Shown in pieces: positions 1 to 64,000 of a stretch of 64,000 nucleotides of DNA (within the stretch, counting starts at the first letter, position 1; every line of letters starts with the position of its first letter). The translations under genes and the position numbers were made by a program. This DNA comes from an uncultured Chloroflexota bacterium. GTDB taxonomy: Bacteria; Chloroflexota; Dehalococcoidia; CAUJGQ01. The notes beneath the pieces were generated by a model. It did no database searches. It saw nothing but the letters and a program-made list of their open reading frames with translations, and had not been told where the DNA came from. The stretch is from the NCBI GenBank assembly GCA_937879875.1, contig CALFMN010000244.1, positions 46,433 through 110,432 on the forward strand. Reading direction: 5' to 3'.

Positions 1-552
1 GAACGAGGTCGAGGTGCAGCCGCCGATGAACGACGAGCGCGCCACCGTGAACGGTTCTAAGGCCCGGCGCAGCGCGAACTCGGCCACGCGCTTGCCCCGC
101 GCCGCGTAGACGATGCGCGCCGCCTTCGTCGCGACGAGTGTGCCGCCGTTGACCGCCTGCAAGAGGCCGCTTTCGACCAGCAGCGCCTCGACGTAGGGTG
201 CGGTCACGCGCAGGATCGGCTCGTTGGCAAAGGCGACGGTGCCCTCGCGCATCGCCAGCACCTCGCCGCTGAAGCGCAGGGCCGCGAGGTAGTCGAGAAA
301 GGCCGGGTCGTAGTCGCGGATCTGCTCCAGGTAGGCCAGGTCGTCGGCGGCGTAGCGGAAGGCCTGCAGGAACTCGAGCGCCGGCTCCAGCCCCGCCGTG
401 AGCATGTAGGCGCCGCCGAACGGCGCCCGCCGGCTGTAGAGATCGAACGTCGCCAGCCCGCGATGGCCCGTGCGCCAGGCGACGTAGGCGGCGTCGGGGT
501 GATAGAGATCGGTGCTGAGGCCGGGATGGTAGGTCAGCAGGCTGCGCGCCAC
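1..552 (-). CDS. pncB: Nicotinate phosphoribosyltransferase, N-terminal portion (gene continues past the left edge)
   Basis: Reverse-strand translation reads ...LTYHPGLSTDLYHPDAAYVAWRTGHRGLATFDLYSRRAPFGGAYMLTAGLEPALEFLQAFRYAADDLAYLEQIRDYDP..., a typical NAPRTase N-terminus. There is no stop before position 1. The start is probably GTG near 552 but is uncertain. Confidence 0.55.
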   Translation of the reverse strand, partial: MARSLLTYHPGLSTDLYHPDAAYVAWRTGHRGLATFDLYSRRAPFGGAYMLTAGLEPALEFLQAFRYAADDLAYLEQIRDYDPAFLDYLAALRFSGEVLAMREGTVAFANEPILRVTAPYVEALLVESGLLQAVNGGTLVATKAARIVYAARGKRVAEFALRRALEPFTVARSSFIGGCTSTSF

Positions 553-698
553 GCACTCGCTCCCCGCGTGAGACTGGCCATCAGTATATCGCCGCGCCGA
601 GAACGACCGGCCGGGAGATGCCGCCCGCGCGGTATGCTGGCACGCACGGGCTGCCCATGCGGAGTCCACGCAACACGCGAACGGAGATGAGAAGAGAG

Positions 699-1472
699 AT
701 GAGTGAACGGCTGGCTGGAAAAGTTGCAATCGTCACCGGCGCGGGCGCGGGCAACGGCCGCGCGATCGCCCGCGCCTTCGCGGCTGAAGGTGCGAGCGTC
801 ATCGTCGGTGACGTGAATGAAGCCGCGGCGCGGGAAACGGCCGGCCTGATCGGCGAGCAGGCGGTGGCGCTGCGGGCCGACGTGAGCCGGGCAGAAGACT
901 GCCGGCGGCTGGTCGATACGGCCGTCGAACGCTTCGGCGCGCTGCATATCCTCGTCAACAACGCCGGCATTTGGCGCAGCGGCACGATCGAGGAGACGAG
1001 CGAAGACGACTGGGATGCGCTGATGGCGGTTAACGTCAAGGGCGTCTTTTTGTGCAGCAAGTTCGCCGTGCCGGCGATCGCCGCGGCGGGCGGCGGCAGC
1101 ATCATCCAGCTCTGCTCGCTGGCCGGCATCGCCGCGACCTCGGGCTCGGTGCTCTATACGGCGAGCAAGCACGCCGTGGCCGGCATGACGAAGGCGATGG
1201 CGCTGGACCACGCGAAGCAGGGCATCCGCGTCAACGCGCTCTGCCCCGGCCTGATCGACACGGCGCTGGCGCAGGCGATCTACGCAATGGCCGGCCCCGG
1301 CCGCGAGGAAGAGATGAAGGGCCGCTACGCCCGCGCCACGCCGCTGGGCCGCGTGGGCCAGCCGGAGGACGTGGCCAAGATCGCCGTGCACCTGGCGAGC
1401 GACGAGGCGGCCTGGGTCACGGGCCTGCTCTACTCGGTGGACGGCGGCGTGGGCATCGCGCCGCGCCGCTGA
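699..1472 (+). CDS. Short-chain dehydrogenase/reductase (SDR) family oxidoreductase
   Basis: The N-terminal TGAGAGNGRAIA Rossmann motif, NNAG, and the S...YTASKHAV catalytic Tyr/Lys motif are present. Start was chosen at MSERLAGK (internal M of track ORF 618..1472). Confidence 0.85.
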   Translation: MSERLAGKVAIVTGAGAGNGRAIARAFAAEGASVIVGDVNEAAARETAGLIGEQAVALRADVSRAEDCRRLVDTAVERFGALHILVNNAGIWRSGTIEETSEDDWDALMAVNVKGVFLCSKFAVPAIAAAGGGSIIQLCSLAGIAATSGSVLYTASKHAVAGMTKAMALDHAKQGIRVNALCPGLIDTALAQAIYAMAGPGREEEMKGRYARATPLGRVGQPEDVAKIAVHLASDEAAWVTGLLYSVDGGVGIAPRR

Positions 1473-1537
1473 GCACCAGTGAGGCGTGCAATCCCTCTTG
1501 CTACATGTATATACTCGTAGCTACACGGAGGTGCGCC

Positions 1538-1831
1538 ATGAAGATCGTCAAGATCCGCCGGGTGGGCAACAGCAATGTGATCACGCTGCCACGCGAGTTT
1601 GAAGCACCAGGTTTTTCGGCCGGAGATGAGGTTGTGCTGGATCGGACGGCCGACGGCGGGCTGCACATGCTGCCGGCACGGCCCGTGCAGGAGGATTTTC
1701 AGGCCCGCGTCCGCCGTGTAGTCGCTGAGAACAGAGAGGCGCTGGACATGCTCGCCGCGTACGATCGAGGCGAACCGGTTCAGCGCCTCAAGGCCGCGGC
1801 AAAGCCATCCAAACACAAGTCCGCGCGATGA
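1538..1831 (+). CDS. AbrB/MazE (SpoVT-AbrB) type antitoxin
   Basis: MKIVKIRRVGNSNVITLPREF is a swapped-hairpin AbrB-like N-terminus. The GGAGGTG Shine-Dalgarno sits 5 nt upstream. The stop overlaps the next gene start as ATGA. Confidence 0.75.
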   Translation: MKIVKIRRVGNSNVITLPREFEAPGFSAGDEVVLDRTADGGLHMLPARPVQEDFQARVRRVVAENREALDMLAAYDRGEPVQRLKAAAKPSKHKSAR

Positions 1832-2220
1832 GCGAGCTTGTCTACCTTACCGTCGAACAGGTGATCACGCTCTATGCCGGCCTCTTTGATTGCACCGAAC
1901 GGCAGGCGGCCGATCAACTCCGCAGCCGGGAAGGGCTGGAGTCGGCACTTGCGCGTCCGCAGTTCTATGCACACTACGAAAGTGCAGACGTGTCGATGCA
2001 GGCAGCAGTCCTGGCAGAAGGGATTGCCGAAACGCAACCGTTCATTGAAGGCAACAAGCGGACCGCATTGGCGGCATTGGCGCTTTTCCTGGATATGAAC
2101 GGCTTTGCGCTCGCCGCCTCGCAGCAGGAGCGCGTGGAGTGGATGCTGAGCCTGGCCGAAGGCGCCGCGGCCGAGGCGCTGGCCGATCGCATCCGCGCCT
2201 GCCGCACGCCCGCCCGCTGA
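1828..2220 (+). CDS. Doc/Fic-family toxin (death-on-curing)
   Basis: The Fic/Doc motif QPFIEGNKRTALAALALFLDMNGF (HxFx(D/E)GNKR-like) is present. The protein is 130 aa and translationally coupled to the upstream antitoxin. Confidence 0.8.
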   Translation: MSELVYLTVEQVITLYAGLFDCTERQAADQLRSREGLESALARPQFYAHYESADVSMQAAVLAEGIAETQPFIEGNKRTALAALALFLDMNGFALAASQQERVEWMLSLAEGAAAEALADRIRACRTPAR

Positions 2221-2412
2221 CCGCCGCGGCCATCGCGGGCCACGCGCTTGCCCTGCGAGCATGCACGGGCGAAGCTCCGCCGCGCGGCTATGCGTAACGC
2301 CCGCCCGCCGAGCCGCTACTATGAGCAGACGCGGTGCACGCACGGCACGTCCCCGCTCGCGGGCGAGCGCCGGGCCGGCCACACGCGAGCGACGCAGCCG
2401 CAGGAGCTTCAG

Positions 2413-5115
<2,703 letters not shown>

Positions 5116-5195
5116 TCGTGCCAGAGGCGACCCATCGGTTCGCTACTCCGGGGGCCGTCGCGAGCCAGCCGCTGGCTGATTCGGAGGAGCGTGCG

Positions 5196-5993
5196 ATGCC
5201 GTACCAGGACGTGCAGATCGACCTTCACGACGGCGTGTGCTGGATCACGCTCGATCGTCCGGAGCAGATGAACGCGCTCAGCCCGGAGATGGGCGACGGC
5301 CTCGTCTCGGCGCTCGAGCAGGCCGGCCGCGACGACGAGGTACGCGTGGTCGTGATCACCGGCGCCGGGCGCGCCTTCTGCGCCGGCGGCGATTTGAAGA
5401 CGATGAACGTGCGCGCCGAGCGCGAGCGCACGGCCAGTGGCCGGCTGGAGGCGCTGAGCGCCGCTGGACGGCGTATTCCGATGCTGGTGCGCCAGATCCA
5501 CAAGCCCGTGATCGCCGCGGTGAACGGCGCGGCGATGGGCTGGGGCTGTGACCTCGCCGTGGCCTGCGATCTGCGCATTGCCGCCGACAGCGCCCGCTTC
5601 GGTGAGCTGTTCGTCAAGCGCGGGCTGATTCCCGACGGCGGCTCGACCTACAACCTGCCCCGCCTGATCGGCATGGACCGCGCCGCGGAACTGATCTTCA
5701 CCGGCCGGCTGATCGACGCGGCCGAGGCGCTGCGCATCGGCCTGGTCACGCGCGTGGTGCCCGCGGCCGAACTGCGCGCCGAGACGCAACGGCTGGCCAG
5801 CGAGATCGCCGCCAACGCTCCGCTGGCCGTGCAAACGGCGAAACGCCTGCTCTACGCGCAGCAGAACCTGACGATCGAACAGGCGATGGAGCAGGTCACG
5901 TTCTTCCTCTCCACACTGCGCCAGTCGGAAGACCACCACGAAGGCGTGGCCGCGTTCTTGGAGAAACGCGAGGCCGTCTTCCGCGGCGTCTGA
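5196..5993 (+). CDS. Enoyl-CoA hydratase/isomerase (crotonase fold)
   Basis: Crotonase motifs VVITGAGRAFCAGGDL and AAVNGAAMGWGCDLAVACDLRIA are present. The GGAGG Shine-Dalgarno lies upstream of MPYQDV. Confidence 0.85.
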   Translation: MPYQDVQIDLHDGVCWITLDRPEQMNALSPEMGDGLVSALEQAGRDDEVRVVVITGAGRAFCAGGDLKTMNVRAERERTASGRLEALSAAGRRIPMLVRQIHKPVIAAVNGAAMGWGCDLAVACDLRIAADSARFGELFVKRGLIPDGGSTYNLPRLIGMDRAAELIFTGRLIDAAEALRIGLVTRVVPAAELRAETQRLASEIAANAPLAVQTAKRLLYAQQNLTIEQAMEQVTFFLSTLRQSEDHHEGVAAFLEKREAVFRGV

Positions 5994-6017
5994 GCCGCCG
6001 CGCGGGCCGCGTGCGAG

Positions 6018-6725
6018 CTACTGCTGCGCTGCCTGCGCCTTTTGGTCCAGCAGGTCGATCAGCGGTTGCAGAGCGTCGAGCGAGGCCTTGTCGGGCAGGA
6101 AGAACTCGCCCACGCCGAGGATGATGCGTCCGCGCCGCCAGGCGATCGAGTAGCCGATCTGGCCGTTGCCGGTCACCTGAATCGCGAACGACTGCTCGCC
6201 GAGCGGCTGCGGCAGCGTGATCTCCTGGTACTGTGTCCCAGCCGCCGGGCGCGGATACTGGTCGAAATACTGCTTCGCGCCGGCCGCGTCCTTCCACACG
6301 TCGATGGTAACGCCGGCGCCTCCCGGGCTGTCGGGCGTCGTGATCTGCCGCAGGTAGCCGCCGAGCCGGCCCGTCGTGTTCATCAGGTCGAGCACGGCCG
6401 CCGGATTTTCGAAGCCGCTCACCGCGGCCTCGTTCGGCTGATAGGCCTCGAATTGACCGAAGCCGAAGCCCGGCGACCTGCCGCCCGGCTTCGGCCGCAC
6501 CTGCTCGGTGATATCGGTCACGGCCTTCGGCGGCGCTCCCGGCGGCTCCAGGGAGACGCCCGGCGTCGGGCTGCCGCGTTGCGCCTGCGCGGGCGCGGCC
6601 GTCTGTGCAGGCGGCGCCGTCGGCCCGGCTGCGGTGGGCGACGTGGCCTTTTTGTTGTTCGAGCCTCCGCACGCGGCCAGTGCCAGCAGCGCGGCGGGAA
6701 CGACGAGGATCACGAGCCGGCGCAT
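6018..6725 (-). CDS. Secreted lipoprotein of unknown function (paralog 1)
   Basis: It has the signal peptide plus lipobox MRRLVILVVPAALLALAAC, followed by an Ala/Pro/Thr-rich linker. The conserved C-terminal domain ends SIAWRRGRIILGVGE...LDQKAQAAQQ. Confidence 0.7.
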   Translation of the reverse strand: MRRLVILVVPAALLALAACGGSNNKKATSPTAAGPTAPPAQTAAPAQAQRGSPTPGVSLEPPGAPPKAVTDITEQVRPKPGGRSPGFGFGQFEAYQPNEAAVSGFENPAAVLDLMNTTGRLGGYLRQITTPDSPGGAGVTIDVWKDAAGAKQYFDQYPRPAAGTQYQEITLPQPLGEQSFAIQVTGNGQIGYSIAWRRGRIILGVGEFFLPDKASLDALQPLIDLLDQKAQAAQQ

Positions 6726-6912
6726 GGAACTCCCCGGCGCGAACAGCACGCCATCCAGCAGGATAGCCGTGGCCGCCTGTGAGGAACAGCGCGCCGAACA
6801 GCCCAACTCCCCGGACCGCTCGACGCCCGCTCGCCCCTTCCCTCCCATACTGCCGATCGCAAGCGACAGATCTCCCATCGTTTGTGTGTGGGAGAGCAGG
6901 GGGAGTGGATTA

Positions 6913-7824
6913 CTATGGCCCCTGCGCCGCCTGCGCCTTCGCATCGAGGATGGCCGCGATCTGCAGCAGGTGGTCCAGCGCCGCCTGCCCCGAGGCCGGC
7001 TCGCCCACACCCAGCACCACGCGCCCGCGCCGCCAGGCGATCGACGTACCGCTGCCCGCGCCGATCGCGTACTGATAGGCGGTGCTCTGGTCGCCGAGCG
7101 GCGATGGCAGCGTAAACTGCTGCGGCTTCACCTCGGCGGGCGGGCTGGGGAACTGGTCGAAGTAGGCTTTCGCGCCCGCCTCGTCCTGCCAGATCTCGAT
7201 CGAGACGCCGATGCCCGAGGAACTGTCGGGCGAGTTGATCTGCTGGACGAAGCCGTCGAGCCGGCCGGTGTCGTTGAACAGCTTCAGCACCGCCTGCGGG
7301 TCGGCATAGCCGTTGATCGCCTGCGCGTTCGCTTCGTGCGCCGAGAGCCCGCCAACGCTGTAGCCGGAAGGCAGATCCGTGGCGGTCAGCATGATGCGGT
7401 CGATCAGGTCGGCGGCCGAGGCGCCGCTGCCGGAGGCTGCCGAAGCCGCCGCGGTCGAGGAGGGTTCCGCTCCGGCCGGCGCCGCTGCTGCGGCCGTGCC
7501 CGCGGCCGTTGCGGAAGGGGCGCGAGTCGGGACGGCTGTGCTGGCGGCCGCAGTCGGACTCGGCGCAGCAGCAGGTGCAGCAGCGGCGGTCGCGGTTGGA
7601 CTCCCTCCCGCCACGGCCGGGAAGGGTGTACCGTTGCTGAGAGCGGCGCTCGGCGTGCCGCTGGCGGGCGTATGGGACGCGGCGGCGGCCGCCTGCGGCG
7701 TGCTCGGCGCCGCTGAAGCGGCCGGCGGCGTGGTCTTCGGCTTGTTCGACGAACTGCACGCCGTGCAGAGCACAAGGGCGCAGAGCGTCGCGGAGCAGGC
7801 AAGCTTGAGCAAAACGGTGGTCAC
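6913..7824 (-). CDS. Secreted lipoprotein of unknown function (paralog 2)
   Basis: A lipobox is present (LVLCTAC). A long A/P/T/S-rich linker precedes a C-terminal domain that aligns with the downstream paralog (GRLDGFVQQINSPDSSSGIGVSIEIWQDEAGAKAYFDQFP...SIAWRRGRVVLGVGE). Confidence 0.7.
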   Translation of the reverse strand: MTTVLLKLACSATLCALVLCTACSSSNKPKTTPPAASAAPSTPQAAAAASHTPASGTPSAALSNGTPFPAVAGGSPTATAAAAPAAAPSPTAAASTAVPTRAPSATAAGTAAAAAPAGAEPSSTAAASAASGSGASAADLIDRIMLTATDLPSGYSVGGLSAHEANAQAINGYADPQAVLKLFNDTGRLDGFVQQINSPDSSSGIGVSIEIWQDEAGAKAYFDQFPSPPAEVKPQQFTLPSPLGDQSTAYQYAIGAGSGTSIAWRRGRVVLGVGEPASGQAALDHLLQIAAILDAKAQAAQGP

Positions 7825-8228
7825 CTCAGCGTGAATGTCGTCACTGCCACGATCAACACCTCGGCAGGCCGAAACGTTCCACTCCTGGGCGCTGCCGCGT
7901 CTCGCCTCCGCCGCGCGGGGCGCCGATGAGCCGCGCCGGCGGGCAGCCCGACCCGCTGCCGCCCGACCGCCTCGCCATCGAATGCCGCTTTCTGCGCCGC
8001 ACGATCATCTCCGGCCGGCTGGACGGCCCCGTGGCCACGCTCTGCCAGCACCCGGTGCGCGACGGCTTCGACTGCGTTGGGCCGTTCATGGAAGACCTGC
8101 CCACCGCCTGCCGGCTCTGGGAGCAACGCGGCCGCTGAGGCTGGCGCATGGCATCGTTCGACGCGGCGGCGCGCGATATACTCAATCTGTAGTTTATCCG
8201 TGCCTCCAGGCACGAGGAGCACACCGCC

Positions 8229-8840
8229 ATGACGTACGTTCCCAATCCTGCCGTGATCGAGTCCGACGGGCGCATCGAGCGCTCGATGGATGTTTTCTCC
8301 CGGCTGCTGCGCGACCGCATTATCTACCTCGGCACGCCGATCGACGATTCGGTGGCGAATCTGATCATCGGCCAGTTGCTGTATCTGGCCAGCGCCGACC
8401 CCGACCGCGACATCCAGATGTACATCAACAGCCCCGGCGGCGTGGTCACCGCCGGCCTGGCCATCTACGACACGATGCAGCACATCCGCTGCGATGTGTC
8501 CACAACCTGCATCGGCCAGGCCGCCAGTATGGGCGCCGTGCTGCTGGCCGCCGGCGCCAAGGGCAAGCGCTACATCACGCCCAACGCGCAGGTAATGGTG
8601 CACCAGGGCAGCGCCGGTTTCAGCGGCGCCACGCCGGACATCATGATCCAGGTCCAGCACCTGGCCGGCCTGATCGAGCGGCTGAACAACATTCTCGCCA
8701 AACACACCGGCCAGCCGATGGAGCGCATCAAGACGGACACCTCCCGCGACTTCTGGATGAACGCCGACCAGGTGCTCGAGTACGGTATCTGCGATCAGGT
8801 GCTCTCGCCCGCAAAGGAGCTGGCCGCGGTCGGAGCATAG
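8229..8840 (+). CDS. clpP: ATP-dependent Clp protease proteolytic subunit
   Basis: The canonical ClpP sequence is present with catalytic Ser in GQAASMGA, His in MVHQ and Asp in RDFWM. A GAGGAG Shine-Dalgarno lies upstream. Confidence 0.95.
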   Translation: MTYVPNPAVIESDGRIERSMDVFSRLLRDRIIYLGTPIDDSVANLIIGQLLYLASADPDRDIQMYINSPGGVVTAGLAIYDTMQHIRCDVSTTCIGQAASMGAVLLAAGAKGKRYITPNAQVMVHQGSAGFSGATPDIMIQVQHLAGLIERLNNILAKHTGQPMERIKTDTSRDFWMNADQVLEYGICDQVLSPAKELAAVGA

Positions 8841-8866
8841 TCGCAGCTCAGCGCTTCCTGTACAGA

Positions 8867-8899
8867 CGACGGGGGACGGGCGCGATGCCCGTCCCCCGT
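8867..8899. terminator. Perfect 13-bp GC-rich hairpin downstream of clpP (putative terminator)
   Basis: ACGGGGGACGGGC-gcgat-GCCCGTCCCCCGT lies 27 nt after the clpP stop. It has no clear U-tract. Confidence 0.4.
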
Positions 8900-8920
8900 C
8901 TGCATGGTCGGCGGCGCTCG

Positions 8921-9106
8921 GCCCTCTATCCCCCGTCCCCTTTCCCCCAATCGTTGCCATCGCGCGGAGCGCGATCTGGGATGAGGGAAGGGGCGATCGT
9001 GCGCAGCACGACTCGGACGGTCTCGGGTTAACCATTCATCGATCGGATCGCTTCAGGCTGGATCGCCCCTCGCCCAGGATTGGGAGAGGGGAAGGGGGTG
9101 AGGGCC
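8921..9106. repeat. Family-B MITE-like palindromic repeat, copy 1
   Basis: The left arm is GGCCCTCTATCCCCCGTCCCCTTTCCCCCAATC... and the right arm is GATCGCCCCTCGCCCAGGATTGGGAGAGGGGAAGGGGGTGAGGGCC. A central GGGTTAACC is present. The element is homologous to the copies at 41855-42040 and 44888-45060. Confidence 0.6.
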
Positions 9107-11449
9107 CGCCGCCCGCATCGCGTTCCAGACCCGCTGCGGTGTCAGCGGCAGATCGATGTGGCGCACACCCAGCGGCGCCAGCGCATCCATCACCGCGTTG
9201 GCGATCGCCGGCACGCTGCCGATCGTGCCCGCTTCGCCCACGCCCTTGACGCCGAGCGGCGTGCGCGGCGAGGGCGTGACCGTATGGCCGATCGACATGT
9301 GCGGCATATCTTCGCTGTGCGGAATCGCGTAGTCCATGAAGCTGCCGGAAATGAGCTGGCCGTTTTCGTCGTAGACCACCTCTTCCAGCAGCGCCTGGCC
9401 CACCCCCTGCGCGATGCCGCCGTGCACCTGCCCGCGCACGATCAGCGGGTTGATCACCGGACCGCAGTCGTCTACCCCGTCGAAACGCAGCAGCGACACC
9501 GCGCCGGTGTCGCGATCCACTTCGACCATCGCTAAGTACGCGCCGAAGGGGAAGGTCATGCCCTGCGAGCCGAAGAAGTGCTGCGCTTCGAGGCCGGGCT
9601 CGTCGCCGGGCGCGGGCGCGCTGTAGGCGTGCGCGGCCACGCGCTGAAAGGCGAGGCCGCGGTCGGGCGCGTCGGCCGGCTCGATGCGGCCGTTGCGGAA
9701 GACAAGATCGTCTTCGTTCGCCTCGATCATGTTGGCGGCGACGCGGCGCATTTTCGCCTCGATCTCGCGCAGCGACTGATAGACCGCCGAACCGCCCATC
9801 ATCATGCTGCGGCTGCCAAAAGTCCCGATGCCCTGCGGCACGATGGCGGTATCGTGCTCGTGCAGCGTCACCGTGTCGGGATCGACGCCCAGCACTTCGG
9901 CCGCGAGCTGCGCGAAGACCGTCTCGTGGCCCTGGCCGTGCGCCGAAACGCCGGTTAACAACTCGACCGCGCCGCTCTGGTTCACACGCACCGCGCCGTA
10001 CTCCCAGGCCGCCGCGCCGCCGCCTTCGCTGGCCGCGCCGGGGCCGCAGCTCTCGACGTACGAGCAGATGCCGATGCCGACCAGCCGCCCGGCGGCGCGG
10101 GCCGCATCGCGCTCGCGCTTGAGCGCGGCGTAATCCACGTTCTCCAGCAGGGTGCTCAGCGCCTTCTCGTAGTCGCCGCTGTCGTAGAGCAGGCCGGTGG
10201 CCGTGCGATACGGGAAGGCGTCGGCGGGAATGAAGTTCTTACGGCGCAGCTCGACCGGGTCCATCGCCAGCTCGCGCGCCAGCAGATCCATCGCCCGCTC
10301 GCAGAAGTAGGTCGCTTCTGGCCGGCCGGCGCCGCGGTAGGCTGCCGTGGGCGACTTGTTGGTCAGCGCCTCGCTGAGCAGCACGCGGGCAGCGGGAAAT
10401 TTGTAGACGTTGGTGCAGAGCCGCTGCGTGTTGCCGAACAGGCCGACCGTGCTGGCGTCGCAGGTATGGCCCAAATCGGCGATGATGCTGAGCTTGAGGC
10501 CGAGCAGCGTGCCGTCGCGCCTGGCCGCCAGCTCGATCGTGCCGCTCTGGCCACGGCCGTGGCTGGTGGTCGTGAACGACTCCATGCGCGTCTCGATCCA
10601 CTTGACCGGCCGCTCGAAGCGCCGCGCCAGGAACGCGGCGCAGGCTTCTTCGGAGTAGACATTGCCTTTGGCGCCGAAGCCGCCGCCCATCTCCGGCGCG
10701 ATCACACGCACGCGTCCTTCGGGAACGCCGGTCATGCGCGAGAGCGTGGCGCGCACGCGGTGCGGCGCCTGCGAAGTGACCCAGATCGTGAAACGATCGT
10801 CCCAGCGATCGTAGCGCGCCAGCACGCCGCGCGTTTCGATCGCGGAGGGCGCGAGGCGGGCGGCCGACATGCGCTGCTTCACGACGATATCCGCCTGCGC
10901 GAACGCCGCCTCGATCTCAGCTTCTGAGGCGCCGAACGGCACGCCCCGCAGCACGGCGTTGCCGGGAAAGTCGTCCCAGAGCTGCGGCGCGCCCGGCGCC
11001 AGCGCCGCCTCCGGATCGACCACGGCGGGCAACTCGTCATACTCGACCTCGACCAGGTCGACCGCGTCCTCCGCGACGTAACGGTCACTCGCCAGCACCG
11101 CGGCGACCGACTCGCCCACGCGCCGCACCTTCTCCCGCGCCAGCACGAAGCGGGGCGGCTGCGGCGGACCGGGATTCGCCGGGAACGGCGGCGCGAAGTC
11201 GGCGGCTTCGGCGCCCGTCACCACGGCGAAGACACCCGGCAAGGCGAGCGCCGCGCTCACGTCGATCGAAACGATGCGGGCGTGCGCGTGCGGGGAGCGT
11301 ACGAAAGCGAGGTGCAGCAGATCGGGCAGATGCATGTCGTCGATGTAGGTTGCACTGCCGGTAATCAGGCGCGGGTCTTCGCGCCGTTTCACCGGCGTTC
11401 CGAACCAACGCGCATGCAGAAATGGCCCGGTGCTGTGCTCGTCAGCCAC
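9053..11449 (-). CDS. Xanthine dehydrogenase/aldehyde oxidase/CoxL-family molybdopterin-binding large subunit
   Basis: An approximately 800-aa Mo-hydroxylase large-subunit-like sequence (FGTPVKRREDPRLITGSATYIDD..., GGGFG, MMGGS motifs). Start was set at GTG (VADEHS) with an AGGAAG Shine-Dalgarno. The last ~17 codons lie inside repeat copy B1. Confidence 0.8.
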   Translation of the reverse strand: MADEHSTGPFLHARWFGTPVKRREDPRLITGSATYIDDMHLPDLLHLAFVRSPHAHARIVSIDVSAALALPGVFAVVTGAEAADFAPPFPANPGPPQPPRFVLAREKVRRVGESVAAVLASDRYVAEDAVDLVEVEYDELPAVVDPEAALAPGAPQLWDDFPGNAVLRGVPFGASEAEIEAAFAQADIVVKQRMSAARLAPSAIETRGVLARYDRWDDRFTIWVTSQAPHRVRATLSRMTGVPEGRVRVIAPEMGGGFGAKGNVYSEEACAAFLARRFERPVKWIETRMESFTTTSHGRGQSGTIELAARRDGTLLGLKLSIIADLGHTCDASTVGLFGNTQRLCTNVYKFPAARVLLSEALTNKSPTAAYRGAGRPEATYFCERAMDLLARELAMDPVELRRKNFIPADAFPYRTATGLLYDSGDYEKALSTLLENVDYAALKRERDAARAAGRLVGIGICSYVESCGPGAASEGGGAAAWEYGAVRVNQSGAVELLTGVSAHGQGHETVFAQLAAEVLGVDPDTVTLHEHDTAIVPQGIGTFGSRSMMMGGSAVYQSLREIEAKMRRVAANMIEANEDDLVFRNGRIEPADAPDRGLAFQRVAAHAYSAPAPGDEPGLEAQHFFGSQGMTFPFGAYLAMVEVDRDTGAVSLLRFDGVDDCGPVINPLIVRGQVHGGIAQGVGQALLEEVVYDENGQLISGSFMDYAIPHSEDMPHMSIGHTVTPSPRTPLGVKGVGEAGTIGSVPAIANAVMDALAPLGVRHIDLPLTPQRVWNAMRAAGPHPLPLSQSWARGDPA

Positions 11450-11824
11450 GGTTGGCTTCCTCCCGCGGGTGGGTGTGGGGCGCTGCCCCGTGCAACTGTA
11501 CACTGACCAGCAACGATGCGCCGACTGAACACCTAACCCCATCGCGGCTTGCGCCGCGCCTGCCGATCACCGTCTTTCCAGGCCACAAGCCCGAACTCGC
11601 CGCGGACGTCTTACCTGGCTCTGGCATCACGGCGTCCTGCCGCGGCGTAGTGGACTGCGCTGCGCGGCTGCGCCGATCGGGCGGCTATCCATAGCGCCAG
11701 CCGCGCGCCGGCGGCGCTCGCGCATTGTGCGGGCCGCGACGCGTCTGCTAGCATATTGCCGTAGAAAAAGAGCGTGAAAAACGAGCCCGACCGCGAGAGC
11801 GGGCACCAGAGAGAAGAAAGGCGC

Positions 11825-12091
11825 ATGCTCACCAAGGATAAACGCGAGGAGATTATCTCCTCATACCGCACGCACGACACGGACACCGGCTCGCCCGAAG
11901 TCCAGGTCGCCTTGCTTACGGCGCGCATCACCGAGCTGACCGACCACCTGCGCACGCACAAGAAGGACCACCACTCGCGCCGCGGCCTGCTCAAGCTCGT
12001 CGGTCAACGCCGCCGTACGCTCGCCTACCTCAACAAGTCGGACGTCGAGCGCTACCGCACCGTCATCGCCCGGCTGGGCCTCCGCAAATAG
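11825..12091 (+). CDS. rpsO: 30S ribosomal protein S15
   Basis: [56 protein letters not shown]... is the canonical S15 sequence. Confidence 0.95.
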
Positions 12092-12344
12092 GCGCGGGGG
12101 CCTTTTCATTTGGAGGCAGTGAGCGCGGGCCGGAGGCAGCCTCGGCTGCGGCTGGCCGGGCAGCCAGCATACGTCTGGCGCCGTTGACCATCGCTCACCG
12201 ATCAGCCTCCGAACGAAGGGCACCCTTCAGCACGGCCTTCGCCGGCCGCGCGCACGCCAACCCACGGCTCCCAGCGCCGATGCGGCCACTGCTCCCGCGC
12301 ACACGCGGTCGAGCGCCAATACACAGTAGAAAAGACAAGGACCA

Positions 12345-14630
12345 ATGCCAGACTACGTCGAAACCCAGATCAACGGCCGCCCGCTCCTGATCGAGACGGG
12401 CACGCTCGCCCAACAGGCCGGCGGCTCCGTCAGCGTGCGCTACGGCGACACCGTGGTGCTCGTCACCGCTACCGCCAGCCCGCAGCCGCGCCCGCTCGAC
12501 TTCTTCCCCCTGACCGTGGACTACGAAGAGCGGCTCTATGCCGCCGGCAAGATTCCCGGCAGTTTCTTCCGCCGCGAAGGCCGCCCCGGCACCGAGGCGA
12601 TCCTCGCCGCCCGCCTGACGGACCGGCCGATTCGCCCGCTCTTTCCCAACGGCTTCCGCAACGACGTGCAGGTAATCATCACCGTGCTCTCGGCCGATCA
12701 GGAGAACGACCCGGACGTGCTCGGCACGATCGGCGCCTCCGCCGCGCTGATGATCTCCAACATCCCCTTCGACGGCCCGATCAGCAGCGTGCGCGTCGGC
12801 CGCGTGGACGGCAGGTTCGTCGCCCTGCCCACGTACAGCGAGCTGCAAAAGAGCGATCTCGACCTCGTGGTGGCGGGCACGCGCGACGCGATCATGATGG
12901 TCGAGTGCGGCTCACAAGAAGTCTCAGAGGACGACATGGTGGCGGCGATCCGCTTCGGCGACGAGGTCAACAAGCAGATCATCGCCGTGCAGGAAGAGCT
13001 GATCGCCCGCAACGGCAAGCCGAAGATGGAGGTCGCGGTCAAGCAGGTTGACCCAGAGGTCGCCGGCGCCGTACGCGCCTACCTCGCGGACAAGATCGGC
13101 CCGGCGCTGGGCGGCGCGTCCAAAGAGGCGCAGCGCGAGGCCGAGGACCGCGCCCGCGACGATGTGCTGGAGCATTTCGCCGAGCAGTACGACAAGGACG
13201 CCGTGCTCTCCGTCTTCGAGTCGATGCTCAAAGACGGTGTGCGCAACGCGATCATCGACGAGGCGCGCCGCCCCGATGGCCGCGCCCTCACCGAGATTCG
13301 CCCGCTGAGCTGCGCCGTGGGCATCCTGCCGCGTACGCACGGCACCGGCCTCTTCCAGCGCGGCGAGACGCAGATCCTGACGATCGCCACGCTCGGTGGC
13401 GTGGGCGAGGTGCAGAAGATCGACAGCCTCTCGCAGGAAGAGACCAAGCGCTACATGCACCACTACAACTTTCCGCCGTTCTCCGTGGGTGAGGTGCGGC
13501 GCGTGGGCTCGCCCGGCCGGCGCGAGATCGGCCACGGCGCCCTGGCCGAGCGGGCGCTGCTGCCGGTGATTCCGCCGGTGGAAGAGTTCCCCTACACGTT
13601 GCGGCTCGTCTCCGAGACGCTCGGCTCGAACGGCAGCAGCTCGATGGGCAGCGTCTGCGGCAGCACGCTGGCGCTGATGGACGCGGGCGTGCCGCTGCGC
13701 AAGCCGGTGGCCGGCGTGGCGATGGGCCTGGTGATGCGCGATGACGGCAAGTACACCGTGCTCACCGATATCGCCGGCATCGAAGACCATCTGGGCGACA
13801 TGGACTTCAAAGTCGCCGGCACCAAAGACGGCATCACCGCGCTGCAAATGGACATCAAGGTCAAGGGCATTACGCCGGAGATCATGGAGAAAGCGCTGGC
13901 GCAGGCCAAAGACGGCCGCATGTTCATCATGAACGCGATGTTAGAAACGATTCCCGAGCCGCGCGCCGAGATGTCGCCCTACGCGCCGCGCATGTACACG
14001 ATCCGCATCAACCCGGAGAAGATCGGCGCGGTGATCGGCCCCGGCGGCAAGACGATCCGCTCGATTATCGAAGCGACCAAGGCCACGATCGACATCGAGG
14101 ACGACGGCAAGGTCTTCATCGGCTCGGCCAACGAGGAGGGCGCCCGCAAGGCGATCCAGATGGTCGAGGGGCTGACCAAAGAGGTCGAGGTCGGCCAGGT
14201 CTACACGGGCAAGGTCACGCGCATCATGCCCTTCGGCGCCTTCGTGGAGATTCTGCCGAACAAGGACGGCCTGGTCCACATCTCCGAGTTGGCCGACCAC
14301 CGCGTGGAGCGCGTCGAAGACGAGGTCAACATCGGCGACGAAGTGACCGTCGTGGTCAGCGAGATCGACCACATGGGCCGCATCAACCTCTCGCGCCGTG
14401 CCTTATTGGACGGCAGCCGCAACGGCGCCGGCGAGGGCGAAGGCGAAGATATGGAGGGCCGGCGCGGCGGCTCGCTGATGGGCGGGCGCGGCAGGCCGGG
14501 CGGCGGCCGTCCCGGCGGCTTCGGCGGTCGCGGCCCCGGTGGACCCGGCGGCGGCCCGCCGCGGCGCGGCCCGGGTGGTCCCGGCGGCGGCTTCGGCGGC
14601 CCCGGCAATGGCGGCCCGCGCCGCCGCTAA
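12345..14630 (+). CDS. pnp: Polyribonucleotide nucleotidyltransferase (PNPase) with C-terminal Gly/Arg/Pro-rich tail
   Basis: Two RNase PH domains, a KH domain and an S1 domain are present. It is in conserved synteny after rpsO. The last ~75 aa are low-complexity ([25 protein letters not shown]...). Confidence 0.95.
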
Positions 14631-14658
14631 GCGGCGTTGCGCGTGCAGACTTGCTCCC

Positions 14659-14688
14659 GGCGGGCCGTCGCTCTGGTGACGGCCCGCC
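14659..14688 (+). terminator. Putative pnp terminator hairpin
   Basis: GGCGGGCCGTC-gctctggt-GACGGCCCGCC is an 11-bp stem lying 28 nt after the pnp stop. The downstream tract is only weakly T-rich. Confidence 0.4.
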
Positions 14689-14740
14689 GATCTGCTTGCC
14701 CTGCATTGCTACAATCAAGAGACAGCGCGGCGGTGAAACG

Positions 14741-15049
14741 ATGACCACGAGCACACCGATCGATATCGGTACGCTGATCTACTCGCGCCCCGATCTGCAT
14801 TCCGGCAAGCCCTGCCTCACCGGCACGGGCATGACGGTGCATGCCGTCGCCGGAATGTATCTGGCCGGAATGAGCGCCGAGCAAATCCAGTCCGAGTTTC
14901 CCGATCTGGACCTCACCCTCTTCTATGCGGCGATCACCTACTACCTCGCGAATCGGACCCGGATCGACACCGAGCTGGCAGAGGAACAGGCGCTCGCCGA
15001 GGAACTCGCGGCCCGCTACCCGCAAGGGTGGCGCCGCGAGAATATGTAG
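14741..15049 (+). CDS. DUF433-domain protein (putative antitoxin), copy 1
   Basis: MTTSTPIDIGTLIYSRPDLHSGKPCLTGTGMTVHAVAGMY... is a typical DUF433 sequence. It is immediately followed by a DUF5615 gene. Confidence 0.75.
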   Translation: MTTSTPIDIGTLIYSRPDLHSGKPCLTGTGMTVHAVAGMYLAGMSAEQIQSEFPDLDLTLFYAAITYYLANRTRIDTELAEEQALAEELAARYPQGWRRENM

Positions 15050-15055
15050 CGCCGG

Positions 15056-15412
15056 GTGTTTTCGCTGTATCTGGACGAAGACAGCATGGGCCGCGGTCTG
15101 CTTACTGGCCTGCGTCGGCGCGGCGTCGACGTGGTCACGGTGCAGGAGGAACGCAGACGCGGCCAGCCGGACATCGCCCAGCTTGAGTGGGCGACGCGGC
15201 ACGGTCGTGTGCTGTACACCAAGAACGCCGGGGACTTCCAGCGCCTCCACACCGAGATCCTTCTCAGCGAGCGACATCATGCGGGTATCATCGTCTTGAC
15301 CGGGCGCAGCATTTCCGTGGGCCATCAGCTACGTGGCTTGTTCACGATCTTGGACGGACGCACGGCTGAAGAGATGATCGATGCCCTCGAATACCTCAGT
15401 AATTGGCGGTGA
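15056..15412 (+). CDS. DUF5615-family PIN-like protein (putative toxin)
   Basis: VFSLYLDEDSMGRGLLTGLRRRGVDVVTVQE...GRVLYTKNAGDF matches the DUF5615 pattern. It has a GTG start 6 nt after the DUF433 stop. Confidence 0.7.
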   Translation: MFSLYLDEDSMGRGLLTGLRRRGVDVVTVQEERRRGQPDIAQLEWATRHGRVLYTKNAGDFQRLHTEILLSERHHAGIIVLTGRSISVGHQLRGLFTILDGRTAEEMIDALEYLSNWR

Positions 15413-15416
15413 AGCG

Positions 15417-15731
15417 ATGACCACGAGCACACCGGTCGATATCGGCACGCTGATCTACTCCCGCCCGGACCTGCACTCGGGCAAGCCCTGTCTTGCCGGC
15501 ACGGGCATGACCGTGCACGCCGTCGCCGCACGCTACAACCGCGGCATGAGCGCCGAGCAGATTCAGGACTCGATTCCCGACCTCGACCTGAGTTTGTTCT
15601 ACGCGGCGATCACCTACTACCTCGCCAACCGCGCCCGCATCGACGCCGACTTCGCAGCCGACGCGGCTCTGTACGACGAACTCGCGGCCCGTTACCCCAA
15701 CGGTTGGCGCCGCGAGAACATGCGCCCCTGA
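15417..15731 (+). CDS. DUF433-domain protein, copy 2 (recent paralog of 14741..15049)
   Basis: About 85% identical to copy 1 (MTTSTPVDIGTLIYSRPDLHSGKPCLAGTGMTVHAVAARY...). It starts 4 nt after the DUF5615 stop. Confidence 0.75.
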   Translation: MTTSTPVDIGTLIYSRPDLHSGKPCLAGTGMTVHAVAARYNRGMSAEQIQDSIPDLDLSLFYAAITYYLANRARIDADFAADAALYDELAARYPNGWRRENMRP

Positions 15732-15827
15732 ACCATCCGTGAGCGGATTCCCGGTGGCTGGCGGCGAGCCGACAGCAGGCTTGATGTGGTATGATCTGGC
15801 AAGGTTTGGCAGGGGTGAGAATCCTCC

Positions 15828-16115
15828 ATGGAACGGGGTGAGGTTTCACTGCATGAAGTGCTGGTCTACTCCGCACTTCGAAATCGGCCGGGCGAGTGGC
15901 TCACCAACCACCGAATAGCAGAGCTTGTTCCTCAGGTGGCGTCACGTACTGTTCGATCCCATACCTTCCGATTGGCTAAAGGTGGGGTGATTGAGCAGGC
16001 GGAGGTATTCCCTGGTCATCGCTATCGTTGGACGGCGCTTGGCGTGAAGCGGAATCCCGCGTATACGCAGCGACTTGAGCGAGCTTCCGAGGTATTTGGC
16101 ATTTCCAAGGGCTAG
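15828..16115 (+). CDS. Small hypothetical protein, possible winged-helix DNA-binding protein
   Basis: A 95-aa ORF with balanced composition in a locally lower-GC stretch (about 55%). It reads ...HRIAELVPQVASRTVRSHTFRLAKGGVIEQ..., which looks HTH-like. Confidence 0.45.
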   Translation: MERGEVSLHEVLVYSALRNRPGEWLTNHRIAELVPQVASRTVRSHTFRLAKGGVIEQAEVFPGHRYRWTALGVKRNPAYTQRLERASEVFGISKG

Positions 16116-16130
16116 CCCATGCCGCACCTA

Positions 16131-16670
16131 TCAAAGCCTCGCTATGCTGTCCGATCCCGCATCGGTGAAGGACCCGAGCATCGCGTCCACCCAGAATCTC
16201 TCCGATATCTCTGCCAGGACGACGTGATCGCCTACCTGCACGCTGCCGCCGGTCACGATGTGCGCCCGCAGGCCGCCGCGCGTGGCAAGCTCGCGCATGG
16301 CGCCGGGGCGCGTGAACTGCTCGAGCCAGCGGCAGGGGTCGCAGCGGCGCACGCCGAGCAACGTGGCCTCGCCGATCCGGAAGGTCGCGCCGATCAGCGT
16401 GTCGAGGTCCACGCCGCGGGTGACGATGTTGCGGCGCAGGCTGGCCGGAGCGAGGCCAAGCGCCTCAGCCGTCTCGGCCATGATCAGCGTCAGTTCCTGG
16501 TCGGGCCAGCGCGGATCGCTCCAGTGGCCCGTGCCGAGCGCGTAGCGGTCGCCGGCGATGCCTTTGCCGGCCAGCAGCTCGATCTGCCGGTGGCGCAGCA
16601 TCGGTGCGCCGGCGCTCGGCGCTGTGCAGAGCGCCACGACCGTGCCCTCGATGGTTCGCTGCGACGCCAT
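16131..16670 (-). CDS. MOSC-domain protein
   Basis: Start was chosen at MASQRTIEGTVVAL... The pattern GDRYALGTGHWSD...RQIELL...CDPCRWLEQ is typical of MOSC/YiiM-like proteins. Confidence 0.7.
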   Translation of the reverse strand: MASQRTIEGTVVALCTAPSAGAPMLRHRQIELLAGKGIAGDRYALGTGHWSDPRWPDQELTLIMAETAEALGLAPASLRRNIVTRGVDLDTLIGATFRIGEATLLGVRRCDPCRWLEQFTRPGAMRELATRGGLRAHIVTGGSVQVGDHVVLAEISERFWVDAMLGSFTDAGSDSIARL

Positions 16671-16766
16671 GCGTTCAGTGTAGCGGACCGCGGGGTTCAC
16701 GAACCGCCCGTGCCGCACCGCGTATACCAGGCGCCGTTCGGTGCAGTTGCCGCGTCGCGGTGCGGT

Positions 16767-17030
16767 CTATTTCAGCCGGCGCACGCCTTGCAGCACGAAC
16801 AGGGCGCCGATGGCGATGGCGAACCAGCCGCGGGCCGTGCCGCCGGTGTCGTGCAAGGCGAGGTCGCCGTACACGAGCCAGAGCAGGCCCGTGACAAGCT
16901 GCGCGGCGCCGACCGTGCGCCAGAGTAGCGGCCGCGTCGTCGTGCCGCGTATGCGGCGCAGATCCGCCAGCAGCGTGGCGCAGGCCACGATCAGCGAGGC
17001 GAGCACCGTGACCGCGAGTAACGCCGTCAC
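16767..17030 (-). CDS. Small hydrophobic membrane protein (hypothetical)
   Basis: Two predicted transmembrane helices (ALLAVTVLASLIVACATLLA; LVTGLLWLVYG...FAIAIGALFVLQG). The start is uncertain and may be GTG. Confidence 0.35.
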   Translation of the reverse strand: MTALLAVTVLASLIVACATLLADLRRIRGTTTRPLLWRTVGAAQLVTGLLWLVYGDLALHDTGGTARGWFAIAIGALFVLQGVRRLK

Positions 17031-18679
17031 TGGTTCCAGGCGAAGACACCGGCCGCCACGTTCGTGAGCTGCCAGCGAGCGTCTTGCGGTCCAAGCTGGA
17101 TTACCCACGGTTCACCCGACGCGCCGGTGGCGAGCGCGTACTCGCCGTGCACCGTGGCCGGCGTCAGTGGCGGGCGGACGTCCAGCAGCCGGTCACCCGC
17201 CGTCTCGGTCAGCGGCGCCCGCGAGCCGTCGGCCGTAATGCGGCGAATGATGCGGTCGGGCAATTCGATGTCGGCGAGACCGCGCGGCACCTCCTCCTCG
17301 ATGCGCAGCGTGCGGCTGTCCGGCTCCCAGGCGACGCCGATGATGTTACGGTCCACGCGCAACGGCCAGGCGAGCGGGTAGTATGTCGCACCGCGCGGCT
17401 CCAACACGTTCATGGGCAGACCCGCCGAAAGCTGCGACTCGTCGTCGCGGCCTTGCAGGCGGCTGGTGAAGGCGAGCTGCTTGCTGTCCGGCGACCAGGC
17501 GACCATGCCGGCCTTCGCCCCGCGCGGACAGCGTAGCTGCCCTGCCTGCACGGCGTAGGCGGCGTCAGCCTGCAACGAGAGCAGGCAGAGGCCGAACGAG
17601 ACGGAATCACAGGCCGTGCCCATCAGCAGGGCGATGTAGCGTCCGTCGGGCGACGGCGAGATGCCGGCGACGAAGCCCTGCATCGTGCCTTCGTAGAGGT
17701 CCGTGGCCCGGCCGCCGGCCGTGTCCACCAGCCGCAGGGCGTAGGTGTTGCTGGTCCGCTCGCAGGCGTTGCCGGGCGCGTCATATTCGGCCGTGAGCAG
17801 GTGGAACGAGTCGGCCGACCACGAGACGGCGCCCGGATAGCCCTCGCTCGTGCCCGCCGGCGGATAGACCGTATGCAGCCCCGTCGCCGCGTCGTACACC
17901 TGCAAGAGGCGGCCGGCATCGGTGTCGGCGCTGAGCAGCAGCTCCTTGCCGTCGTGCGACCAGGCGAGGCCGGAGTAGTATGCACCGGCGTGTTGCCCGC
18001 TGCCCATGCCGGTAATCTGCCGGGCGTTCGACCCGTCGGCGTCGATCGTCCAGACGTTGCCATCCGGCGCGGTGTACGCGACGGTGCCGAGGTTATGCGG
18101 CCGGTTCGTATAGCCGACGAAGCTCTCGGCCGGATTCTGCACCGGCGTCAGCCCTTCGGGATAGGTGTAGCCGCGGCCGGCAAGGTGCACGACTTCCTGC
18201 CCTTGCACCGTCTGCACGTTATCCACGAACACAAGCAGCTTGAAGGGCAGACAATCGATCGCCTGCGAGTCCTGCTCGAAGGACAGCCGGACTTTGAGGC
18301 AGCCGCCCTGCGTATTCACCTGGCCCCAGGTGCCGGCCGCGATCTTCGCGGGCGGTGTGGCGTCCGGTACGAGCACCTGCGGCGCAGGCGGCGCGGTGGG
18401 CAGCGGCGTCGGCGTGTCGGTCGTCGTCGCTGCTGGGCCGGCGCTGGTCGGAGCGCCGGCGATGGCAGTCGCTGCCGGGCCGGCGGCGCCCGCTGCGGTG
18501 GCTGAAGCGCCAGCGCTGCCTTCGCCCCCGCTGCTTGCACTGGTCGTTGCGGCCGTGCTGCTCGGCGGGAGCGCCGGCGAAGCCTGGCCGGCTGGAGGCG
18601 TCGCGGACTTGCCGCCGCTGCACGCGGCAGCCAGCACCATGACGGCACAGATTCCGAGCAGCCGCCCGTTCCCGAGCAT
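17027..18679 (-). CDS. TolB-like beta-propeller lipoprotein
   Basis: The lipobox MLGNGRLLGICAVMVLAAAC is followed by an A/S/T/P linker. Repeated WS(P/H)DG/SPDG beta-propeller blades follow (WSHDGKELLL, ISPSPDGRYIA, WSPDSKQLAF, WEPDSRTL). Confidence 0.7.
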   Translation of the reverse strand: MLGNGRLLGICAVMVLAAACSGGKSATPPAGQASPALPPSSTAATTSASSGGEGSAGASATAAGAAGPAATAIAGAPTSAGPAATTTDTPTPLPTAPPAPQVLVPDATPPAKIAAGTWGQVNTQGGCLKVRLSFEQDSQAIDCLPFKLLVFVDNVQTVQGQEVVHLAGRGYTYPEGLTPVQNPAESFVGYTNRPHNLGTVAYTAPDGNVWTIDADGSNARQITGMGSGQHAGAYYSGLAWSHDGKELLLSADTDAGRLLQVYDAATGLHTVYPPAGTSEGYPGAVSWSADSFHLLTAEYDAPGNACERTSNTYALRLVDTAGGRATDLYEGTMQGFVAGISPSPDGRYIALLMGTACDSVSFGLCLLSLQADAAYAVQAGQLRCPRGAKAGMVAWSPDSKQLAFTSRLQGRDDESQLSAGLPMNVLEPRGATYYPLAWPLRVDRNIIGVAWEPDSRTLRIEEEVPRGLADIELPDRIIRRITADGSRAPLTETAGDRLLDVRPPLTPATVHGEYALATGASGEPWVIQLGPQDARWQLTNVAAGVFAWNQ

Positions 18680-18806
18680 GGTGCGGCCGGTCCGCCCCAC
18701 GGCTCTCACGCGCCAGCGGTGGCCAGCCGGCCGGCCTTGAAACCATCTATGACTCCGGGTCATCGGCCGCAATCCCGCGCTGGTGGTGTGCGTCGTGTGC
18801 AAGCAG

Positions 18807-19529
18807 TCAAGGCGTCGGCTTCGGCGAGGCAGCGGGGGCGGCAAAGGGGGTCGGGGTCTGGTCGGTTTCCTGAATCGTGATGCTGATGATGCGGTCGCCG
18901 GGCGGGGCACCGGGATTGGTGGACGGGTCGCGCGGCGTGAGCTTGTCGACCACGTCCTGGCCGGAGATCACCTGGCCGAAGACGGTGAACCGGCCGTCCA
19001 GCGAAGGCTGCGGCGCCATCGTGATGTAGAACTGGCTGCCGGCCGAATTCGGCTGATCGGTCTTCGCCATCGCGATCGCGCCGGTGTCGTGCAGCAAGGG
19101 GCTCTTCTCATCGGGGATGGTGTAGCCTGGGTCGCCCCCGCCGTTGCCCTGCGGGTCGCCGCACTGCGCCACGAAGTTCGGGATCACACGGTGACAGGTC
19201 GTGCCGTCGTAGAAGTGCTGGTGGGCGAGGAAGACGAAGTTGTTCACCGTGAGCGGCGCGGCTTTCGCATTCAGTTCGACCATAACAGCGCCTTTGGCGA
19301 ACTTGATCGTGGCGATGTAGCCCTTGTTCGGGTCGATCGTGAACGGCGGCGCTTTGTCGAACTTGATAATGCCGCCCGCGCGCGCTCCCGAAGCGATGGG
19401 CGTTGGCGCCGGCGTGCCCGGCCCGCCGGTTGCCTTCTTGTTGTTGGTCGAGCCGCACGCCGTGCCCGCGAGCAGCAGCGTCGCCGTCAGCAGCGCCGCG
19501 CCGCACGCCCACCACGACTTCACCCTCAC
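18807..19529 (-). CDS. Cyclophilin-type peptidyl-prolyl cis-trans isomerase, lipoprotein
   Basis: The lipobox LLLAGTAC is present. The cyclophilin core FHRVIPNFVAQCGDP...GAIAMAKTDQPNSAGSQFYIT is present. Confidence 0.85.
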   Translation of the reverse strand: MRVKSWWACGAALLTATLLLAGTACGSTNNKKATGGPGTPAPTPIASGARAGGIIKFDKAPPFTIDPNKGYIATIKFAKGAVMVELNAKAAPLTVNNFVFLAHQHFYDGTTCHRVIPNFVAQCGDPQGNGGGDPGYTIPDEKSPLLHDTGAIAMAKTDQPNSAGSQFYITMAPQPSLDGRFTVFGQVISGQDVVDKLTPRDPSTNPGAPPGDRIISITIQETDQTPTPFAAPAASPKPTP

Positions 19530-19601
19530 CCCATCCTCCTCAACCCCCCGCCCCAGGCGGTTCGCCGCTGAGCCGGTATCGAATCGCGAGCACGCCGAGT
19601 C

Positions 19602-21008
19602 TCACGGGGTTGTTCCCGGCGCCGCGGCGCCGTCGAGATCCAGCGTGACCGCGGCCGCGCTCCAACTCGCCTGCGCGGCGGAGACGCCATTGACGCGCAG
19701 CTCAACCGTTGCGCCGGGGCTGCCGCAGCCGGCCTGCATCGCTGCCGCGGGCACGAGTAGAGCATACGAGGCGCGGCCGTTCTGGGTGAAGCTGGTCGTG
19801 GAGGCGCAGAGCACGTCGTTGACATACGCTTCGACGGGCGTGCCATCGGGCGCCGGCTCGCCCGCGACGGTGAGCGCGCCGGCAAAGCCGGCGGGCACGA
19901 GCCGCAGCGAGGCGGCCAGGTCGATCGCGCCCGCCCCGGCCCAGCCGGGCGCAGCGCCGTCCGCCAGCGGCCGTGCCCCGAGTACGAGCAACTCGGTCAG
20001 CCAGTCGGGCGTCAGCAAGGCGTTCTGCGAGAGCAGGAGCGCCGCAGCGCCGCCGACGATGCCCGCGGCGAAGGGCGTACCGTAGGTCGTGGCGTAGAGG
20101 TCATCAGGCGGCATTCTGCCGGCCTGCCGCGGGATCGTGCTCGCAATGTCGAGCGCGGGCGCGGCGATCGCGATCTCCGGTCCCCAGTTGCTGCCTGTTC
20201 TGCCCCTGCCCACGCGCAGACGCGTGCGGCCAGGAAGCTGATAGCCGCCGACGGCGAGCGCTTGCGGCGCCGCCGCCGGATCGGCTACGCAGGGTTGACT
20301 GCTATCGCCGGCCGGCGCCACGACCAGCACACCGCGGTCGCGCGCGTACTGCACCGCGTCCGCCAGCAGGCGGTTCGGCGCGCGGCAGCCGCCGCCGGAG
20401 CCGCGTGAGGCGGCCAGCCCCAGCACGGCGATGCGGGCGCCGGCGTCGGCGGCGTAGCGAATGCCCGCGGCCACGGTTTCGGCGTTGCTGCCGTCGCGGC
20501 AGTCCGAGACACGCACGGCCATCAGCGAGACGTGCCAGGCGACGCCGGCGATGCCCAGGCCATTATCGCCAGCCGCGCCGATCACGCCGGCCAGAAAGGT
20601 GCCGTGCGGGCTCAGCGCCGAGACATCGCCCGTACGAGCCGGCCCGATCCCGCTGCAGCTCGCCGCGGCGTCGTTCGGGTCGAGCAGCGTGCAGCCGTGC
20701 AGGTCGCCCGCGCAGCCGAAGGCGCCGGGCGTCGGGTTCTGCCAGATATTGACGGCGAGGTCCGGGTGCATCGCGTCGATGCCGCTGTCGATCACGGCGA
20801 CGACGACCGCGGGGTCGCCGGTCTGCGTATCCCACGCCGCCGGCGCGTCGATGTCGGCCAGATACGCCTGCTTCGAGACGAAGAGCGGATCGTTCGGCGT
20901 ATGCAGCTCGGTTGCCCGCATCCGGACCGTGCCGCCGAGCGATCCGGCGACAAGCAGGCCAATAGTGAACACCAACGCCCTCAGCGCCTGGTTTCGCACG
21001 GTTCTCAC
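19602..21008 (-). CDS. Secreted subtilisin-like (S8) protein, apparently lacking the catalytic Ser
   Basis: A signal peptide is present. The Asp motif VAVIDSGID and the His motif SPHGTFLAGVIG are conserved. At the position of the Ser motif GTSxA(A)PH the sequence reads YGTPFAAGIV. Confidence 0.7.
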   Translation of the reverse strand: MRTVRNQALRALVFTIGLLVAGSLGGTVRMRATELHTPNDPLFVSKQAYLADIDAPAAWDTQTGDPAVVVAVIDSGIDAMHPDLAVNIWQNPTPGAFGCAGDLHGCTLLDPNDAAASCSGIGPARTGDVSALSPHGTFLAGVIGAAGDNGLGIAGVAWHVSLMAVRVSDCRDGSNAETVAAGIRYAADAGARIAVLGLAASRGSGGGCRAPNRLLADAVQYARDRGVLVVAPAGDSSQPCVADPAAAPQALAVGGYQLPGRTRLRVGRGRTGSNWGPEIAIAAPALDIASTIPRQAGRMPPDDLYATTYGTPFAAGIVGGAAALLLSQNALLTPDWLTELLVLGARPLADGAAPGWAGAGAIDLAASLRLVPAGFAGALTVAGEPAPDGTPVEAYVNDVLCASTTSFTQNGRASYALLVPAAAMQAGCGSPGATVELRVNGVSAAQASWSAAAVTLDLDGAAAPGTTP

Positions 21009-21066
21009 GCTGTCTCACCGCCCTTTCCGAAGTGCGCTGCACGGCGGATGACGCAAGCTGCGGCGA

Positions 21067-22779
21067 TCAGCCCGCCGTCTTCCACACCGCTGCGTAGCTG
21101 CTGCCGGCATAGCGGCCCAGACCGAACCCCTGCACCGTGCGTTTCGCGGCGTAGCGGTCCAGCCGGTAGCTGACCATCACCCAGGGGCTGTCGTCCATGA
21201 TCGCCTTCGTCGCCTGCTTGTACAGGTCGGCGCGTTGTGCCGGGTCGCTGGTGGCACGGCCTTGCTCGGCAAGTTGGTCGACACGCGGGTCGCTCAGATG
21301 GGGAAAGTTGAGCACACCGCCGCTGTGAAACGTTGGATAGACCCAGGCATCCGGGTCGAGACCGCCGGAGACGCCGATCGCCGCCGCCTCGAAGTCGCCG
21401 CCCTGCGCCCGCGTGACGACGCTGCTGAAGTCGGCCTGCTCGATCTGCATCGTGATGCCTGCCTGCTTGAGCTGGCTCTGAAACAGCGCCAGCGCCTGCT
21501 GCGTGCGCTGGTCGCTCGTATCCGCGAGGATCGTGAAGCTGAAGCCGTTCGGCCGGCCGCCCTGCGCCAGTTTCGCCCGTGCCGCGTCGGGGTTGTAGCT
21601 ATACGGCACGTAGCTCGTATCCACCGCCCAGGCGAGCGGCGGCGGAATCACGCCGTTGTCGGCGCGCGGCGGCTCGCCGTAGTCGACGGCCTGGATCGCA
21701 GCGTCGCGGTCGATCGCCTCTTGTACGGCCTGCGCCAGCGCTTTGTTGCTGAACGGCGGCCGCGCCACGTTCAGCATGAAGCCGCTCCAGCCGAGTCCGG
21801 GGCGCTGGTCGTAGATCAGCCCGGCGTTCTGCTTGACCGCGTCGATCGCTGCGAAGGGCAGACCATCGCCGCTGAGCAGGTCGAGGTCGCCGCTTTGCAG
21901 CGCCTGGACACGCTGGCCGGCGTCCGGCAGCAGGCGCCAGGTGAGCTTGTCCAGATAGGGCAGCGGCTTGCCGTCGATCTCGGAACGTCGCCAGTACCGA
22001 GCATTGCGGTTGAGGGTAGCGTGATCGCCCGACTTCAGCTCGCCAAAGGCAAACGGCCCCGTGCCGACGGGGTGCGCGGCGAAGTCGCCGTTGCCCTGCT
22101 TCTGCACGGCGGTGGGCGAGACGGCCATGCCGCAGCGGCCGGCGAGCGCGGCGAGGAAGGCGGCGTCCGGCGCGGTCAGCGTCAGGCGCAGCGTGAGGTC
22201 GTCGGGCGCCTCGACGCCGGCCACGATGCGCGGACCGCACTCGTCCTGAACCACCGCCGCTGGATTGGTGCGCAGGCGGTCGAGCGCGAACTTCTGCGCC
22301 TGGGCGTTGTAGCGGGTGCCGTCCTGAAACGTCACATCGCCGCGCAGGTGAAACGTGTAGGTGAGGCCGTCGGCGCTGATCTCCCAGCGCTGAGCCAGCC
22401 AGGGCACAGGTTGCAGGTGCTCGTCGACGAGCACGAGCGGATCGTAGATCTCGTCGATCAGCGCCAGATTGTTCGGGTCATTGGCGGTCAGCGGGTCGAG
22501 GCTCGCCGGATCGGCCGCGAGCGCGAGCGTCAGCACGCCGCCACGGCGAACGTTCGGCGGCTGCGATGTGGGAGCCGGCGTTGCAATGGCGATCGCGCTT
22601 GCTGCCGGCGCGGTTGATGCGGCGGCGCTCCCCGCGGCGGTGGCGGCCGGACTCCTGGCCGCGCCGGGCGGCGCCGTTGGCGTCTGGCTGCCGCGGGAAG
22701 GCTTGTTCCCGCCGGTACAGCTCAGCAAAGCCAGCGCGAGCACGGCGCAGACGAGCAGCCCTCCGCGGCAATATTTCAA
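21067..22779 (-). CDS. ABC transporter substrate-binding lipoprotein, family 5 (peptide/nickel, DppA/OppA-like)
   Basis: SBP_bac_5-like sequence (LTLALAADPASLDPL..., YTFHLRGDVTFQDGT). The likely start is TTG, giving MKYCRGGLLVCAVLALALLSC (lipobox). Track ORF 21067..22917 extends further upstream. Confidence 0.75.
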   Translation of the reverse strand: MKYCRGGLLVCAVLALALLSCTGGNKPSRGSQTPTAPPGAARSPAATAAGSAAASTAPAASAIAIATPAPTSQPPNVRRGGVLTLALAADPASLDPLTANDPNNLALIDEIYDPLVLVDEHLQPVPWLAQRWEISADGLTYTFHLRGDVTFQDGTRYNAQAQKFALDRLRTNPAAVVQDECGPRIVAGVEAPDDLTLRLTLTAPDAAFLAALAGRCGMAVSPTAVQKQGNGDFAAHPVGTGPFAFGELKSGDHATLNRNARYWRRSEIDGKPLPYLDKLTWRLLPDAGQRVQALQSGDLDLLSGDGLPFAAIDAVKQNAGLIYDQRPGLGWSGFMLNVARPPFSNKALAQAVQEAIDRDAAIQAVDYGEPPRADNGVIPPPLAWAVDTSYVPYSYNPDAARAKLAQGGRPNGFSFTILADTSDQRTQQALALFQSQLKQAGITMQIEQADFSSVVTRAQGGDFEAAAIGVSGGLDPDAWVYPTFHSGGVLNFPHLSDPRVDQLAEQGRATSDPAQRADLYKQATKAIMDDSPWVMVSYRLDRYAAKRTVQGFGLGRYAGSSYAAVWKTAG

Positions 22780-22943
22780 TGCATGCTCTCGGCCATGGTC
22801 GAACCGACGAGGCAAGCGGACGGCATCGATACGGCAACACCGCTGCCGTCCGCATCCCCGCGGTTCTGCGTCGCGGCGCGTCCGTACTAGAATAAGAGAG
22901 ACGCATTCGCCGCGCACGAACGCGGTGCTGGTGGGCGCCGACT

Positions 22944-23174
22944 ATGTGGACCACCTTCGCCCTCGCCTCCGAAGACGCTTCCGGCCGTGTGCTCGGCCGT
23001 GTCGCTACACCGACCGAATTCTCCGCAGGCGACGTGATCCAGATGGCCTCCGAGGGCGGGCAAGACCCGCGGCTGTACAAAGTTATCCGCGTGCTCTACC
23101 TCGAACAGATCGGTCCGGATCGCTGGACCAACCGCCTGGTGATGGTGCGCCCGAGCCGCGGCAATCCCCGGTAA
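22944..23174 (+). CDS. Small hypothetical protein (76 aa)
   Basis: Its composition is balanced and not Arg/Ala-biased, with coding-like codon usage. No recognisable domain. Confidence 0.3.
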   Translation: MWTTFALASEDASGRVLGRVATPTEFSAGDVIQMASEGGQDPRLYKVIRVLYLEQIGPDRWTNRLVMVRPSRGNPR

Positions 23175-23337
23175 ATCTGCGCCTCTCCGGCAGGCACGGA
23201 AGCATATGCCGCTTTTCGCGCCAATCGCCGGGGTTGCCGCCTCGCAAACGGTGATTTGGTGATAGCCTGTGCCGTCATTCGTGACGCACCGCGGCAGCGC
23301 CACGCGCTGCACCGATCGCAGTGTTGGAGGAAGAAGC

Positions 23338-23868
23338 ATGACGGCGAAGGCGATGGCGCTCGGCATAGAAACCCTGGCGGCGCTGCTGGAGGCGCAGGGC
23401 CGCGCGATCGGCATGGAGCTGCGGGCGCTGCCGCCGGACCTGTGCCGCTGGCGCCCCGGACCCGAAGAGTGGTGTGCGAACGAGACGCTCGGCCACATGA
23501 TCGAGGCCGAGCGGCGCGGCTTCAACGGCCGTATTCGCCGCATTTTGGCCGAGGAGAGCCCGCGGCTGCCCGGCTGGAACCAGGTCGAGGTGGCCCGCGA
23601 GCGCCGCGACGCCGAGCAGGAGCCGGCGGCGCTGCTCCATGAGTTCGAGGCGCTGCGCGCCGACAGCCTGGCGTTAGTGATCGGCCTCACGCCCGCGCAG
23701 CTCGATCGCGGCGGCGAGCACACACAGGTCGGCTGGGTGACGGTGCGCGACCTGCTGCATGAGTGGCAGCACCACGACCGCAACCACGTCAAGCAGATCT
23801 ACAGCATCGTCCAGGGCTACGTCTGGCCGTCGATGGGCAACTGCCGGCGCTTCGCCGAGGTGGACTAA
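23338..23868 (+). CDS. DinB/YfiT-like (DinB_2) metal-dependent protein
   Basis: CANETLGHMIEAERRGF...HEWQHHDRNHVKQI (a His-rich DinB_2 motif) is present. A GGAGG Shine-Dalgarno lies before MTAKAM. Confidence 0.65.
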   Translation: MTAKAMALGIETLAALLEAQGRAIGMELRALPPDLCRWRPGPEEWCANETLGHMIEAERRGFNGRIRRILAEESPRLPGWNQVEVARERRDAEQEPAALLHEFEALRADSLALVIGLTPAQLDRGGEHTQVGWVTVRDLLHEWQHHDRNHVKQIYSIVQGYVWPSMGNCRRFAEVD

Positions 23869-23982
23869 CGGCAAGCCGCGACGCCGGCGCGGGGTGCATC
23901 GCCCCGCGTTGACGTGGGCCACCGCTGTTGGCGGCGCGCGTATCCCTGTCGCCAACAGACTGCTGCTGGAGGACCGATTGCG

Positions 23983-24621
23983 ATGGCGCATCCCCACTCC
24001 CTGCCCGGCGTGTCCCGCTGGCAGGCGGTGCTGGCCGCCCTGCTGATTGGCGCCAGCTACGCCGCGCTGCCGGAACATCTGCGCGTGGGGCCGTCCTGGC
24101 TGCCGCTGCTGCTGATCGTGCTGCTGCTTGCCCCGCTGCTGGCCGCCCATCGGCGGGGCGCCCACGACCTGGCGCACTGGCTGGGGCGGGCGCTTACCGG
24201 CCTCATCACCCTGCTGATCGGCGCCAGCACCGCCCTGCTCGTCGCCCGCGTTCCGGGCCAGAAGACGGCCGGATCGCCGTTGCTGCGCGATGCGGCGCTG
24301 TTGTGGGGTGGAAACATCCTGCTGTTTGCGTTGTGGTACTGGGAGATCGACGGCGGCGGCCCCGGCCATCGCCACTTCGGCCACTATCAGAGCCGCGATT
24401 TCGCCTGGCCGCAGTTCCAGCAAGACCCGCGGGACGCCGGCGGCTACTGGATGCCCGACTTCCTCGACTACCTCTTCCTCGCCTTCAACACCAGCACCGC
24501 CTTCAGCCCCACCGATACGCTGATCCTCTCCCGCAGGGCCAAGCTTCTGCTCATGCTGCAGTCGCTGATCTCGCTGACGGTGCTCGCCGTGCTCGCCGCC
24601 CGCGCCATCAATACGCTGTAG
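23983..24621 (+). CDS. DUF1345 membrane protein
   Basis: Multi-TM protein with WYWEIDGGGPGHRHFGHYQSRDFAWPQF and FLAFNTSTAFSPTDT, characteristic of DUF1345. Confidence 0.65.
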   Translation: MAHPHSLPGVSRWQAVLAALLIGASYAALPEHLRVGPSWLPLLLIVLLLAPLLAAHRRGAHDLAHWLGRALTGLITLLIGASTALLVARVPGQKTAGSPLLRDAALLWGGNILLFALWYWEIDGGGPGHRHFGHYQSRDFAWPQFQQDPRDAGGYWMPDFLDYLFLAFNTSTAFSPTDTLILSRRAKLLLMLQSLISLTVLAVLAARAINTL

Positions 24622-24752
24622 CGAACGAGCGGCTGCCCGGTGCGGTCCGCTTGCCCAGCCGAAGCGGACACCTGCCCCAGAAACCACCTGGCCACGACAG
24701 TCGTCGCCAATCCCTGCCGGGCGCAGCGTCGCCGTGACGCCCAGCTCCGCCC

Positions 24753-25229
24753 CTACGCCGTGGCACGCAGCTGGGCAATGAGCGCCTTGAGCTCGTCAAT
24801 CTGGATCTGCTGCGCCTGATCCTGCGCGGCGAGGTGCGCTTGAATCTGCACGCACTCGTGCAGCACCGCCTCGGCGTCGTGGTAGGTCTCCTCCGCCCGG
24901 CGGTCGGCCGCCTTCGCCTGGATGTTCTGGCCCACAATGATGATCGGCAGCAGCACCAACTGCAGGAACGTCTGCGCGATCCAGGCGACGATGATGATAC
25001 TGTCGCCGCTCTTGATCGCCGACGGCAGGCTGACCAGCGCGACAATTGTGAACAGATAGGCGGCCCACATCGTGCCGACGATCGTGGTGATGAAGAGCCC
25101 CAGCTTGCCGTTGACCCCGACCCGCCCATCGTTGACCTTCGGCGGCGGGGGGACGGCGCCCGCCAGGCGGTCGCGGGTCCGCGGGTGCGGCACATGCTGA
25201 AAGATGGCGATTAGCTGCGTCATGGACAT
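24753..25229 (-). CDS. DUF1003 membrane protein
   Basis: GKLGLFITTIVGTMWAAYLFTIVALVSLP...AWIAQTFLQLVLLPIIIVGQNIQ matches the DUF1003 topology. Start was set at MSMTQLIA. Confidence 0.6.
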   Translation of the reverse strand: MSMTQLIAIFQHVPHPRTRDRLAGAVPPPPKVNDGRVGVNGKLGLFITTIVGTMWAAYLFTIVALVSLPSAIKSGDSIIIVAWIAQTFLQLVLLPIIIVGQNIQAKAADRRAEETYHDAEAVLHECVQIQAHLAAQDQAQQIQIDELKALIAQLRATA

Positions 25230-25349
25230 CCTCCTGCGTCGTCGTCGTGCCCCGCACGGCCTGGTGCCCGGACAGTAGAGACGCGGGCAGAACGTTGTCA
25301 ACGACGGTTAAGGAGACGGCAAAGGACGAGGCCGCGCTGGCGCGCCGGC

Positions 25350-25763
25350 TCAGGCGGGCGCGAACATCGGCAGTGAGACTTCGCCGCCCTCCTGGTCTTC
25401 CCAGCGCAGCCGCACGCGCTGGCCGATCTTGATGTCTTTGGTCGGGTCAGCGACGCCGACGATGTTCGAGAGGATGCGAAAGCCCTCGTCCAGATCGATG
25501 TAGGCGATCGCGTAGGCGCCCAGGTCCTTGAAGGCGGGATGCCGGTTCTGCCGGATCACGCTGTAGCTGTAGATCGTGCCTGCGCCCTGCGAGTCGTGCC
25601 AGGTCTGCCGGCTGCTGCCGCAGTTCGGGCAGTGGCGCCGCGGGAAGAAGACGACCTTGCCGCACTCGTCGCAGGTCGCGTAGGTCAGCCGGTGCTCTTT
25701 GGTCGCCTGCCAGAACGGCTCGGTGTCCGGTTCGGGGAAGCGGGGCAGTGGTCGCGTCGCCAT
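25350..25763 (-). CDS. DUF35 OB-fold/zinc-ribbon protein (thiolase-associated)
   Basis: The CDECGKVVFFPRRHCPNCGS zinc ribbon is followed by an OB fold. It lies directly downstream of a thiolase-like gene. Confidence 0.8.
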   Translation of the reverse strand: MATRPLPRFPEPDTEPFWQATKEHRLTYATCDECGKVVFFPRRHCPNCGSSRQTWHDSQGAGTIYSYSVIRQNRHPAFKDLGAYAIAYIDLDEGFRILSNIVGVADPTKDIKIGQRVRLRWEDQEGGEVSLPMFAPA

Positions 25764-25840
25764 CTCAACTCCGTCTCGCCCGGCGCCGCGAGTCGCGCGG
25801 CCGGGCGCATGTTTTGTGCTTTGCTTCGGTCGGCCGCGTT

Positions 25841-27040
25841 TCAGTCGCGGGCGAGAATGATCGTGCCGCCGCTGTGGCGCGAGCCGAGCATGCCGCCGTT
25901 GCCGTGCGCCAGCGCCAGCTTCGCGTCTTTGACCTGCGAGGTCGATTCGCCGCGCAGTTGCCGCGCGGCCTCGATCAGCAGGAAGATGCCGCGCATGCCG
26001 GGGTGGTTGGAGGAGAGGCCGCCGCCGTCCGTGTTCAGCGGCAGCGAGCCGGTGTCGTAGCGCAGCCGCCCGCCCTGCACGAACTGCCCGCCCTCGCCCT
26101 TCTTGCAGAAGCCGAGGTCTTCGAGAATCGTGAGCACCGTAATCGTGAACGAGTCGTAGATCATGGCGATGTCGATCTCGTCGGGCCGCACGCCCGCCTC
26201 GCCGAAGGCGACCGGCCCCGACTGCTCCGCGGCGCTGCGGGTGATGTCGCGATCGTTGGTCGGGTAACGCGTCGCCTCGCCCGAGCCGATCAGCCAGACC
26301 GGCTTCTTCTTCGCGCCGCGGGCCGCGTCCGCCGAGGCGATCACGACGGCGCCGCCGCCGTCCGAGATCATGCAGGAGTCGAGCAGGTGCAGCGGGTCGG
26401 CCACCATGCGCGACTCGACCACGTCCTGCACCGTCAGCTCGCCCGTATCGACGAAGCCCAGGTCGTCCATCGCCCGCACGGCCTGCGGGTTACGCATCGC
26501 GTGATGGCGCGTTGCCACCGAGATCTCCGCGAGCTGTTCGGAGGTGGTGCCGTACTGGTACATGTGCCGCTGCGCCACCAGCGCGTAGTTCGCGATCAGG
26601 GTCATGCCCCAGGAGTCTTCCATATTGCCGACGGGGCTTGGCGGCCCGGCGCTGGTGCGGCCGCCCGTGCCGATGGCGACGGCGTTCATACGCGACGTCG
26701 AGCCGTAGGTGAGCAGCGCCACGCGGGCCTTGCCGGCGGCGATGTCGCGCAGCGCGTGCGAGGCCTGGAACTCGTAGGAGCTGCCACCGACGGCGGTGGT
26801 GTCGATCACATTCGGCTGCCAGCCGAAATACTCGGCGATGCCAAGGCCGCCGGCGCCGCCGCCGTCGCCGGCGTCGTAGATCGCATCGACGTCCGACCAC
26901 TTGAAGCCGGCATCATCCAACGCCTGCTTCGCGCTCTCGGCCTTGATCTCAAGCGGGGTAATCCCTTCGACCTTGCGCAGCGGATACTCGTAAATGCCGA
27001 CGATTGCGGCGTCTCGCCGCTGGCCTCCTGCTGATGCCAT
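25841..27040 (-). CDS. Thiolase-like protein (SCP-x type / acetyl-CoA acetyltransferase-like), partner of DUF35
   Basis: Start was chosen at MASAGGQRRDAAIVGIYEYPL with an AGGAG Shine-Dalgarno. Thiolase-fold motifs are present (e.g. NTDGGGLSSNHPGMRG). The upstream part of track ORF 25841..27814 is junk. Confidence 0.8.
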   Translation of the reverse strand: MASAGGQRRDAAIVGIYEYPLRKVEGITPLEIKAESAKQALDDAGFKWSDVDAIYDAGDGGGAGGLGIAEYFGWQPNVIDTTAVGGSSYEFQASHALRDIAAGKARVALLTYGSTSRMNAVAIGTGGRTSAGPPSPVGNMEDSWGMTLIANYALVAQRHMYQYGTTSEQLAEISVATRHHAMRNPQAVRAMDDLGFVDTGELTVQDVVESRMVADPLHLLDSCMISDGGGAVVIASADAARGAKKKPVWLIGSGEATRYPTNDRDITRSAAEQSGPVAFGEAGVRPDEIDIAMIYDSFTITVLTILEDLGFCKKGEGGQFVQGGRLRYDTGSLPLNTDGGGLSSNHPGMRGIFLLIEAARQLRGESTSQVKDAKLALAHGNGGMLGSRHSGGTIILARD

Positions 27041-27226
27041 GCTTCGCTCCTCGTGCGGCGCCGCCGGCGCCGTCATTTCGCTGGATGGCCCGATGCGGGG
27101 TGCAGGCCGCGGCGGCCTCTGCGGCTGGCCGGAGCCTATGCTACTGTCAGTAGCACGGGCGGGGCACGCGGTCAATCTGTGCGCAGCCGTCCGACGCCGC
27201 ATTTGGCGAAGAGCACACGCGAAGCC

Positions 27227-27811
27227 ATGCGCATCGGCCTCGTCACCGACACGCACCTGCCCGCCCTGTTCCGCCAGCTCGACGGGCTCGGGCCGGAGTG
27301 CAGCGAATTCCTCGCCGGTGTCGATCTGATCCTGCACGGCGGCGATGTCACGGCGCCGTCGGTGCTCGACTGGCTGGCGCAGTTCGCCCCCGTTGTGGCC
27401 GCGCAGGGCAACAACGACGACTTCCGCGACCCACGCCTGCGCAAGGTGCAGTATCTGGAGCTGGAGGGCTGGCGCATCGGCATGGCCCACGACCTGACAC
27501 CGGAGACGCAGCCGCTGCCCGCCATTCACTACAAGCGTTTCGACCGCCCGCTCGACATCATGATCGGCGGGCACACGCACCTCGAACGGCTCCGCCACGA
27601 GCATGGCATGCTGCTCGTCAACTCCGGCAGCCCGATCCTGCCGCACCAGAAAGAGACACGGCTGGGCACGGCCGCACTGCTGGAGCTGACGCCGGAGAGC
27701 GTGCGCGCCGAGATCATCGTGCTCGGCGAGACGCCCGGCCGCCCGAATCCCGGCCGCGCTTCGCTGCTCGATCTGCAACGCGGCGCCTTCCACGACCACG
27801 GCGGGCAATAG
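27227..27811 (+). CDS. Metallophosphoesterase (YfcE/MJ0936-like)
   Basis: MRIGLVTDTHLP...LILHGGDV...GHTHLERL are calcineurin-like phosphoesterase motifs. Confidence 0.8.
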   Translation: MRIGLVTDTHLPALFRQLDGLGPECSEFLAGVDLILHGGDVTAPSVLDWLAQFAPVVAAQGNNDDFRDPRLRKVQYLELEGWRIGMAHDLTPETQPLPAIHYKRFDRPLDIMIGGHTHLERLRHEHGMLLVNSGSPILPHQKETRLGTAALLELTPESVRAEIIVLGETPGRPNPGRASLLDLQRGAFHDHGGQ

Positions 27812-27936
27812 CAAGGTCGGCCCCGCGTGCTATGCAGCGGCATGAGGGCTGCGCACTGCGCGGCCGGCGCGTAGCATGGGAGCGAGCGGCGACATCGGCA
27901 GCGTTTGCCGCCGGCCTTCCTCAAGGAGTGTGCTGC

Positions 27937-28827
27937 ATGACGAGCAGCCTCGATCTGCCCGGACTCCGCCAATTTCAGCCCGGTGAGCGCCTGCCGCCGG
28001 CGCGGATGCAGGCGCACAACGCCTCGCTGCATTCGGATAACAAGATCCACGACGACGAGGTGGCGAAGCGCTACGGCTTCGCGGGCGGCCTCGTGCCCGG
28101 CATCACCGTCTACGCCTACATGGCGCAGCCGCTGGCCGCGGCGGCCGGCGCCCGCTGGCTGAGCCACGGCGGCGCCACGGTTTCCTTCATCCACCCGCTC
28201 TACGAAGGCGACAATACGGCCGCCAACGCCGAAGTTTTGGAATCTGACGCGTCGCAGACGCGTGTGAGCTTCGATCTCTGGGCGGAAAACGGCGCCGGCG
28301 AGCGCTGCGGCGCCGGCACCGCCTGGATCGGGCTGCATGACCGCACGCAGCCGATCGCGGCGCCGGATTATGTCGCACGCGATCCCGGCCCCGCGCCCGA
28401 TCCGCGCCCCGATCTGGAGCTGAGCACGGCGCCCGTAGGACAGGTGCTTGCCCGGCTCGTCCTGCCAACCTCGGTCGAAACGGCCCGCGACTATGCCGAT
28501 GGCGTTTTCGACCCGAACCCGCTGTTCCGCGAGGGCTCGCCCTGGGGTCCGCCGCTGCTGCACCCCGGCTGGCTGCTGAGCAACTGCAACACGATCTTCA
28601 CGAAGAGTTTCGCCTTCGGGCCGTGGATCCACACCCGCTCTGAGATCGAATACCTCGGCCCCGCGCTGGCCGGACGCACGCTGACGCTGCACGGCCGGCT
28701 GGTGGAGGCGTTCGAAAAACGCCAACACCAGTACGCGACGCTGGACCTGTTCTGCGTGGACGCTGCCGGCGCGCCGGTAATGCAGGTGCGTCACACGGCA
28801 ATCTTCAAGGTGCATCCCCGCGCGTGA
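27937..28827 (+). CDS. MaoC-like double hot-dog fold dehydratase
   Basis: The N-terminal half has HSDNKIHDDEVAKRYGFAGGLVPGI (MaoC motif) and there is a second hot-dog half. AAGGAG Shine-Dalgarno lies upstream of MTSSLD. Confidence 0.7.
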   Translation: MTSSLDLPGLRQFQPGERLPPARMQAHNASLHSDNKIHDDEVAKRYGFAGGLVPGITVYAYMAQPLAAAAGARWLSHGGATVSFIHPLYEGDNTAANAEVLESDASQTRVSFDLWAENGAGERCGAGTAWIGLHDRTQPIAAPDYVARDPGPAPDPRPDLELSTAPVGQVLARLVLPTSVETARDYADGVFDPNPLFREGSPWGPPLLHPGWLLSNCNTIFTKSFAFGPWIHTRSEIEYLGPALAGRTLTLHGRLVEAFEKRQHQYATLDLFCVDAAGAPVMQVRHTAIFKVHPRA

Positions 28828-29093
28828 GCGGCAGCGGTTATTACAGCGGCGCCGTCGAGTTCCTGATTCCGGACGGCACACCGGTCGCGGCCACGTGCGA
28901 CGCCGGCTTCCGCCAGGGCCGCTGGACCGGCGTCGTCAGCCTGGGCGAAACCGACCGGCGGCTGGAGCGCGGCGACGTGTGTCAAATCGCGCTGCGTGAA
29001 GAACGGCTGCGCGTCATCATCACCGATCAGGTCGGGAGCAAGCGCTACAGCTTCATCGCCTTGATCAAGCCGGACCCGTACGAGACGCTATGA
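28824..29093 (+). CDS. Small hypothetical protein (89 aa), translationally coupled on both sides
   Basis: Its GTG start overlaps the upstream stop (GTGA) and its stop overlaps the downstream start (ATGA). Composition is balanced. Confidence 0.45.
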   Translation: MSGSGYYSGAVEFLIPDGTPVAATCDAGFRQGRWTGVVSLGETDRRLERGDVCQIALREERLRVIITDQVGSKRYSFIALIKPDPYETL

Positions 29094-30109
29094 GCCAGTC
29101 TCAGCGCAGCGCATCGTCTGCAACACGTCCCGCCCGCGCAGGCGAGTTTGAGGCCGTGCGCGCCGCGGCGGCGCAGATCGCGCTCGAAGCCGGCGCAGAA
29201 CTGCAGCGCCGCTTCGCCTTGCCTGTACAGGTGCGCTTCAAGTCCAGGAAGGATGCCGATCCGGTCACGGAGGCCGACGAGGCGACCGAGCGCTTCGTGC
29301 GGCAGAGCGTGGCCGAGCGTTTCCCGGACCACGATGTGCTGGGCGAGGAGGGCGGCGGCTCGATCCAACCCGGGGCGTGGCTGTGGGTGGTGGATCCGCT
29401 GGACGGCACCGCCAATTTCGCCAACGGACTGGCGGTGTTCGCCGTTTCGATCGGCGTGCTGCATCACCTGCGCCCCGTGGCCGCGGCGCTGTACACCACG
29501 TTTGGTCCGGAAGGCCGCCCCTGCGTGCTGAGCGCACGGCTCGGCGGCGGCCTTCTGTGCGACGGTGAACCGTTCGACTTGCCGGCACCGGCACTCTCGA
29601 AGCGCGCGCGCCTCTCGGGCGTGCCCGCGGGTATTCAGCGTGCCTTCGGACTCTGGCGGCTGCGCGGACAGTTGCCCGGTGAAACGCGTTCCTTCGGCAG
29701 CACGGCGGCCGAGTTGGGCCTTGTGGCAACAGGCCGCTGGCAGTACGCCGTCTTCAGCTCGCCGCGCCTGTGGGACGTCGCCGCCGGCATCCTGCTGGTG
29801 CGCGAAGCCGGCGGCGCCGTGTTCACCGACCGACGCGGCCGCTGGCGGCCGCTCGACCGCATCGCGCCGCCGCGGGGCAAACCCCTGAGCGAGTGGAAAC
29901 AGGCGCTGATCGCCGGCGATGCGGCGTTGCTCCGCGAGTTGACCGGCAAGGTGCGGGTGCGCCACGCGCCGCGCGAGCGCGCCGAGCGGCTGTTCGGGGC
30001 AGAGCGCGTCGCACGGGCGGCTGGCTGGGCGCGGCGCCTGGCGCCAGCAGCGCGGCTGATTCGACGTGCCGGGGCGCTGCTTCCACGGTGGGCGCGTCGC
30101 GGCGGGTAA
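29090..30109 (+). CDS. Inositol monophosphatase-family protein with Arg-rich C-terminal extension
   Basis: IMPase motifs WVVDPLDGTANF and WDVAAG are present. About 60 aa of Arg/Ala-rich tail follow the fold. Confidence 0.75.
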   Translation: MSQSQRSASSATRPARAGEFEAVRAAAAQIALEAGAELQRRFALPVQVRFKSRKDADPVTEADEATERFVRQSVAERFPDHDVLGEEGGGSIQPGAWLWVVDPLDGTANFANGLAVFAVSIGVLHHLRPVAAALYTTFGPEGRPCVLSARLGGGLLCDGEPFDLPAPALSKRARLSGVPAGIQRAFGLWRLRGQLPGETRSFGSTAAELGLVATGRWQYAVFSSPRLWDVAAGILLVREAGGAVFTDRRGRWRPLDRIAPPRGKPLSEWKQALIAGDAALLRELTGKVRVRHAPRERAERLFGAERVARAAGWARRLAPAARLIRRAGALLPRWARRGG

Positions 30110-30132
30110 CCTGGAGCGGCCAGGGCGGGAAG

Positions 30133-31152
30133 TCAGCCGCCGTCCGGCCTGGTCGCCGCCATGCGAGCCGCCAGCGTGATCGCCGCGATCATGTTGGCCG
30201 GGTTGGCAACGCCCTTGCCGGCGATGTCGAACGCCGTGCCATGGTCCGGCGAGGTACGGATGATCGGCAGGCCGAGCGTCACGTTGACGGCGCTGTCGAA
30301 TTCGATCAACTTGATCGGGATATGGCCCTGGTCGTGGTACATCGCCACCACGGCGTCGAATTCGCCCGCGGCCGCGCGCCGGAAAATGGTGTCGGCCGGG
30401 TAGGGACCGGAGATCGTGCATTCGTCGCTCTCTGCCTGAGTACGGGCGATCGCCGGCTCGATCACCTCCAGTTCCTCGGAGCCGAACAGACCGCCTTCGC
30501 CGGCATGCGGATTCAGCCCCGCGACCGCGATTCGTGGCTTCGGGAAGCCGAGTCGCCGCAGTCCGCCGATCGTCAACGCGAAGACGTGCCTGAGGCGTTC
30601 CGGACTCGGCGGTTGCGCGGCATCGCGAAGCGCACGATGCCCGGTTACATGGCTGACCCGCAGACGCTCGCCCGCCAGCAGCATGCAGACGCCAGACGCG
30701 CCGGTGCGCACGGCAAGCAACTCCGTGTGGCCGTCGTAGGCGTAGCCGGCGAGGCGCATCGCCTCCTTGTTCAGCGGCGCGGTCACGATCGCGCCGACAC
30801 GGCCGGCCACGGCCAGATCGCATGCCGTCTCAACCGCGCGCACCGCCGCATCGCCCGCGTCCGCGGACAGCACGCCAAAAGGCGGCGGCGCAGCGCAGCG
30901 ACAGGGCACGTCGAGAATCGCGACAGAATCAGAGCGTGAAGCGTCGTCCAGCTTTCCAGTTGCGATTATGTCGAGTGCCCATTCGAAGCCGCAGAGGTCG
31001 AGCGCGCGGCGAACCACGCCCGCGTCGCCGACCAACAGCGGCCGGCAACACGCCCGCACGGCAGGATCAGCCAACGCCTTGAGCGCCACCTCGGCGCCGA
31101 TGCCGGCCGGGTCCCCGACGGTGATCGCCAGCAGCGGCAATGAGCCCTTCAT
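30133..31152 (-). CDS. pdxA2: PdxA-family 4-hydroxythreonine-4-phosphate dehydrogenase-like (PdxA2 type)
   Basis: The PdxA fold is present (TVGDPAGIGAEV...HVTGH...AMYHDQGHIPIK). It is adjacent to a four-carbon acid sugar kinase gene. Confidence 0.85.
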   Translation of the reverse strand: MKGSLPLLAITVGDPAGIGAEVALKALADPAVRACCRPLLVGDAGVVRRALDLCGFEWALDIIATGKLDDASRSDSVAILDVPCRCAAPPPFGVLSADAGDAAVRAVETACDLAVAGRVGAIVTAPLNKEAMRLAGYAYDGHTELLAVRTGASGVCMLLAGERLRVSHVTGHRALRDAAQPPSPERLRHVFALTIGGLRRLGFPKPRIAVAGLNPHAGEGGLFGSEELEVIEPAIARTQAESDECTISGPYPADTIFRRAAAGEFDAVVAMYHDQGHIPIKLIEFDSAVNVTLGLPIIRTSPDHGTAFDIAGKGVANPANMIAAITLAARMAATRPDGG

Positions 31153-31155
31153 GCC

Positions 31156-32493
31156 CTACTCCTCGACGGCGAGCGCGGGCGCGAATCCCGGACTCGCCGC
31201 GCCGCGCAGGTACGAGACGATGCGCAGCAGGCCATCCTCGGCGCCGTGGGCGCCGCTCTTGGTGACGATCGGCAGTCCGCCGCCAGGGCCGCCGTACAGC
31301 CGCCCGAGCGGCGCGCCCGGGAAGACCTGATCCAGCAACTCGATGCGCTCCACAGCAAGGCGATCGCACAGCGCAGCCGCGACATCGCCGCCGGAGACCA
31401 CGAGCGCCTGCACCAGTGGCTCGCCGTCGTCCGCGATCTTCCTCAGCAGCAGCGCCGCAAGCGCCGTCAGCGCCCGCGCCATCGCTTCGGCCGCCGTGGC
31501 GCCCATCGCCCCGACAACGCCGTTCAAAGGCGGCGGCCGTACGATCGCAAAGCCATCGAGCAGCAGCGCGGCCTCAAGCCGGCGAGCGATCTCGCCGGCC
31601 GCCGCCCCTGGTCCGGCATCGCCCTCCAGCGTTACGACGCACGCGCCCGCGCTTGCGGCGCGATCGATCTGCGCCAGAGCGAGCGCGTGCGGACTGCCGA
31701 TCACGGCAAGCACCCGCAGTCCGCCTGGGAGCAGACGGCGGCTCGCGCCAGCAGCCGAACGAGGCAGCAGGCCGCTCAGCTCGCCCGCCAGGCCGGCTGA
31801 GCCGGAGACCGCGTGCAGCAATCCCGCGTCGAGCACGGCCTGAGCGATGGCCGTGAGGTCGGACTGCATCTCTGCGTCGGCCAGGGCGATGCCAGACGCC
31901 AGCACGGGCAGGCGCTCCGCCAGTTCGCGCCTGCCCGCGCGAACCACGGCGAGGGGCAGAGCTGCAACCGACAGCTTGCATTGAGCGCGCAGCAACGCCG
32001 GAACAGAGGACTCGATCGCCGGCGTGCGGAGGTCGGCGGCGACGGCACTCTGCGCGAGCGGTACGCCGTCTACGAACAGCATGCCGTCTCGTACGATGCG
32101 TCGCGATGGCAAGAAGGCGGGCGTCATCAGGACGGCGGCCGCGCCGGTGGTGGTGCGATAGGCCGCCAGTTCGGCGCCGGGGTTGCCGCGCAGCGCCGAA
32201 TCGACCTTCTGGAAGAGCAGGCGCGGCCGCAAAGCCAGCGCGGCCCGGTGTGCACGGCGTACTCGTTTTGCCGCTTCGGCCGGAGTCAGGTGGCGTGACT
32301 CGGTGGAAATACCGATCGCCAGGTCGCCCGCCGGCAGCTTGCGCCCGGCCATTGCCTGCTCAAAGCGGCGCAGCGAAGGAAAGACCAGCACATGATCGGT
32401 GCCACGCAGGAATTGCACGACGGTGTCTGCCGCGCCGGTCAGGTCGTCGGCGACGACGATGTCGCTCGTCACGGCCTTCAGACCGGCGGCCAC
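31156..32493 (-). CDS. otnK: Four-carbon acid sugar kinase (OtnK-like, DUF1537/DUF1357)
   Basis: The N-terminus VADDLTGAADT is typical of the family. It is about 440 aa. The pdxA2 start codon lies 4 nt downstream of its stop. Confidence 0.75.
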   Translation of the reverse strand: MAAGLKAVTSDIVVADDLTGAADTVVQFLRGTDHVLVFPSLRRFEQAMAGRKLPAGDLAIGISTESRHLTPAEAAKRVRRAHRAALALRPRLLFQKVDSALRGNPGAELAAYRTTTGAAAVLMTPAFLPSRRIVRDGMLFVDGVPLAQSAVAADLRTPAIESSVPALLRAQCKLSVAALPLAVVRAGRRELAERLPVLASGIALADAEMQSDLTAIAQAVLDAGLLHAVSGSAGLAGELSGLLPRSAAGASRRLLPGGLRVLAVIGSPHALALAQIDRAASAGACVVTLEGDAGPGAAAGEIARRLEAALLLDGFAIVRPPPLNGVVGAMGATAAEAMARALTALAALLLRKIADDGEPLVQALVVSGGDVAAALCDRLAVERIELLDQVFPGAPLGRLYGGPGGGLPIVTKSGAHGAEDGLLRIVSYLRGAASPGFAPALAVEE

Positions 32494-33278
32494 GGTACGG
32501 GGCGGCGATAGCCGGAGTCGGGGAAGCGCCGCTCACGCAGCACCCGGTCGAGGCGTTGACGCAGGGCGCCGATCTCCTGTCGGCTCAGCAGTTCGCGCAG
32601 TTGCGCAAGGGCGGCGCCGTCCCGTTCGAGCAGGTCGCGCAGCCGCTCCAATTCATGCAGCAGCGGCGCGGGCGCGGGATCGCCGGCGTAGTCCCAGATC
32701 ACCGTGCGCAGCTTGAGCTCATGATGAAAGGTCAGGCCGTGGTCGATGCCCCAGATGCGGCCATCGACGCCGAGCAGACAGTGGCCGCCCTTACGGTCGC
32801 CGTTGTTGGCCACCACGTCGAACAGCGCCATGCGCTGCAGTTCCGCCTGGCGCGACTCCCGCAGATTGAAGAAGGTGATGCGCGGATTGTGCTCGATGAA
32901 GAGCTGGGCGCTGCCCACGCCGTGCGGACCGTCACGCACGATCGTCGGCGGAACGATCTCCCAGCCAAGGAGCTGACTCAGCACGTAGGCCGCCGCCTCG
33001 CGCTTGTACAGCGAGCCGCCGGGATAGTCCCACAGCGGCGCCTCGCCGCGCTTCGGCTTGTAGACCGCGAGCCCTTTCCCCGCCGCGCCCGCGTCGAGCT
33101 GGAGCACGAAGGCGTAGTTCGAACCGCTGGGAATCAACTCGCAGCCCTCGATCTCGGCGTCGCGTAACACGTCGAGAATGTCTGGCCGGTCCGGGCACCA
33201 GTTCTTGCCCGCCCAGGCGTCTGACTCGCCTGCTGCCATCCCGTTCGTCTCACCGTGGGCTGTGCGGTTGCCCCGCAC
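32478..33278 (-). CDS. SCO1664-family protein (PI3/4-kinase-like fold)
   Basis: GSNYAFVLQLD...LAVYKPKRGEAPLWDYPGGSLYKREAAAYVLSQLLGW...DVVANNGDRKGGHCL... matches the pattern recalled for TIGR03843-type proteins. The start could be M at 33278 or MAAGESD at 33239. Confidence 0.6.
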   Translation of the reverse strand: MRGNRTAHGETNGMAAGESDAWAGKNWCPDRPDILDVLRDAEIEGCELIPSGSNYAFVLQLDAGAAGKGLAVYKPKRGEAPLWDYPGGSLYKREAAAYVLSQLLGWEIVPPTIVRDGPHGVGSAQLFIEHNPRITFFNLRESRQAELQRMALFDVVANNGDRKGGHCLLGVDGRIWGIDHGLTFHHELKLRTVIWDYAGDPAPAPLLHELERLRDLLERDGAALAQLRELLSRQEIGALRQRLDRVLRERRFPDSGYRRPVPWPPV

Positions 33279-33352
33279 CGCCAGTATACTGCGGCCCAGC
33301 GCCTGGCCGGCCGACTTCGTTGGAGCGCGGCGCCAGAGGGAGTGTCGTTGGC

Positions 33353-34255
33353 ATGGCGATCAGCTTCGGCGTGCTCGCGGGCCACGGCGGCGATTGGCTG
33401 GGCGACGCGGAGTTGGCCGAAGCGCTGGGCTTCGACTCCGTCTGGGTAGGAGATCACGTGCTCTGGCACGCATCCGCTCCCGATCCCGCGGTCATGCTCG
33501 GCGCGCTCGCCGCGCGCACCAGCCGCGTGCGCATCGGCAGCGGTGTCATGCTCGCGGCGCTGCGCCCGCCGCTCGTCGTGGCAAAGCAGGCGGCAACGCT
33601 GGATCTGCTTTCCGGCGGGCGCTTCGTGCTCGGCGTGGGCATCGGCGGAGAGAACCCGGCCGAATTCGAGGCCGTCGGCGTAGACGTGCGCGAACGCGGC
33701 GGCCGGCTGGACGAGACGCTGGCGATTTGCCGCGCTCTGTTCTCGCAGCCGGAGGTCAACTTTGACGGCCGGTTTTATCGGCTGCGCGGCGTACGCTTTG
33801 ATCTGCCGCCGGCCACGCCCGGCGGTCCGCCGATCTGGGTGGGCGGCCGCGCGCCCGAAGCATTGCGCCGCGCCGGCCGCCTGGGCGACGGCTGGCTCGC
33901 CTTCGCCGTCACGCCAGAGCGCTTCGCCGACGGCTGGCGCAGCGTGTGCGAGCAGGCCGAGCGGGCCCGGCGCGACCCCTCAGAGCTGACGCCGGCTGTG
34001 CAGCTCTGGTGTAGGTTCGACGAGGACCGCGCCGCGGCTGGCGCGGCGATTGCGCCAGCGATCGAGGCGTTCTACCGCCTGCCGTACGCGCGCTTCGCGC
34101 CCTACTGCATCGCAGGCGACGGGGACGACTGGCGGCGCGGTCTGCAGGCGTTCGCGGATGCGGGCGTGCGCCACGTCAACCTGATTCCGGCCGGAGGCGA
34201 TACGGCGGTGCAACTGGTCCAAATCGCCGAGAACATACTCCCAGCCTTCGCCTGA
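33353..34255 (+). CDS. LLM-class F420-dependent oxidoreductase (luciferase-like monooxygenase family)
   Basis: MAISFGVLAG... and GFDSVWVGDHV... fit the bacterial luciferase-like TIM barrel of the F420-dependent subgroup. Confidence 0.75.
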   Translation: MAISFGVLAGHGGDWLGDAELAEALGFDSVWVGDHVLWHASAPDPAVMLGALAARTSRVRIGSGVMLAALRPPLVVAKQAATLDLLSGGRFVLGVGIGGENPAEFEAVGVDVRERGGRLDETLAICRALFSQPEVNFDGRFYRLRGVRFDLPPATPGGPPIWVGGRAPEALRRAGRLGDGWLAFAVTPERFADGWRSVCEQAERARRDPSELTPAVQLWCRFDEDRAAAGAAIAPAIEAFYRLPYARFAPYCIAGDGDDWRRGLQAFADAGVRHVNLIPAGGDTAVQLVQIAENILPAFA

Positions 34256-34274
34256 GCCGTGCCGCCGGGCGGGG

Positions 34275-34679
34275 CTATTTGAAGGGGATCCAGGTGCGCT
34301 TGCGGCTGCGGAAGGGCGGCTTCGTCTCGCGCGCCTTCTGTACCGCGCCCGCGATCTGTGCGACGCCGCCGGTCGAGTTCGGCGCGCCTGGGAACGAGGC
34401 GGTACGCTCCTGCACCCGCTCGGCAAGTGAGCGGGCGCGATCGAGCGCTGGCACGGCCTTGTCGCGCGTGAGCCGGTGCAGCGCCTTCATCCCCTTGCGG
34501 CCGAAGATGTAGATCGCCAACAGGATGCCGAACAGGATCAGGCCGAGCAGGATATACATCACGCCGGCGATCACCGTCCAGAGATCGGCCCACCAGCCAA
34601 CGCTGCCGGTGCCGCGATCGGCGAGCCGGACGGCGCCCGTCACAACCGGCGCAGCGCTCGCCCAGAGCAGGATGCTCAT
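34275..34679 (-). CDS. Small membrane protein (hypothetical)
   Basis: One or two transmembrane helices (IAGVMYILLGLILFGILLAIYIF). 134 aa. Confidence 0.45.
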   Translation of the reverse strand: MSILLWASAAPVVTGAVRLADRGTGSVGWWADLWTVIAGVMYILLGLILFGILLAIYIFGRKGMKALHRLTRDKAVPALDRARSLAERVQERTASFPGAPNSTGGVAQIAGAVQKARETKPPFRSRKRTWIPFK

Positions 34680-34821
34680 CGTTTCCCTCCGGCGCGGACG
34701 TTCCGCCGCCTACTCCTTCCGGCCGCATAAGCCGATTCTATACAATCACGTGACTCTTCCAATCATGGCTATCCCTCGCCGGGTGTACGATGAAGGAAAT
34801 CCGTGAAGGAGTTCACAGACG

Positions 34822-36372
34822 ATGGTCGCCCGACTGGTAGCGCCAGCGTACGAGATAAACGCGAAAACGATCGTCCGCAATCCGTCGCAGCGCGATTTGC
34901 ATCGCTTCACCGCGGCGATGCCCAATGCGCGCCGCACCGAGTTCGGCAACCTGAACGTGCAGGCCCGCGTCGACGCGCGCTCGAAAGCAAGTACCTACAT
35001 CATCTCGGACCATCCGGAAGCGCACTCGGATCAGACGATAACCAGGGCCGAAGGCCGGCGTATCGCCGAGTATCAGGACGTCTACATCGCCGAACAAGAT
35101 ATGCTGGTGATCGACGGCTGGATCGGCAACGATCCGCAGTTCCGTGTCGCGGCGCGGCTCGTGATCGAGAAGGTCAACGCCAACATCGCCGGCATGCAGC
35201 AATATTTGTACTACACCGATGATCTGCCGTCTGAGCCGCAGCTTACGATTATCTACACGCCGAACTTGAAGGCGCCCGGCTACCCCGACGACCGCCTGAT
35301 CGCCGTCGATCTGGAAGCCGGCGTGACGCGTGTGCTCAACTCCGACTACTTCGGCGAGTCGAAGAAGGGCGGCCTGCGCATGTGGAACAAGATCGTGCAG
35401 GACCGCGGCGGCCTGGCGCTGCACGCCGGCTGCAAGGTCATCCCCGTCGGCGATCAGGAGAAAGTGATGCTGATCGTCGGCCTCTCGGGCACGGGCAAGA
35501 CGACCACGACCTTCACAAAACAGAACGGCTCGAAGCCTGTGCAGGACGACTTTGTTGCCTTGATGCCCGGCGGCCGGGTCTATGCGACGGAGAACGGCTG
35601 CTTCGCCAAGACCTTCGCCCTCGATCCGAAGTTCGAACCGGCGATCTACGGCGCGGTGACCAAAGAAAACGCGTATTTGGAGAACGTCTCGCTGAACGCG
35701 GCCGGCAAGGTCGACTTCTTCGACACCTCGTACACACAAAACGGCCGCGCCGTGTTCCCGATGGCGAGCATCGACGCCTACGACCCGGCGCAACTTGGCA
35801 CCGTCGACTATTTCCTCATCCTCAACCGCAACGACAACATCATCCCCGCCGTGGCGAAGCTGTCGCGGGCACAGGCCGCCGCCTACTTCATGCTGGGCGA
35901 AACGCAGGGCACCAGCGCGGGCGGCAAGGAGGAGATGGGTAAGGCGCTGCGCGTACCCGGAACCAACCCGTTCTTCCCGCTGCTGCACGCGATGCAGGGC
36001 AACCGCTTTTTGGAGCTGCTAGAGTCGCATCCGATCGAGGTCTTTCTGCTCAATACCGGCTGGGTCGGCGGCGGCGACGGCGACCCGCACGCGAAGAAGG
36101 TCAAGATTCCTCACTCCTCCGCCGTCGTCAAGGCGATCGCCGAGGGCACGATCACTTGGCAGCAAGACCCCGACTTCGGCTACCAGATCGCCGCTACGCT
36201 GCCGGGCATCGTCCCTGAGGATGCCGACCTCCTGCAGCCGCGGCTGAAGTACGAGCGCGAGGGGCGGCTGGCCGAATATAACCAGATTGTGGCGAAGCTG
36301 AAGCGCGAGCGCGCCGCGGCGCTCGGCAAGTACGCGGGCCTCGTCGAGGAGATCGTCGCTGCCATCAACTAA
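34822..36372 (+). CDS. pckA: Phosphoenolpyruvate carboxykinase (ATP)
   Basis: The kinase-1a motif GLSGTGKTT and the PEPCK-ATP core (NTGWVGGG) are present. 516 aa. Confidence 0.9.
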   Translation: MVARLVAPAYEINAKTIVRNPSQRDLHRFTAAMPNARRTEFGNLNVQARVDARSKASTYIISDHPEAHSDQTITRAEGRRIAEYQDVYIAEQDMLVIDGWIGNDPQFRVAARLVIEKVNANIAGMQQYLYYTDDLPSEPQLTIIYTPNLKAPGYPDDRLIAVDLEAGVTRVLNSDYFGESKKGGLRMWNKIVQDRGGLALHAGCKVIPVGDQEKVMLIVGLSGTGKTTTTFTKQNGSKPVQDDFVALMPGGRVYATENGCFAKTFALDPKFEPAIYGAVTKENAYLENVSLNAAGKVDFFDTSYTQNGRAVFPMASIDAYDPAQLGTVDYFLILNRNDNIIPAVAKLSRAQAAAYFMLGETQGTSAGGKEEMGKALRVPGTNPFFPLLHAMQGNRFLELLESHPIEVFLLNTGWVGGGDGDPHAKKVKIPHSSAVVKAIAEGTITWQQDPDFGYQIAATLPGIVPEDADLLQPRLKYEREGRLAEYNQIVAKLKRERAAALGKYAGLVEEIVAAIN

Positions 36373-36375
36373 CAG

Positions 36376-36447
36376 ATGGTTTCAAAACCGGCTCGCGGTC
36401 CCGTTCCTATGCATGCAACGGCGGCTGACCGGCGGTTTTGAAACCAT
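36376..36447 (+). other. Long perfect inverted repeat (15-bp arms, ~42-nt loop) immediately after pckA stop
   Basis: ATGGTTTCAAAACCG ... CGGTTTTGAAACCAT. It is either a structured RNA element or a terminator. Confidence 0.5.
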
Positions 36448-36483
36448 GTTTCATGTTTAAGGACCGCCGAGTCCTCCTGGGCG

Positions 36484-36521
36484 GCAACTCCCGCCGGCGC
36501 CGGCGGGAGTTGCTTTGTCTT
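36484..36521 (+). terminator. Rho-independent terminator downstream of pckA
   Basis: GCAACTCCCGCCGGC-GCCGGCGGGAGTTGC is a perfect palindrome followed by TTTGTCTT. Confidence 0.6.
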
Positions 36522-36626
36522 CGGCGATCCATGGTTTCCGCGGAGAGCCAATCTGCCGGCTGCGAGTCCCGCTCCGGTAAACTAGGTGTGGCATGGCACG
36601 ACTCGGCGGGGAGGCGCCCATCCGGG

Positions 36627-37973
36627 ATGCGTTCCGACACGATTGCGGCGATCGCTACGGCGCCCGGCGAGGGCGCGGTCGGCATCCTGCGCCTCAGCGG
36701 ACCCGATGCCAAAGCGGTGGCCGGCCGCATCATGCGCGGCCGCCTGCGCGACCGGCGCGCGCGTTTCGCTCGCTTCCGTGAGCCGGATACCGGCCGGCTG
36801 CTGGACGAAGGGATCGCGCTGCTGATGCGCGCGCCGCGGTCGTACACCGGTGAGGACGTGGTCGAGCTGCACGGCCATGGCGGCGGGCGCGTGCTGCGGC
36901 GGCTGTTCGAAGCGACGTTGGCCGCCGGCGCCCGACCTGCCGAGCCGGGTGAGTTCACGCTGCGCGCCTTCTTGAACGGCCGGCTCGATCTGACGCAGGC
37001 GGAAGCCGTGCTCGCGCTGGTGCAGGCTCGAACCGACGGCGCCGCCGACCTCGCGCTCGCCGGGCTCCAGGGCAAGCTGCGTGAACCGCTCAGAGCAGCA
37101 CGCGCCGCCGCGATGGAACTGCTCGCCTATCTCAGCGCCCGCGCCGACTTCCCCGATGAGGACGTGCCTCTGCGCGACATTGGCCCGGCGCTCGCGTCCT
37201 TGAGCGAACAACTCGACCAGCTGGTTGCGGACGCCGAGTTCGGCATATTGCAGCGCGAGGGTGTGCGCATCGCCATTGTCGGCCGGCCGAACGCGGGCAA
37301 ATCCAGCCTGCTCAACCGGCTGCTGCGGCACGATCGCGCGATCGTCACACCGGTCCCAGGCACGACGCGCGACACGATCGAGGAGACGGCGAACCTGCGC
37401 GGCCTGCCGGTCGTCCTTACGGATACTGCCGGCATCCGCGAGGCCGTCGATGCCGTCGAACGGTTCGGCGTCGAGCGCTCGCGCGCCGCCGCCGCCGCCA
37501 GCGATCTGCTGCTCGTGGTCATCGACGCGAGCGAGCCGCTGACCGCCGACGATCAGACATTGCTGGCGATGTCGGCAGGCGCGCCCTGCGTCGCGGCGCT
37601 GAACAAGTGCGACCTCGGCGCCGTCGTTGCGCCGGATGCGCTGGCAGCGGCGGGCATCTGCGCCATCCGCACATCAGCGCTGACGGGAGCGGGCCTCGAT
37701 CTGCTGGAGGAAATGCTGTTCGAAGCGGCGACTGCACGGCGGCGACCGCCAGCGGCCGGCGCTGCTCTTTCGACCGTGCGCCAGCGCGACGCGGCGTTGC
37801 GGGCTGCGGCGAGCGTGCGCGCCGCCTACGCCGGGTTCGCGTCAAACGCGCCGGAAGACCTGCTGAGCGTGGACCTCTCTGCGGCGGTGCGAGCGTTGGG
37901 CGAGCTTACCGGCGAGGATGCCACGGAGGATCTGCTCGACACGATCTTCTCGCGCTTTTGCATCGGCAAGTAG
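36627..37973 (+). CDS. mnmE: tRNA modification GTPase MnmE
   Basis: The G domain GRPNAGKSSLLN...DTAG is present. The protein ends with the canonical C-terminal CIGK. Start was set at MRSDTIAAIATAPG. Confidence 0.9.
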   Translation: MRSDTIAAIATAPGEGAVGILRLSGPDAKAVAGRIMRGRLRDRRARFARFREPDTGRLLDEGIALLMRAPRSYTGEDVVELHGHGGGRVLRRLFEATLAAGARPAEPGEFTLRAFLNGRLDLTQAEAVLALVQARTDGAADLALAGLQGKLREPLRAARAAAMELLAYLSARADFPDEDVPLRDIGPALASLSEQLDQLVADAEFGILQREGVRIAIVGRPNAGKSSLLNRLLRHDRAIVTPVPGTTRDTIEETANLRGLPVVLTDTAGIREAVDAVERFGVERSRAAAAASDLLLVVIDASEPLTADDQTLLAMSAGAPCVAALNKCDLGAVVAPDALAAAGICAIRTSALTGAGLDLLEEMLFEAATARRRPPAAGAALSTVRQRDAALRAAASVRAAYAGFASNAPEDLLSVDLSAAVRALGELTGEDATEDLLDTIFSRFCIGK

Positions 37974-38003
37974 GGCCACCGTCCGTCCACACGCGGCGCG
38001 CCT

Positions 38004-38095
38004 AACCCTGACTTCCCTGGCGGGAAGTCTGTCCCTGGGAAGGGACAGATATCGCTTCAGCGATGTCAGGGTTAGGTGCCCCGCGCTCGGCAATG
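38004..38095. repeat. Family-A MITE-like repeat, short (internally deleted) copy
   Basis: The termini GCGCCTAACCCTGAC ... GTCAGGGTTAGGTGCCCC are present. Internal hairpins (TCTGTCCCTGGGAAGGGACAGA; ATCGCTTCAGCGAT) correspond to the fused left and right ends of the long copies. Confidence 0.65.
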
Positions 38096-38244
38096 CATGC
38101 GGGAACGCTCACCGGAGCTGCCGCGCGGATCACGCTCGCTTGACCCTCCGGATCGCGTGGGCGATCATGGCCGCATCGGCGCGGTGTCCTGAGCAGCGCC
38201 CGGCGTCGCGCCCAGAGTCGCATCGATCGCGAGGAGCTGAGCCG

Positions 38245-39693
38245 GTGGCACTCCGCAGCCCCCAGCAGTATCGAGACAGCCTCAAGGACGGGCGCATCGT
38301 CTATTTTCGCGGCGCCCGCGTGGACGATGTCACTACCCATCCCGTGATCGGCGTGGCCGTCGACCACGCCGCCATCGACTACGAGATGGCCGAGAACCCG
38401 CAGTATCGCGACCTTGCCGTGGTGAGCGACGGCCCTGGCGCGCCGTACAGCCGCTACTACAAGCTGCCGGAAAGCGTGGACGATCTGCTCAAGCGCAGCG
38501 CCCTGATCGAGCAGGCGACGGCGCTGGGCAACACGCTGGTCGTGCTGATCAAGGAGATCGGCACCGATGCGCTGTTCGGTCTGCATCTCGTTGCAGCGCA
38601 GATGGACGAGAAGCTGAGCACACGCTATCTGCAGCGCGTCAAGGCCTTTTACGAGCACTGCCGCGACAACGACCTGGCGCTCGCCGTGGCGCAAACCGAT
38701 GTCAAAGGCGATCGCTCCAGGGGTCCGGCTGATCAGGAGCACCCCGACTACTACGTCCGCATCGTCGAGCGGCGCGATGACGGCATCGTCGTGCGCGGCG
38801 CCAAGTGCCACACATCGGTTTCCACCAACGCCAATGAGCTGATCGTGCTGCCGACGCGGGCGATGGGCGAGGCCGACGCGGACTACGCCGTCGCCTTCGC
38901 CATTCCGATGAACACGCCGGGCCTGAAGCTGCTCGCCAGCCCCTACGGCGCGTCTGGCCAGGAAGAACGCAGCGAGTTCGAGTTCCCGATCAGCGCCCGG
39001 CACAAGATGATGGAGACGATGACCGTCTTCGACGACGTGTTTGTGCCGTGGGAGCGCGTCTTCCTTGCGGGCGAATGGCAGTATGCGGGTCCGCTGGCGC
39101 TCGGCTTCGTCGAGTTTCACCGCTTCACGGCGATCTCCTACAAGCTGCCGCTGGTGGACGCGCTGGTCGGCTCGGCGCAGCTCATGGCCGACTACAACGG
39201 GATCAGCCGCGCGGCGCACGTGCGCGACAAGCTGATTCAGCTCATCAGCTACGCGGAAACACTGCGCGGCCTCACGCATCACGCCGCGCTGCGCTGCCGC
39301 GTGGGCGAACTCGGCATCGCGGCGCCGGATGCGCTGACGGTGAACATGGCCAAGTATCACTTCGCGCACCATTACCACGAGGCCGTGGCGATGGTACAGG
39401 ACATCACGGGCGGGTTGCTGGTGACGGGTCCGGGTGTGGAGGACGTGGAGAGCGAGGAGATCGGGCCGTACCTGCGCCACTACTACGGCGGTCGCGCGGG
39501 CGTGGACGGCCGCGAGCGCCTGCGGGCGATCAACTTCGTCAAAGACCTGACCTCGTCGGAGTACGGCGGCTATCAAGAGGTGCTCGCCATCCACGCCGAA
39601 GGCTCGCTCGAGGCCGAGAAGCTGATGATCGCCCGCGCCTACAACGCCAGGCGCACGCTGGATTTGGTGCGCTCGATGGCGGGCATCGCCTGA
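38245..39693 (+). CDS. HpaB/AbfD-fold protein (4-hydroxyphenylacetate 3-monooxygenase oxygenase component / 4-hydroxybutyryl-CoA dehydratase family)
   Basis: The N-terminus SPQQYRDSLKDGRIVYFRGARVDDVTTHPVIGVAVDHAAIDYEMAENPQY is typical of this family. Start was set at GTG (VALRSP) with a GAGGAG Shine-Dalgarno. Confidence 0.7.
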   Translation: MALRSPQQYRDSLKDGRIVYFRGARVDDVTTHPVIGVAVDHAAIDYEMAENPQYRDLAVVSDGPGAPYSRYYKLPESVDDLLKRSALIEQATALGNTLVVLIKEIGTDALFGLHLVAAQMDEKLSTRYLQRVKAFYEHCRDNDLALAVAQTDVKGDRSRGPADQEHPDYYVRIVERRDDGIVVRGAKCHTSVSTNANELIVLPTRAMGEADADYAVAFAIPMNTPGLKLLASPYGASGQEERSEFEFPISARHKMMETMTVFDDVFVPWERVFLAGEWQYAGPLALGFVEFHRFTAISYKLPLVDALVGSAQLMADYNGISRAAHVRDKLIQLISYAETLRGLTHHAALRCRVGELGIAAPDALTVNMAKYHFAHHYHEAVAMVQDITGGLLVTGPGVEDVESEEIGPYLRHYYGGRAGVDGRERLRAINFVKDLTSSEYGGYQEVLAIHAEGSLEAEKLMIARAYNARRTLDLVRSMAGIA

Positions 39694-39742
39694 TCCTGCG
39701 GCCGTCCATGCGCGACGCATTCGCAGAAAGGACGCTGCGGCC

Positions 39743-40408
39743 GTGAGCGACGGCGGGTCGCTGCTGCCGATCTTTCCGCTGGGGACGGTGCTCTTTCCGG
39801 GGGGCACGCTGCCGCTTCAGATCTTCGAGGAGCGATACAAGCTGATGGTCAACCGCTGCATCGACGAGCAGCGGGCCTTTGGCGTGGTGTTGATCAAGGC
39901 CGGGGTCGAGGTCGGCGGAGACGCGGTGCCGCACGGCATCGGCACGACGGCACGCATCGCGCGCGTGGAACGCCTGCCGCAAGGGCGGTTCAACCTGCTG
40001 ACCGTTGGCGTGGAGCGCTTCCGCATCGTCGATGCCGACCGTTCGCAGCCCTACCTGCAAGCGACGGTAGAGTACCTCGCCCGGCCGGACGCCACCGAGG
40101 AGGCGACGGCGGCCGCGGCCGGGCGCGTTTCGGCGATGTTCGCGGACCATTACCGCTGGACGTTGCAGCTGGGAGACCAGTGGACGCGGCAGGTCTCCCT
40201 GCCCTCGCGCCCGGAGATGCTCGCGGACTTCATCGCCAACCGGCTGGAGGTCGACGTAGGCGTGAAGCAAGAGTTGCTCGAAGCGGGCACGGTGCGCGAC
40301 TGTCTGGAACGCGAAGAACGCATCCTCGCGCAGACGAACCGGCTGCTGCTCGCGCGCGTGCAGGCGCAACACCGGCAGAAGTACGGCGGCTTCGGAGCGG
40401 CAAATTGA
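39743..40408 (+). CDS. LON N-terminal (substrate-binding, PUA-like) domain protein
   Basis: LLPIFPLGTVLFPGGTLPLQIFEERYKLMVNRC...FGVVLIK is the Lon N-domain signature. It is a stand-alone 221-aa protein with a GTG start. Confidence 0.7.
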   Translation: MSDGGSLLPIFPLGTVLFPGGTLPLQIFEERYKLMVNRCIDEQRAFGVVLIKAGVEVGGDAVPHGIGTTARIARVERLPQGRFNLLTVGVERFRIVDADRSQPYLQATVEYLARPDATEEATAAAAGRVSAMFADHYRWTLQLGDQWTRQVSLPSRPEMLADFIANRLEVDVGVKQELLEAGTVRDCLEREERILAQTNRLLLARVQAQHRQKYGGFGAAN

Positions 40409-40728
40409 ACAGCCAGCGCGACCGCCGCGGCGAGCGCCTGGTGCGCCTCGCCGTGGCCGAGGATCCCGTGAGTGCGGAGGTCTGGCGCGACGCGCTCGAA
40501 CAGGCCGGCATCCGCTCGCTGGTTCGCAACGTCGACACGCTCGCGGCCTGGTCCGGCGGCGCCGCGCTCACGCTCGAACTGCTCGTGCTCGAAGGCGATC
40601 TCGAGGCCGCGCGGGCGATCGTGGACGCTGAGCCCGCTGCGCCGCGCTCCGAGCCGCGCCATCACCGTCCCCGGCTCTGGCGACGACCCTGGCGACGGCG
40701 CGACCACGGCCCGTCCGAGACGCTCTGA
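40405..40728 (+). CDS. DUF2007-like small protein (putative signal-transducing protein)
   Basis: VRLAVAEDPVSAEVWRDALEQAGIRSLVRN... is reminiscent of DUF2007. A TTG start overlaps the upstream stop (TTGA). Confidence 0.4.
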   Translation: MNSQRDRRGERLVRLAVAEDPVSAEVWRDALEQAGIRSLVRNVDTLAAWSGGAALTLELLVLEGDLEAARAIVDAEPAAPRSEPRHHRPRLWRRPWRRRDHGPSETL

Positions 40729-41156
40729 TGAGCAAGCAACGCCGGCGCAGGCGCGCACAAGAACGCGCGAGCCACGAGCAGTTCGATCCCGAGCTGGCCG
40801 AGCGAGCGTGGGACGGGCGAAAACAGCATCACGCGGACGGCCGTGCCGAGCGTGACCGCCGGCGCGGCCGCCCTGCGGATTCCGCGGTTGTGCACGGGGA
40901 CAGTGTTGCTGTGCCTATCCCTGCTCAGCGGCGGCGCGCCCGCGATGACGACGACTCGCTGACATCCCACGCCGAACGCGCCTGGGACGCCCTGCTGGCC
41001 CCGGCGGGCGCTGCGTTGACCTGTGGCGGCTGCTGCAACTGGCGACCGCACAGCGAGCCGGGCGGCCGCGGCACCTGCGATCACCCGGCGAGCGGCTTCT
41101 CTTACCCATACGAAGACACGGCGGCCTGTCCGTTCTTTGAAGCGCGCCGCCGCTAA
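40728..41156 (+). CDS. Hypothetical protein with basic low-complexity N-terminus and Cys-rich C-terminus (possible YkgJ/UPF0153-like Cys cluster)
   Basis: Its ATG overlaps the upstream stop (ATGA). The C-terminus reads LTCGGCCNWRPHSEPGGRGTCDHP...ACPFFE. The N-terminal 90 aa are R/D-rich and could be a translation artefact of high GC. Confidence 0.35.
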   Translation: MSKQRRRRRAQERASHEQFDPELAERAWDGRKQHHADGRAERDRRRGRPADSAVVHGDSVAVPIPAQRRRARDDDDSLTSHAERAWDALLAPAGAALTCGGCCNWRPHSEPGGRGTCDHPASGFSYPYEDTAACPFFEARRR

Positions 41157-41827
41157 GCCAGGGTCAGCGTCAGAAACTCGTGCAGATCCGAGAGGTCAGG
41201 CAAGACGGCGTCTGCGCCCGCAACAGCCAGCGCCTCCGCCGAGCAGTGCCCTGTTGCGACGCCGATCACGGGGATACCGTTCGCCCTGGCCGCGCTGACG
41301 TCGTGCTCGCTGTCGCCGACAATCCAGATACGGTCGCCGGCGGCGCGGCCGAGCCGGCCAGCCGCCTCGGCGATGACCTCCGCCCGATCCTCGGAGTCGT
41401 CGGCGAAGCCACCGTCGAGAAAGTAGTCCCAGATGCCGACGTGGCGCAGCTTGATCTCGGCCGCGCTGCGGTAATTGCCCGTGCCCAGACCCAGCCGCAC
41501 GTCCGAGCGCTCCGCGAGCGCATCGAGCAGCGCGGGCACGCCGGGCAGCACGTCGCAGGCCGGTCCGTTCGACAGCTCTTCTTTCAGCAGATCAAAGTAC
41601 ATGTCGCGGAAACGCTGAAACTCAGGCGCCAGGTCGCCGTCGTGCAACGCTTGCCGCACGTAGCAGTCGCGCAGGATGGCGCCGTCGGTGCGGCCAGCGA
41701 ACTCGATGCCGGCAAAGGCGTCGTCCACGCCGTAAAGCTCGCGAAATGTGCGCGTCATCGCCCGCGACCCGGCGCCGTTCGTACGGATCAGGGTCATGTC
41801 GATGTCGAAGAGGAAGATCGTTGTCAT
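41153..41827 (-). CDS. HAD-family hydrolase (phosphoglycolate phosphatase-like)
   Basis: HAD motifs are present: motif I FLFDIDMTLI, motif II GLGTGN, motif IV IWIVGDSEHD. Confidence 0.8.
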   Translation of the reverse strand: MTTIFLFDIDMTLIRTNGAGSRAMTRTFRELYGVDDAFAGIEFAGRTDGAILRDCYVRQALHDGDLAPEFQRFRDMYFDLLKEELSNGPACDVLPGVPALLDALAERSDVRLGLGTGNYRSAAEIKLRHVGIWDYFLDGGFADDSEDRAEVIAEAAGRLGRAAGDRIWIVGDSEHDVSAARANGIPVIGVATGHCSAEALAVAGADAVLPDLSDLHEFLTLTLA

Positions 41828-41854
41828 CTAATCGGAGGGCGCGGCGCGGCTTTC

Positions 41855-42040
41855 GGCCCTCTTCCTCTCTTGTGCGTTGGAAGTCTCCGATGGTTGCGCT
41901 GCGCTCTGGCTCCCACTCCTGGGAGAAGGAGACGATCCAGCGCCGAGCGTGCCGAGCGCTATACGGTTAGCCCGACACCCTCTCGATCTGGCGATCAACG
42001 ATCGCCCCTCGCCCAGGATTGGGAGAGGGGTCGGGGGTGA
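41855..42040. repeat. Family-B MITE-like palindromic repeat, copy 2
   Basis: The left arm is GGCCCTCTTCCTCTC...CTCCCACTCCTGGGAGAAGGAGAC and the right arm is GATCGCCCCTCGCCCAGGATTGGGAGAGGGGTCGGGGGTGAGGGCC. It lies between the HAD start codon and the rhodanese stop. Confidence 0.6.
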
Positions 42041-42051
42041 GGGCCGAAATG

Positions 42052-42381
42052 CTAGCCCATCGGCAGGCCGGCGTCGCGCCAGGTATCGGTGCCGCCCTCG
42101 ACGTTGAAGAGCCGGGTCTTGCCGCCGGCGGCGGCGTACTCGCAGGCGAGGGCGCTGCGTTGCCCCATCTTGCAGATGAACAGCACGTCTCTGTCGTCCG
42201 GCAGTTCGTCGCGGCGGTTGTAGACGCTGTTCAGCGGGATCAGCGTCGTGCCGGCAGCGTGATAGTCGGCGAACTCGCCCGGCTCGCGCACGTCGATGAA
42301 GGCGGCGTCGCCTTTGTCCAACATCTCCTTCGCCTCTTGCACCGAGACGCGGGTAAACGGTTCCTGCGGATTCTTGACCGC
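42052..42381 (-). CDS. Single-domain rhodanese (sulfurtransferase)
   Basis: The active-site loop FICKMGQRS is present within DVREPGEFADYHAAG...LFICKMGQRS. Start is probably GTG (VAVKNPQ). Confidence 0.7.
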   Translation of the reverse strand, partial: AVKNPQEPFTRVSVQEAKEMLDKGDAAFIDVREPGEFADYHAAGTTLIPLNSVYNRRDELPDDRDVLFICKMGQRSALACEYAAAGGKTRLFNVEGGTDTWRDAGLPMG

Positions 42382-42541
42382 CACGGCGGACCTCCTGGGT
42401 GAGCTGGATGATTGTTGACTCAGCAACTCAATTATAGCAGCAGCCGGCGGCAGGATCACGCCGGACCTGCACTATCCTGACGCGCAGCCGGGCCGGTGAA
42501 AAGCACCGACCCGGCCTGGCATCCTGTGCTGCCCCTGCCGC

Positions 42542-44435
<1,894 letters not shown>

Positions 44436-44516
44436 TCTCGTCGTGCCTCCGCAGTGATCGCCTGGCGGCGTCGGTGCACCGCCCACAGACCGGATTCTAC
44501 CGTGTCGGCGCGCGAT

Positions 44517-44543
44517 TTAGCAACCGGGCACCGAGAGTGCTAA
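44517..44543. promoter_or_regulatory. CIRCE element (HrcA operator)
   Basis: TTAGCAACC-N9-GAGTGCTAA compared with the consensus TTAGCACTC-N9-GAGTGCTAA. The right half is perfect and the left half has two mismatches. Confidence 0.75.
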
Positions 44544-44618
44544 TCTTCGGAACCGAACGGCTTTGCCAAGATCGGGCTTCTGCTATGCTGGCCGAAATCC
44601 GCCGGCAAGGGGGCAGCC

Positions 44619-44879
44619 ATGCGCGCCGTATTCGTCATGGTGAAGGTTGAGCCGGGGCAGGTCGAGTCGGTCGCGCAGCACATCGGCGATCTCGAGGCGT
44701 TCTCCGAAGGATATTCGATCTCCGGCGCCTACGACCTGCTGATGAAGTTCTACATCGAGGACATCGACCACCTGGGCCGGCTGGTGAACCACGAGATTCA
44801 GACGATTCCCCACGTGCGCGAGACGTTCACGCTGCTGACGTTCAACGCATTTCCCGCGCCCGGCGACGCTCGGCAGTGA
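44619..44879 (+). CDS. Stand-alone Lrp/AsnC C-terminal (RAM) ligand-binding domain protein
   Basis: MRAVFVMVKVEPGQVESVAQHIGDLEAFSEGYSISGAYDLLMKFYIEDIDHLGRLVNHEIQTIPHVRETFTLL is a typical AsnC_trans_reg domain. It has no DNA-binding HTH. Confidence 0.8.
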   Translation: MRAVFVMVKVEPGQVESVAQHIGDLEAFSEGYSISGAYDLLMKFYIEDIDHLGRLVNHEIQTIPHVRETFTLLTFNAFPAPGDARQ

Positions 44880-44887
44880 TAGCGCGG

Positions 44888-45060
44888 CGTTCGGCCCTCA
44901 CCACCGTCCCCTCGCCCAATCCTGGGCGAGGGGCGATCCCGGGTTGGAGCGATCCGTAGCGGCGTCGGGTTAACCGTTTTGTCAGTCGGACCGCTCACTG
45001 GTGGATCGTCTCCTTCTCCCAGGATTGGGAGAAGGAGACAGGAGAGGTTGAGGGCCGAAA
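44888..45060. repeat. Family-B MITE-like palindromic repeat, copy 3 (full length, clean TIRs)
   Basis: The left terminal repeat is GGCCCTCACCACCGTCCCCTCGCCCAATCCTGGGCGAGGGGCGATC. The right terminal repeat is GATCGTCTCCTTCTCCCAGGATTGGGAGAAGGAGAC...TTGAGGGCC. A central GGGTTAACC is present. The element fills almost the whole gap between two convergent stop codons. Confidence 0.65.
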
Positions 45061-45068
45061 GCCGCGCC

Positions 45069-46628
45069 TCAGGCTGAGCCGTTGCGCATACGCCGGAACC
45101 AGCCGCGCGGGGGCTGCGAGCGTTGCCGCGGCGTCGCAAGCGACTCATGCTCACATGATTGCAGCTCGAGCTCGCGCAGATACGCGTCGATCGCGGCAGC
45201 GGCGCGGCGACCAGCGGCCATCGCCGTCACGACCAGGCCCTCGCCGTGCACCACGTCCCCGCCGGCAAAGACACCGCGCCGGCCCGTGTGGCCGTCTGAA
45301 CTCTCGGTTCTGAGAAAACCCTTGCCGTTGACGCCGAGGCCTTCCGTCGCCTCGCGCAGCAGCGGGTCGGGCTCGTAGCCGATCGCGATCACGGCAAGCC
45401 GCGCCGGGATCTCGTAGTCGGAGCCCAGCACGGCGAAGGCGCGCCGGCGACCGCCGGCGTCTGACTCGCCGCGCTCCAGGCGACGCAGGCGCACGCCGGT
45501 CAGGTGGCCTGCCGCGTCGCCGGTAAAGGCCACCGGCTCCGTCTCGAAGCGAAAGACCACACCTTCTGCGCGTGCGTCCGTTTCCTCTTCCGCGCGCGCG
45601 GCCAGCTCTTCGCGCGTGCCGCTGCAGGCCAGCGTGACAGATGACGCGCCCATGCGCAGCGCCGTGCGTACGCTGTCCAGTGCGGCGTCGGTGCCGCCGA
45701 TCACGACGACGGCCGGCGCCTCTTCACGCCGCGCCAGCGCCGTCGCGGCCGAGCCGGCGCCGCCCGCCGCCAGCAGCTTGCCCGCGGCGGCGTTCGCCCG
45801 CAACAGAAACTCCGTGGCCGTCGAGACGCCCTCATACTCCGAGGCGCCGGGGATGCGCAGCTCTCGGTCCACGCCGGCGCCGGTGGCCAGGTAGACGGCG
45901 TCGAAGCCTTCCACCAGCAGCTCATCCACGCTGACATCGCGCCCGACGCGCACGCCGCTGACGAAGTCGGCGCCGAGCATGGTGAGAAAGCGCAGCTTCT
46001 CGTTGAGAATGCGTTTCGCCAGCTTGAAATTGGGAATGCCGTGCGCCAGCGCGCCGCCGGGCGTCGGCCACTGGTCGAAGACGCTGACCTCGTGCCCGCG
46101 TTTGACCAGTTCCTCGGCGACTGTCAGGCCGGACGGCCCCGAGCCAACCACGGCCACCCGCCGGCCGCTCGGCTCCGGCAGATCGGCCGGCAGCGGGAAG
46201 CCACCGAGCTGTGTCCGCTGCGTGTCGGCGACAAACGCTTCGAGCACGCCGATGCCGACGGGTGGCTCTTTGCGCCCATCCGGCCGAATCGCGAAGCCCA
46301 CCGGGCACTCGCCCTCGCACAGCCGCTCGTGCGGGCAGAGCCGCCCGCACATCTCCGGCAGATTGGAGGTTTCGCGAAACTTGTTGGCAGCGCCGATCGC
46401 GTCGCCATTTTCGAGCAGCAGCAGCGCCGACGGGATGTCGTTGTGTGCGGGGCAGGCATCAACGCAGGGCGTGGTCGGGCAGTGGATACAGCGGGCTGCT
46501 TCCAGCCGCGCCCGGTTCAGGTCGAGCCCCTGGTAGACCTCTTCCCAGTTGTTGACGCGCTCTTCGGGAGATTGCTTGTCGCCCGGCTGCGCCGAGATGC
46601 TCAGCCGCGCCCAGATGCGATTTGCCAT
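45069..46628 (-). CDS. Glutamate synthase small-subunit-like NAD(P)H-dependent FAD oxidoreductase (GltD/PreT family)
   Basis: The N-terminal Fe-S Cys cluster region is present (CIHCPTTPCVDACP...CGRLCPHERLCEGEC). Two dinucleotide-binding motifs are present (VAVVGSGPSGL; VVVIGGTDAALD). Start was set at MANRIW. Confidence 0.8.
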   Translation of the reverse strand: MANRIWARLSISAQPGDKQSPEERVNNWEEVYQGLDLNRARLEAARCIHCPTTPCVDACPAHNDIPSALLLLENGDAIGAANKFRETSNLPEMCGRLCPHERLCEGECPVGFAIRPDGRKEPPVGIGVLEAFVADTQRTQLGGFPLPADLPEPSGRRVAVVGSGPSGLTVAEELVKRGHEVSVFDQWPTPGGALAHGIPNFKLAKRILNEKLRFLTMLGADFVSGVRVGRDVSVDELLVEGFDAVYLATGAGVDRELRIPGASEYEGVSTATEFLLRANAAAGKLLAAGGAGSAATALARREEAPAVVVIGGTDAALDSVRTALRMGASSVTLACSGTREELAARAEEETDARAEGVVFRFETEPVAFTGDAAGHLTGVRLRRLERGESDAGGRRRAFAVLGSDYEIPARLAVIAIGYEPDPLLREATEGLGVNGKGFLRTESSDGHTGRRGVFAGGDVVHGEGLVVTAMAAGRRAAAAIDAYLRELELQSCEHESLATPRQRSQPPRGWFRRMRNGSA

Positions 46629-46811
46629 GCCGCTCCCCGGCGGCGGTGCCGCCCCGCCCCGCACGTCCATTCTCTCCGGAAATCGGCGCCGCGCGCCAGC
46701 GCCCAGACGAACGAAACCGGCCCAGATTGTGACCTGTCACACAATCGAAAGCGGGGCGGGCTGTTCGCCCACCCCGCCGAGGGACTCGAATCACCTCGAA
46801 TGCAACGGAAA

Positions 46812-47942
46812 TTACACCGGCATAGCTGTGGCGGCTCGGGCTACCGGATCGGGAAACGGCGGCGTCATCAGCGCCGTGTTCGGTGTGGCAGTGCCTTCCG
46901 GGGCGTAGCGCGCGATCTCGGGCGCAAGCTTATCCAGGCGGTTGTAGATGCCGGCCTGGTGCAGCCGGTGCAGATACGCCGCGACGAAGCGCTGCCGCAG
47001 CTCTGTGAGCCGCTGCCGGCCCTCATCGACCGTGCCGCCCAGCAACAGGATCAACGCCTCGTTGAACGGCGTGTCGCGCTGCACTTCGGCTACCAGCAGC
47101 AGTTCCGCGCGGCCAAGCCAGACGTGGAGCTGGTCGTGCTTTTCGGGCTGCGACTTGAGATAGTAATCGACGTGGCCGACCGCGAAGTCGATCTGCCGCC
47201 AGAGGTCGCGAATCACGAGCGCGTAGAGCGTGCGGTCGGCGTCGTTGTTCGCGGCCTCGCGCAGGGCGTCCAGCACGATCAGGTGGTACAGCCCGCGCAC
47301 CAGGTTCTGCGCGATCACCAGCTCGGTCAGCCGCATCGACGAGGTGATGGCGCGGTGGTAGATGCCCGGCGACTGCAGGCCAAGGCCGCCGCCGTTGGCC
47401 AGCGCCCGCTTGCGCAGCGCCTCGTGATGGCGGCCGAGGTCGTAGATCTCGGTCGCCAGATAGCTCTTCACTTCGTAGAAGCCGTAGCTGATCCGCTCGA
47501 GCCAGCCGGAGAAGATCTGCATGCCGACGAGCGACGCCTCGGAGATCTCGGTCAAGATCTGGCAGATGGCGCGCTCGGCGATCTCGTCGTACGGCTGCAA
47601 GGCGTCCCAAGGAATATCCGTCGCCGAGGACCAGCGATCGCGGATCGCGTCCTCGTACAAATCCGCCGCATTCTCCGACCAGACGTCGCACTTGTCGTAG
47701 AGCGAGTAGCTGGCTTCGAGGAAGGTCTGCCCCGAGGGGAAGGCGCCACGCGGCATGTCCGTCTTATGCGGCCAGCGATCCGGCACGTAGGCGTAGCTGC
47801 CCTGATCGATGTCGCGCAGGCGCAACCCCTGCGGGCCGATCGCCGGTTTCATGCCGCGCTGCGTCGGCACGCGCATCCAGGCGAAGTCGCGTTCGGGCTG
47901 CTGTGCCTGCGCCACGGGTTCATTGCTGGACTGTGTCGTCAC
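46812..47942 (-). CDS. Ferritin-like diiron-carboxylate protein, paralog 1
   Basis: Two E...ExxH segments (motif sequences quoted under the 48068..49141 paralog). About 40% identical to the adjacent paralog (YEDAIRDRWSSATDIPWDAL vs YEEAQARQWSSAVDVPWHEL; HHEALRKRALANGGG vs HEDVFRKRALANGCG). Start is GTG after GGAGGCGAG. Confidence 0.6.
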   Translation of the reverse strand: MTTQSSNEPVAQAQQPERDFAWMRVPTQRGMKPAIGPQGLRLRDIDQGSYAYVPDRWPHKTDMPRGAFPSGQTFLEASYSLYDKCDVWSENAADLYEDAIRDRWSSATDIPWDALQPYDEIAERAICQILTEISEASLVGMQIFSGWLERISYGFYEVKSYLATEIYDLGRHHEALRKRALANGGGLGLQSPGIYHRAITSSMRLTELVIAQNLVRGLYHLIVLDALREAANNDADRTLYALVIRDLWRQIDFAVGHVDYYLKSQPEKHDQLHVWLGRAELLLVAEVQRDTPFNEALILLLGGTVDEGRQRLTELRQRFVAAYLHRLHQAGIYNRLDKLAPEIARYAPEGTATPNTALMTPPFPDPVARAATAMPV

Positions 47943-48067
47943 TTCTCGCCTCCCTGGACCCCTGTGCCGATCAACGGACGAGCCGAAACCAAACCGAGGG
48001 AGCGTGCGACTCCCGCTGAACACGCACGCTCAGCCCGGTCAGCAACCGGGTGCCCAACCGCGCCGGG

Positions 48068-49141
48068 CTAGTTGCGCGGCGGATCGAGGAACTTCTGCAT
48101 ATCGGGGTTCATGCGCTCGCGGCGGTCGCCCAGGCCGACGACTTCGAGCCGATGCATGTACTCGTTGATCTGCCGCCGGCGGATCGCCATCAGCTTCTGA
48201 TAGCCGAGGTCGATCTTCTCCTTGCCGCCGCCGAGCAGGATCGCCAGCGACTCGGCGGACTGACCGCCGCTGGTGAGGCCGGCCTGGGTGGTGCCGAGCA
48301 GCCCTTCCTGGCGGTCCAAATAGTGATGGATCTCTTCGCGCCGCTCCGGCTCCGTCTCGATCAGGTACTTCATGTGCGTCACGCCGAAAGCGACGTGGCG
48401 GCTTTCGTCCTGTGCGGCCAGGCGGAACATGCGCTTCTCGGCCTCGTTGCTACTGATCAGCTCGCCCATACGGAACAGGCTCTGCACAAAGCCCTCGGCC
48501 ACGAGATGCAGCAGCGTGGTCATCTCGGTGAAGTCGGTGACCTGCAACAGGCCCACGGCGCCGGGGCCGGCCTGCAAGAGGCCGCAGCCGTTCGCCAACG
48601 CCCGCTTGCGGAAGACGTCCTCGTGCCGCGCCTCGTCCATGATCTGCGTGCCGACGAACAGTGCGACCTCGTAGTGATCGGCGCTGATCTGCGGCAGGTA
48701 GCGGCCGGGCAGATCGGCGGCGATGAACTCGACCTGCGTCAGAAACGTGCAGAGCTGGCACATCGCCAGTTCCATGTCGTCCGGCAGTTGCGTCAACTCG
48801 TGCCAGGGCACGTCGACGGCGCTGGACCACTGCCGCGCCTGCGCCTCTTCGTACAGCATCTGCACAGAAGCCGACCACGACTCGGACTTGCTCGTCCAGC
48901 GCGGGCCAAGGCGGGGCGCCTCGGGGCGCACGCCGGCGCCGCGCGGGCGGCCGGTGTAGTTGGTGGTGAGTTCGGGCACCTGGCCGTAGGCGCCCTGCTC
49001 GGCCTGCTCGATCGTGAAGCCCTTGCGGCCGAAGTTGGCGCGGAAACCCCACGGCGTGCCGGCCTTCAGCCAGCTCAGATCGAGTTCCGGTGCGTTGGGC
49101 TCGGTGCGAAGCTGCTCCAGCATCGCGGCGCTGACCGGCAT
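48068..49141 (-). CDS. Ferritin-like diiron-carboxylate protein, paralog 2
   Basis: The motifs QIMDEARHED and LAAQDESRHVAF, each preceded by an upstream Glu, resemble DExRH motifs of diiron oxygenases/desaturases. 357 aa. Confidence 0.6.
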   Translation of the reverse strand: MPVSAAMLEQLRTEPNAPELDLSWLKAGTPWGFRANFGRKGFTIEQAEQGAYGQVPELTTNYTGRPRGAGVRPEAPRLGPRWTSKSESWSASVQMLYEEAQARQWSSAVDVPWHELTQLPDDMELAMCQLCTFLTQVEFIAADLPGRYLPQISADHYEVALFVGTQIMDEARHEDVFRKRALANGCGLLQAGPGAVGLLQVTDFTEMTTLLHLVAEGFVQSLFRMGELISSNEAEKRMFRLAAQDESRHVAFGVTHMKYLIETEPERREEIHHYLDRQEGLLGTTQAGLTSGGQSAESLAILLGGGKEKIDLGYQKLMAIRRRQINEYMHRLEVVGLGDRRERMNPDMQKFLDPPRN

Positions 49142-49272
49142 GGCTTGCCTCCCGCCTTTTCCTGCGAGTTTTTACCACTGGTATAATACGGTCATACGCC
49201 CAGAAGCCGCCGCCTGTCAAGTATGCAGAAAAGAGCGCAGCGCCTTCTCAGATGCCGCCATGGCCGCCCCAC

Positions 49273-49502
49273 GCGGGGCACCTAACCCTGCTTTGCCTGG
49301 CGGCAAAGCTGTCCCTTCCCGAAGCGGGAAGGGACTTTTGGAGCGTTCCCAGCGCCATGAGACGGCGGCGGGGCTGGGGTGTCCTTGTGGGACAGGCGCC
49401 AGGCTCGTCTCCCAGCCGCCCCGTCGTTCCTCGACCCTCACCCTTCCTGTGTCGGGAAGGGACAGATTTCGCTGAAGCGAAATCAGGGTTAGGTGCCCCG
49501 CG
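49273..49502. repeat. Family-A MITE-like repeat, long copy
   Basis: The termini GCGGGGCACCTAACCCTG ... CAGGGTTAGGTGCCCCGCG are present. Internal conserved blocks include GGACTTTTGGAGCGTTCCCAGCGCC, GACGGCGGCGGGGCTGGGGTGTCC and CCCTTCCTGTGTCGGGAAGGGACAG. It lies in the divergent region between the diiron paralog 2 and tetR. Confidence 0.7.
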
Positions 49503-49600
49503 CCGCCAGGGCGCGCCGCATACCACACGGTCGGCGACACACGCGGCGAACGCGACGTTCGCGCGGCAGCACAGGGCGGTGCTAGCATGCAGGTCAGGCG

Positions 49601-50230
49601 ATGGAGGTTGCAGTGACGAGCACGGCGGCATCGGGCGCACTGGTGGGCAGAAGCAGGCCACCGGGCGTCAAGGAGCGCATCCTCGAAGCGGCGGCCGAGG
49701 AGTTCGCGGAGTTCGGCTATCACGGCAGCTCGTTGCGGCGGATCAGCGAACGCTCGCACGCGACGAAGCCGATGATCTACTACCACTTCCAGGGCAAAGA
49801 CGGCCTCTTTGCCGCCGTCGTGAGAGAACAGCTTGGCCGCCTCGAAGACCGCCTCAACGAGCGCATCGCCCGGCAGGGCGACGCGGTCAGCCACCTTGGC
49901 ACCTTCGCCCGCCTCTATCTGACCTGCTTCCTCGAAGACTTTCCCGGCCTTGCCGTCGGCCTGCGGGAGTTGCCCACGCTGCCCGCGCCCGTCTTTGCCG
50001 AGATCGCGGCGGCGCATGGGCGCATGGTCGTGGCGATTCTCAAGCGCATCCTGCGCGACGGCGAAGCCAGCGGCGAGCTGCGCCCGCATGACGTGGACAA
50101 CTGCGCCCGCGCGATTATCGGCATCATGCATTACTACATTCGCGGCTCCGGCCTCGACAATGCCGCCGCGATCGCGGCGGGCACGGACCAGATCGTGAGC
50201 TACTACGCGGCCGGCCTGCTGGCGCGGTAA
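49601..50230 (+). CDS. TetR/AcrR-family transcriptional regulator
   Basis: An N-terminal HTH is present (KERILEAAAEEFAEFGYHGSSLRRISERSHATKPMIYYHFQGKDGL). The start may be an internal GTG rather than the ATG at 49601. Confidence 0.85.
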   Translation: MEVAVTSTAASGALVGRSRPPGVKERILEAAAEEFAEFGYHGSSLRRISERSHATKPMIYYHFQGKDGLFAAVVREQLGRLEDRLNERIARQGDAVSHLGTFARLYLTCFLEDFPGLAVGLRELPTLPAPVFAEIAAAHGRMVVAILKRILRDGEASGELRPHDVDNCARAIIGIMHYYIRGSGLDNAAAIAAGTDQIVSYYAAGLLAR

Positions 50231-50456
50231 GCCTGGGAACCGCAATCTGGACATTGCCCATCGCTGCTCCACCGGGCGTCGGGAGACGATCGGGACGAGA
50301 TCTGGAACGCCGTAGTCGCCGGGCGCGAGCCCGAAATTTGGCCTTACGCACGATACGTCGCCGGAGATGTCGATCCTAGCGGGAGCCGATCGTCGTGATC
50401 TGTGAGAGGCCTGCGAAGGCAGGTCAACCAGTTCACGCAACAGAGAGGCTGGCGCC

Positions 50457-50891
50457 ATGACTCAGACAGCAGACCCTACACCCACCGCCGTCACCAGGCG
50501 CTTCCTCGCCGCAATGTCGAGGCTCGACATCGATGCGATGTTCGCGGAGCTTGCAGATGATGTTGCCTGCTGCTTTCCCACCGCTCCCGAGGGTGGTCCG
50601 CGAGAGATTCGAGGCAGGGACACGAACCGTGGCTTCTTCTCCGGCGTTATTCGCCCCATGCTGGCTACCTACGCGGTAACGCGCATGAACGTGCATCTAC
50701 TCGGCGACGATGCGGAGCAGATCGTAGCGGACTACGCATCCGAAGGTTCCCTCATCGACGGAAGCCCTTACCACAACACCTATCTGGCGTTGGGCATGGT
50801 CCGCGGCGGCAAGATTGAGCGCTGGACCGAGTTTTGCGACCCGGCGCCGATCCTGCGCGGTATTGCGGCGCTTCAAGCAGGAACACGGTGA
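50457..50891 (+). CDS. NTF2-like/SnoaL-like small protein
   Basis: A 144-aa ORF with an alpha+beta cone-like pattern (RRFLAAMSRLDIDAMFAELADDV...ERWTEFCD). Confidence 0.5.
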   Translation: MTQTADPTPTAVTRRFLAAMSRLDIDAMFAELADDVACCFPTAPEGGPREIRGRDTNRGFFSGVIRPMLATYAVTRMNVHLLGDDAEQIVADYASEGSLIDGSPYHNTYLALGMVRGGKIERWTEFCDPAPILRGIAALQAGTR

Positions 50892-50973
50892 TTCTTCCTG
50901 CGTGAAGGCGCATTGCAACCCGGCGTATGCCGTACAATGCGGCCTCAGCGGCTCCGTGCAGGGGAGACCCGTG

Positions 50974-51864
50974 TCAATGCGGCCGGGCGAAGGCATCGGC
51001 GATGGCGTTCAGCAGCTCGAATTGATGCTGCTGGCTGTCACAGTCGCCCACCGCGGCGACGACAGGCCCGCTGCCCTCGTAGGCGTAGCGCCCGTTCTGC
51101 TGTGACCAGTAGCGCCGCGCGCTGTCCGCGCGATCCGCGGCGGCATATTCGCCGGCGAACACCATGCAGCCGTCGGCCTCAAACGCCCAACCATGGTCGG
51201 CGCCCGGCGGCTTGCGGCTGGCCTCGGCGAGCCCATCGATCGGCGGGAAGCGCTGCGCCAGCACGAACAGCACGTCGTCCGCGTGTGCGACGGGCGAGGC
51301 AGCGACGGGCGACGTCGCCGGCGGCTGGGTCGCTGCCTGAGGCGGCGGCAGTGGCGTCGTCGCCGCAACCACGCGCACTCCGGGTCCGGGCGCGGCGACC
51401 GTCGGCGTGGGATGGGCTCCAGAGGAGCCGAGAATCATGCCCGAGCTGACCAACAAGACCACGATCGCCGCGCTGCCCCCGAGCGCTCCCGCTCCCGCCC
51501 AGGCCGGATGCCGGCGCACGAGCTGGATCGTCCCTGAGGACCAGATCCGTAGACCGCTGATCAGAGTCGAGGGGCGTAGCCGCCTTGCGGCGTGCTCCTG
51601 CGCCAGGCGCGGCGCTGCGTCGGCGGGCAGCTGAACGCCGACAGCATCAAGCTGTTCGGAAAGCGGCGAGAAGACAGGCTGCGCCGCTTTGAACCGCTCC
51701 AGATCGTAGCCGCGGCGGCGGTAGGACACGCTCAGGACAGCGTACGCCTCATTAATGCGCTGCATACGCTCGCCAGCGCCGGAGTCGTGGTTGCGGTCGG
51801 GGTGGTAGCGTCGCGCCAGCGCGGCGTACGCGGCCTTGATCGTCTCCGGCGAGGCGCCGGGCAC
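50974..51864 (-). CDS. DnaJ (J-domain) protein; J domain appears to begin upstream of the first canonical start
   Basis: The J-domain core ...AAYAALARRYHPDRNHD...MQRINEAYAVLS is present. The in-frame upstream sequence encodes LPDYYRELEV with no ATG/GTG/TTG. The remainder is a Pro/Ala-rich linker plus a C-terminal domain. Confidence 0.6.
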   Translation of the reverse strand: MPGASPETIKAAYAALARRYHPDRNHDSGAGERMQRINEAYAVLSVSYRRRGYDLERFKAAQPVFSPLSEQLDAVGVQLPADAAPRLAQEHAARRLRPSTLISGLRIWSSGTIQLVRRHPAWAGAGALGGSAAIVVLLVSSGMILGSSGAHPTPTVAAPGPGVRVVAATTPLPPPQAATQPPATSPVAASPVAHADDVLFVLAQRFPPIDGLAEASRKPPGADHGWAFEADGCMVFAGEYAAADRADSARRYWSQQNGRYAYEGSGPVVAAVGDCDSQQHQFELLNAIADAFARPH

Positions 51865-52007
51865 GACCTCAAGTTCGCGGTAGTAATCCGGCAGCGTCCG
51901 CTCGTCGATCAGGGGGCGACAACCTCGTTCTGCGTCGCTGCGAGTATCGGCAGACGCGGCCGCCTGCTGAAGCCGGTGCGCTGCGCCGACTATTGCAGTG
52001 TGCTATC

Positions 52008-53324
52008 ATGTCAAGTGAATACACGGATAGACCCGTGCAGGAGGTCCAGATTATTACCACCGACACCAGACCCGTGCGGCGCCGCCGACGGCCAACCGCC
52101 ACGGTGCAGATAGAAGCAGCTATCCCAGCAGCAGCCCCGGCTCGACAACCTGCCCCGATCCCGCGCCGGCGCGTCCTCGGCAGAACCTCCGGCTTCCGCA
52201 AGCTCGGCCTCGGCAAAGAATCCCTCGCCGCGATCGCCGCAATGGACTTCAAAGAGCCGACACCGATCCAGGCCGAGGCCATCCCCCCAATGCTTGAGGG
52301 CCGCGACCTCGTCGGCAAGGCGCAAACCGGCACCGGCAAAACCCTCGCCTTCGCGCTCCCGATCGCCGAGCGGATCGACCCCGCCTCGCTCGCCACACAG
52401 GCCATCGTCCTCGTTCCCACCCGCGAACTGGCCTCCCAGGTCGCCGATGAGACCGTCCGCGCCTGCGCCGGACGCGATCTGCGCATCGTGCCGATCGTGG
52501 GCGGGCGGCGGATCAAGGACGATCTGACGCGGCTCGCCGCCGGCGCACAGATCGTCGTCGGCACGCCTGGCCGGGTGATCGACCACCTGCGCCGCGGCAC
52601 GCTCAGGCTCGAAGGCGTGAAGATCGTCGTGTTGGACGAGGCCGACGAGATGCTCGACATCGGCTTCGCGGATGCGATCGAGACGATCCTGCGCCGCACG
52701 CCGCGCACGCGGCAGACAACGCTCTTCTCCGCGACGATGCCGCCCTTCATCCGCAAGATGGTGCAGCGCTATCTGATCAACCCGGTGCGTGTAACCATCG
52801 ACCCGGAAGAGGTGACGGTCGCCACGATCGATCAGGTTTACTACGAAGTTTCCGAGCGCGACAAGCTGCCCGGCCTGCTGGAACTGCTCGACGGGCCGCA
52901 GATGCAGCGCGTGCTCTGCTTCCGCCGCACGCAGATCGGCGTGGACCGCCTGGCATCCGATCTGCACCGCCGCGGCGTCGCCGCCTGCGGCATCCACGGG
53001 GGCATGACCCAGTCCGAGCGCGACCGCGTGATGCGGGCCTTCAGAGCGGGCGAGATCCGCGTGCTGATCGCGACGAACGTGGCGGCGCGCGGCCTTGACA
53101 TCCAGGACGTGACGCACGTCGTCAACTACGACCTGCCGCAGACCACCGAAGAGTACGTGCATCGCATCGGCCGCACCGCCCGCGCTGGCAACGCCGGCAC
53201 CGCCGTGACGTTCATCGCCGAGTGGGACTTCGAAGGGCTCGACGTGCTCAAGCGCTACCTCAACGGCGACCTGCGTCGCGGCCTGTTGCGCCTCTACGGC
53301 GGCCCTGGCCGCGCCAGCGCGTAG
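52008..53324 (+). CDS. DEAD-box ATP-dependent RNA helicase
   Basis: The Q motif FKEPTPIQ, motif I AQTGTGKT, motif II DEAD (LDEADEM), SAT, and HRIGRTAR are all present. A basic N-terminal extension precedes the core. Confidence 0.9.
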   Translation: MSSEYTDRPVQEVQIITTDTRPVRRRRRPTATVQIEAAIPAAAPARQPAPIPRRRVLGRTSGFRKLGLGKESLAAIAAMDFKEPTPIQAEAIPPMLEGRDLVGKAQTGTGKTLAFALPIAERIDPASLATQAIVLVPTRELASQVADETVRACAGRDLRIVPIVGGRRIKDDLTRLAAGAQIVVGTPGRVIDHLRRGTLRLEGVKIVVLDEADEMLDIGFADAIETILRRTPRTRQTTLFSATMPPFIRKMVQRYLINPVRVTIDPEEVTVATIDQVYYEVSERDKLPGLLELLDGPQMQRVLCFRRTQIGVDRLASDLHRRGVAACGIHGGMTQSERDRVMRAFRAGEIRVLIATNVAARGLDIQDVTHVVNYDLPQTTEEYVHRIGRTARAGNAGTAVTFIAEWDFEGLDVLKRYLNGDLRRGLLRLYGGPGRASA

Positions 53325-53479
53325 TTCAGCGGACGCCGCTCGCCCCGCGCACAGAAAAAGCCCCCTCTGCTCGTCAGCGAGCGTCTGAGGGGGCTTCGGC
53401 GTTGCTGCCGCTGTATGCCCGTTTGGGTTAGCGCAGGGAGGCAGCGCTGGTCGTGAGGTACACGGCGCGCCACTGCCCA

Positions 53480-53707
53480 CGCGGGCACCTAACCCTGACC
53501 TCGCAGGCGAGGTCTGTCCCTTCCCGAAACTGGAAGGGACTTCTGGAGCGTTCCCGGCGCCGTGCGACGGCGGCGGGGCTGCGGTGTCCCTGCGAGACAC
53601 GCGGATGGATTGCCTTCCACCCAGCCGATTGTCCTCGAACCAAACCCTTCCTGTGTCGGGAAGGGACAGCTTTGCCGCCAGGCAAAGCAGGGTTAGGTGC
53701 CCTGCGC
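53480..53707. repeat. Family-A MITE-like repeat, long copy
   Basis: The termini GCGGGCACCTAACCCTGA ... CAGGGTTAGGTGCCCTGCG are present. The internal blocks match those of the other long copies. Confidence 0.7.
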
Positions 53708-53755
53708 GGCCGGTGCCCTCCGCACAGCCTATGGAAGTCGCGGTCGAGTCCGCCT

Positions 53756-54559
53756 CTAATACACCGTCGCGCGGTCGCCGACGGCGGTGGCGAGGCCGGT
53801 CTCGTCGCGCAGCTCGCGCAGTTGTTGCTGCGCCGCGCGCACGAGGCAGTTCGCATCGGACGTCAGCGTGACCATCTGGAAGCCCATCTTCAGCCACTTC
53901 GCGCTGAAGGCCACGCCGCCGGTGTGAATGCCAGCCGCCACGTTATGTCGCCGGCACGCCTCCAGGATCTTGCCCACTGTCGCCTGGTGCGTCGGGTCTT
54001 CGTTGTCCATGCGCGGCGGCATGCCCAGCGCGTAGCTCAGGTCCGATGGACCGATGTAGATGCCGTCCACGCCTTGCACGCTCAGGATCTCGTCCAGGTT
54101 GGCAATGCCGTCGGCCGTCTCGATCATCAGGATGCAAGCGATGTGCTGGTGCGCGGCGTCCTGATAGCCGGAGCCGCCGTAGATCGCGGCGCGAATCGGG
54201 CCGGAGCTGCGGAAGCCGCGCGGCGGATAGCGGCAGGCGCCGACGGCGCGCTCCGCCTCCTCCCGGTTGTTGACCAGCGGCACGACCACGCCGTAGGCGC
54301 CGGCGTCCAGCACCTTCATGATCGTCGCCGGATCGTTCCAGGGCACGCGCACGAACGGCGTGACTTCGGTCGTGCTGATCGCTTGCAGCATATGCACCGC
54401 GTCGCCGTAGTCGATCAGGCCGTGCTGCATGTCGATCGTCAGCCAGTCAAAGCCCTGATGCGACATCAGTTCGGCGGTAAACGTATTCGGCAGCGAGAGC
54501 CAGGCACCGACCGTGGGCTTGCCCTCGCGCCAGGCCCGCAACACCGCGTTCTCACGCAC
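53756..54559 (-). CDS. HpcH/HpaI-family aldolase
   Basis: WLSLPNTFTAELMSHQGFDWLTIDMQHG...RVPWNDPATIMKVLDAGAYGVVVP is typical of 2,4-dihydroxyhept-2-enedioate aldolase-like enzymes. Confidence 0.85.
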   Translation of the reverse strand: MRENAVLRAWREGKPTVGAWLSLPNTFTAELMSHQGFDWLTIDMQHGLIDYGDAVHMLQAISTTEVTPFVRVPWNDPATIMKVLDAGAYGVVVPLVNNREEAERAVGACRYPPRGFRSSGPIRAAIYGGSGYQDAAHQHIACILMIETADGIANLDEILSVQGVDGIYIGPSDLSYALGMPPRMDNEDPTHQATVGKILEACRRHNVAAGIHTGGVAFSAKWLKMGFQMVTLTSDANCLVRAAQQQLRELRDETGLATAVGDRATVY

Positions 54560-54775
54560 GGGTTGTCATCCCTTCTGCCGGCCAGAACGCGGCCGGCTCC
54601 GCAGATACGGCAACGCTTCAGCCCGCATTCTGGCCGCGGCGCCGCGCACGGTCAAACCGGGCCAATTTCGCTGTGTGACCGTACCATTCCGTCCCTATGC
54701 GACGGGCAGCGAAAGCGGCTACCATGTTTGTTGCAAGCAAACGCAGTCGCGAATGACTGAAGGACGGGAGACGCC

Positions 54776-56041
54776 ATGCTCGATCAGAAAACCAGCAGCA
54801 AAGACACCGATTCGGTCGGTGGCTGGCAGGCGGCATCGATTCTCGACTTCATCACCGACGCGGCGCGGTCGATCGGCGTCGGCACGACGACGGACGCAGG
54901 CTGGGCGCCGCCGCCGCAGGCGGGCACCGTGCCGGTGATGATGACCGGCGGCATTCCCGACCCAGCCAGCCTGCCGAAACAAGAACTGCTCGACGCGCTG
55001 GCGAAGGTGTTGGACGACGTGCCGGCCGAAGCGCTGCGCTACGGCGGCACGCAGGGCTTCGAAGTGCTGCGTGAGGCGCTGGCGGAGCGCTCGGCCGCAC
55101 TCGATCGCGTGGAGCAAGGGCCGGAGAACTTTGTCCTCACCAATGGCAGCGCCGGCGGCATCGACCTGATCTGCTCGGCCTTCATCAATCCCGGCGATCT
55201 CGTGTTGACCGAGTCGCCGACGTTTTCCGGTACGCTGCGCACCTTCCGCGGCCACCAGGCGCGGCTGATCTCCGTGCCGATGGACAACGCCGGCATGGAT
55301 ACCGATGCGCTGGCCGAGACGCTTGAGCGCCAGCAACGCGCCGGCGAGCCCGTCAAGGCGATCTACACGATCCCCGACTTCCACAACCCGATGGGCGTCT
55401 ACATGACGCTCGCCCGCCGGCGCCGGCTGGTCGAGCTGGCGAATCAGTACCGCGTGATCGTGATCGAAGACGACGCCTACGCGGACCTCGGCTTCGACGC
55501 CGAGCCGATCCCCAGTGTCTACAGCGTGGCCGGCGGGCAGGGCGTGCTGCGCGCCTGCACCTTCAGCAAGACCGTGGCCACCGGGCTGCGCGTCGGCTGG
55601 GTGCAGGGTCGTGGCGATTTCGTCGACGCCTGCGTGCGCATGCGCTTCGATATGGGCGCCAGCCCGCTGCTGCACCGTGCCCTGGCCGAGTTCGTCGTCT
55701 CCGGCGGCTGGGAGCGGCACATTCAGAAGCTGCACCGCATCTATTCGGAGAAGTGCGACGCGCTTTCCACCACGCTGCTGGAAGAGTGCGAGCCCTACGC
55801 GCGCTTCGTGCGGCCGGACGGCGGCTTCTTCGTCTGGCTCGAATGCCGCGACGGCCTCGACTCGGCCAGAGTCGCGCAGCTCGCGCCGGAAGAGGGCGTG
55901 CTCGTCGTTCCTGGCCGCAACTTCTTCCTCGAACAGAACGACAGTACGCACCTTCGCCTCGCCTTCAGCACCGAGACGCCGGACGACCTGCGCGAAGGCG
56001 CCCGCCGCCTGGCCCGCGCCTTCGCCCGCGCCGCCGGGTAG
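54776..56041 (+). CDS. PLP-dependent aminotransferase (class I/II fold, LysN/AadAT-like)
   Basis: The PLP-lysine motif TFSKTVATGLRVGW is present. About 420 aa. Confidence 0.8.
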   Translation: MLDQKTSSKDTDSVGGWQAASILDFITDAARSIGVGTTTDAGWAPPPQAGTVPVMMTGGIPDPASLPKQELLDALAKVLDDVPAEALRYGGTQGFEVLREALAERSAALDRVEQGPENFVLTNGSAGGIDLICSAFINPGDLVLTESPTFSGTLRTFRGHQARLISVPMDNAGMDTDALAETLERQQRAGEPVKAIYTIPDFHNPMGVYMTLARRRRLVELANQYRVIVIEDDAYADLGFDAEPIPSVYSVAGGQGVLRACTFSKTVATGLRVGWVQGRGDFVDACVRMRFDMGASPLLHRALAEFVVSGGWERHIQKLHRIYSEKCDALSTTLLEECEPYARFVRPDGGFFVWLECRDGLDSARVAQLAPEEGVLVVPGRNFFLEQNDSTHLRLAFSTETPDDLREGARRLARAFARAAG

Positions 56042-56193
56042 CGACGCCACGCGAACCCGCGGTCAGACGCTGTGACAGGGGCGCACGATCGTGCGCCCCT
56101 GTTCCGTGGCCGTCCCGGGGCCGGCCGTACAACTCTCCGCCGCCGCCGTGCATCGATCGGTTGATCGGACAGCCAACCCCGCGGGAGCACCGC

Positions 56194-56754
56194 ATGAGGC
56201 GAACATTCCTGCTGGCGACCGCGCTGGCGCTGCTCACAGTGGCATGCAGCTCAGGCAACAACAAGAAGAGCGCCGCCACCGCGACGCCAGGCCGCACATC
56301 CACGCCGGCGGCAACGGCGACACCGCTCATCGCCACGCCGGTTCGCGGCCCTGCGCCGGCCATTACTGCCATGCCGTCGCCCTCGATCGCGCCTGGAGCG
56401 GCGACGGCGCCCACGTCGAGCAACAGCACGCCGGCGCGCGGCCCGGCCACGGCTGTTCCTCCCGGCTCAGCAACTCCCGCCGCCGTCACGGGAACGCCGA
56501 GCGCGGCCAGCCCGCCATCTGGGCCGCCGCCGCCGCCGCCGATTCCCACCGGCACAGCGCGCGGCGGCCGCGACAGCAACGGCGCCACGCTGCCCGTGGG
56601 TGAACTCTGCCCGCTCGGCTTCCCGATCAAGGGGGCGGACGATCAGAAGGTATACAAGCCCTCAGACCCGGAGTACGCAACGATCCGGCCGGTCGCCTGC
56701 TTCCAGACAACCGACGACGCGATCACCGCGGGCTACACCGTCGCCCATCCCTGA
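56194..56754 (+). CDS. Secreted lipoprotein with Pro/Thr/Ala-rich linker and small Cys-containing C-terminal domain
   Basis: The lipobox MRRTFLLATALALLTVAC is present. The C-terminus reads LPVGELCPLGFPIKGADDQKVYKPSDPEYATIRPVACFQTTDDAITAGYTVAHP. Confidence 0.65.
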   Translation: MRRTFLLATALALLTVACSSGNNKKSAATATPGRTSTPAATATPLIATPVRGPAPAITAMPSPSIAPGAATAPTSSNSTPARGPATAVPPGSATPAAVTGTPSAASPPSGPPPPPPIPTGTARGGRDSNGATLPVGELCPLGFPIKGADDQKVYKPSDPEYATIRPVACFQTTDDAITAGYTVAHP

Positions 56755-56862
56755 GCGCGCGGGCTACTTCTTCGCGCGGTGGTTGCTTTGACACGCGATC
56801 GGGCCGCGCTTACCATCGAAGCACTCTGACGGGCTCGCGATAGCGATGATGGAGGCGACGCG

Positions 56863-57798
56863 GTGACGATCGAGACGAAGCCCAGCGTATCCTTGCAGGC
56901 ACGGGCGCTTGTGCAGCGCCCGCGACTGGAACAGATGGGCCTGGACACCGGCAAGTTCGTGCGGCTGAAGCGAATCTACGGCCGCGGCAAGGGCAACGGC
57001 ACGCTGCTGTTCCTGCCGATCGACCAGGGGCTTGAGCACGGCCCGCGTGACTTTTTCCCCAATCCAGCCAGCCTCGACCCGGATTACGAGTGGCGCCTGG
57101 CGGTGGAGGGCAACTACTCGGGCATCGCCATGCAGTACGGCCTGGCGGCCAAGTACATCCGCGACCACGCCGGCCAGGTGCCCGTGGTGCTGAAGCTCAA
57201 CGGCAAAACCGACATTCCGCCGGACAAAGCGCCGCTCTCACCCCTGCACACCACGGTCGAAGAGGCGGTGCGGCTCGGCGCCGACGCGGTCGGTTACACG
57301 CTCTACGTGGGCTCGACGCTGCAGGCAGAAGACTTCAGGCAGTTCGGCGAAGTGCGGCGCGAGTGCGAGCGCTACGGCATGCCGGTGATCGTCTGGTCGT
57401 ACCCGCGCGGCGAGGCGATGGACGCGAAGGGTGGCAGAGAGAGTCCGTACGCCGTGGAGTACGCCGCGCGCGTAGCCTGCGAACTGGGCGCGGACATCGT
57501 GAAGGTGAACATGCCAACCGATCCCGGCGAGAAGGCGCAGGCCAGCCCGAAGCCGTACAGCGGCATGTCCTACGACATGGTCGAAGGCTTCGAGCGCGTG
57601 GTGCGCGCGGCGGGCCGCACGCCGGTGCTGCTCTCCGGCGGCGAAAAGGTCTCGGACGAGGAGTTGTTCAGCAAGGCCGAGTCGGCGCTGCAGGCCGGTG
57701 CCACTGGCTTCATCTTCGGCCGCAACGTCTGGCAGCGGCCCCACGCCGAGGCCAACCAGGTGATCAAGCACCTCTGGGAGCTGCTCGGCAAGTACTGA
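56863..57798 (+). CDS. Class I fructose-bisphosphate aldolase (archaeal type, DhnA/FbaB family)
   Basis: LFLPIDQGLEHGP...VVLKLNGKT...DIVKVNMP carries the Schiff-base lysine context. GTG start follows a GGAGG Shine-Dalgarno. Confidence 0.85.
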   Translation: MTIETKPSVSLQARALVQRPRLEQMGLDTGKFVRLKRIYGRGKGNGTLLFLPIDQGLEHGPRDFFPNPASLDPDYEWRLAVEGNYSGIAMQYGLAAKYIRDHAGQVPVVLKLNGKTDIPPDKAPLSPLHTTVEEAVRLGADAVGYTLYVGSTLQAEDFRQFGEVRRECERYGMPVIVWSYPRGEAMDAKGGRESPYAVEYAARVACELGADIVKVNMPTDPGEKAQASPKPYSGMSYDMVEGFERVVRAAGRTPVLLSGGEKVSDEELFSKAESALQAGATGFIFGRNVWQRPHAEANQVIKHLWELLGKY

Positions 57799-57883
57799 CG
57801 ATGAGGGCGTAGGGCAGAGGGCGGAGGGATAGTTCAGCAGCAAGGCGGCCCGCCTCGTGCATGATACGCGGCCGCATCGGCGT

Positions 57884-58113
57884 GGCGGGGCACCTAACCC
57901 TGACCTCGCAGGCGAGGTCTGTCCCTTCCCGAGGCGGGAAAGGGACTTCCAGAGCGTTCCCGGCGGCGCCGGACGGCGGCGGGGCTGGGGTGTCCTTGCG
58001 GGTCGTGCGGAGGGAACGGTTCCTGCCTTTCCGGTGATCCTCGAACCTTACCCTTCCAGTTTCGGGAAGGGACAGACTTCGCTTCAGCGAAGTCAGGGTT
58101 AGGTGCCCCGCGC
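57884..58113. repeat. Family-A MITE-like repeat, long copy
   Basis: The termini GGCGGGGCACCTAACCCTGA ... TCAGGGTTAGGTGCCCCGCGCGG are present. The internal blocks are the same as in the copies at 49273 and 53480. Confidence 0.7.
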
Positions 58114-58138
58114 GGCCGCCTCAGCCGCGAACCCCGCC

Positions 58139-59152
58139 TCACAGCTCGCCGGGCTGGAAGATACCGCTGCCTTCGCCGACTTTGCGCATTTGCTCGAAGT
58201 CGTGTCGCGCCGTTACCCAGCGCACCGTGCCGGAATGGGACCGCATCACGATCGAGTTCGTCGTCGCGCCGCCGCCGAAGTAGCGCACGCCCTTCAGCAT
58301 CTCGCCGTCGGTTACGCCCGTCGCCGCGAAGAAGACGTCGCCGGTCCCGACCAGATCCTCGGTCGTGTAGACCTTGGCGATATCGTAGCCCGCCGCTTCC
58401 GCCGTTTTTCGTTCGTCATCGTTGCGCGGCCAGAGCTGGCATTGGATCTCGCCCTTCAGGCAGCGCAGCGCCGCCGCCGTCAGCACGGCCTCCGTGGCGC
58501 CGCCAACGCCCATCAGCACGTCCACACCTGTTTCGCCGACGGCCGGCGAGATGCCGCCGGAGACGTCGCCGTCCGGGATCAGCTTGATGCGCGCCCCGGC
58601 GCGGCGGCATTCGGCGATCAGGTCCTGGTGACGGTCGCGGTCGAGGATACACACGGTCAGGTCCGACACCGAGCAGCGCTTCGCCTTGGCAATCCAGCGC
58701 AGGTTCTGGCTGGGCGAGGCGAGGATGTCGATCGAACCCGCCGCCTCAGGTCCGACGGCGATCTTGTTCATGTAGACGATCTCGCGGATGCCGAACATCG
58801 CGCCACGCTCGGCCAGCGCCAGCACGGAGAGCGCGTTGGGCAGGCCGAGCGAGGTGAGGCGGGTGCCCTCCAGCGGATCGACGGCGATATCGACGGCCGG
58901 CTGGCTGCCGTTGCCCACCTTCTCGCCGAAGTAGAGCATCGGCGCCTCGTCTTTTTCGCCCTCGCCGATCACGACAACGCCGTCCATGTCCACCGATTGC
59001 ACCGCCGCGCGCATGCCGCGTACGGCCGCGTCGTCCGCCGCGTTCTTGTCGCCGCGGCCCATCCAGCGCGCCGCGTTCATCGCGGCGATCTCCGTCACCC
59101 GCACCAGCTCCATCGCCAGGTTTCGCTCGATCGGCGCCTTGACCGTGGTCAT
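58139..59152 (-). CDS. glpX: Fructose-1,6-bisphosphatase class II
   Basis: Matches the canonical GlpX sequence (MELVRVTEIAAMNAARWMGRGDKNAADDAAV...DPLEGT...). Confidence 0.9.
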   Translation of the reverse strand: MTTVKAPIERNLAMELVRVTEIAAMNAARWMGRGDKNAADDAAVRGMRAAVQSVDMDGVVVIGEGEKDEAPMLYFGEKVGNGSQPAVDIAVDPLEGTRLTSLGLPNALSVLALAERGAMFGIREIVYMNKIAVGPEAAGSIDILASPSQNLRWIAKAKRCSVSDLTVCILDRDRHQDLIAECRRAGARIKLIPDGDVSGGISPAVGETGVDVLMGVGGATEAVLTAAALRCLKGEIQCQLWPRNDDERKTAEAAGYDIAKVYTTEDLVGTGDVFFAATGVTDGEMLKGVRYFGGGATTNSIVMRSHSGTVRWVTARHDFEQMRKVGEGSGIFQPGEL

Positions 59153-60348
59153 GCCTCTCCCTCCGTCGTGATCGCCGAAAGCTGCCGCCGAGCGCCGCCG
59201 GCGCGCAGCGCCGGCAAGCGCCGCGCCGCCTCGGCCAGCGTCTCTTCGCCCTTGCTGAAGGTAAAGCGGATAGTGGTGCGGCCCAGTTCCTCGTCCCGGC
59301 AGAAGCTGCTGCCCGGCACCGGCGCCACGCCGACCTCGCGGATCAGATAGCGCGTGAACTCGACGTCATCGAGGTCGGTGACCGGCCGGATGTCGGCCAT
59401 GATGTAATACGCGCCCTCCGGCGCCGTGCAGGCGAAGCCCGCGGCCTGCAACGCTGCGAGCAGCATGCCGCGGCGGCGTGTGTAGCCGGCGCGCAGCTCG
59501 TCGTAGAAGCTGGGCGGAAAGCCGAGCGCGACGGCGCCCGCCTCTTGCAGCGGCGCCGGGGCGCCGACGGTGAGGAAGTCGTGGCACTTGCGGATCGCGT
59601 CGCTCCAGGGCGGCCGCGCGATTACGTAGCCCAGCCGCCAGCCCGTGACGCTGAACGTCTTCGAGAAGCCGCTGATCGTGATCGTGCGCTCGGCCATGTC
59701 GGGCAGCGTCGCCAGGCTGATGTGCTGCCGGCCGTCGTAGATAATGTGCTCGTAAATCTCGTCGGTGATGGCGAGCACGTTGAACTCCCGGCAAAGCGCG
59801 GCGATCGTCTCCAGCTCGTCCTGCGTGAGCACGCGGCCGGTCGGGTTGTGCGGTGTGTTGACGACGATCGCCTTCGTGCGCGGGCCGAAGGCCGCGCGCA
59901 GCTCCGCCGGATCGAAGCGGTACTCGGGCGCTCGCAGCGGCACAAACACCAGTGTTGCGCCGGCCAAGGCCGCGTCCGGGTTGTAGTTTTCGTAGAACGG
60001 TTCGAAGACGATCACCTCGTCACCGGGCTCGATCAGCGCCAGCATCGTCGCCATCATCGCTTCCGTGGCGCCGCAGGTGACGGTGATGTCGCGCTCCGGT
60101 TCGGCCAGGATGCCGTTGAACGCGAGCGCTTTCCGCGCGATCGCGTCGCGCAGCGGCTTCGCGCCCCAGGTGATGGCGTACTGATTGAAGTCGGCCTCGA
60201 TCGCGGCGATCGCGGCATCTTTGATCGCGCGTGGAGCGGGAAAGTCAGGATAGCCCTGCGCCAGATTGACCGCGCCGTGCTCCGCGGCAAGGCGCGACAT
60301 CTCCCGGATCACCGACTCAGTGAAGACGCTGGTGCGCGCCGCGACCAT
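59149..60348 (-). CDS. PLP-dependent aminotransferase class I/II (MalY/kynurenine-type)
   Basis: LAQGYPDFPAP...TISGFSKTFSVTGWRLGY is present. Start was set at MVAARTSVFTE. The glpX start overlaps its stop. Confidence 0.85.
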   Translation of the reverse strand: MVAARTSVFTESVIREMSRLAAEHGAVNLAQGYPDFPAPRAIKDAAIAAIEADFNQYAITWGAKPLRDAIARKALAFNGILAEPERDITVTCGATEAMMATMLALIEPGDEVIVFEPFYENYNPDAALAGATLVFVPLRAPEYRFDPAELRAAFGPRTKAIVVNTPHNPTGRVLTQDELETIAALCREFNVLAITDEIYEHIIYDGRQHISLATLPDMAERTITISGFSKTFSVTGWRLGYVIARPPWSDAIRKCHDFLTVGAPAPLQEAGAVALGFPPSFYDELRAGYTRRRGMLLAALQAAGFACTAPEGAYYIMADIRPVTDLDDVEFTRYLIREVGVAPVPGSSFCRDEELGRTTIRFTFSKGEETLAEAARRLPALRAGGARRQLSAITTEGEA

Positions 60349-60522
60349 GGACGCTCCTTCTCGCCGGGCGGGCCGCGAAGCCGTGCCGGAGGGAAGCCCG
60401 CCGCCTCGGCTCGCCAATCGGGATCTGTCCGCACGGATCATATAGCGGCTGCCCGGCTCGGAAGGCCGATCCGGGCAGCCGCTATCATACAGGATCGTCG
60501 CAGGGCCCGATCGCCGGCCGAA

Positions 60523-60768
60523 TTACTCGGCCGGCGCGGTGAGCGTGTCAAACTCCAGGAAGGCACGGCCGCCGCAGCGCTTGCACCGCAGGCTGCGGCC
60601 CGGCTGCCGCTCGACGGCGATTTCTTCGCCGGCGCGCGCGGGGCGAATGGTGATCTTGCCGTCCGCCAACCGGCGGCTCGCGCGGCCCAGAGTACGACCG
60701 CAGTTCAGGCACTGCACCTCGCCGCGCACCACGTCTTCGCCCGCTTTGGTCCCAATCATCGTTGTCAT
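60523..60768 (-). CDS. Small zinc-ribbon protein
   Basis: CLNCG...CKRCG forms two CxxC pairs. 81 aa. Confidence 0.5.
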   Translation of the reverse strand: MTTMIGTKAGEDVVRGEVQCLNCGRTLGRASRRLADGKITIRPARAGEEIAVERQPGRSLRCKRCGGRAFLEFDTLTAPAE

Positions 60769-60905
60769 GGCGTCTCCTCCCCTCGCGCCCTGTGGCGGCG
60801 CTTGCTTGTTGAGGGGAGTCTATGGCCCGGATGCGCGATGCGAGCATGAGCGCGAGCACGCCGGATTCGTGAAGCTGGCAACACCAAATCGCGCCCCGGC
60901 GACGC

Positions 60906-62408
60906 TCAGCGTTGGTGAGCTGGATCCTTGAAGCGCGGATCGACAACCGTTACGTCGGGCCGAATATGGCCGGCCCGCTGCGCATACCACAGCGCGAAGG
61001 TATGGCCGTCCTGATCTGACGTAACAATGCCGTGTGGCGGCGCCGCGTTGAGCGTGGTCGTGGCGAAGTTCCACGCCTCCCAGTCGTTGCGCAGGTTGAA
61101 GTCGTGCAGCCCAACGACGGCCCAGGGCAACACGGTCGCCAGCGCGGCCGCGATGGCCGCGGCAGGGAGATAGCGCCGCCGCTGCGCCGTCAGCGCGCCC
61201 CGGGCCCACACCAACGCGGCCAGCATGCCGACGCCGGCGAAGATCGCGATCAGCACGTCCGCCTGAATCAGGTAGTTCTCGCGGCCGTCCGCTTTGTATT
61301 CCGTGTAGAAGACCGTGCAAAGCGCAATCACGGCCAGCCCATGTGCGGTGAACGGCCGCTCCGCGTCCCAGAGCACGGCCGCGCCGCCCACGGCGAGCGG
61401 CACGATCCACCAGGCGAACTGCCCGAGGAACAGCCTGAGCGCCACGGGCAGCCCCTGCAAAAAAACCGTCAGGCTACGGTCCAGATAGTGGTGGTAGAGG
61501 GCGCCCGTCACCACGTCCACAAAACGGTCGAAGGTCGTGGGATCGCCCCAGTTCGACGCCGGATGCTGCGCGGCGCGCAGCGGCAGCAGCAGATAGAGTG
61601 CCAGCGGTGCGACCAGCAGGGCGCCGGCGCCGGCCAGCAGCTTCGGCTCAAGCAGCCGCGCGCGGTAGCGCAGCACCAGGGCGAGCGCCGCGCCTGCGAC
61701 GGTGAAGCCAAGCGTGGTGTGATGCGTGAGCGCAAAGCCGCCGGCCAGGGCTGCGCCCCAAACCTGCCGGCGCCGATCGCGCGGCCCAGCCACGATCCAG
61801 GCGATCAACCCGGTGAACAGCGCAACCTGCGCGTAGGTCTCCGCCTGCACCGACTGTGACCAGAGCGTGCGCGAGGCCGCCAGCGCCAGCGCTGCCGTGG
61901 CCGCCGCACCGTAGCGCATCGCGGCCGAGCTGCGAGGGATCGCTGGTGACAACCGCAGCACGGCAAGAAAGGCAAAGACCACCGCCCCGGCCGCGCAGAG
62001 TCCGGAGAAGAGGCCGAGCCGATAGGCGAGCTGCCCGATCGGCACGAGATGCCCGAACACGCCGCCGGCGAGCACGTACAGCGGATACCCCGTCGGATGG
62101 GGAACGCCCCAGGTCGCCACCGCCGAAGCCAGGTCACCGCTGTCGCCGTGCGGGGGAAAGCGCCAGGTCACGCTCGGCGCCATCGTCGCCAGGTACAGCG
62201 CGAACGCGACCACGCCCACGCCGGCGGCGAGATAGGCGGTCGTGCGACGCGGGAGGACGATCGGCGTCAAAGCCTCGCCGGCGAATGCGGTCGACGACCG
62301 GCCGGATCGTGCAGGCGCGTTCGGCGTCTTCGCCCGCGTGCGCGTGGCCATCGCCGCTCGGGAACGCTGCTTGGACATGCTCACAACCCGCAGGCGCCCT
62401 CGGCGCAT
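60906..62408 (-). CDS. DUF2723/GT39-like integral membrane protein (putative glycosyltransferase)
   Basis: A polytopic membrane protein with the N-terminal loop YLATMAPSVTWRFPPHGDSGDLASAVATWGVPHPTGYPLY typical of DUF2723. The start is uncertain among M 62408, MSKQRS and MATRTR. Confidence 0.65.
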   Translation of the reverse strand: MRRGRLRVVSMSKQRSRAAMATRTRAKTPNAPARSGRSSTAFAGEALTPIVLPRRTTAYLAAGVGVVAFALYLATMAPSVTWRFPPHGDSGDLASAVATWGVPHPTGYPLYVLAGGVFGHLVPIGQLAYRLGLFSGLCAAGAVVFAFLAVLRLSPAIPRSSAAMRYGAAATAALALAASRTLWSQSVQAETYAQVALFTGLIAWIVAGPRDRRRQVWGAALAGGFALTHHTTLGFTVAGAALALVLRYRARLLEPKLLAGAGALLVAPLALYLLLPLRAAQHPASNWGDPTTFDRFVDVVTGALYHHYLDRSLTVFLQGLPVALRLFLGQFAWWIVPLAVGGAAVLWDAERPFTAHGLAVIALCTVFYTEYKADGRENYLIQADVLIAIFAGVGMLAALVWARGALTAQRRRYLPAAAIAAALATVLPWAVVGLHDFNLRNDWEAWNFATTTLNAAPPHGIVTSDQDGHTFALWYAQRAGHIRPDVTVVDPRFKDPAHQR

Positions 62409-62427
62409 CGTCGGATCGTCGGATCGT

Positions 62428-62483
62428 CGCCCTACGCCCTACGCCCTACGCCCTACGCCCTACGCCCTACGCCCTACGCCCTA
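62428..62483. repeat. Heptanucleotide tandem repeat (CGCCCTA)x8, preceded by (CGTCGGAT)x2
   Basis: Read directly from the sequence: cgcccta x8, perfect. It lies about 20 nt upstream of the annotated DUF2723 start and downstream of the apt stop. Confidence 0.85.
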
Positions 62484-62541
62484 CAAGGATAGACGGCAGC
62501 ACGATCCCGGCTGCAAGTCGGCACACCGGGGCGCCGGGCGG

Positions 62542-63054
62542 TCAGTACTCCAGCAATGCCTCGACGCGGTAGCCATCGAGCTTGCTGCGGCCGTCAAGAA
62601 AGCGCAGCTCGATCAAGAACTGCAACGCGTGTACCTGGCCGCCGATCAGCTCCACCAGCTTCGCCGCGGCGTTGGCCGTGCCGCCGGTGGCCAGCACATC
62701 GTCGACGATCACGGCGCGTTGGCCGGCGACCAGCGCGTCGCTGGCGATGTCGAGCTGGCTGCTGCCGTACTCCAGCGTATATTCGATGCTCATACGCGGC
62801 GCCGGCAGCTTACCCGGCTTGCGCACCGGCACGAACGGCACGGCCAGCCGGTCCGCGAGCGGCGCCCCGAACAGAAAGCCGCGCGACTCGATGCCGACGA
62901 TGGCCTCGACTGGCTCGCCGCGATACCGCTCGGTGAAGCGATCGAGCGCCTCACGGAAGGCCGACGGATCGCGCAACAGCGGCGTGATGTCCCGAAACAG
63001 CACGCCGGGCTGCGGGAAGTCGGGAATGTCGCGGATGTACTGCTTCAGATCCAC
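62542..63054 (-). CDS. apt: Adenine phosphoribosyltransferase
   Basis: DLKQYIRDIPDFPQPGVLFRDITPLL...VIVDDVLATGGT is the PRPP-binding motif. Start is probably GTG (VDLKQY). Track ORF 62542..63165 extends further upstream. Confidence 0.85.
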   Translation of the reverse strand: MDLKQYIRDIPDFPQPGVLFRDITPLLRDPSAFREALDRFTERYRGEPVEAIVGIESRGFLFGAPLADRLAVPFVPVRKPGKLPAPRMSIEYTLEYGSSQLDIASDALVAGQRAVIVDDVLATGGTANAAAKLVELIGGQVHALQFLIELRFLDGRSKLDGYRVEALLEY

Positions 63055-63218
63055 GCCATCACTCTGCGAAGCCGTTGCGGCAGCCGCGCCTGCGTAGCAT
63101 AGGAGCGGCGATTCGGACCGGTCAATCGCAACGGCACGGTCGCATACGTCGCATACCGCATACAATGACGAGGATGCGCGCGAGGCGCAGCGATCGTCCG
63201 CGGCGGTGCGGTGCGGGG

Positions 63219-64000
63219 ATGGCGATGGGTGGACGGCGGGCGCTGTTCGTGCTGGCCGCGATCGTGCTGATCACGGCGGGTTGCGGCAAGAAGGCAGATT
63301 CGGGCAACAACAACGCTGGTGGCGCGACGGCGACGCCGATCACCAACGGACAGCCGGCCGTCGCGTCGACCGCCGCCGCTACGTCGTCTGACGTGGCGCC
63401 GGACGGGCGTACGTACGTGATCACCAACCCGCGCTTCGATCCGCTGCCCGGCGCCCGTGCCCTCTACGGCGTGCTCGGCGGGGCGGCGTACGAGATCGAA
63501 GTGCCGCAGAGTTGGAACGGTGAGCTGGTGCTCTATGCCCACGGCTTTACCGGCGACGATCCGATCGTCTTCGTGCAGATGCCGCCGCTGCGCCAGTATT
63601 TCATCGAGCACGGCTTCGCCTGGGCCGCCACCAGCGACGCGACCAGCGGCTACAATCCCGACCAGGGGCTGCACGACACGCTGGCGCTGCGCGACGCCTT
63701 CATCCAGCAGGTCGGCGCCCCCAAACGCACCTACATCGACGGCACCTCGATGGGCGGCCACGTCGTCGTCTCTGCGATGGAGCAGCACCCCGAGCTGTTC
63801 GCGGGCGGTTACTCCGAGTGCGGTGTCGTGGCCGGCGTCGAGGAGCTGGACTATCTCGTGAGCTACAGCGCTCTCGCCGCCTACGTGACCAACACGGCGT
63901 TGCCGATTACCGACCGCGCCGCCTATTTGGCCGCCGTGCGCGCGAAGCTCCTGCCCGCGCTCGGCCCGGCGAGCCAGCCCACACAGGCTGGAGTGCAGTT
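63219..64000 (+). CDS. Alpha/beta-hydrolase lipoprotein (partial; runs off right edge)
   Basis: Not in the ORF track because there is no stop within the window. MAMGGRRALFVLAAIVLITAGC (lipobox) is present. The nucleophile elbow GTSMGGHVV is present. The frame stays open to position 64000. Confidence 0.6.
   Translation, partial: MAMGGRRALFVLAAIVLITAGCGKKADSGNNNAGGATATPITNGQPAVASTAAATSSDVAPDGRTYVITNPRFDPLPGARALYGVLGGAAYEIEVPQSWNGELVLYAHGFTGDDPIVFVQMPPLRQYFIEHGFAWAATSDATSGYNPDQGLHDTLALRDAFIQQVGAPKRTYIDGTSMGGHVVVSAMEQHPELFAGGYSECGVVAGVEELDYLVSYSALAAYVTNTALPITDRAAYLAAVRAKLLPALGPASQPTQAGVQ

What the first reader, a model, noticed from the sequence alone, without database searches (positions are those of the whole stretch)
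9053..9106. Repeat copy B1 supplies the last ~17 codons and stop of the xanthine-dehydrogenase-family gene
The right arm of the family-B element (GATCGCCCCTCGCCCAGGATTGGGAGAGGGGAAGGGGGTGAGGGCC) lies inside the 3-prime end of the Mo-hydroxylase large-subunit ORF on the opposite strand. The C-terminal residues ...PHPLPLSQSWARGDPA* are therefore encoded by repeat DNA. This suggests an insertion that replaced the native C-terminus. It is an example of a MITE remodelling a protein end.
Basis: partly seen in the sequence, partly recalled or inferred. Interest (0 to 1): 0.5.

Follow-up and report, generated by a model that had tools for sequence, protein, structure and literature searches.

The report
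Repeat element supplies an enzyme's tail
A small palindromic repeat sits on the 3' end of a molybdenum-hydroxylase gene, so the last 16-17 amino acids and the stop codon are read from repeat DNA; this is real but ordinary, giving a floppy, probably neutral tail of a kind already documented in other bacteria.

Summary
The ORF at 9053..11449(-) encodes a 798-aa xanthine-dehydrogenase-family, CoxL-like large subunit. Its codons at 9056-9106 and its stop at 9053-9055 lie inside one arm of a ~190-bp palindromic repeat (8918-9106). The repeat has two more copies in the window and at least 16 full-length copies in metagenome contigs.

Homologues end a median of 9-10 residues after the invariant Trp; this protein ends 23 residues after it. 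A 75%-identical relative has the same DNA through ...RAAG. At that point the window sequence switches into the element terminus GGCCCTCA.

The conserved fold and last helix are intact, and at most a few unconserved residues were displaced (net about +13 aa). The tail is predicted to be disordered. Relatives that share the same insertion read the element in a different frame with a different stop, so the tail sequence is not conserved.

"MITE" is not established: there is no target-site duplication, no parent transposase was found, and the REP tags are absent. Coxiella QMITEs show the same phenomenon. Verdict: a new member of a known kind, of low interest.

The parts
9053..9055 (-). Stop codon (TGA) of the hydroxylase gene, located in the interior of the repeat element
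9056..9106 (-). Last 17 codons (GPHPLPLSQSWARGDPA), read from the element's right arm and adjoining interior. The first codon, GGC, is shared with the native sequence by microhomology
   Evidence: residues 784-798 have pLDDT below 50 and no secondary structure
9107..11449 (-). Native part of the Mo-hydroxylase (CoxL-like, AYRGAGR-motif) large-subunit CDS. The recorded start is GTG at 11449; the longest ORF extends to 11542
8918..9106 (.). Family-B palindromic element, copy 1. It has termini TCGGCCCTC...GAGGGCC, two internal hairpins and a central GGTTAACC. Its left hairpin loop carries a nested palindrome, ATCGCGCGGAGCGCGAT
9061..9106 (+).
8868..8900 (.). Perfect 14-bp stem with a 5-nt loop between the element and ClpP. 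It is homologous to the T-tailed ClpP terminator in L081 and to the terminator hairpin in the element-free locus L205. The consensus scan does not call it as a terminator because there is no T-run here
8229..8840 (+). ClpP gene, convergent with the hydroxylase gene. This synteny anchor is shared with L081 and L205
41853..42047 (+). Family-B element, copy 2, intergenic. The stop of the rhodanese-domain gene (42052-42054) lies 4 nt beyond its end
44891..45058 (-). Family-B element, copy 3, intergenic. The stop of the 533-aa oxidoreductase gene (45069-45071) lies 10 nt beyond its end

Best explanation
A non-autonomous, structured palindromic repeat ('family B', about 165-227 bp) inserted at the extreme 3' end of a CoxL-like Mo-hydroxylase gene, between the coding end and the terminator hairpin shared with convergent ClpP. 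This happened in an ancestor of this genome and of at least two related Dehalococcoidia-labelled lineages.

The element has termini TCGGCCCTCA...TGAGGGCCGA, two internal hairpins and a GGTTAACC centre. The family normally sits 2-27 nt downstream of stop codons. Here the junction fell at or just before the native stop, directly after ...RAAG. Translation therefore runs into the element arm until it meets an in-element stop.

The result is a disordered, Pro-rich tail of 16-17 aa in place of a native tail of only a few residues. It is tolerated because the post-helix C-terminal tail of this enzyme family varies freely in length and sequence. It is best read as a neutral by-product of repeat insertion, not an adaptation.

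Shown: the overlap, the breakpoint, family membership, shared position in relatives, element-free relatives with short tails, frame differences between lineages, and predicted disorder. Inferred: the direction and timing of the event, neutrality, and the mobilisation mechanism, which remains unknown.
For: The repeat is real. There are 3 copies in the window against 0 expected, and nhmmer finds 19 full-length copies and many partial ones in the window plus fetched contigs.

Breakpoint. The element-free relative L204 reads ...CGGGCGGCGGGC|GGCGAAGGACGCTGA, while the window reads ...CGGGCGGCGGGC|CCTCACCCC, which is the element terminus.

Tail lengths. The median is 9-10 aa after the invariant Trp in 124 homologues. 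The window protein has 23, and only element-bearing proteins show the PHP.../PSPSP signature. CoxL crystal chains end about 2 residues after the breakpoint.

Same element in relatives. It lies at the same site and in the same orientation in L081 and L209. It sits 22 versus 23 nt from the homologous terminator stem. The syntenic locus L205/L206 has no element and only a 97-bp spacer.

Frame difference. A 2-nt indel makes L081 and L209 read the arm in another frame (GGPHPPSPSPMPAA*) with a different stop.

Placement across the family. Flanking gene stops are mostly 2-27 nt outside the element ends. An independent Mur-ligase-family gene (L097) also ends 28 nt inside a copy.

Structure. AlphaFold gives mean pLDDT 86.4; the last helix is residues 771-781, and residues 784-798 have pLDDT below 50.

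Precedent. Coxiella QMITE1 and QMITE2 overlap the 3' ends of functional genes by up to 50 bp, and an indel decides whether enhC gains 33 element-encoded residues (PMC5896051).
Against: No clean empty site exists. The element-free relatives have remodelled 3' ends: L205/L207 have an AT-rich spacer and L208 has a different downstream gene. The displaced native residues therefore cannot be read off directly, and no remnant of a native stop is visible on the far side of the element.

The protein NJ tree places L209, which bears the element, with the element-free genes. At the DNA level all lineages are equidistant at 86-89%. One insertion, insertion plus loss, and repeated insertion cannot be separated.

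The window and L081 copies are no more similar to each other than to other family members.

Between L081 and L209, all 3 substitutions in the element-encoded codons are synonymous. This is a small hint of constraint. It is confounded by the general conservation of the arms across the family.

No expression or protein data are available.
Confidence: 0.85

Rival explanations
1. The element-encoded tail, or the element as a 3' RNA structure, has been co-opted. Possible roles are a C-terminal degradation or localisation signal, or an mRNA 3' stabiliser or terminator for the hydroxylase transcript. On this view it is retained by selection.
For: The copy has been kept at this site across lineages that differ by 11-14% in coding DNA. 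All 3 substitutions in the tail codons between L081 and L209 are synonymous. The element folds stably, with DNA-fold z = -5.3 for copy 2 and -2.4 for copy 1. Its hairpins keep pairing through CG<->UA double changes.
Against: The window and L081/L209 read the arm in different frames, giving unrelated peptides and different stops. The tail is predicted to be disordered. Three close relatives do without it. Arm conservation and compensatory changes are properties of the whole dispersed family, so they do not indicate a gene-specific role. Three substitutions are too few to test selection.
Confidence: 0.08
2. The element entered this same 3' site independently in different lineages, at a site-specific hot spot, rather than once in a common ancestor.
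For: The window and L081 copies are not each other's closest relatives within the family. They carry different nested loop insertions. On the protein tree the element-bearing genes are not monophyletic. The family shows a strong preference for positions just after stop codons.
Against: Both junctions coincide. The gene-side breakpoint is the same apart from a 9-nt indel, the orientation is the same, and the distance to the homologous terminator stem is 22 versus 23 nt. L081 and L209 share a unique loop insertion and an identical tail. The DNA-level phylogeny is star-like, so non-monophyly is not established.
Confidence: 0.12
3. The extended ORF is an artefact: an assembly or sequencing error in a repeat, or a mis-called stop.
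For: Repeats are error-prone in assemblies, and no expression data exist.
Against: The identical 798-aa protein is recorded from independent sources, JGI and NCBI/ENA, on about 5 contigs. Two other lineages from other assemblies also read into the element. The coding-frame GC3 signature continues in the ORF.
Confidence: 0.02
4. The direction is reversed: the repeat family arose from, or captured, the 3' end of this gene, so the tail is native.
For: None beyond the sequence identity itself.
Against: The arm occurs next to many unrelated housekeeping genes, in both orientations. It is one half of a symmetric palindromic element. Homologues lack the tail.
Confidence: 0.01

Closest known systems
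Coxiella burnetii QMITE1/QMITE2 overlaps with gene 3' ends (PMC5896051)
   Same: Small non-coding inverted-repeat elements overlap the 3' ends of functional genes by 1-50 bp and supply terminal residues and/or the stop codon. For enhC, an indel between strains decides whether 33 element-encoded residues are appended. This parallels the frame and stop differences between the window and L081/L209.
   Different: The phylum is different (Chloroflexota-like, 68% GC, versus an AT-rich gammaproteobacterium) and the sequences are unrelated. The QMITEs have recognisable direct repeats and a link to IS1111. Neither direct repeats nor an IS link was found here.
REPINs (REP doublets forming hairpins, mobilised by RAYT transposases; PMC3116915, PMC3733652)
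   Same: Two short imperfect palindromes lie in inverted orientation and fold into a long hairpin. Placement is extragenic and close to gene ends. Compensatory changes keep the pairing. There is no target duplication.
   Different: The element is longer, at 165-227 bp with a spacer of about 60-85 nt. There is no consistent GTAG or CGTC tag: 2 and 9 of 38 arms respectively. No RAYT was found in the window or in about 2 Mb of fetched contigs, although that screen was weak.
Rickettsia palindromic elements (RPEs), as reviewed in PMC10969869
   Same: Palindromic repeats of about 150 bp that become translated as part of host proteins and are tolerated.
   Different: RPEs insert in-frame inside ORFs, and the host reading frame resumes after them. 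Here the element sits at the very end and provides the stop codon, and most copies of the family are extragenic.
Enterobacterial RU/ERIC small mobile sequences found intragenically (PMC2759123, listed; not read in full)
   Same: According to the title and abstract, these are MITE-like intergenic repeats of 100-170 bp that sometimes lie within genes and contribute peptide sequence.
   Different: The sequence family and host are unrelated. The details were not compared.

Membership tests
MITE (miniature inverted-repeat transposable element) | Short (<500 bp) with no transposase gene | tested here: met
   Full-length copies are 162-227 bp. Neighbouring and enclosed ORFs are housekeeping genes, with no transposase family among the hits.
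MITE (miniature inverted-repeat transposable element) | Terminal inverted repeats | tested here: met
   The termini TCGGCCCTCA...TGAGGGCCGA are conserved in 19 copies. The terminal stem pairs are 18-19/19.
MITE (miniature inverted-repeat transposable element) | Flanking direct repeats (target-site duplication) | tested here: not met
   The longest abutting direct repeat averages 3.6 nt within a copy and 3.7 nt between copies. With symmetric offsets the values are 2.4 and 2.2. Caveat: direct repeats decay in old copies (PMC10969869).
MITE (miniature inverted-repeat transposable element) | Multiple dispersed copies in a genome | tested here: met
   There are 3 copies in 64 kb against 0 expected, and several copies on single metagenome contigs, for example L086, L148, L149 and L190.
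MITE (miniature inverted-repeat transposable element) | A parent insertion sequence with matching inverted repeats | tested here: inconclusive
   None was found in the window or in the fetched contigs. No complete genome of the host was available.
REP / REPIN | Two REP-like short palindromes in inverted orientation that fold into a hairpin | tested here: met
   There are two 11-bp-stem hairpins with 4-nt loops (ATCC/GGAT) in inverted orientation, plus a terminal stem. The DNA fold is -54.4 kcal/mol with z = -5.3. The element is larger than typical REPINs.
REP / REPIN | An unpaired GTAG or CGTC tag at one end of each REP | tested here: not met
   A CGTC-like string is present at 9 of 38 arms and GTAG/CTAC at 2 of 38. 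The definition comes from PMC3733652.
REP / REPIN | An associated RAYT (IS200/IS605-type tyrosine transposase) flanked by the repeats | tested here: inconclusive
   A motif screen of about 2 Mb of six-frame translations gave 0 hits. That motif was recalled from memory, so the screen is weak. No Y1 transposase appeared among the families listed for ORFs near copies, but the pooled scan displayed only the top 25 of 84 families. A whole genome is needed.
REP / REPIN | Extragenic placement, and pairing maintained by compensatory change | tested here: met
   Gene stops lie mostly 2-27 nt outside the element. Three left-hairpin pairs show CG<->UA double changes in 6-7 copies each.
Xanthine dehydrogenase / CoxL family Mo-binding large subunit (the host gene) | Ald_Xan_dh_C + MoCoBD_1 + MoCoBD_2 architecture and full-length similarity to solved CoxL chains | tested here: met
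   Pfam E-values are 8e-32, 2.5e-75 and 1.8e-89. The match to 8uem_A CoxL has E = 5e-190 over residues 5-768.
Form I (bona fide) aerobic CO dehydrogenase CoxL | Active-site loop AYxCSFR, and adjacent coxM/coxS genes | tested here: not met
   The sequence has AYRGAGR. The motif assignment rests on my own knowledge of form I versus form II CoxL. No medium- or small-subunit genes lie next to the gene in the window, L081 or L205.

The most novel reading that the evidence does not exclude
Family B may be an undescribed Chloroflexota-type palindromic element that targets the first few tens of nucleotides after stop codons, or the spacer before terminator hairpins. Its copy at the hydroxylase gene may have been co-opted. 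Candidate roles are a 3' mRNA structure or a Pro-rich C-terminal appendage affecting enzyme turnover. The gene converges on clpP, and the L081/L209 tail ends in ...PAA. Retention over about 12% DNA divergence and synonymous-only change between two lineages would be the hints.
Probability: 0.08. Interest if true: 0.5.

Novelty: new member of a known kind. Interest (0 to 1): 0.22.

Why it matters
The practical value is for annotation. C-terminal extensions rich in P, L, S, G and R at the ends of proteins in high-GC Chloroflexota genomes can be read-through into intergenic repeats. They should not be treated as conserved protein features or used in alignments and trees.

The finding also documents a repeat family that is widespread in metagenome contigs, has no Rfam match, and sits strikingly close to stop codons. 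This family could be used to study how such elements choose their targets and how often they alter protein ends.

It does not open a long-standing question. The same phenomenon is documented for Coxiella QMITEs, and related effects on host proteins for Rickettsia RPEs and enterobacterial repeat units.

Tried and rejected
- **Rfam scan of the whole window.** No family reached its gathering score, so the element is not a curated RNA family.
- **Loci of 75-77% relatives (L203, L204; no DNA was returned for P0012's locus).** They are not syntenic downstream. Only L204's gene end was informative.
- **First PDB query.** It was out of frame and gave no hits. I repeated it in frame.
- **First TSD routine.** It was logically faulty, so I replaced it.
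- **Copy-specific flank complementarity** (insertion into pre-existing palindromes). Same-copy and cross-copy values match at 7.8 versus 7.7 of 16. Only L103 shows an 18-nt extension, so I rejected this as a general feature.
- **Automated hairpin and tag finder.** It was unreliable on the variable arms and I discarded it. A direct string count replaced it.
- **Recombination of the 3' end between lineages.** Sliding-window identity gave no signal.
- **Look-ups of the window's own protein to name the source record.** Both failed.
- **Consensus terminator and promoter scan of 8700-9300.** It found nothing. The 14-bp hairpin has no T-run here.
- **RAYT motif screen.** It gave zero hits, but the motif was recalled from memory, so this counts for little.

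Full report
**1. The observation**

The region reads as described. The ORF 9053..11542(-) is the only long ORF there with a coding GC3 signature. Its recorded form starts at GTG 11449 and is 798 aa. It is identical to database proteins P0123 and P0124, which were recorded from independent sources.

The protein has the three domains of a xanthine-dehydrogenase-family molybdopterin-binding subunit. It aligns end to end with solved CoxL chains; the best match is 8uem_A at E = 5e-190. It ends ...PLTPQRVWNAMRAAGPHPLPLSQSWARGDPA*. The stop is at 9053-9055 and codons G782-A798 occupy 9056-9106.

Shuffled sequence gave no matches.

**2. What the repeat is**

Aligning the three window copies shows a complete element of about 170-200 bp. 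An nhmmer profile built from them finds the three window copies and at least 16 further full-length copies, plus many partial ones. These came from contigs fetched by a metagenome scan for the hairpin core.

All copies share the inverted termini TCGGCCCTCA...TGAGGGCCGA. They have two internal hairpins (11-bp stem, 4-nt loop ATCC/GGAT) in inverted orientation and a central palindrome GGTTAACC. The whole element is therefore an imperfect palindrome. Copy 2 folds well below shuffled controls (z = -5.3); copy 1 less so (z = -2.4). Three pairs of the left hairpin switch CG<->UA in 6-7 copies each, so pairing is maintained. Hairpin loops often carry nested small palindromic insertions.

No Rfam family matches. 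There is no target-site duplication, because same-copy and cross-copy values match. The flanks are not complementary in a copy-specific way. ORFs next to or between copies are ordinary genes such as Hsp70, DnaJ, PrmA, a GT20 glycosyltransferase, amidohydrolases and ABC transporters. No transposase appeared among the families listed, though the pooled scan showed only the top 25 of 84. A motif screen for RAYT-type transposases found nothing in about 2 Mb, but that motif came from memory. The GTAG and CGTC tags that define the REP superfamilies are not consistently present.

The element is therefore a non-autonomous palindromic repeat. It meets some MITE criteria (size, inverted termini, copy number, no coding capacity) and some REPIN criteria (inverted hairpin doublet, compensatory change, extragenic placement, no duplication). 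It fails or cannot be tested on the decisive criteria of each.

**3. Where copies sit**

For copies with a credible flanking gene, the stop codon lies mostly 2-27 nt outside the element end (one at 57 nt). In the window this is 4 nt for the rhodanese-domain gene and 10 nt for the 533-aa oxidoreductase. A stop well inside the element is rare. It occurs at the hydroxylase gene (56 nt inside), in its positional orthologues, and independently in a Mur-ligase-family gene in L097 (28 nt inside). Overlap with a gene end is what one expects occasionally from a family that lands this close to stop codons.

**4. Is the native C-terminus replaced?**

Among 124 homologues, the tail after the invariant Trp (W775) has a median of 9-10 residues and a range of 4-24. 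The 46 relatives at 63-77% identity have 4-18 residues. The window protein has 23. Only the element-bearing proteins carry the PHP.../PSPSP signature. Solved CoxL chains end about 2 residues past ...AAGPH.

At the DNA level, the element-free relative L204 (75% identity) is identical through CGGGCGGCGGGC (RAAG) and continues GGCGAAGGACGCTGA (GEGR*). The window switches at that point into GGCCCTCA, the element terminus.

The 90% cluster of the closest relative contains three members without the element. They end ...AAAGDR*...AMTRNEEIE* and ...AMQRGNEELE*. One of them, L205/L206, keeps the convergent ClpP gene with only a 97-bp spacer, compared with 212 bp in the window.

'Replacement' overstates the change, though. 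Everything through the last helix (residues 771-781 in a model with mean pLDDT 86.4) is native. The element-encoded residues 784-798 are predicted to be disordered. Only a handful of unconserved residues can have been displaced. The net effect is an extension of about 13 aa.

**5. History**

L081 (92% identical protein, from a Dehalococcoidia-labelled MAG) and L209 carry the element at the same position and in the same orientation. Apart from a 9-nt indel, the gene-side breakpoint is the same. The distance to the homologous ClpP terminator stem is 23 nt, against 22 nt in the window. A 2-nt indel makes them read the arm in another frame (GGPHPPSPSPMPAA*), with a stop inside a lineage-specific loop insertion. 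The peptide is therefore not conserved between lineages that share the insertion, which argues for neutrality.

There are caveats:
- Between L081 and L209, all three substitutions in the tail codons are synonymous. The number is small, and the arms are conserved family-wide in any case.
- The protein NJ tree does not make the element-bearing genes monophyletic.
- DNA identities are star-like at 86-89%, with no recombination signal.
- The window and L081 copies are not each other's nearest family members.

One old insertion is the most parsimonious reading because both junctions coincide. Insertion followed by loss, or repeated insertion at a hot spot, is not excluded. The element-free loci have remodelled 3' ends, so no exact empty site is available.

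**6. Mechanism and comparison with known cases**

The best explanation is that a selfish or structural palindromic repeat landed at the gene's stop, so translation continues into the repeat until the first in-frame stop. The resulting floppy tail is tolerated because this family's C-terminal tail is unconstrained.

The closest documented case is Coxiella burnetii. There, QMITE1 and QMITE2 overlap the 3' ends of functional genes by up to 50 bp, and an indel between strains decides whether EnhC gains 33 element-encoded residues (PMC5896051). REPINs (PMC3116915) are the closest structural analogue of the element. Rickettsia RPEs (PMC10969869) are the classic case of translated palindromic repeats, but they insert internally and in frame.

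**7. Verdict**

The finding is real and correctly located, and its core interpretation is right: repeat DNA encodes the protein's end. It is a new instance of a known phenomenon, most likely neutral. The 'MITE' label and the 'replacement' wording are stronger than the evidence allows. Interest is low. The repeat family itself, with its stop-proximal placement, is the more interesting by-product.

Noticed in passing
window 37992-38086, 49269-49507, 53480-53712, 57885-58118: A second, unrelated palindromic repeat family with the core GGCACCTAACCCTGAC...GTCAGGGTTAGGTGCC. It is present as full elements of about 95-240 bp with long inverted arms.
   Followed up: no
window 62428-62483: A perfect tandem array of the heptamer CGCCCTA, about 8 units, between two genes (family D12).
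   Followed up: no
window 14651-15049 and 15381-15731: Two adjacent small paralogous ORFs lying on a tandem duplication with 676-bp spacing and 77-90% identity.
   Followed up: no
window 9053-11449; L081 10001-12394; L205 5001-7355: The CoxL-like large-subunit gene (AYRGAGR motif, form-II-like) stands alone. No FAD-binding medium-subunit or 2Fe-2S small-subunit genes are adjacent in any of the three loci.
   Followed up: partly
L097 651-2153 and element 2124-2321: An independent case: a Mur-ligase-family gene ends 28 nt inside another family-B copy (tail ...LLPAAPYPPAT*). A convergent gene stops 2 nt beyond the other end of that copy.
   Followed up: partly
window 8953-8976 (copy 1 left-hairpin loop); also L103, L182, L149: Family-B hairpin loops carry recurrent nested mini-palindromes. 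One is ATCGCGCGGAGCGCGAT. Another is GTCTCCGATGGTTGCGCTGCGC, seen in window copy 2, L115 and L149. This suggests secondary insertions into hairpin loops, or modular subfamilies.
   Followed up: no
L103 3413-3645: One copy is flanked by a perfect 18-nt inverted repeat extending beyond the conserved termini (GGGGCGCCCGCGGCCAGC...GCTGGCCGCGGGCGCCCC). No other copy shows this.
   Followed up: partly
L131 5262-5393; L111 7253-7595: Single family-B-type hairpins (arm only) occur in short tandem or clustered arrays. In L131 there are three at 45-bp spacing. This is reminiscent of REP singlet clusters.
   Followed up: no
window 14513-14627: The PNPase gene (12345-14630) ends in a long Gly/Pro/Arg-rich tail encoded by 36-nt repeats.
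   Followed up: no

What the first reader, a model, noticed from the sequence alone, without database searches (positions are those of the whole stretch)
44888..45060. Family-B palindromic repeat (~185 bp) with long TIRs around the core CCCCTCGCCCAGGATTGGGAGAGGGG
Three copies lie at 8921-9106, 41855-42040 and 44888-45060. Each consists of two inverted ~45-bp arms. Each arm itself contains a near-perfect palindrome (for example CCCCTCGCCCAATCCTGGGCGAGGGG) flanked by GGCCCTCACC / GGTGAGGGCC. The central segment often contains GGGTTAACC. Copy 3 fills almost exactly the gap between two convergent stop codons. Copy 2 sits 28 nt upstream of a HAD hydrolase start codon. Family B is unrelated in sequence to family A, so this region carries two independent MITE-like families.
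Basis: seen in the sequence. Interest (0 to 1): 0.6.

Follow-up and report, generated by a model that had tools for sequence, protein, structure and literature searches.

The report
Paired DNA-triplex-motif repeat element
The three ~165-190-bp repeats are real; each is an inverted pair of the known bacterial "BoxC/PIT" triplex-forming motif around a conserved core, and their three stem segments co-vary in a way that suggests the folded single-stranded DNA shape is itself preserved.

Summary
Three copies lie at 8920-9106, 41855-42045 and 44893-45056, far beyond chance. Each arm is a pyrimidine stem, a loop (AGGATT), a purine stem, a 3-4-nt loop, and a third G-rich segment that is the mirror image of the purine stem. 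This is the BoxC/PIT/"TM" intrastrand triplex motif of E. coli; all 27 stem bases equal E. coli TM no. 10. About 47-55 further full-length elements in metagenomes share a 185-nt consensus. Across 105 arms, at least 10 purine-stem patterns are each matched by their own third segment (102/105). Every one of 41 elements pairs two different arm types. Orthologous copies in an ~85%-identical relative changed all three segments together. Copy 3 is absent from four relatives; copies 1 and 2 are ancient, and copy 1 rewrote a gene's C-terminus. I found no target-site duplication, no transposase, no U-tract and no Rfam match. Best reading: a REPIN-like doublet of triplex motifs that is copied without duplications and selected at the single-stranded DNA level. 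It is not a classical MITE or an intrinsic terminator. It is a new variant of a known kind.

The parts
8920..9106 (.). Family B copy 1 (187 nt), between the convergent ClpP and XDH-like genes
   Evidence: An orthologous copy is present in the relative, L186 6354-6557.
8920..8993 (-). Copy 1 left arm, read on the - strand: CCCCTTCCCTCATCCC, then a loop with a ~29-nt palindromic insertion, then GGGGGAAAGGGG-ACG-GGGGATAGAGGG-CC
   Evidence: The same arm type occurs in metagenome copies. One non-standard triad at position 4.
8994..9065 (.). Copy 1 centre: CGATCG ... GGGTTAACC (9025-9033) ... GGATCG
9066..9106 (+). Copy 1 right arm (triplex motif): Y 9066-9075 CCCCTCGCCC, loop 9076-9081 AGGATT, R 9082-9091 GGGAGAGGGG, loop 9092-9094 AAG, third strand 9095-9104 GGGGTGAGGG, then CC
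   Evidence: Positions 9053-9106 also encode the tail ...GPHPLPLSQSWARGDPA* of the XDH-like ORF.
41855..42045 (.). Family B copy 2 (191 nt), between the rhodanese stop and the HAD start (same strand)
   Evidence: The orthologous copy is in L096 at about 14427-14590.
41855..41932 (-). Copy 2 left arm, read on the - strand: TCTCCTTCTCCC-AGGAGT-GGGAG, a ~31-nt insertion, then CAA-GAGAGGAAGAGGG-CC
   Evidence: The same insertion recurs in L100, L111, L115 and L133.
41933..42004 (.). Copy 2 centre: CGATCC ... GGTTAGCCC (41965-41973) ... GATCG
42005..42045 (+). Copy 2 right arm: Y 42005-42014 CCCCTCGCCC, loop 42015-42020, R 42021-42030 GGGAGAGGGG, loop TCG, third strand 42034-42043 GGGGTGAGGG, then CC
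44893..45056 (.). Family B copy 3 (164 nt; with the outer imperfect inverted repeat, 44882-45068), filling the AsnC/GltD convergent gap
   Evidence: The site is empty in relatives L096, L188, L097 and L189.
44893..44933 (-). Copy 3 left arm, read on the - strand: CCCCTCGCCC-AGGATT-GGGCGAGGGG-AC-GGTGGTGAGGG-CC
44934..45008 (.). Copy 3 centre: CGATCC ... GGGTTAACC (44967-44975) ... GGATCG
45009..45056 (+). Copy 3 right arm (variant type): Y 45009-45020 TCTCCTTCTCCC, loop 45021-45026 AGGATT, R 45027-45038 GGGAGAAGGAGA, loop 45039-45042, third strand 45043-45054 AGAGGTTGAGGG, then CC. All 12 triads are allowed.
9053..11542 (-). XDH/CO-dehydrogenase-type molybdopterin subunit. Its last ~17 codons are element-derived.
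8229..8840 (+). ClpP, convergent with the XDH-like gene. It is followed by its own hairpin at 8871-8899.
41153..41827 (-). HAD hydrolase; its start codon is 27-28 nt from copy 2
42052..42459 (-). Rhodanese-domain gene; its stop codon is 6 nt from copy 2
44619..44879 (+). AsnC/Lrp ligand-binding-domain ORF
45069..46670 (-). GltD-like FAD/NAD oxidoreductase

Best explanation
Family B is a non-autonomous, REPIN/BIME-like repeat built from two inverted copies of the BoxC/PIT/TM intrastrand triplex motif. The copies flank a ~72-75-nt loosely palindromic core (CGATC...GTCGGGTTAACCG...TCGGAACGCT...GATCG).

Shown: each arm has a pyrimidine stem (Y), a purine stem (R) that pairs with it, and a third G-rich segment (T). 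T is the antiparallel mirror of R under the purine-motif rules G*G:C, A*A:T and T*A:T. The three segments co-vary across subfamilies and between orthologous copies. The two arms of an element always differ in type. Elements sit in intergenic DNA, mostly at gene 3' ends. They differ in presence between close relatives and lack target-site duplications.

Inferred: the unit under selection is the fold that one arm adopts as single-stranded DNA, a hairpin with the third strand folded back into its major groove. That fold would be read when the DNA is transiently single-stranded, during replication, repair or an ssDNA copy step. An unidentified trans-acting activity would copy the element to new sites without duplicating the target, as HUH/Y1 enzymes do for REPINs. 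Keeping the two arms different would stop the ~170-bp unit from becoming a perfect long palindrome, so that each arm folds locally.

Effects on neighbouring genes look incidental: an altered C-terminus at copy 1 and read-through at copy 2.
For: Identity with the known motif:
- The Y, R and T stems equal E. coli TMECO no. 10 at 27/27 positions, including the conserved G-opposite-A hairpin mismatch.
- The generic triplex scan finds arms in the window against 0 in 30 shuffles.

Three-way covariation:
- 105 arms fall into at least 10 R patterns, each matched by its own T pattern.
- 12/25 distinct combinations are perfect, against 31/574 non-cognate and 0/25 in parallel orientation.
- 102/105 arms have at most 1 bad triad.
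- Within one element, an arm's own T gives 0.38 bad triads against 3.67 for the partner arm's T; the own T is better in 79/82 arms.
- 41/41 elements carry two different arm types, as in the E. coli inverted pairs.

In-situ co-evolution in orthologous copies:
- Copy 1 has R GGGAGAGGGG / T GGGGTGAGGG, where L186 has R GGGAGAAGGGG / T GGGGATGAGGG.
- Its other arm has R GGGGGAAAGGGG / T GGGGATAGAGGG, where L186 has R GGGAGAGAGGGG / T GGGGAGTGAGGG.
- The copy 2 ortholog behaves likewise.
- The elements are 65-70% identical between the relatives, while flanking genes are ~85%.

Copying:
- Copy 3 is absent from four related loci, yet is 89.7% identical to an element at an unrelated locus.
- A shared ~31-nt insertion occurs in dispersed copies.

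Other points:
- No target-site duplication.
- Arm hairpins are 96% paired with compensatory changes, while the centre helix is 69% paired.
- The single-stranded DNA fold of copy 3 has z = -11.
- PMC4666352 shows that the E. coli motif forms a stable triplex as ssDNA in vitro.
Against: - Triplex formation was not seen in duplex DNA or by in vivo DMS footprinting in E. coli (PMC4666352).
- No mobilising enzyme is known or was found here.
- Copies are related by descent, so the number of independent covariation events is smaller than the number of arms.
- Gene conversion between copies could replace an arm as a block and mimic coordinated change at an orthologous site.
- One common arm type (R GGGGGAAGGG, 10 copies) and the GGGCGAGGGG type keep a non-standard triad at position 4.
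- The 'gain' of copy 3 could instead be repeated loss.
- The rest of the source genome was not available.
Confidence: 0.6

Rival explanations
1. Classical MITE: a deletion derivative of an insertion sequence, moved in trans by a DDE transposase that recognises the terminal inverted repeats.
For: It has terminal inverted repeats, a small size and no coding capacity. It is multicopy, and copy 3 differs in presence between relatives.
Against: No target-site duplication appears at any of 169 boundary offsets or 5 lengths; the best result is 7/45 elements for 3-mers, against ~3 expected. No transposase recurs near more than 170 loci; the recurrent neighbours are ABC-transporter, SDR, CoA-transferase and similar families. 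The two 'TIRs' of one element are always different types, which a dimeric transposase binding identical ends would not favour. The same arm motif occurs with unrelated centres in other lineages.
Confidence: 0.1
2. RNA-level element: a bidirectional transcription terminator or a 3'-end mRNA stabiliser, as proposed for REP sequences.
For: The GC-rich hairpins are very stable. Elements lie mostly downstream of genes: 12 convergent, 21 tandem and only 4 divergent contexts out of 37. The palindromic design would work in both directions.
Against: There is no U-tract and no terminator-consensus hit in any copy. PIT motifs had no terminator or promoter activity in E. coli (PMC4666352). The HAD gene starts 27-28 nt (window) or 13 nt (L096) after copy 2, so it needs read-through. 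ClpP next to copy 1 has its own hairpin plus T7 terminator in L186. Mirror-image covariation of the third segment has no role in an RNA hairpin, and purine-motif triplexes are reported not to form in RNA (PMC4666352 introduction).
Confidence: 0.12
3. G-quadruplex element: the G-rich R and T segments (GGG-AGA-GGGG-NNN-GGGG-TGA-GGG) fold into an intramolecular G4, and that is what is conserved.
For: 71/105 arms contain four runs of at least 3 G. The E. coli authors noted the same possibility.
Against: 34/105 arms cannot form a canonical G4, including all 19 of the common GGGAGAAGGAGA type, yet they keep a perfect mirror third strand. A G4 would not require the pyrimidine stem or position-by-position A/T matching. 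NMR excluded a G4 for the E. coli motif.
Confidence: 0.05
4. Purely selfish or neutral repeat, with the mirror symmetry an inherited accident. All arm types would descend from a few founders that happened to be mirror-symmetric, later diversified by block duplication and gene conversion without any structural selection.
For: Copies are related by descent. Block replacement by conversion could produce coordinated differences at orthologous sites. No in vivo triplex has been demonstrated.
Against: At least 10 different A/G patterns and lengths (10 to 16 triads) all keep the rule. The third strand uses A or T interchangeably opposite A (GGATGAG, GGTTGAG, GGAAGAG), as triad chemistry allows but simple copying would not give. 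No replication-based mutational process creates mirror (non-complementary) repeats. The same stems occur from E. coli to Chloroflexota.
Confidence: 0.13

Closest known systems
BoxC / PIT / TM(ECO) intrastrand triplex motif of E. coli and other bacteria (Bachellier et al. 1990s; Hoyne et al. 2000; Holder et al. 2015, PMC4666352)
   Same: The arm has the same Y-loop-R-loop-T architecture. All three 9-nt stems are identical to TMECO no. 10, including the G-opposite-A mismatch at the first A. It is intergenic and shows no transposase association. Inverted pairs always combine two different types.
   Different: Stems are 10-16 triads long instead of 9, so the published regex with a 3-nt second loop is not matched literally. 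Pairs enclose a conserved ~72-75-nt palindromic core, where E. coli pairs have a 16-30-nt spacer. There are many stem subtypes. The host is a high-GC Chloroflexota lineage, whereas TMECO was reported only in Proteobacteria.
REPINs / BIMEs (inverted REP doublets mobilised by RAYT Y1/HUH transposases; PMC3333891, PMC2817692)
   Same: It is an inverted doublet of a short hairpin-forming unit. It is intergenic and multicopy, lacks target-site duplications, and the relevant structure is plausibly read on single-stranded DNA.
   Different: There is no consistent GTAG or CGTC tag next to the hairpin. The unit carries a third, mirror-repeat strand. No RAYT gene was found, and the whole genome was not available.
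MITEs
   Same: Small size, inverted termini, non-coding, dispersed, and variable in presence between relatives.
   Different: No target-site duplication, no parent IS, and the two termini of one element are of different types.
Paired TM elements of Thermomicrobiales MAG SMAG_U524 (loci L037, L050, L076)
   Same: The same arm motif with the same AGGATT loop, in an inverted pair ~90-130 nt apart.
   Different: The centre is unrelated (no CGATC...GGTTAACC...GATCG). The two arms share the same stems and differ in the second loop.

Membership tests
[quoted passage not shown] | Three consecutive blocks: a pyrimidine stem, a complementary purine stem, and a third strand antiparallel to the purine stem forming G*G:C, A*A:T or T*A:T triads. 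Stems are 6-15 nt, loops 1-6 nt, and at most 1 mismatch is allowed (ITxF definition). | tested here: met
   The window arms at 9066-9104 and 42005-42043 pass a strict scan, against 0 hits in 30 shuffles. The arm at 45009-45054 has 12/12 allowed triads. 102/105 family arms have at most 1 bad triad. Copy 1's left arm (~29-nt loop) and copy 2's left arm (~31-nt stem insertion) exceed the loop limits.
TMECO sensu stricto (E. coli regex CCCTCNCCC N3-6 GGGNGAGGG N3 GGGNGAGGG) | A literal match to the published pattern. | tested here: not met
   In the 9-nt register the second loop is 5 nt, not 3. The pattern matches only when N{3,5} is allowed: 2 matches, 0 in shuffles. Equivalently, the stems are 10 nt with a 3-nt loop. 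Other arms use different stems.
TMECO sensu stricto | Stem sequences of the E. coli motif. | tested here: met
   Y CCCTCGCCC, R GGGAGAGGG and T GGGTGAGGG equal TMECO no. 10 of Table 1 at 27/27 positions.
BoxC/PIT/TM kind | Inverted pairs combine two different motif types. | tested here: met
   41/41 elements with both arms parsed carry different R patterns. E. coli shows 5/5.
BoxC/PIT/TM kind | Forms a stable triplex as single-stranded DNA in vitro. | not testable with these tools
   Only nearest-neighbour Watson-Crick folding is available. Triplex energy cannot be computed.
MITE | Target-site duplication flanking the element. | tested here: not met
   The best case is 7/45 elements for a 3-mer, against ~2.6-3.5 expected.
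MITE | An autonomous parent IS with matching termini, or a transposase nearby. | tested here: inconclusive
   None was seen in the window, in 93 genome loci or in 80 metagenome loci. No complete genome of a carrier was searched.
MITE | Terminal inverted repeats, small size, non-coding. | tested here: met
REP/REPIN | A conserved GTAG or CGTC tetranucleotide at the foot of the palindrome. | tested here: not met
   The foot is GGATCG in the consensus. CGTC arises only in arm types whose stem begins with TC.
REP/REPIN | An associated RAYT (Y1/HUH) gene flanked by the repeats. | not testable with these tools
   The source genome beyond 64 kb is not available. None appeared among the recurrent neighbours.
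Intrinsic (Rho-independent) terminator | A GC-rich hairpin followed by a U-tract. | tested here: not met
   No terminator-like site lies within any copy. The hairpins are followed by G-rich sequence.
Any Rfam RNA family | A covariance-model match at the gathering threshold. | tested here: not met
   0 matches in the whole window.

The most novel reading that the evidence does not exclude
The intrastrand DNA triplex is a biologically read structure. An as yet unidentified enzyme, or a replication-coupled process, would recognise the hairpin-plus-third-strand fold on single-stranded DNA and copy these doublets to new sites. This would make BoxC/PIT-type elements a phylum-spanning class of mobile DNA whose recognition signal is a triple helix. 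The covariation seen here would then be the first comparative evidence that a DNA triplex is under selection in vivo.
Probability: 0.2. Interest if true: 0.85.

Novelty: new variant of a known kind. Interest (0 to 1): 0.55.

Why it matters
BoxC/PIT motifs have been known since the 1990s, and they fold into triplexes in the test tube. No function, no in vivo structure and no means of spread has been established for them.

This family offers many natural stem variants, heterotypic arm pairs, and orthologous copies in related genomes. The third strand tracks the purine stem position by position across them. That is the kind of evidence used to validate RNA structures, applied here to a DNA triple helix. 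It turns the question of whether the triplex matters in cells into a testable one, through triple compensatory mutants and tree-aware covariation.

It also has a practical use for annotators. The 'PSP...GEG'-type C-terminal tails and the small spurious ORFs seen in high-GC genomes can be explained as translations of this repeat.

Tried and rejected
- **Rfam:** the gathering-threshold scan of the window found nothing, and no tRNAs were found.
- **Plasmid collection:** blastn gave only two 40-nt arm-like hits, in Stanieria and Cupriavidus. These were the lead to the motif's breadth.
- **Viral contigs:** 7 matches, all chance matches in coding-like sequence without the stem or third strand. The element is not phage-borne.
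- **Transposase search:** all-vs-all clustering of ORFs near hits, plus Pfam scans of the recurrent clusters, gave housekeeping families only.
- **Target-site duplication:** the scan over boundary offsets found none.
- **Flank complementarity beyond TTC|GGCCC:** present in a minority of copies (for example L106 at 15/18 and L126 at 14/18), but on average barely above non-cognate pairs. I treated it as a weakly conserved outer part of the inverted repeat.
- **RNAalifold on 30 elements:** it predicted one long inter-arm hairpin with no compensatory pairs, which was uninformative. A cruciform structure taken from copy 3 showed that the arm hairpins, not the centre, carry the pairing signal.
- **Insertion point of copy 3:** I tried to define it exactly from the empty sites in L096 and L188. 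The intergenic spacers are too diverged to align.
- **Exact-protein look-up:** the first look-up with the ORF as called failed, because the start codon was over-extended.

Full report
**1. Observation**

The three copies exist where stated. By the conserved termini GGCCC...GGGCC they are:
- copy 1 at 8920-9106;
- copy 2 at 41855-42045;
- copy 3 at 44893-45056. An imperfect outer inverted repeat extends copy 3 to 44882-45068.

The core 18-mer CCCAGGATTGGGMGARGG occurs four times in the window and never in 100 dinucleotide-preserving shuffles. The best-conserved arms are 89-96% identical between copies. The window has 64-71% G+C and holds no tRNA and no Rfam match.

- Copy 3 fills the gap between the stops of an AsnC-domain ORF (44619-44879, +) and a GltD-like oxidoreductase (45069-46670, -).
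- Copy 2 lies between the stop of a rhodanese gene (42052-42459, -) and the start of a HAD hydrolase (41153-41827, -), 27-28 nt from the ATG.
- Copy 1 lies between the convergent ClpP (8229-8840, +) and an XDH/CO-dehydrogenase-type molybdopterin subunit (9053-11542, -).

**2. What the arms are**

A blastn search of plasmids returned 40-nt matches to one arm in a cyanobacterium and in a Cupriavidus.

These came from Cyanobacteria, Chloroflexota, Gemmatimonadota, Armatimonadota and other phyla. My own estimate is that about 70 chance hits are expected for this 18-mer in 596 Gb. Even so, 77 of 99 matches also have the complementary 5' stem. Of these, 59 have a GGGGTGAGGG-like segment just downstream.

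A literature search on the sequence itself led to Holder et al. 2015 (PMC4666352). The unit is the E. coli BoxC repeat, later named PIT and then TM/TMECO. [quoted passage not shown] As single-stranded DNA it folds into a purine-motif triple helix in vitro.

The window arms read CCCCTCGCCC-AGGATT-GGGAGAGGGG-AAG (or TCG)-GGGGTGAGGG-CC. In the 9-nt register, all 27 stem bases equal TMECO no. 10 of that paper, CCCTCGCCC / GGGAGAGGG / GGGTGAGGG. This includes the G-opposite-A mismatch that marks the E. coli 'mm' types. The published regex is not matched literally, because the stems here are 10 nt. In the 9-nt register the second loop is therefore 5 nt.

**3. The family**

A metagenome scan for two loops in inverted orientation 85-115 nt apart gave 80 stretches. 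About 47-55 of them are full family B elements. They share a 185-nt consensus:
- the arms are more than 90% conserved;
- the centre has conserved islands, CGATC at both arm junctions, GTCGGGTTAACCG in the middle, and TCGGAACGCT.

The source is a JGI metagenome contig of 126,677 bp. The nearest named relatives are 'Dehalococcoidia bacterium' MAGs, with a GltD-like protein at 88% and an XDH-like protein at 92% identity. The relative GCA_035310145.1 is syntenic and ~85% identical in coding DNA.

In Thermomicrobiales MAG SMAG_U524 the same arms are paired around an unrelated centre. The arm is therefore the conserved module.

**4. Three-way covariation**

I parsed 160 arms; 105 have a clear hairpin and third segment. 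They fall into at least 10 purine-stem patterns. Each pattern is accompanied by a third segment that, read backwards, has G opposite G and A or T opposite A. Third strands below are written reversed:

| Purine stem (R) | Third strand, reversed |
|---|---|
| GGGAGAGGGG | GGGAGTGGGG |
| GGGAGAAGGGG | GGGAGTAGGGG or GGGAGTTGGGG |
| GGGAGAAAGGGG | GGGAGATAGGGG, GGGAGTAAGGGG or GGGAGTTAGGGG |
| GGGAGAAGGAGA | GGGAGTAGGAGA or GGGAGTTGGAGA |
| GGGAGGAGGGG | GGGAGGAGGGG |
| GGGAGAGAGAGG | GGGAGTGAGAGG |
| GGGAGAAGGAGAGGGG | GGGAGTAGGAGTGGGG |

The supporting counts are:
- Twelve of 25 distinct combinations are perfect, against 31 of 574 non-cognate pairings and 0 of 25 in the parallel orientation.
- 102 of 105 arms have at most one disallowed triad.
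- All 41 elements with both arms parsed carry two different arm types. An arm's own third strand gives 0.38 bad triads, against 3.67 for the partner arm's. The own strand is better in 79 of 82 arms. This control is internal to each element.
- Only 71 of 105 arms could form a canonical G-quadruplex. The common GGGAGAAGGAGA type cannot, yet it keeps a perfect third strand.

A mirror repeat is not produced by any template-switch or replication error. It is also not what a dimeric DNA-binding protein reads.

**5. Orthologous copies**

Copies 1 and 2 are present at the same sites in the relative (L186 6354-6557 and L096 ~14427-14590). They are only 65-70% identical to the window copies, less than the flanking genes. 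Yet each orthologous arm is again self-consistent while differing in type:
- The XDH-side arm is Y CCCCTCGCCC / R GGGAGAGGGG / T GGGGTGAGGG in the window. In L186 it is Y CCCCTTCGCC / R GGGAGAAGGGG / T GGGGATGAGGG.
- The ClpP-side arm is R GGGGGAAAGGGG / T GGGGATAGAGGG in the window. In L186 it is R GGGAGAGAGGGG / T GGGGAGTGAGGG.

So all three segments changed together at one locus. The cause could be compensatory substitution or replacement of the whole arm from another copy.

**6. Gain, loss and side effects**

The copy 3 site is empty in two 88%-identity relatives: a 17-nt spacer in L096 and a 36-nt spacer in L188. It is also empty in L097 and L189. Copy 3 is nevertheless 89.7% identical to an element at an unrelated locus, L135. 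The simplest reading is a lineage-specific insertion.

A ~31-nt insertion in the purine stem of copy 2's left arm recurs in dispersed copies (L100, L111, L115, L133). This indicates that variants are copied as units.

Copy 1 overlaps the XDH-like gene. Its tail ...AAGPHPLPLSQSWARGDPA* is encoded by the arm, and the relative has a different element-encoded tail...GGPHPPSPSPMPAA*. More distant orthologues stop 2-9 residues after the conserved VW-A motif.

**7. Mechanism tests**

- *Target-site duplication.* None appears at any boundary offset. The best result is 7 of 45 elements for 3-mers, with about 3 expected.
- *Flanks.* Complementarity beyond TTC|GGCCC is only slightly above non-cognate pairs.
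- *Transposase.* None recurs near the elements. The recurrent neighbours are ABC-transporter parts, SDRs, CoA-transferases and the like. The E. coli study reported the same absence.
- *Phage.* Viral contigs carry only chance matches.
- *Promoters and terminators.* No promoter-like or terminator-like consensus lies in any copy. PIT motifs showed neither activity in E. coli. HAD begins 13-28 nt after copy 2, so it must be read through the element. ClpP in the relative has its own hairpin plus T7 terminator between the gene and the element.
- *Gene context.* The 37 metagenome elements give 21 tandem, 12 convergent and 4 divergent contexts. Divergent promoter regions are mildly depleted (p = 0.03).
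- *Folding.* As single-stranded DNA, copy 3 folds at -69.5 kcal/mol (z = -11) into an outer stem, two arm hairpins and a central stem. On 30 aligned elements the arm hairpins are 96% paired with compensatory changes, and the central helix is 69% paired.

**8. Interpretation**

Family B is an inverted doublet of BoxC/PIT/TM triplex motifs around a lineage-specific conserved core.

What is shown:
- the identity of the arms;
- the three-way covariation;
- the heterotypic pairing of the arms;
- the age of copies 1 and 2, and the restricted presence of copy 3;
- the absence of target-site duplications, of transposases and of terminator features.

What is inferred:
- The hairpin-plus-third-strand fold of single-stranded DNA is what is maintained.
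- Spread uses a mechanism that does not duplicate the target, in the manner of REPINs and their HUH enzymes.
- Keeping the two arms different avoids a perfect long palindrome.

It is not a classical MITE and not an intrinsic terminator.

Caveats:
- No triplex has been seen in vivo.
- The copies are not independent samples.
- Gene conversion could mimic compensatory change.
- The enzyme, if any, is unknown.

**9. Novelty and score**

The motif is known and widespread. TMECO has been found in 262 proteobacterial genomes, and G/C-rich TMs occur in cyanobacteria and Thermus.

Three things appear new, as far as the searched literature shows:
- the composite ~165-190-bp family with a conserved core in Chloroflexota;
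- the rich set of stem subtypes;
- the covariation evidence, including coordinated change at orthologous loci.

I rate it a new variant of a known kind, with interest 0.55.

Noticed in passing
window 37992-38085, 49269-49507, 53480-53712, 57885-58118: The arms of family A also have a pyrimidine/purine hairpin (GTCCCTTCCC / GGGAAGGGAC). It is followed by a second small hairpin with compensatory changes between copies (ATATCGC/GCGATGT, CTTTGCC/GGCAAAG and others), and then by CAGGGTTAGG. Read backwards, that last segment matches the purine stem at 9 of 10 positions. Family A may therefore be a triplex-motif doublet with a hairpin in its second loop. It co-occurs with family B on the same metagenome contigs (L104, L109, L115, L120, L135, L166).
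   Followed up: partly
L124, L127-L131, L137-L139, L163, L165 (metagenome loci): A different element shares the 12-mers CCCAATCCTGGG ... CCCAGGATTGGG. It has 30-45-nt G/C-rich inverted termini (for example GGCCCCCCTGCCCCCCAATCCTGGGGG) and 85-115-nt centres that are unrelated between copies. It occurs in both low-GC and high-GC contexts. It was not identified.
   Followed up: no
window 9053-9106; P0121 C-terminus: The XDH/CO-dehydrogenase-type subunit ends in a tail translated from the repeat arm: GPHPLPLSQSWARGDPA here and GGPHPPSPSPMPAA in the 92% relative. Proline/serine/glycine-rich tails of this sort in high-GC proteomes may often be repeat-derived.
   Followed up: yes
window 8871-8899; L186 6577-6613: A perfect hairpin (GGGGGACGGGC-GCGAT-GCCCGTCCCCC) follows the ClpP stop codon. 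In the relative, the homologous hairpin carries a T7 tract on the ClpP strand, so this lineage does use canonical intrinsic terminators. In the window the T-tract is missing.
   Followed up: partly
window 42015-42020 / 41913-41918 compared with L096 14560-14565: The hairpin loop is flipped between orthologous arms: AGGAGT (AGGATT-type) in the window and AATCCT in L096. This suggests loop inversion within the palindrome.
   Followed up: no
L006, L017, L019, L026, L035, L046, L056, L061, L070, L074, L080, L082, L085 (Longimicrobiaceae / Gemmatimonadota): A variant of the motif has a second loop of ~20 nt (TGGCGAGCCTCAAGCGAGCCG, a direct repeat of GCGAGCC) between GGGAGAGGG and GGGTGAGGGCC. It is present in many copies per genome.
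   Followed up: no
L009, L021, L023, L075, L079, L090 (Petrachloros mirabilis ULC683): In this cyanobacterium the motif is embedded in a longer repeat that is near-identical between copies: AGAGCAGAAATTCAACGTTTTAG-[motif]-AGACGAGAGCTGTCGAACTCACGT. It may be the end of a larger repeated element.
   Followed up: no
L001 401-440 (Stanieria cyanosphaera plasmid NC_019750.1, 23300-23339): A complete motif lies inside an annotated 'hypothetical protein' CDS (WP_015195731.1) in an AT-rich context. Either the motif is tolerated in coding sequence or the CDS is miscalled.
   Followed up: no
window 62428-62483: A perfect tandem array of the heptamer CGCCCTA, at least 8 units long.
   Followed up: no
window 14513-14627 and 14729-15722: There are 36-nt-period G/C-rich direct repeats, and two ~180-nt direct repeats 676 nt apart at 77-90% identity. 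This is probably a repetitive, glycine/proline-rich coding region.
   Followed up: no

What the first reader, a model, noticed from the sequence alone, without database searches (positions are those of the whole stretch)
49273..49502. Family-A structured repeat: four copies of a TIR-bounded, hairpin-rich element in 64 kb
Four intergenic copies share near-identical termini (GGGGCACCTAACCCTGA ... TCAGGGTTAGGTGCCCC). They lie at 38004-38095, 49273-49502, 53480-53707 and 57884-58113. The three long copies of about 230 bp also share internal blocks: a left hairpin pair (CCTCGCAGGCGAGG; GTCCCTTCCCGA..GGGAAGGGAC), the block GGACTTNTGGAGCGTTCCCGGCGCC...GACGGCGGCGGGGCTGGGGTGTCC, a variable centre, and a right hairpin (CCCTTCC..TCGGGAAGGGACAG) followed by a short palindrome. 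The 92-bp copy at 38004 is exactly the left and right ends fused. That is the pattern expected of an internally deleted MITE. No ORF is conserved across copies, so a structured ncRNA or MITE is more likely than a gene. Three copies sit between convergent gene ends. One sits in the divergent promoter region between a diiron gene and tetR, where it could affect regulation. I do not recognise this sequence as a named REP/MITE family.
Basis: seen in the sequence. Interest (0 to 1): 0.7.

Follow-up and report, generated by a model that had tools for sequence, protein, structure and literature searches.

The report
Nested-palindrome repeat element, whalefall-1 relative
The four repeats are real copies of a non-coding, hairpin-within-hairpin DNA element found at over 100 places between genes in one uncultivated bacterium, and its closest catalogued relative, the 'whalefall-1 RNA', turns out to be one arm of the same kind of element.

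Summary
Four copies (37992-38085, 49272-49502, 53480-53706, 57884-58112) share inverted termini CGCGGGGCACCTAACCCTG (8 termini against 0.08 expected by chance). They belong to a family with at least 104 distinct extragenic sites (142 profile hits in ~979 kb) in one uncultivated, probably Chloroflexota, population.

Each arm is an invariant terminus, then a hypervariable but always base-paired hairpin (H1), then an invariant GTCCCTTCCCG/CGGGAAGGGAC hairpin. Size classes (~60, ~95, ~221, ~250, ~340 bp) are nested versions of one palindrome. The element is absent from the same intergenic sites in relatives.

It differs from a textbook MITE:
- There is no variable target-site duplication.
- No parent transposon or transposase was found in ~1 Mb.
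- No two copies are more than 89% identical, yet specific blocks are 90-99% conserved.
- Variable segments are unlinked between copies.

Each arm matches Rfam whalefall-1 (RF01762) over the full model but below threshold (20.5-33.7 bits; cut-off 37). The published whalefall-1 alignment shows that 12 of its 16 "RNAs" are the two arms of six such elements.

Best reading: a REPIN/MITE-like interspersed palindromic element with an unknown mobilising enzyme. It is a new variant of a known kind, of moderate interest.

The parts
49272..49502 (.). Focal long copy (231 bp) in the divergent diiron-like / tetR intergenic region
   Evidence: member of alignment A2
49272..49290 (+). Left terminus CGCGGGGCACCTAACCCTG (inverted repeat of 49484-49502)
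   Evidence: 90-100% conserved across 74 copies
49291..49308 (+). Left variable hairpin H1 (CTTTGCC TGGC GGCAAAG)
   Evidence: 6 of 7 pairs carry two-sided compensatory changes in 11-32 of 74 copies
49309..49335 (+). Left invariant hairpin CTGTCCCTTCCCG-AAG-CGGGAAGGGAC
   Evidence: helix 3: 97.8% paired, never varies in a compensated way
49336..49374 (+). Extended left-arm blocks TT(T/C)TGGAGCGTTCC ... GACGGCGGCGGGGC (present on both sides in the ~340-bp symmetric members)
49378..49395 (+). Central hairpin GTGTCC-TTGT-GGGACA(C/G)
   Evidence: (helix 4, 83.6% paired)
49441..49465 (+). Right inner hairpin CCCTTCC-TGTGTC-GGGAAGGG followed by ACAG
   Evidence: helices 5-6
49466..49483 (+). Right variable hairpin H1 (ATTTCGC TGAA GCGAAAT)
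   Evidence: helix 7
49484..49502 (+). Right terminus CAGGGTTAGGTGCCCCGCG
49438..49495 (+). Right arm, full-length sub-threshold match to Rfam RF01762 whalefall-1 (22.7 bits, gathering 37)
49279..49337 (-). Left arm, full-length sub-threshold match to RF01762 on the opposite strand (20.5 bits)
53480..53706 (.). Long copy (227 bp) between convergent DEAD-box helicase and HpcH/HpaI aldolase genes; absent from this site in L082 and L083-L086
57884..58112 (.). Long copy (229 bp) between convergent DeoC aldolase and glpX genes; absent from this site in L083-L086
37992..38085 (.). Short copy (94 bp): terminus-H1-single GTCCC/GGGAC hairpin-H1-terminus, 19 nt after the mnmE stop; left terminus has 2 mismatches

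Best explanation
Family A is a non-coding, nested-palindromic interspersed element of the REP/REPIN/MITE kind. It colonised the intergenic DNA of one uncultivated (probably Chloroflexota) lineage after that lineage split from its nearest sampled relatives. The building block is a ~56-nt arm: an invariant terminus (CGCGGGGCACCTAACCCTG), a hairpin whose shape but not sequence is conserved (H1), and an invariant GTCCCTTCCCG/CGGGAAGGGAC hairpin. Two arms in inverted orientation, with or without a core, make the ~60, ~95, ~221, ~250 and ~340-bp members. I infer that the arms are recognition modules for a trans-acting protein that reads the invariant blocks by sequence and H1 by shape, most likely on folded single-stranded or cruciform DNA. 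I also infer that insertion uses a mechanism that leaves no variable target-site duplication (an HUH/RAYT-like, serine/tyrosine-recombinase-like or fixed-CG mechanism). Shown here: the repeat, its architecture, copy number, extragenic location, absence from syntenic sites in relatives, lack of a target duplication, H1 covariation, mosaic conservation, and kinship with whalefall-1. Inferred only: mobility in trans, the single-strand or hairpin intermediate, the enzyme class, and any present-day host function.
For: - Chance excluded: 8 termini against 0.08 expected.
- Family size: 99 pairs at 2 mismatches; at 3 mismatches 109 pairs giving 104 unique sites; 142 profile regions in 978,561 bp. Almost all come from one population in two assemblies whose overlaps are 99.99-100% identical.
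- All copies are extragenic, many 2-60 nt after a stop codon.
- Syntenic loci of relatives with 89% and 70% identical orthologues lack the element at all three comparable sites: gaps of 94/42, 64 and 217 nt against 431, 340 and 459 nt, and no profile hit in those loci.
- Nested size series with shared modules.
- No target-site duplication above the shuffled-pair control at offsets 0-13 and lengths 2-9.
- H1: 77 distinct sequences in 173 arms, with most arms and all common variants forming perfect stems. 293 two-sided compensated cells against 109 +/- 10 in shuffles (0/500); covariation score 0.196 against at most 0.056 for slid controls. The termini and GTCCC hairpins are invariant.
- Both strands fold equally well and wobble pairs show no strand bias (70 against 56), as expected for a DNA-level palindrome.
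- Arms match RF01762 over the full model at 20.5-33.7 bits, best E 2.6e-5, always reading centre to end.
- 12 of the 16 published whalefall-1 sequences are six divergent pairs forming 145-169-nt elements with the same terminus-hairpin-CTGTCCC layout.
Against: - No enzyme candidate: no multi-copy transposase, no HUH/Y1 motif ORF and no composite element with these or relaxed termini. Only about 1 Mb of a probably multi-Mb genome was seen.
- No filled/empty polymorphism within the population; the assemblies are identical at the elements. Mobility therefore rests on comparison with fairly distant relatives whose intergenic DNA aligns poorly.
- No pair of copies exceeds 89% identity and variable segments are unlinked. 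This is unlike active MITE or REPIN populations and could mean per-copy host selection, not selfish spread.
- Loop sequences have a strong polarity: CUUG 27 against CAAG 3. The original whalefall-1 authors took CUUG loops as a sign of an RNA.
Confidence: 0.6

Rival explanations
1. Each arm is a small structured RNA gene or RNA domain of the whalefall-1 class. The DNA palindrome is secondary, and the conserved blocks bind an RNA-binding protein.
For: Full-model similarity to RF01762, which its authors rated as certainly an RNA on covariation and tetraloops. Strong covariation in H1. On the centre-to-end strand the loops are G(CUUG)C x27, G(CCUG)C x10 and C(GCAA)G x16, with only 3 flipped CAAG loops. 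Conserved blocks persist although copies are old. There is a weak orientation bias relative to transcription, 25 against 12.
Against: The sense strands of the two arms are opposite, so one transcript can carry only one arm in sense. Both strands of whole copies fold equally well. There is no G.U over A.C excess on either strand. No sigma-70-like promoter is found at the focal copy, and the single terminator-like hit is a weak match inside the right terminus, with no T-run beyond the element. Copies occur in every gene context at roughly background proportions. More than 100 copies of one sRNA gene in one genome would be unusual. Loop polarity is also what common descent of inverted modules would give.
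Confidence: 0.15
2. The copies are host-retained cis-acting elements (exapted repeats) that act where they sit. They could be 3'-end RNA stabilisers or terminators, or DNA sites for a nucleoid, topoisomerase or recombination protein, as REP/BIME elements are in enterobacteria. Mobility would be only their distant origin.
For: Many copies lie 2-60 nt after stop codons. Blocks are 90-99% conserved between saturated variable stretches in copies that are at most 89% alike. There is no subfamily structure. The copies are identical between assemblies. The genome holds a mosaic of related modules, including a near-invariant 21-mer that looks like a protein site.
Against: There is no T-run after the hairpin beyond the element. 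About a quarter of copies lie in divergent promoter regions, where a 3'-end role makes no sense. Relatives do without them at the same sites. No partner protein is known. This reading is compatible with the main explanation and is not a true alternative to it.
Confidence: 0.15
3. The elements are integron attC-like recombination sites, because the terminus contains ACCTAAC ... GTTAGGT, which fits RYYYAAC ... GTTRRRY.
For: The 7-nt core and inverse-core consensus is matched in all four copies, and the element is an imperfect palindrome whose structure is conserved more than its sequence in H1.
Against: The outer stem is a perfect 19-bp duplex with no unpaired central spacer or extrahelical bases. 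Copies are dispersed singly among syntenic housekeeping genes, not in cassette arrays. Sister families and whalefall-1 termini lack the AAC/GTT. Main members are 221 bp, outside the attC size range (own knowledge: 57-141 bp).
Confidence: 0.02
4. The copies are a local segmental duplication or fragments of a duplicated gene.
For: Four copies lie within 20 kb of one window.
Against: At least 104 sites on dozens of contigs have unrelated flanks. No frame is conserved. Flanks outside the termini are unrelated between copies.
Confidence: 0.01

Closest known systems
Whalefall-1 RNA motif (Rfam RF01762; Weinberg et al. 2010, PMC2864571)
   Same: Same arm layout and linear motifs: conserved C/U-rich hairpin, CAGA, variable covarying hairpin, then UCAGGGU.AGG tail. 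The G(CUUG)C and G(CCUG)C loops are shared. Every tested arm aligns over model positions 1-56. The published sequences occur as divergent pairs flanking a short core, so they are the arms of TIR-bounded palindromic elements like this one.
   Different: Scores of 20.5-33.7 bits are below the 37-bit gathering cut-off. The terminus is CACCTAACCCTG, not GUCCUCACCCUG. The host has 68% G+C against about 50%. Members here are 221 bp with extra arm blocks, against 145-169 nt. Whalefall-1 was described as a stand-alone sRNA of two hairpins plus a purine-rich tail, and its pairing into elements was not noted.
REP / REPIN elements mobilised by RAYT (IS200-like HUH tyrosine transposases); own knowledge of Bertels & Rainey 2011 and related work
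   Same: Extragenic location, hundreds of copies in one lineage, two inverted palindromic units forming a long hairpin, no target-site duplication, compensated stems, and absence from close relatives.
   Different: No RAYT/Y1 gene was found (weak test). The units are larger and compound (terminus + two hairpins), and the main form is 221 bp. There is no cloud of identical master copies (maximum identity 89%). The host is outside the Proteobacteria, where RAYTs are mostly known.
Classical bacterial MITEs such as Neisseria Correia elements (own knowledge: ~26-bp TIRs, TA duplication, 100-155 bp, size classes by internal deletion)
   Same: Terminal inverted repeats, small non-coding size, intergenic spread, and long and short forms related by loss of internal sequence.
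   Different: No target-site duplication, no cognate IS, and highly uneven conservation with a hypervariable compensated hairpin.
BIMEs (bacterial interspersed mosaic elements of E. coli; own knowledge)
   Same: Elements are built from a small set of modules in different combinations. This genome also has a sister subfamily, a second TIR-bounded family and a 21-mer module that inserts into both.
   Different: The module sequences are unrelated, and protein partners (IHF and gyrase for BIMEs) are unknown here.

Membership tests
MITE (non-autonomous derivative of a DDE transposon) | Terminal inverted repeats | tested here: met
   19-nt termini, 8 of 8 in the window; 90-100% conserved in 74 copies
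MITE (non-autonomous derivative of a DDE transposon) | Target-site duplication of fixed length flanking each copy | tested here: not met
   No excess of direct repeats over shuffled left/right flank pairs at offsets 0-13 and lengths 2-9 in 104 copies. Only an invariant CG on both sides, which cannot be told apart from the terminus
MITE (non-autonomous derivative of a DDE transposon) | Autonomous parent element with the same termini encoding a transposase | tested here: inconclusive
   None in about 979 kb. The two distant terminus pairs are separate elements. No multi-copy transposase. None with relaxed termini. The whole genome was not available, and the genome-collection scan failed
MITE (non-autonomous derivative of a DDE transposon) | Dispersed multi-copy, non-coding, absent from orthologous sites of relatives | tested here: met
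   At least 104 sites; no conserved frame; absent at three syntenic sites
REP/REPIN-RAYT system | Extragenic palindromic units paired in inverted orientation, without target duplication | tested here: met
REP/REPIN-RAYT system | A RAYT (Y1 HUH transposase) gene in the genome, typically flanked by the repeats | tested here: inconclusive
   No ORF with an H.H ... Y...NP signature in six-frame translations of about 1 Mb. This was a motif screen only, on a partial genome
REP/REPIN-RAYT system | Population dominated by identical or near-identical master copies | tested here: not met
   Mean pairwise identity 74%, maximum 89%, and none of 2701 pairs above 90%
Rfam RF01762 whalefall-1 | Covariance-model score at or above the curated gathering score (37 bits) | tested here: not met
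   0 hits at gathering threshold; 15 arm hits at 20.5-33.7 bits
Rfam RF01762 whalefall-1 | [quoted passage not shown] | tested here: met
   Alignment to the model; H1 covariation; 27 CUUG and 10 CCUG loops among 183 arms on the model's strand; authors' description
Integron attC site | R''/R' boxes RYYYAAC / GTTRRRY | tested here: met
   ACCTAAC / GTTAGGT in the termini. The match is expected by chance at a few per cent for a 20-nt terminus (own estimate)
Integron attC site | Unpaired central spacer and extrahelical bases in the folded strand | tested here: not met
   The outer stem is a continuous 19-bp duplex, 92% of cells paired
Integron attC site | Arrays of cassettes next to an integron integrase | tested here: not met
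   Single copies between conserved, syntenic housekeeping genes

The most novel reading that the evidence does not exclude
The elements may not be selfish MITEs. They may instead be the DNA face of a conserved, still unknown nucleic-acid/protein system shared between distant bacteria (a whale-fall organism and this Chloroflexota-like one). In this reading, each ~56-nt arm is a functional module read outward from the element centre, as RNA or as folded single-stranded DNA. Its invariant blocks dock a dedicated protein, and its hypervariable, always-paired H1 hairpin acts as a per-copy identity tag. Every copy is kept under selection, with blocks 90-99% conserved although no two copies exceed 89% identity and segments assort freely. 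If so, an uncharacterised recombinase, nuclease or RNA-binding protein family co-occurs with this element superfamily.
Probability: 0.15. Interest if true: 0.75.

Novelty: new variant of a known kind. Interest (0 to 1): 0.5.

Why it matters
- **An Rfam family is reinterpreted.** The published whalefall-1 "sRNAs" are the paired arms of palindromic DNA elements. This gives that orphan motif its first relatives in an identifiable lineage.
- **The element sits between the textbook classes.** It has TIRs like a MITE, lacks a target duplication like a REPIN, and is mosaic like a BIME.
- **One feature suggests how it is recognised.** A hypervariable hairpin that is always compensated sits between invariant blocks, which suggests a partner protein that reads shape at one point and sequence at the others.
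- **The practical value is modest.** These repeats will seed assembly breaks and spurious ORFs in such MAGs. One copy sits between a tetR gene and its probable operator region.
- **The system may be more than a selfish repeat.** Per-copy conservation hints at this, but nothing here shows function.

Tried and rejected
- **14-mer scan of viral contigs.** 76 single chance hits, none paired.
- **Paper search for the terminus string.** It found only telomerase-RNA papers, because CCTAACCCT coincides with the telomere repeat.
- **blastn of a full copy against plasmids.** No match.
- **Apparent 62-nt insertion polymorphism (L162/L194 against L178).** An in-gene indel in an unrelated lower-GC organism that was picked up by a chance 18-mer.
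- **Empty-site alignments.** The comparisons with the 89% relative and the 70% relative confirm absence, but the sequences are too diverged to fix exact boundaries.
- **Two terminus pairs 3.5-4.3 kb apart.** These are separate elements with one degenerate end each, not parent transposons.
- **Multi-copy proteins.** All are ordinary paralogues.
- **HUH/Y1 motif screen.** Nothing found.
- **Relaxed-terminus search for composites.** Nothing found.
- **Open-frame translation as a protein probe for related elements elsewhere.** No hits.
- **Wobble-pair strand asymmetry as an RNA test.** No signal.
- **Differences between assemblies.** A single 7-nt indel outside the elements.
- **attC idea.** Rejected on structure, context and the lack of AAC/GTT in sister families.

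Full report
**1. Observation**

Bounded by their termini, they span 37992-38085, 49272-49502, 53480-53706 and 57884-58112.
- The 15-mer CAGGGTTAGGTGCCC occurs eight times as four inverted pairs, against 0.08 expected.
- The compound pattern terminus + 12-24 nt + CTGTCCCT occurs seven times, against none expected.
- All copies fold far better than shuffled controls on either strand, with z about -9.
- Rfam finds nothing at gathering thresholds anywhere in the window.

**2. Host and gene context**

The window is 68.4% G+C. GC3-based gene calls and Pfam place the copies as follows:

| Copy | Left neighbour | Right neighbour | Context |
|---|---|---|---|
| 37992-38085 | mnmE (+) | hpaB-like (+) | tandem |
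| 49272-49502 | ferritin-like/diiron (-) | tetR (+) | divergent |
| 53480-53706 | DEAD-box helicase (+) | HpcH aldolase (-) | convergent |
| 57884-58112 | DeoC (+) | glpX (-) | convergent |

So the contexts are two convergent, one tandem and one divergent, not three convergent. Exact-protein look-ups place the window on JGI metagenome contigs (3300007982 and 3300022557). The nearest named homologues are Chloroflexota ("Dehalococcoidia") MAGs.

**3. Family size and anatomy**

A metagenome scan with the 18-mer terminus returned 112 loci. About 100 come from two assemblies of one population, whose overlaps are 99.99-100% identical, and the rest are chance singletons.
- In these loci plus the window I find 104 unique paired elements and 142 profile-defined regions in 978,561 bp.
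- Sizes fall into nested classes: ~47 nt between cores (terminus-hairpin-terminus), ~86, 206-226 (mode 221, about 80 copies), 243-253, and 281-391.
- The longest members are symmetric. They carry terminus, H1, the GTCCC hairpin, GGACTTCTGGAGCGTTCC and GACGGCGGCGGGGC on both sides. The dominant 221-bp form has the extended blocks on one side only.
- All copies are extragenic, many sit 2-60 nt after a stop codon, and in six cases the upstream frame ends on the TAA inside the terminus. Context classes follow the background, and orientation relative to transcription is only weakly biased at 25 against 12.

**4. Evidence for insertion, and what is missing**

Syntenic loci from relatives whose aminotransferase is 89% (L082) or 70% (L083-L086) identical have short intergenic gaps and no profile hit:

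| Site | Window | Relatives |
|---|---|---|
| helicase \| aldolase | 431 nt | 94 and 42 nt |
| DeoC \| glpX | 340 nt | 64 nt |
| diiron \| tetR | 459 nt | 217 nt |

The classical MITE hallmarks fail:
- No direct repeat exceeds the shuffled-flank control at any offset from 0 to 13 or any length from 2 to 9. Only an invariant CG abuts the core on each side.
- The palindromic consensus further out (GGCCGCGCG) is a shared preference, not copy-specific pairing.
- No parent element was found. The two distant terminus pairs are unrelated neighbours, multi-copy proteins are ordinary paralogues, no HUH/Y1-like ORF is present, and relaxed termini give nothing.
- These negatives cover only about 1 Mb of the genome.

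**5. An unusual pattern of evolution**

- Among 74 oriented copies of the 221-bp class, mean pairwise identity is 74% and the maximum is 89%. Even so, the termini, both GTCCC hairpins and several core blocks are 90-99% conserved between near-saturated stretches.
- H1 has 77 distinct sequences in 173 arms, and most arms (all the common variants) form perfect 5-8-bp stems.
- On a structure I specified, cells with changes on both sides number 293 against 109 +/- 10 in shuffles (0/500). The covariation score is 0.196 against at most 0.056 when partners are slid. All of this comes from the two H1 helices, and every other stem is invariant.
- The two H1s of one element are identical in 14 of 74 cases (1.6 expected) and otherwise unrelated.
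- 72 of 74 left/right H1 combinations are unique, and distances in one variable segment do not predict distances in any other, with Mantel r about 0.
- This fits either a very old star-like radiation with strong constraint on blocks and on H1 pairing, or frequent short-tract exchange between copies. It does not fit recent MITE bursts.
- Wobble pairs show no strand bias, and the elements are identical between assemblies.

**6. Closest known relative**

- At permissive thresholds, each arm of the focal copy matches Rfam whalefall-1 over the whole 56-position model, on opposite strands.
- In 12 further loci, 13 arms do the same at 22.6-33.7 bits (gathering 37; best E 2.6e-5), and no other family recurs.
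- The alignment shows the same order: conserved hairpin, CAGA, variable hairpin, UCAGGGU.AGG.
[quoted passage not shown] It is the only paper in the library that mentions the motif.
- The authors' flanked alignment shows that 12 of the 16 representatives are six divergent pairs on the same contigs, which form 145-169-nt elements. Three of the other four (Contig168, 1327, 1741) have a full or partial mirror arm upstream.
- The purine-rich tail is therefore the right terminus, complementary to GUCCUCACCCUG upstream.
- Read from the centre outward, the arms here carry the same G(CUUG)C (27) and G(CCUG)C (10) loops, with only 3 flipped.
- By Rfam's own cut-off these arms are not members of RF01762, but they work like it and are plausibly distant kin.

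**7. Interpretation**

The best-supported reading (0.6) is a REPIN/MITE-like interspersed palindromic element. Its arms are recognition modules for an unidentified trans-acting protein, and it inserted without a variable target duplication.

The rivals are:
- arm-sized sRNA genes (0.15);
- exapted host cis-elements (0.15, compatible with the main reading);
- attC-like sites (0.02), rejected because the outer stem is a perfect duplex, the copies are not in arrays, and sister families lack the AAC/GTT;
- segmental duplication (0.01).

**8. Verdict**

The feature is real and well above chance. I rate it a new variant of a known kind, with interest 0.5. The points of interest are the reinterpretation of an Rfam family, the missing target duplication and missing enzyme, and the mosaic, per-copy conservation with a shape-only hairpin.

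Noticed in passing
window 41882-42055 (+), 44875-45040 (-), partial 9044-9112: A second small repeat family with its own inverted ends (GGCCCTC(T/A)TCC ... GGGGGTGAGGGCC) and internal hairpins. Its terminus shares CCTCACCC/GGGTGAGG with the published whalefall-1 termini, so it may belong to the same superfamily.
   Followed up: partly
window 41882-41930; loci e.g. L096 7979-8040, L147 359-450, L152 5375-5440: A near-invariant 21-mer module, GTCTCCGACGGTTGCGCTGCG, occurs 44 times in about 979 kb, singly or as 2-3 tandem 31-nt units. It is found inside family-A arms (splitting the GTCCC hairpin), at the left end of the second family, and alone. It looks like a protein-binding site or a third mobile module.
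   Followed up: partly
L115 2182-2264, L185 4410-4481, L188 10392-10452, L112 570-638: A sister subfamily of the element with the same layout but variant termini (GCCTACCCCTG ... CAGGGATAGGC) and a GTCCCCTCCCC/GGGGAGGGG inner hairpin.
   Followed up: no
window about 49170-49200: The block TTTTTACCACTGGTATAAT, which contains the palindrome TACCA-C-TGGTA and a TATAAT, is conserved with the 70%-identity relative next to the diiron-like gene. It is probably the TetR operator and -10 region. The element lies distal to it, between this block and tetR.
   Followed up: partly
window 14729-15046 vs 15405-15722; 6105-6399 vs 7000-7294: Two pairs of direct repeats (318 nt at 80% identity; about 295 nt at 70%) that are unrelated to family A.
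   Followed up: no
window 62427: The only difference from contigs L080/L081 over 15.9 kb is a 7-nt indel (CGCCCTA) in an intergenic stretch.
   Followed up: no
window termini, e.g. 49281-49289: The terminus contains CCTAACCCT, identical to the vertebrate telomere repeat unit run. This is why a literature string search returned only telomerase-RNA papers. It is a coincidence.
   Followed up: yes
whole window: No Rfam family reaches its gathering score anywhere in 64 kb, so there is not even a tRNA gene in this stretch.
   Followed up: no
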